Assembly (NCBI GenBank): GCA_905178155.1 | Contig: CAJINV010000004.1 | Location: 1,848,181 to 1,853,771, forward strand | Source: Amoebophrya sp. A120 | Taxonomy: Eukaryota > Protista > Dinoflagellata | Direction: 5' to 3' | Length of the DNA stretch: 5,591 nt | Shown: positions 1 through 5,591 of the stretch, piece by piece | Layout of the letters: each line of letters starts with the position of its first letter | Numbering within the stretch: position 1 is the stretch's first letter | The notes under the pieces: generated by a model | Told to the model about the DNA's origin: nothing | What the model saw: the letters and a program-made list of their open reading frames with translations, nothing else | Database searches by the model: none | Made by a program: the position numbers and the translations under genes

Positions 1-124
1 TTCAATGCTTATCGCAGGAGCCTGCGGGCCGCCGCGGGCGACAGTAGTTGTCCGCGGCCCTTTAGGGCCGCGGGGAAGTGGTGGAGCCCGCGGCGGCCCG
101 CAGGCTCCTGCGATAAGCTTTGAA
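1..124. repeat. GC-rich inverted repeat with a nested hairpin
   Basis: Arms 1-39 and 86-124 are 38/39 complementary; internal perfect 10-bp stem ccgcggccct-TT-agggccgcgg at 52-73. May extend left of the window. Confidence 0.92.
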
Positions 125-276
125 TGCGAATCCGGAAGCCCCCGATGACCCGCGATAGATGGCGATGCTTACTTTCAACCTATGTGCACTAAAACTAGCA
201 GCGTCGACTGACATCCCAGCCGGCCGCGGCCATGTTCTGGAAGCGACACATGTGGACCCTAGTCTACGGGTTGCAC

Positions 277-368
277 TTGCGGTCGCGGCCCTAAAGAAGT
301 TTGCGGTCGCGGCCGCAGTTTGCGGTCGCGGCCCTAAAGGGCCGCGAGCACAACTGCGGCCCGCGACC
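277..368. repeat. Tandem ttgcggtcgcggcc repeats folded into an imperfect palindrome
   Basis: ttgcggtcgcggcc at 277-290, 301-314 and 320-333; hairpin 305-368 centred on ccctAAaggg; 327-346 is the exact reverse complement of 53-72. Confidence 0.88.
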
Positions 369-1185
369 CAAGAAGAAGAAGTGGGATTCTAATTAAAAAA
401 AATGGTGGTGGCAGCCGCGCGGCTGGTTTGGCTTTCGCGCTGGTTAGATTTTCGCGCACGCATTTGGTTACCAATATCGCCCTCCGGGCGCGATCTTCAT
501 AATCACCCTCATGGCTACCTCTCATCTTCGCCGCGGAATAGCAGACGGCAACACCAGAGGCGACACGCAAATGATGCGAGAAATGATGCGTCGCAGCAAG
601 AACTGGCGGTCCCTCGTCGGAGGAAGTGGAGGAAAATCTGTTGCTGACCTGAACTAGAGAACCCTGGTCGAACATCAGGCATGGCACACCAGCGATGGCA
701 GAAGAACCCGGTATTCTACAACCACCAGCATCGGCAGCGGAAAATAAATTTGGGACGGAAGGATAGATGCAGCAGAGGCTGTTTGGTGTATGAAGGAACT
801 TGAGAAGTGTTTGATTTGAACGCTAACTCAATTTTGTACAATGCAATCGCAATCGGCTATTTTTGACGAGATGGTGGTCGTAGCTCTAGCTTTCGCCACG
901 AATGATCCATAAAGAAGCCTGCAGTAAGTACTTATAGAAGTTGTAGAGCTCTAGTTTGCGAAATGAAACGCCTTCTGTTTGGTCTGACAAATTCAAAAAA
1001 AACGAACCCGCAGCAATACTCAAGAAATACTACCATGTGAAAGAACAGATGAAGTGCCGGTGGCTACTTGTGTCGTAAAGACCTCCGTACCTTTTTACAA
1101 GAAGACTTTTCGGTGTTTATCTTCTGCTCAAAGTACGACAACAGGAACGACACGCAACAAAAACAAAAGGTTGGGCTTCGTGTAT

Positions 1186-2255
1186 TTGCCACGGACTCCC
1201 CCTCCAGCCAAACCATAGGCACGCACGGCCATACCACAGGCGTGCAGGAGTGACATCGGCTACGGCGTGGATGTCCGTGCGGTGGTGCCCAAGTCATAGG
1301 GCGCGCACTTCACACAGATGCCCCATCATAGGCACTAGAGTGCCCACTCACAGGCGCGCATCGGAGCAGGAGCCGGCGCCTCAGCGCAAGGAGCCTAGGC
1401 AACTGAGGAAGCCGCCGGAGATTGCACTAAGACAGAGCGGGCGCCGCACCTGCTGCGCTTGCCTTCCCCCTGTCACGCCGGTACGCCCGAAAGCCGTAGC
1501 ACTACGGCCCAGCTTGAGAAGATCCGAGAAGCCCGCGCGCCGTCAGTGTCTCAAGCCCCCCGTCCAAGGTCGGACCGGGACGAGACCCGCGGGGGATCGA
1601 GAAAAGCATCCGGGCCCGCCCAGGGGGTGAGGTAGTCGATAGGGCGCAGAGGGTGTATTGGTGTGTTGCAAGGAAGGCGGGCGGGTGTAGCAGGTAGCGC
1701 CGGCGGGCCTGAAGGATCGACCAAGGCAGCAGGGACGCCAGCAGCGAAGTCGGGTGGGAAGCTGGTATCCAACGCGGCGGGGCAAAAAAGGGTGGCAAGC
1801 CCCGCCGCCCGCTTTGCTAGGTAGTGCCACGCCATAGGCCACAGCCCTAGCCGCCACACCAAGGCGTAACGGAAGAGAGCGGAGCACCGGCAACACAGGA
1901 GCCGGGACAGGCATAGCCCAAACCCCCGGGAGCTTGTTAAAGCACACAATAACCGAGCCACAATACCGGGCCCCATTACAAAGCCAGAGCAAGCGGGCCG
2001 CCCGGTCCAGCACCTCGCCATGGGTGCGGGGGGTCTTCAGTAGTCAAGCAGGACATATCGCTGAGCCCCGGCGAGTAAGGCCACGACGGCAGGATAGGAC
2101 ACAGCACTGCAGTGTTGTCCTGCACCCCCCCCGTGTATGCAGGTCCCATGCCTGGCGATCCTGGTGCGGCAACTGGGGAAACGCCTAAGGGATCTTGGTC
2201 CGGCAGCATCCATACTGTACACCATCAACCTAGAGCAGTAGTTGCCACGGACTCC
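1186..2255. mobile_element. Putative GC-rich insertion (~1.04 kb) flanked by a 14-bp direct repeat; class unknown
   Basis: ttgccacggactcc exact at 1186-1199 and 2242-2255 (17/18 when extended to 1182-1199 and 2238-2255). The interior is visibly more GC-rich than both flanks. No recognisable transposase/RT, TIR or poly-A tail. Confidence 0.6.
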
Positions 2256-2825
2256 TTCGTTGTCGATAGACAATTACAAACTCAAATACGTGCAAAAGAT
2301 GTACAAAATCGTCAACTCCAAGTCCAAGGCTCGCTTTCGTTCGTCTTCTATCGTTGGGGGGACTGATCGTCAAACAAAAACAACAGTCGTCTTCAAATGC
2401 CAAATCGATGGTAACGGCGAAAATAGAAATATAATGTCGTCTAGAGGATACTCGGGTTTTCAAAATTTTTCTGCGACGTTTACGTTTTGCTTGCAACTGT
2501 CTAGTGCATTGTAACTACTTCTCCGCTGCGCTCAGGTTGAGTGCATTGCGCCCCGGAACATTCTTTCTGGCATGGATGACCATTAGGCATGGTAGTTTCA
2601 TCTGGCAACATTGATGTTGCCGCAACGGAACCACTCCTACTTTAGGAACCGCGCCTACTTTAATACATGAGGACTCCCTGCACACAGTAAAAAATGCTAT
2701 AAAAGATTCGCTCTGGTTGACGATCTAAAAAATTCGTCCGGTGTCTGTAATTTTTGCTGTATCGGGTGAAAAATTGTTGTATTAACATGTTGATGCTAGC
2801 GCGGCGGCACCACCGCGATAACAAC

Positions 2826-2915
2826 ATGGTCGGTCCACCAGGGGAAGAGGGCGAGCAGGAAGCAAATGCAAAATCTTCTTCCAGCGCAAGAGGAAAGTCG
2901 TCGCCCCACGAGGTC
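2826..2915 (+). CDS. Exon 1 (MVGPPGEEGE...SPHEV)
   Basis: 30 codons from the ATG to the left direct-repeat copy aggtc (2911-2915); start codon choice is uncertain. Confidence 0.75.
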
Positions 2916-5552
2916 TATGGATTGCAAAAATGTCTGGGTCTGGAAAATTGCAATTTGTAATGCTGTCTTTGGATTCCAAAAGAATCTGTATTGCATGACC
3001 AGCAACAGGACTCCAATTTGTGTTACGCGGAGAGGGCATTTCTCATGCGGAATAGGCATTAGGAGGCCCTCTGAAAATCTGTGTTGCTAGATCATGCACT
3101 ACAGACATCACGGGTCATGCAAAATATGCATGACAAATCTTGCATCGATCCTTCCAGACCCACACATTTTTACATTTGATAAGGTCGACCACAGGCGTGC
3201 GCTGCTTGGCGAACGGGATTTACTCCTTCTAAAGTCCAAGATCGACATATCATGAGGAAAATGCCCCCTCCCCATATGGAAACGAAGTTTCTGATGCTGG
3301 ATTTCCATACACAAATCAGATTTGTCTTGCAGTAGAGGAATGCAGGCATATGTCAAGCCTCAGCCGAGAGGTTTTGACGTAGGCGCCTAGCATGACAAAC
3401 GTGTATGCTCTGAGCCAAACAGCATCACAAACCGCCTGAAAAATGCGGAACGCTTTGTGGACTTGCCTTCTTGCAAGACAGACAGGATTTGAGGTCAGGG
3501 TCACAAATGCGCATCACAAATTTTCAGACGGATACGATACGGCTTCGATATGGGGAGGGGGGATTTTTCCTTTTGATACGACAAGCTCCGGCACGAGGGT
3601 GCGCGGTTCCACTGGTATTATCCAGGAAAAAAAATTTGTAGGTGTAACTTTGTTGGAGGATTAGCATGACAAATATCTCCCGCATGACAGCAAAAACCAT
3701 GTCATGCGCAGATAGTACGGGAAAACGCCGCTGAATGGACCCTTAGATGCATGCCAAGCATGACAGGCTCAAGCAATTTGCATGTTGCGCATCACAAATT
3801 TACACTAACAACCTTTTTTTCTTGGATAGGAATGCAGCGGAATTTACCCTGACGCTGGCGAACTCCCCGGGGCGGGCGCAGGAGCTCATCATCGCTATCA
3901 AAATGAAAAATCCCCCCTCCCCATATCAAAACGGAAATCTGTGATGCGGGATTTGTGTACACAAATAACATTTGTCTTGCAGGAAAGCACTGCGCGCAGA
4001 TCGCAAGCCTAATGGGGGGCCTTTTGGTGTAGGGGCCTAGCATAGCAGACATCTGCCCTGTAGGCCTTACAGCATTACAAACCGCCTGCATATCGTGGCG
4101 GACTCTCTGGATTTGCCTTCTGGCAAGACAGACAGGATTTGTGGCCACAAATCTGCATCACAAATTTTCGGAGGGACATGTTTTCAATATGGGGAGGAAG
4201 GATTTTTCCTTACGATAATCGCCGCCCTGTCGGCGTACATCCTGGTATTCGCTTTGTTGATGAACTCGGTCGCAAGCAACGCATTTGTACCCGAAACCGA
4301 ATCCAAAGAGGAGCATTTTCCGATATGCATTGCAAATATGTCTGGGTCTGGAATATTGCCACCAGGTTTGTCATGCAATTTTGAATGACCCACGATGCTT
4401 GTAATGCATGACCTAGCATCACAGCTTTAGCTTTTTAGATGACGGCTTCCTGATGCCTATTCTGCATGATAAATGCCCTTCCCGCGTAGCACAAACTGTA
4501 CTCCTCTTCCACCTGGTCATGCAATACAAATTTTCTTAGGATCCAAAGACAGCACCACAAGTTGCAACCTTCCAGACCCAGACATATTTGCACTGGATAC
4601 CCGACCCGAGCCTTCAATTTCCTGCTGGCCTTCGTGTTCGCACTGTCTACGGCAAGCACTTTGTTTCTCACCTACATTCTCTCCGCGATCACGTTGGACA
4701 GCGAATTCGGTGCCTGGCGACAGCTACGCATTGCAAATATGTCTGAGTCTGGAATAAAGTTCGAACCTGTAAAAATGCAGGTCTTACATTTTTTCTGTGA
4801 AATCTGTACTATTGCGTGACCAACAAAACAAAGGCGCAGTCTCTTTCGTCATACAAAAACGCAGCTTCTTCTGCGAGCTGCGCATGACAAAGCATTCTGG
4901 AAAGTTGTCACGCTTGGCTGCATTCAGAACAAGTACAAGTGTATCAATCATCCACACTGTAGCATCACAAGTTTCCAGACCCAAACATGTTTGCATTGGA
5001 TAGCAGCTCCTGCGCTTCGAGCGGAACGCTGAGCTCTACGTGTGGCTCATGGCAGTCGCATATGGCGTTCTCAAATGTTACATTCTCGTCAACTGTGGTA
5101 TGAATTTGTAATGCAAGAACGGCAAAAGTTAATGGGGAAAGCTGGCGCCTTTTGCATTACAGATTTGGGACAGATTTACATGCTGTTTAGCCCCTTCGGA
5201 GATTTGTCATGCGAAGCAGCTTAAGGGTGGCGCTCTTGGTGGCAAATTTGCATGACAAATCATGTAACAGTTGAAAGCGTAACATTTGCGAATCCCATAT
5301 CGCGAACACCGCGGTTCTGGGACTCGTATGTTTTGCAAAAGTCTCGTACTCGTATAAATGCATTACAAATTTCCTCAGCATGAGAAATAAAATTTGTAAT
5401 GCTGATTTTCCTTGACGCAGGGATTTGTAATGCATGACTGCAATACGAGTGCGATACTTTTGCACAGGATAACTCGCCGCCGTCGGAAACGCGTTGACTG
5501 CCGAGCGGGCGCGGTATGAAAGTGCACAACTGCTCGTGCTCCCCCTTAACCT
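2826..5552 (+). CDS. Spliced gene for an uncharacterised multi-pass membrane protein (at least 9 exons, 3' end outside the window), interrupted by non-canonical TIR introns
   Basis: Manual join of 2826-2915, 3187-3247, 3584-3618, 3834-3895, 4223-4323, 4605-4724, 5008-5060, 5305-5326 and 5477-5552 (620 nt) is stop-free: MVGPPGEEGEQEANAKSSSSARGKSSPHEVDHRRALLGERDLLLLKSKIDKLRHEGARFHWYAAEFTLTLANSPGRAQELIIAALSAYILVFALLMNSVASNAFVPETESKEEHFPTRAFNFLLAFVFALSTASTLFLTYILSAITLDSEFGAWRQLLRFERNAELYVWLMAVANTAVLGLAAVGNALTAERARYESAQLLVLPLN. Three hydrophobic, helix-length segments. ATG 2826 has the context acaacATGG; in-frame upstream ATGs exist at 2787 and 2793. Junctions can slide within each 5-bp direct repeat. 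Confidence 0.88.
2916..3181. mobile_element. TIR introner/MITE-like intron A1 (266 bp, family A)
   Basis: TIRs 2916-2945 and 3152-3181 match 25/30; exact direct repeat aggtc at 2911-2915 and 3182-3186; ends TATG...GATA. Confidence 0.9.
3187..3247 (+). CDS. Exon 2 (DHRRALLGERDLLLLKSKID)
   Basis: 61 nt between insertions A1 and B1; continues the frame of exon 1. Confidence 0.82.
3248..3578. mobile_element. TIR introner/MITE-like intron B1 (331 bp, family B)
   Basis: TIRs 3248-3277 and 3548-3578 (core ccccctccccatat); exact direct repeat cgaca at 3243-3247 and 3579-3583. Confidence 0.9.
3584..3618 (+). CDS. Exon 3 (KLRHEGARFHWY/N)
   Basis: 35 nt between B1 and C; in frame. The last codon is TAT or AAT depending on the junction register. 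Confidence 0.8.
3619..3828. mobile_element. TIR introner/MITE-like intron C (210 bp)
   Basis: TIRs 3619-3653 and 3794-3828 match 29/35; direct repeat ggtat/ggaat (3614-3618, 3829-3833). Confidence 0.87.
3834..3895 (+). CDS. Exon 4 (AAEFTLTLANSPGRAQELII)
   Basis: 62 nt between C and B2; in frame. Confidence 0.82.
3896..4217. mobile_element. TIR introner/MITE-like intron B2 (322 bp, family B, same orientation as B1)
   Basis: TIRs 3896-3926 and 4187-4217 match 26/31; exact direct repeat atcgc at 3891-3895 and 4218-4222; colinear with B1 throughout (e.g. shared gcaagacagacaggatttg). Confidence 0.9.
4223..4323 (+). CDS. Exon 5 (AALSAYILVFALLMNSVASNAFVPETESKEEHFP), first hydrophobic segment
   Basis: 101 nt between B2 and A2; the predicted frame is the hydrophobic one also visible inside ORF 4095..4388. 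Confidence 0.87.
4324..4599. mobile_element. TIR introner/MITE-like intron A2 (276 bp, family A, inverted relative to A1)
   Basis: TIRs 4324-4353 and 4570-4599 match 28/30; direct repeat tccga/cccga (4319-4323, 4600-4604); its reverse complement aligns along A1. Confidence 0.9.
4605..4724 (+). CDS. Exon 6 (TRAFNFLLAFVFALSTASTLFLTYILSAITLDSEFGAWRQ), second hydrophobic segment
   Basis: 120 nt between A2 and A3; the predicted frame matches the hydrophobic part of ORF 4562..4819. Confidence 0.87.
4725..5002. mobile_element. TIR introner/MITE-like intron A3 (278 bp, family A termini, divergent interior)
   Basis: TIRs 4725-4754 and 4973-5002 match 24/30; direct repeat acagc/gcagc (4720-4724, 5003-5007). 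Confidence 0.88.
5008..5060 (+). CDS. Exon 7 (LLRFERNAELYVWLMAVA)
   Basis: 53 nt between A3 and D; in frame. Confidence 0.82.
5061..5299. mobile_element. TIR introner/MITE-like intron D (239 bp)
   Basis: TIRs 5061-5081 and 5279-5299 match 18/21 and extend with gaps to ~55 bp; direct repeat tcgca/tcgcg (5056-5060, 5300-5304). Confidence 0.87.
5305..5326 (+). CDS. Exon 8, micro-exon (NTAVLGL)
   Basis: 22 nt between D and E; needed to keep the frame, and it continues the third hydrophobic segment. Confidence 0.78.
5327..5471. mobile_element. TIR introner/MITE-like intron E (145 bp)
   Basis: TIRs 5327-5355 and 5443-5471 match 24/29; exact direct repeat actcg at 5322-5326 and 5472-5476. Confidence 0.9.
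5477..5552 (+). CDS. Exon 9 (AAVGNALTAERARYESAQLLVLPLN)
   Basis: 76 nt after E; in frame. Its end is inferred from the next TATG start at 5553. Confidence 0.75.
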
Positions 5553-5591
5553 TATGTTTGTCGTGCAAAATGCCAAATCCACACGCCGCCT
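5553..5591. mobile_element. Probable start of a ninth TIR intron (truncated by the window)
   Basis: Begins TATG, followed by tttgtcgtgc, a variant of the shared internal motif. The predicted direct repeat is aacct (5548-5552); the right end is not visible. Confidence 0.55.

Follow-up and report, generated by a model that had tools for sequence, protein, structure and literature searches.

Introner elements with paired ends in a gene of Amoebophrya sp. A120 and their probable removal from RNA

How inserts that for the most part cannot be given GT–AG borders are taken out of a gene with its reading frame kept is the question raised by this locus. The inserts belong to a class published for the same strain and represent it in typical form; the value of the locus lies in the handle it gives on the removal of introns that have no splice-site letters.

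The host gene and its inserts

On the forward strand of the window, the 5,591-nucleotide stretch of DNA analysed here, nine exons are separated by eight complete elements. In the exon coordinates the left repeat copy is assigned to the exon, the true cut falling inside the repeat; P0002 is the annotated partial protein.

Exon 1, 2826..2915, + strand: likely ATG, start predicted; weakly conserved; outside P0002
Exon 2, 3187..3247, + strand: matches homologues P0003–P0005; outside P0002
Exon 3, 3584..3618, + strand: last 8 codons are the start of P0002
Exon 4, 3834..3895, + strand: present in P0002 and in the X5 contig
Exon 5, 4223..4323, + strand: first predicted membrane helix; in P0002 and the X5 contig
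Exon 6, 4605..4724, + strand: second predicted membrane helix; 100% identical to P0002; in the X5 contig
Exon 7, 5008..5060, + strand: in P0002 and the X5 contig
Exon 8, 5305..5326, 22 nt, + strand: in P0002
Exon 9, 5477..5552, + strand: P0002 ends inside it

Element 1, 2916–3181, 266 nt: exact repeat AGGTC; removal deduced solely from the open frame and from homologues; fold z −7.6
Element 2, 3248–3578, 331 nt: repeat CGACA, both copies identical; in one family with element 4; fold z −8.2
Element 3, 3619–3828, 210 nt: repeat GGTAT/GGAAT; GT–AG register 3615–3829, apparently unused
Element 4, 3896–4217, 322 nt: exact repeat ATCGC; skipped in the X5 contig; joined in P0002
Element 5, 4324–4599, 276 nt: repeat TCCGA/CCCGA; skipped in the X5 contig
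Element 6, 4725–5002, 278 nt: starts TAC; repeat ACAGC/GCAGC; skipped in the X5 contig
Element 7, 5061–5299, 239 nt: repeat TCGCA/TCGCG; joined in P0002
Element 8, 5327–5471, 145 nt: repeat ACTCG, both copies identical; present in very many copies; joined in P0002
Likely ninth element, 5553..5591: left end only, beginning TATG, end like the others

A preliminary description made from the letters alone had counted nine TAT/TAC…ATA elements with terminal inverted repeats (TIRs) and 5-bp direct repeats. Recomputed ends and repeats agree for the eight complete ones; the ninth shows only its left end, its right end and repeat lying beyond the window. Seven of the eight start with TAT and one with TAC, all end in ATA, and A runs lie inside the ends at about +9 to +15. 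At the start of each element, 20–28 of 30 bases can be paired with its opposite end in an alignment without gaps. The 5-bp repeats are exact in elements 1, 2, 4 and 8 and match at four of five bases in elements 3, 5, 6 and 7; among repeat lengths from 2 to 8, none except 5 fits all eight. The chance of a four-of-five match between two exon 5-mers is 0.018, or ~1e-14 for eight, a rough estimate in that the repeat itself helped to choose the element ends. An element finder returned exactly these eight in the window and none in ten base shuffles. Every element is predicted to fold into a rod (z −4.7 to −8.5; first-pair probability 0.62–1.0), so that paired terminal inverted repeats within an exon, as in substrates of SOS splicing, are expected from the folds; Rfam gave no match. 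Elements 1 and 5 are 78% alike with interiors in opposite orientation, and elements 2 and 4 are 74% alike: the elements form several families rather than being eight diverged copies of one element.

Removal of each element together with one repeat copy takes out 271, 336, 215, 327, 281, 283, 244 and 150 nucleotides, five of these lengths not being multiples of three, and leaves the stop-free frame that had been proposed, 620 nucleotides or 206 codons from 2826 to 5552; kept in place, all eight elements carry in-frame stops. The open frame fits a 5-nucleotide repeat but does not by itself fix the number 5, as removing 2 or 8 extra bases also leaves it open. The gene had been called hidden, yet 140 residues of it are already in NCBI: CAD7944521.1 (P0002, Amoebophrya sp. 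A120) is contained without mismatch in the product of this splice (residues 55–194) and spans junctions 3–8, six of the eight. Our gene model would add two upstream exons (1 and 2) to the annotated protein, and, the homologues being 424–491 residues long, the gene likely continues past the window end. Pfam returned no family above cut-off for nine pieces of the window, P0002 and five homologues. A structure model of the host protein reached a pLDDT of 65 and a pTM of 0.44, a PDB fold search with it gave nothing at E under 0.001, and the atlas matches of homologue P0003 were under 0.9 and unnamed.

Because the locus is from A120, the strain for which introner elements were described, the class is not new, and the novelty suggested for the case of another lineage falls away. 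The class had been named correctly: the match to CAD7944521.1 and the description by Farhat et al. (2021; PMC7789003) identify the elements as the published introner elements of Amoebophrya A120, with class and organism already known.

Junctions and the likely position of the cut

That the eight inserts behave like non-canonical introns is supported by annotation, by a contig and by homologues. One 377-nt contig from run X5 (RNA by guess; contig depth 4.3) skips 327, 281 and 283 nucleotides, corresponding to elements 4, 5 and 6, passing from 3890 to 4218, from 4319 to 4601 and from 4720 to 5004. Its joints contain no foreign letters in the two pieces listed, and all three are exact, although contigs drop rare variants and so hide any scatter of the junctions. 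X5 may be the data behind the annotation, and the contig is therefore not independent of it. (Over 1497–2805, X5 has no cover where X1 does, a gap that proves nothing.) Homologues of 46–49% identity continue across the junctions, and removal of the element plus five bases gives the best homology score among open registers at six of the eight, including junction 2; taken by itself, homology favours a different open register at junctions 1 and 5. Junctions 1 and 2, which lie outside the contig and the annotation, are covered by the frame and by homologues, with junction 1 aligning gap-free to P0003 and P0005. The raw RNA runs X9–X11 yielded 77, 4 and 870 reads, all matching only in part and containing no joint, a result that speaks neither for nor against removal, and runs X6–X8 gave no exon joint among the joints listed (15 of 67, mostly X1).

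As had been stated beforehand, a shift of the borders brings elements 1 and 3 alone to GT–AG, and the other six reach neither GT–AG nor GC–AG. The register offered for element 3 is apparently unused, since the annotated protein has Tyr at this site, from the left repeat copy, not Asn, and the contig side length of 59 requires that the cut follow base 3–5 of the repeat. At elements 5 and 6 the X5 contig keeps the left-copy letter at repeat base 1; at element 7, whose joint is itself unseen, a contig side length of 52 implies the right-copy letter at repeat base 5. Taken together, the mismatched repeats point to a cut that follows base 3 or 4 of the repeat, on the basis of four repeats, two of them read through side lengths, and on the assumption of one common offset. 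Under the two registers so allowed, neither cut site has common letters.

A polarity of the elements was also considered: five of the eight in the window start with TATG or TACG and seven end in GATA, resembling a donor +5 G. This signal was rejected, as among 55 strand-called elements, out of 121, the G end lies 5′ in 7, 3′ in 18 and at neither end in 30. Polarity was definable in 6 of 50 neighbour pairs, all alike.

Copies elsewhere in the genome

Among 127 further copies at other loci, the 5-bp repeat is exact in 99, matches at four of five bases in 17 and at fewer in 11. No target preference is seen, all four bases being common at every repeat position, and GT–AG can be reached in 13 of 116. 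Removal of the element plus five bases gives the longest frame at 67 of 121 loci, against 24 for plus four and 14 for plus six, with 16 ties (p = 1.7e-10); plus four or plus six beats it at 38 of the 121. Removed lengths are spread over the three residues modulo 3 (46/40/36), and the 27 repeat mismatches among these copies show no mutation bias that would locate the cut. Both orientations of the interior occur (in 8 and 9 of the 17 callable copies, of 121), and the 5′ and 3′ end profiles of the 55 strand-called elements are near-symmetric. With interior orientation and target both free and the ends symmetric, the signal is narrowed to the paired ends.

Splitting the gene for the largest subunit of RNA polymerase II is one such copy (locus L078, 694–955), which sits between residues that are adjacent in 1i3q_A (830/831) and has no GT–AG or GC–AG register. 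Most window elements and other copies, this one included, do not conform to the GT/GC–AG ends of U2 spliceosomal introns.

At the DNA level, contigs of run X1 that cross exon–element borders have depths of 30–38, against 26.6 in the upstream flank, so that most DNA retains the elements. In the bin 5320–5459, which covers most of element 8, the summed X1 contig depth is 174,018 against the same 26.6. One end motif was found at 153 loci and was absent from viral_contigs.

Possible routes of removal of the elements

We consider it likely that the elements are removed at the RNA level, guided by the hairpin. A transposase acting in trans would have inserted them, creating the 5-bp duplications; in RNA, each element would fold into a rod and be cut inside both copies of the repeat, behind its third or fourth base, such that the intron would begin 1–2 nucleotides before TAT and end 3–4 nucleotides after ATA. 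One hybrid repeat copy would remain and the original frame would be kept.

Two other routes would dispense with RNA excision. DNA-level excision in a somatic-like stage, in the fashion of ciliate internal eliminated sequences, would supply element-free templates for transcription; a transposase is in keeping with the inverted ends and the target duplication, and taking out an element with one repeat copy exactly undoes its insertion. The X1 border contigs at the depth of the unique flank, and the lack of any element-free junction among the joints listed (15 of 67), make this very unlikely. Hardly credible is the retention of the elements in mRNA, with ribosomes hopping the hairpins between matching repeat codons and the cDNA junctions as artefacts. 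The 5-nucleotide repeat always contains one full in-frame codon, identical in both copies at six of eight junctions and encoding the same residue at seven, but the codons at element 3 encode different residues (Tyr/Asn) and at least eight hops of 150–336 nucleotides would be needed per message. We know of no precedent for such hopping in a nuclear gene.

Junction evidence based on cDNA can itself be a reverse-transcription artefact, as a hairpin with a short direct repeat makes false introns in cDNA (PMC8240250). The RNA evidence here and, in the portion of the 2021 paper available, there too is all cDNA-based, and a literature search turned up no direct-RNA study. That the junctions are such skips, and the locus a pseudogene riddled with miniature transposons (MITEs), is nevertheless most improbable, given exons that stay open and conserved in homologues while the elements differ widely, repeat mismatches that are silent in three of four cases, a copy that interrupts an intact-looking RNA polymerase II stretch, and frames that stay open across other copies.

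For RNA-level removal the catalyst is a separate matter. Our analysis leads us to favour, tentatively, a putative spliceosome-independent cut-and-ligate reaction of the SOS-splicing type over a U1-less spliceosome; hairpin-triggered, RTCB-dependent excision provides the precedent (PMC12779559). Against such a catalyst stand the imprecision of SOS splicing, unlike the base-exact need of the gene, and the retention by A120 of most of the spliceosome, according to the available text of PMC7789003. A modified major spliceosome lacking U1, with the paired ends as its signal, has been suggested in print and is a real possibility; it differs in the catalyst only. In the same text, the A120 spliceosome is almost complete in its proteins and retains U2, U4, U5 and U6, with U1 undetected, although this machinery is required in any case for canonical introns. 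In a tunicate, the spliceosome has come to handle non-canonical introns derived from transposons (reviewed in PMC11282704). Symmetric ends would present the same signals either way round, but the allowed registers share no letters at the cuts and the donor-like 5′ G failed. The spliceosome typically joins exons precisely to the base.

In its full form the reading drawn from this analysis is more doubtful, if possible: tens of thousands of A120 introns might leave without the spliceosome, a nuclease measuring from the base of the TAT…ATA hairpin and cutting at a fixed offset (base 3 or 4), irrespective of letters and orientation, and a putative RtcB-type ligase joining the ends. Were the catalyst not the spliceosome, it would offer an exact, programmable way to excise a hairpin from mRNA.

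Compared with the introner elements of A120 as described in the accessible parts of PMC7789003, the window elements show no difference in kind. The strain is the same; the published elements have TAT-starting inverted repeats and a run of A some ten bases from the end, direct repeats of 3–5 nucleotides at the borders (5 bp in the legend to Fig. S19), a hairpin, a mean length of ~240 nucleotides, many families and no splice-site consensus. The window elements have 5-bp repeats at their exon borders (four exact, four at four of five), non-GT–AG borders (six of eight cannot reach GT–AG and element 3 apparently does not use its register) and relatives repeated in the genome, as seen from contig depth and the end-motif loci. 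Those parts of the 2021 paper leave the position of the border within the repeat unset (Fig. 3 legend), and repeats with differing copies provide a simple route to map the cut; nor do they treat element orientation or RtcB. Added here to the published class are the repeat statistics, the free orientation, the RNA polymerase II copy, the estimate of the cut and the apparently unused GT–AG register of element 3.

TIR/TSD introners (PMC9860276; A120 in PMC12130899, with tens per gene) are likewise non-autonomous DNA transposons turned introns, but recruit a donor or acceptor from the element or the duplication, whereas most window elements cannot reach GT–AG or GC–AG. Non-conventional introns of euglenids, which are released as circles (PMC11282704), share pairing inverted ends, repeats resembling target duplications and non-canonical junctions, and differ in a pyrimidine|purine rule with CAG/CTG and in belonging to an unrelated lineage. 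SOS splicing of animal DNA transposons (PMC12779559, which does not mention Amoebophrya) resembles the window in its RNA-paired TIRs, in excision near the ends without GU–AG and in serving several unrelated transposon families; it works through AKAP17A, CAAP1 and RTCB and without the spliceosome, and it is imprecise and leaves indels, whereas the window gene needs base-exact removal at many junctions. If the spliceosome-free reading were true, A120 would carry out a form of SOS splicing that is exact to the base and acts across the genome, and even its RNA polymerase II would depend on it.

Elements and reading frame of the host gene

Scanning the window for TA(T/C)...(A/G)TA stretches that have paired ends and are bordered by repeats reveals the following arrangement.

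2826–5552, forward strand: host gene, nine exons
2916–5471: eight complete elements (elements 1–8), 145–331 nt
5553: likely ninth element, left end only

Flanking all eight elements are 5-bp direct repeats, of which four are exact and the others differ at a single base; among repeat lengths of 2 to 8, none but 5 fits all eight. Removal of each element together with one repeat copy (referred to here as element+5) yields a 620-nt sequence that, read from the ATG at 2826, stays open through 206 codons, and each element, if kept, contributes one to five in-frame stops. The G+C content is 59% for the exons and 36–47% for the elements. The removal lengths and the number of elements able to reach GT-AG in the preliminary description agree with our recomputed values. 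Its claim that element+5 restores the frame also holds, but the open frame alone does not set the number 5, because removing 2 or 8 extra bases also leaves it open; the number is set by the 5-bp repeat and by a contig from sequencing run X5, described below.

An internal motif, GCATnAC, occurs two to four times in each element (window 2916–5471), though the families differ, and its complement is present in six of the eight; there are no occurrences in 1–2825 or in the exons. The motif is possibly a binding site for a mobilising or splicing factor.

With exon 6 as the query, one protein among eight candidates is 100% identical: CAD7944521.1 of Amoebophrya sp. A120, annotated as an unnamed, partial protein. 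Its sequence is contained unchanged in the element+5 splice (residues 55–194), and exon junctions 3–8 are therefore already joined in the annotation. The NCBI model is without exons 1–2 and the start (window 2826–3610); its predicted extension by 54 residues has support from homologues. Five of these were found (one from A25, an A120 paralogue, a transcriptome protein and two further), the best three sharing 46–49% identity and being 424–491 aa long, so that the gene is likely to extend beyond the window. When open registers are compared, element+5 gives the best alignment to the homologues at six of eight junctions, with a different open register scoring slightly higher at junctions 1 and 5. 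The portion of the protein encoded in the window has three predicted hydrophobic stretches. Pfam, structure-model and fold searches gave no nameable family or fold for the protein.

DNA, putative transcripts and the likely position of the cut

Run X1, read as DNA, covers all 30 window bins. Its contigs span exon–element borders without other letters at depths of 30–38 (26.6 upstream), and summed depth on element bins is 1e4–1e5; the elements are therefore present in DNA and are high-copy. No element-free DNA form appears among the 15 of 67 joints listed.

A 377-nt contig at depth 4.3 from X5, a run tentatively classed as RNA, lacks elements 4, 5 and 6, skipping 327, 281 and 283 nt, respectively (among the 15 of 19 joints listed). 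As it may derive from the same data as the annotation, it is not counted as independent. Its joints, like any cDNA evidence, could instead be false introns made in reverse transcription, which hairpins with direct repeats produce according to PMC8240250; such an artefact leaves the conserved open frames unexplained.

Mismatched repeat copies show which copy survives at each junction. Base 1 of the left copy is retained in the X5 contig at elements 5 and 6. At element 3, a tyrosine in the annotated protein requires the left copy at base 3, and the X5 contig side length of 59 is compatible only with this (the GT-AG register predicts 62). For element 7, where the joint itself is not displayed, the side length of 52 matches the right copy at base 5, the left copy predicting 57. 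From these four junctions and one contig we infer a cut after repeat base 3 or 4, if one offset applies throughout; such a cut gives intron ends without common letters.

Upstream of the gene, an X5 contig of 497 nt matches 506–1002 without differences at depth 87, perhaps marking where a neighbouring transcript ends; the one nearby ORF scanned (448–654) has no Pfam match. The G+C-rich stretch 1400–2165, with an X1 depth of 67 versus 27 in the next flank and nine other letters, is likely a low-copy repeat, and three ORFs within it have no Pfam match. Two related features occupy 1–124 and 267–368: a palindrome with 61-bp arms (87%) and an inverted repeat cluster rich in G+C, 53–72 and 327–346 being exactly complementary. 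They may belong to a further small family of elements, one that lacks TAT ends.

Copies at other loci

The 23-base end motif of the family containing elements 1, 5 and 6 matches at least 153 loci in metagenome_contigs, the 80 listed all coming from one assembly series, and has no match in viral_contigs. Identity to the window is 67–85% among the 25 longest matches, the source assembly being A120 or a relative. From 186 anchored ends, 127 unique elements with both ends were obtained, of which 99 have exact 5-bp repeats, 17 match at four of five bases and 11 match less well; at every repeat position, each of the four bases is common. With both strands considered, 13 of 116 copies can be shifted to GT-AG. 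At the 75 loci of at least 1,000 nt, the longest frame follows element+5 removal in 67 of 121 cases, +4 in 24 and +6 in 14, with 16 ties, and removed lengths modulo 3 are distributed 46/40/36. Neighbouring elements at these loci lie a median of 66 nt apart (53 spacers); the shortest spacer is 31 nt, versus the 22-nt exon 8 in the window, and exons may have a minimum size.

Once 76 elements that belong to another family or have no clear orientation, and 28 whose strand is ambiguous, are set aside, the interior is oriented as in element 5 in 8 of 17 and opposite in 9. The 5′ and 3′ end profiles of 55 strand-called elements are near-symmetric. The donor consensus carries a G at +5; the idea that a similar G marks the 5′ end was checked in the same 55 elements and rejected.

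One 262-nt copy of the same family (locus L078, 694–955), whose repeat is exact and which reaches neither GT-AG nor GC-AG in any register, interrupts a gene for the RNA polymerase II largest subunit (399–1421). The exons adjoin at conserved residues, the left ending at 830 and the right starting at 831 (chain 1i3q_A). The interruption is seen in metagenomic DNA, and a second copy of the gene may exist.

Probable removal mechanism and relation to known introns

Each of the eight elements has a predicted rod-like fold bringing its two repeats together (z −4.7 to −8.5). Because the target letters and interior orientation are free and the ends symmetric, the paired ends are most likely the signal, and the cut position is probably measured from them. 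Hairpin-guided removal at the RNA level is, in our assessment, quite probable; ribosome hopping over the hairpins is a very unlikely alternative.

As the putative catalyst of hairpin-guided removal, we lean tentatively to a nuclease and ligase over a U1-less spliceosome, because animals possess an excision route set off by paired transposon ends, as described in PMC12779559. The same paper describes this SOS splicing as imprecise, which counts against the choice. A U1-less spliceosome, proposed for A120 in PMC7789003, which reports U1 as not detected in this strain, is a serious second candidate.

The preliminary description observed a real feature and read it correctly; the elements are of a known class in a known organism. 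The class was described for the same strain in PMC7789003, and the finding is therefore already known: the paper reports 29,850 repeated introns in A120, with inverted repeats starting TAT, 3–5-nt direct repeats and hairpins, and names a 5-bp direct-repeat example in its supplement. Its text leaves the intron border position within the repeat unknown; offsets of the cut or the orientation of elements might already be given in figures S19–S25 and the tables. Among the papers listed in searches mostly outside subscription journals, none resolves the mechanism, maps the cut or links it to SOS splicing, and the window gene is a useful test locus for this still open mechanism. Tens of introners per gene are reported for A120 in PMC12130899, and PMC12005148 describes introners as restricted to part of the genus.

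Follow-up and report, generated by a model that had tools for sequence, protein, structure and literature searches.

Two questions are raised by a 5,591-nt stretch of Amoebophrya sp. A120 DNA (the window) in which eight inverted-repeat elements of the form TAT...ATA, each flanked by a 5-bp target duplication (TSD), split one open reading frame: where are these elements cut out, and do their ends carry a splice code? The host gene (2826..5514, plus strand) starts with an ATG at 2826, has its sense on the plus strand and becomes stop-free when each element is deleted along with one TSD copy. From exon 3 to position 5514 it matches P0001, a partial protein of 140 aa labelled Amoebophrya sp. A120 and the only match among 26 candidates; the exon at 4604-4723 is 100% identical to it, and the window is DNA of the A120 type. 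Viral contigs gave 0 matches. The gene product is hydrophobic, likely a membrane protein, with no assigned family. The inserts themselves are introner elements of Amoebophrya A120, already described by Farhat et al. 2021 (PMC7789003). They occur in A120 and show non-GT-AG removal, an inverted repeat, a direct repeat, the TAT motif and repeated copies; in that description too, the inverted repeats start with TAT and have an A-run after seven bases, direct repeats mark the borders and the elements form families. In contrast to the published account, in which the direct repeats measure 3-5 nt and the position of the border is called undefined and variable, the TSD is exactly 5 bp here and the cut can be bounded to 1-2 nt before TAT.

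All the elements are given here as read on the plus strand. A1 (TATG...GATA, 2916..3181, TSD AGGTC/AGGTC, predicted intron 2915-3185) and A2 (TATG...GATA, 4324..4599, TSD TCCGA/CCCGA, predicted intron 4323-4603) are members of one family in opposite orientations, as had been noticed before and as their alignment confirms (214 of 278 columns identical). B1 (TATC...GATA, 3248..3578, TSD CGACA/CGACA, predicted intron 3247-3582) and B2 (TATC...GATA, 3896..4217, TSD ATCGC/ATCGC, predicted intron 3895-4221) share both family and orientation (244/333 columns). A3 (TACG...GATA, 4725..5002, TSD ACAGC/GCAGC, predicted intron 4724-5006) has a terminal inverted repeat (TIR) of the A type, with an interior that differs from the A family. 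The TSD is mismatched at position 3 in element C (TATC...GATA, 3619..3828, GGTAT/GGAAT, predicted intron 3618-3832) and at position 5 in D (TATG...CATA, 5061..5299, TCGCA/TCGCG, predicted intron 5060-5303), while E (TATG...GATA, 5327..5471, predicted intron 5326-5475) is flanked by ACTCG/ACTCG. The removal of A1, B1 and E is predicted from the reading frame only. Overall, the 5-bp repeat is perfect in four of the eight elements, with four of five letters alike in the other four. Between 15 and 20 of 21 positions pair between the two ends in all eight (for the pairing of the ends, z = -5.4 in C and -6.0 in D), and the motif of TAT, seven nucleotides and AAA is exact at six of the eight 5' ends, A3 having TAC and D an A-run two bases later. 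A likely ninth element, of which the window holds the 5' end only (gTATGa, 5515..5591), was identified by its match to the TIR library. Its start had been put at 5553, which agrees with the library at 8 of 22 positions; most likely it lies at 5515 instead, where 17 of 22 positions agree and P0001 has just stopped, at 5514.

For comparison, we used a set of 434 elements (333 of them oriented) that come from related loci and not from the window's own genome. Each window element has between 5 and 68 relatives in this set. How closely the organism of these loci is related to A120 is not fixed, two protein searches with their ORFs having given no A120-labelled match among the some 8,000 candidates scored in each. 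Median element length is about 260 nt; among 289 strong TIR pairs the TSD is 5 bp long and perfect in 75%, other lengths accounting for at most 9%. Mismatched TSDs are found in about a fifth of the elements (87 of 420). Removal of the element plus 5 nt keeps the reading frame across the flanks in 101 of 117 cases.

Direct evidence on the cut sites comes from one contig, X5 (depth 4.3, a single run whose RNA status is guessed), three raw RNA runs (X9-X11) having contributed 0 reads. The contig contains four joints (at B2, A2, A3 and D) and, at C, the boundary of a piece. At B2, the joint 3890-4218 skips 327 nt, i.e. the element plus 5; at A2 and A3, the joints 4319-4601 and 4720-5004 skip 281 and 283 nt, and the left TSD copy is kept at position 1 in both. 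The joint at D, 5055-5300, with four letters that fit both sides and a 27-nt side, has the letter of the right copy at position 5. At C, the piece of the contig starts at 3832 and not at 3829, so that position 3 comes from the left copy; the GT-AG register that was available at this site was therefore not used. The initial annotation had predicted a TGG-TAT junction at C and GCG at D, and the contig bears out both, P0001 reading W-Y at the former. The match of the contig ends at 5326 by element E, with three letters left over. P0001 may derive from the same data as this contig.

Under a uniform register, the intron probably starts 1-2 nt before TAT, and we infer, with less assurance, an offset of exactly 1 nt. 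In the related loci, an in-frame stop at L071:6419-6676 is avoided only when at least four left TSD bases are kept, L008:14902 fits the same register as the window junctions and L071, and 61 mismatched TSDs give a summed codon likelihood with its maximum at 3-4. There is one contrary case: an empty site paralogous to L011:2434, found in L028 (83% identical), agrees with the left copy at TSD position 5, as would be expected after a cut at TAT itself or an exonic substitution. Conceivably, the two cuts might shift together inside the TSD and vary from intron to intron, in which case any asymmetry of the element ends would be noise. The 'variable' borders of PMC7789003 suggest this, as does L011, which favours a cut at TAT; moreover, the lower and the upper bound of the register come from one intron each (C and D), and per-position likelihood tests of the register are weak. 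Such sliding nevertheless appears improbable, as a single register accommodates the four informative junctions of the window together with L071 and L008:14902, a free choice would likely have taken GT-AG at C, and random TSD letters alone reproduce the published diversity of dinucleotides. All nine top dinucleotide classes of A120 carry +2T (Table S4 of PMC7789003), but we dropped this table as support for the register because an aligner simulated to look for G,T..A,G on perfect TSDs with random letters yields most of the same classes (seven of the nine in its top 11; 71% with +2T).

In the register that starts 1 nt before TAT, GT..AG ends occur in 8 of 333 elements of the related loci, and in 11 of 333 at any register; within the window, no register yields GT-AG in more than one of the eight elements. 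A free +1 base, as had been proposed, is supported as well. De novo calling of canonical introns did not discriminate, the GG-AG and GT-AC controls matching GT-AG in number of calls (52, 63 and 59).

The canonical U2 donor prefers G at +5, and the U12 donor has the consensus RTATCC. With an intron start one base before TAT, position 4 of the element becomes +5, and the initial annotation had argued that a relaxed spliceosome selects G there, so that position 4 would favour G at 5' ends but C at 3' ends. Its counts hold: seven of the eight 3' ends read GATA on the sense strand, D having CATA, and six of nine 5' ends have G at position 4 (five of the eight complete elements, namely A1, A2, A3 as TACG, D and E, plus the end at 5515). 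Together with the opposite orientations of A1 and A2 and the success of both junction predictions, the contrast between 6/9 and 1/8 speaks for such a code. However, the skew in the window does not go beyond chance (Fisher p = 0.050; p = 0.125 for the paired 4:0 split), the pattern having been chosen after the fact, and it is absent from the related loci, where position 4 is G at 156 5' ends and 160 3' ends of 420 elements. The figures are 121 and 133 for the 333 oriented elements, with discordant pairs split 63:75, and 109 and 113 for the 302 whose orientation was derived from neighbours only; under a real 60:40 split with 10% of the orientations wrong, a count of at most 63 out of 138 would have P = 0.002. 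Symmetry of G and C is the outcome that the annotation itself had named as refuting a skew that follows transcription. As position-4 G is symmetric in the related loci, the TATG/GATA splice code is refuted there, and selection of +5G now seems very improbable.

Position-4 G or C is instead a trait of the element family and of the end, not of transcription. Whole families in the related loci have G/G or C/C at this position. In a family of 118 members, G is found at 19 left and 57 right ends, and alike whether an end is 5' or 3' (left, 7/41 vs 9/53; right, 24/53 vs 21/41), which leaves no effect of transcription within family ends. D belongs to a family with G at both ends and E to one in which one end is nearly always G; two of the 10 closest relatives of A1 bear the same G end while oriented the opposite way. 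We are therefore confident that the skew seen in the window reflects chance or family membership.

Canonical U2 features, GT-AG ends and a donor preference for +5G, were thus not found. The resemblance to U12 donors that had been pointed out is also unlikely to be meaningful, because Farhat et al. found no U11, U12, U4atac or U6atac in A120 (PMC7789003). TATCC occurs at one of nine window 5' ends, where T precedes it, and TATC-type ends are equally common at 3' and 5' ends in the related loci. Most U2-type spliceosome proteins and the U2, U4, U5 and U6 snRNAs have been reported in A120, U1 snRNA was not found, and 35% of validated introns are GT-AG; a TIR hairpin that joins the exons and an altered spliceosome without U1 have already been proposed (PMC7789003).

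The TAT itself is not quite symmetric among the 333 oriented elements. Deviations at 5' and 3' ends number 2 and 10 at position 1, 1 and 5 at position 2, and 11 and 2 at position 3: 5' ends retain the first T of TAT and 3' ends the first A of ATA, the latter deviating in 2/333 elements and the matching 5' base in 11/333. The locus-flip test gives p = 0.003 (n = 317), and p lies at about 0.003-0.01, for a post hoc comparison of some 30 deviants. The asymmetry is weaker in all 434 elements (7 vs 11, 6 vs 5 and 13 vs 4 for positions 1, 2 and 3), at position 2 it vanishes (4 vs 4) when elements are oriented by their neighbourhood, and some TACG ends look like one subfamily. Conservation of the first T lends some weight to the earlier proposal of a kept +2T; the A that opens the 3' ATA, at 7 nt from the end of the intron, is a candidate branch A.

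On balance, we favour the view that these are A120-type introner elements whose position 4 is set by family and which are removed at a fixed distance from the inverted repeat, whatever the end dinucleotides. The intron would begin one base before TAT and end four bases after ATA. In the most speculative step, a U2-type spliceosome that does not check GT/AG would read minimal signals of the palindromic end in either orientation, with +2U, and perhaps +3A, as donor signal and a branch point at the A that begins the 3' ATA, while the TIR hairpin would draw the intron ends together. Spliceosomal removal with a branch A at -7 is a possibility that we hold at somewhat below even chances; the complete ruler, with a start one base before TAT (N-U-A), the leading A of the 3' ATA as branch point, a cut 7 nt downstream and no need for GT/AG, is proposed more tentatively still. 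A branch A within the stem would require unwinding.

The same register could arise from other chemistry: an enzyme of the kind proposed for euglenid nonconventional introns might use the base of the TIR hairpin as its reference point for staggered cuts, without reading a donor or branch sequence. The strong pairing of the ends, the tolerance of both orientations, the lack of GT/AG preference and the failure to find U1 snRNA (PMC7789003) are compatible with this, and the asymmetry at position 1 is mostly an A-to-G change at the 3' end, which retains a U-G pair. Euglenid nonconventional introns likewise pair from near the 5' end and leave a longer unpaired 3' tail, have TSD-like repeats and do without GT-AG (PMC11282704). 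The polarity at position 3 (11 vs 2) opposes pairing alone, which would favour the opposite, a U-G wobble being preferable to a C-A mismatch; furthermore, U2-type machinery is present in A120, along with its GT-AG introns. Euglenid introns also differ in pairing CAG/CTG at +4..6/-8..-6, in their pyrimidine|purine junctions and in being excised as circles (PMC11282704); the ends here are TAT/ATA, at inferred positions +2..4/-7..-5, and the TSDs have no base bias that would yield such junctions. Non-spliceosomal excision is thus unlikely, if less so than a sliding register.

Since 2021, the way in which Amoebophrya disposes of tens of thousands of non-GT-AG introns has been an open question, and the window junctions supply a precise prediction of the register along with a candidate branch base. 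If the ruler is real, any transposon of the TAT...ATA kind that makes a 5-bp TSD would form a perfect intron wherever it lands and in either orientation, which would explain both the intron invasion and the seemingly random splice-site dinucleotides, and would show a way for a transposon to become a harmless intron anywhere. The mismatched TSDs mean that existing RNA-seq data could fix the cut site genome-wide.

Other lineages have intron makers with TIRs and TSDs. In Fritillaria borealis, introns of such transposon origin also escape GT-AG and are removed by a U2-type spliceosome; the prevailing ends in that species are AG-AC and AG-AT, and its U1 is conserved (PMC11282704, PMC13326754), whereas here the ends are free but for +2T and U1 was not found. 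The introner-like elements of Polarella and Symbiodinium (bioRxiv 2020.10.14.339549), some of which insert in either orientation, show a phase bias because their TSD supplies G[ACT]/AG splice sites. Unlike those, the TSDs in the related loci show no proto-splice-site preference and no base bias against the codon-position background, which predicts almost no phase bias. A codon-phase bias is nevertheless observed (119/250), and neither TSD letters nor stops on intron retention account for it; a 25-nt profile predicted a phase value of 0.40-0.42, in a circular manner. The elements of the related loci have the traits of MITEs, being short and numerous, with TIRs and a constant TSD, and each of the 12 families of at least six members includes sense as well as antisense copies. 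TIR-flanked A120 elements with Copia/Gypsy-like ORFs have been reported (PMC12130899).

A search of the window for inverted repeats flanked by direct repeats yields eight complete elements (A1, B1, C, B2, A2, A3, D and E), lying from 2916 to 5471. All begin with TAT (TAC in A3), close with ATA and carry a 5-bp direct repeat (8/8), and taking out each element with one repeat copy leaves a + strand ORF free of stops from the ATG at 2826. P0001, a partial 140-residue protein labelled Amoebophrya sp. A120, is 100% identical to one window exon. The elements have a MITE-like anatomy, are inserted both ways and are removed exactly, and their strong end pairing (z of -5.4 and -6.0 for C and D) is as expected for terminal inverted repeats (TIRs). 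They match the introner elements described in the accessible text of Farhat et al. 2021 (PMC7789003), an intron class that is already known. For a ninth 5' end, 5515 is a better position than 5553: the TIR library is matched there at 17/22 rather than 8/22 positions, and P0001 stops at 5514, directly before it. As for the host protein (2826-5514), no Pfam family scored above cut-off; its place in unnamed eukaryotic clusters of the Atlas (0.91-0.93), one of them with 10% Orai-1 members, is a lead only.

The initial annotation proposed that TATG at 5' ends and GATA at 3' ends form a cryptic splice code that follows transcription. Its counts stand: GATA closes 7/8 3' ends, and A1 and A2 belong to a single family, inserted in opposite orientations (214/278 alignment columns identical). 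Five of the eight complete 5' ends have G at position 4, and the ninth also reads TATG, albeit at 5515, which preserves the claimed 6/9. The skew in the window is borderline, with Fisher p = 0.050 and p = 0.125 for the paired 4:0 split.

A TIR pattern scan leaving out positions 1-7 fetched at least 142 related loci, 141 of them from one record series, which merged into 133 stretches of 635,989 bases. They share the window's element families, with up to 91.5% identity to A1 over 200 nt; protein searches with the locus ORFs did not fix how close their organism is to A120. A first search found 420 elements (3 in shuffled sequence versus 340 in loci of at least 3 kb) and a second, blind to positions 1-4, found 417, of which 403 were common to both; the union is 434. 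Direct repeats are 5 bp long and perfect in 75% of 289 strong TIR pairs. Sense was assigned by a codon model on the flanks, keeping 333 confident elements and dropping 101; 19/20 calls agree with nearby Pfam-confirmed ORFs.

Split by orientation, position 4 is symmetric in this set: G occurs at 121 5' and 133 3' ends of the 333 (discordant 63:75, p = 0.35), at 155 and 171 over all 434 elements, at 156 and 160 of 420 in the first-search set, and at 109 and 113 of 302 with orientation from neighbours only. Were the true split 60:40 with 10% misorientation, so few 5' G discordants would arise with P = 0.002. In a 118-member family, G occupies 19 left ends versus 57 right ends; taken end by end, its 5' and 3' occurrences are equally common (7/41 vs 9/53; 24/53 vs 21/41). 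A 58-member family shows 16 versus 55, and several families are uniformly G/G or C/C. Of the ten closest A1 relatives, eight carry G at the same end of the element, and two of these eight lie in opposite orientation; A2 belongs to the less common type, in which the other element end has G. Position-4 G or C goes with the element instead of 5'/3' sense, an asymmetry following transcription is refuted in the related loci, and the proposed code is a small-sample effect. The TIR haplotypes of A2 (4324-4599) look swapped relative to its interior when compared with most close relatives, possibly through inversion or conversion between TIRs.

TIR positions 4-30 are symmetric between 5' and 3' ends (n = 321); only the terminal triplet differs. 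In post hoc counts, deviations at positions 1-3 number 2 vs 10, 1 vs 5 and 11 vs 2 at 5' versus 3' ends (n = 333); restricting the set to the 317 elements that measure 120-400 nt, which drops 16, gives Fisher p = 0.0007 and a locus-flip p of 0.003. Also post hoc, neighbourhood orientation gives 4 vs 13, 4 vs 4 and 12 vs 4 of 388 (p = 0.011), and all 434 elements give 7 vs 11, 6 vs 5 and 13 vs 4. A3, with TAC at its 5' end, is consistent with this asymmetry. The donor and branch consensus guides our reading of +2U and of a candidate branch A. The position-1 asymmetry may reflect a +2U signal or a U-G pair being tolerated. That at position 3 would oppose both pairing and a uniform strand mutation bias, and appears to implicate base identity at the leading A of the 3' ATA, which lies 7 nt from the end inferred here.

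Mismatched repeat copies reveal which copy remains in the transcript. The register evidence is one 377-nt contig of sequencing run X5, at depth 4.3 and classed as RNA by the tool's guess, whose joints (3890-4218, 4319-4601, 4720-5004 and 5055-5300) each skip an element plus 5. The left copy is retained at position 1 at A2 and A3. At C the piece begins at 3832, not 3829, placing the left copy at position 3, and P0001 reads W-Y, the same as TGG-TAT, although one RNA source may underlie both. At D four letters are compatible with either side and the fifth with the right copy alone, giving GCG at joint 5055-5300. Both junctions, TGG-TAT and GCG, had been predicted. A GT...AG register available at C would yield TGG-AAT and is unused in the contig. 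Matches listed for X6-X8 contigs include no exon piece, and the raw RNA runs X9-X11 yielded no reads here.

If the register is uniform, these four junctions imply that transcripts keep 3 or 4 left bases, with the intron beginning 2 or 1 nt before TAT, respectively; the proposed start one base before TAT fits these bounds, but so does a start 2 nt before. Among the related loci, an in-frame stop at L071:6419-6676 is avoided only with 4 or 5 left bases kept, L008:14902 is compatible with at least 2, and codon likelihood summed over 61 cases peaks at 3-4. A contrary case is L011:2434, where an empty paralogous site matches the left copy at position 5. Removing the element plus 5 preserves the frame in 101/117 cases from these loci. 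Six elements (L008, L011/L028, L049) have matches, seven in all, to paralogous sites that lack the insertion, and such presence/absence pairs could serve to date insertions.

Across the 333 elements, neither GT nor AG is favoured in the target repeat, and GT..AG at the inferred register occurs in 8/333. The +1 base (G 103, A 93, C 72, T 65) is as free as had been suggested. Diverse end-dinucleotide classes are listed in the accessible parts of Farhat et al. 2021 (PMC7789003); in simulation, random target letters under a consensus-seeking aligner largely match this diversity, so that the classes speak neither for nor against a fixed cut. In strain A25, all 9 top classes begin with TT and the inverted repeats with TTA (PMC7789003 Table S4, as available); the TT classes would also give +2T/+3A and may be an aligner effect.

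The cut is probably made at a fixed distance from the TIR hairpin, most likely by a U2-type spliceosome that would read +2U and a branch A, both of which the palindromic end would supply in either orientation. For A120, the accessible text of PMC7789003 reports a U2-type spliceosome and no U1 snRNA found. The main rival is a structure-guided excision like that of euglenid-type introns, as outlined in the available part of a review (PMC11282704). In a search mostly outside subscription journals, including accessible portions of PMC12130899, PMC11453091 and PMC13326754, we found no publication fixing the cut site or branch point of Amoebophrya introns. The junction register and candidate branch A are useful, testable additions to this known class.

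Repeat base 1 lies at codon position 3 in 119/250 perfect-repeat cases of the related loci (66, 65 and 119 by position), which at a 1-nt offset equals phase 0. This strong bias is also seen from either flank alone; target letters predict only 0.34-0.35, and stops on retention do not predict it in these loci. In Polarella, according to the accessible text of bioRxiv 2020.10.14.339549, phase bias arises from recruited splice-site letters, whereas the related-loci elements lack such letters.

Elsewhere in the window, 1-124 and 267-368 are GC-rich palindromes. The former contains a TAT...ATA inverted repeat (10-115) that matches at 25/25 positions, has arms extending past TAT and lacks a 5-bp direct repeat. 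GC-rich 1201-2241 is matched by contigs of X5 and X8 that differ from it by about 2-3%, which suggests a repeated element; five frames gave no Pfam family above cut-off. Positions 479-1036, where one minus-strand frame had no Pfam match, are covered by X5-X8 contigs without differences (depth 6-87) and are likely another transcribed unit.
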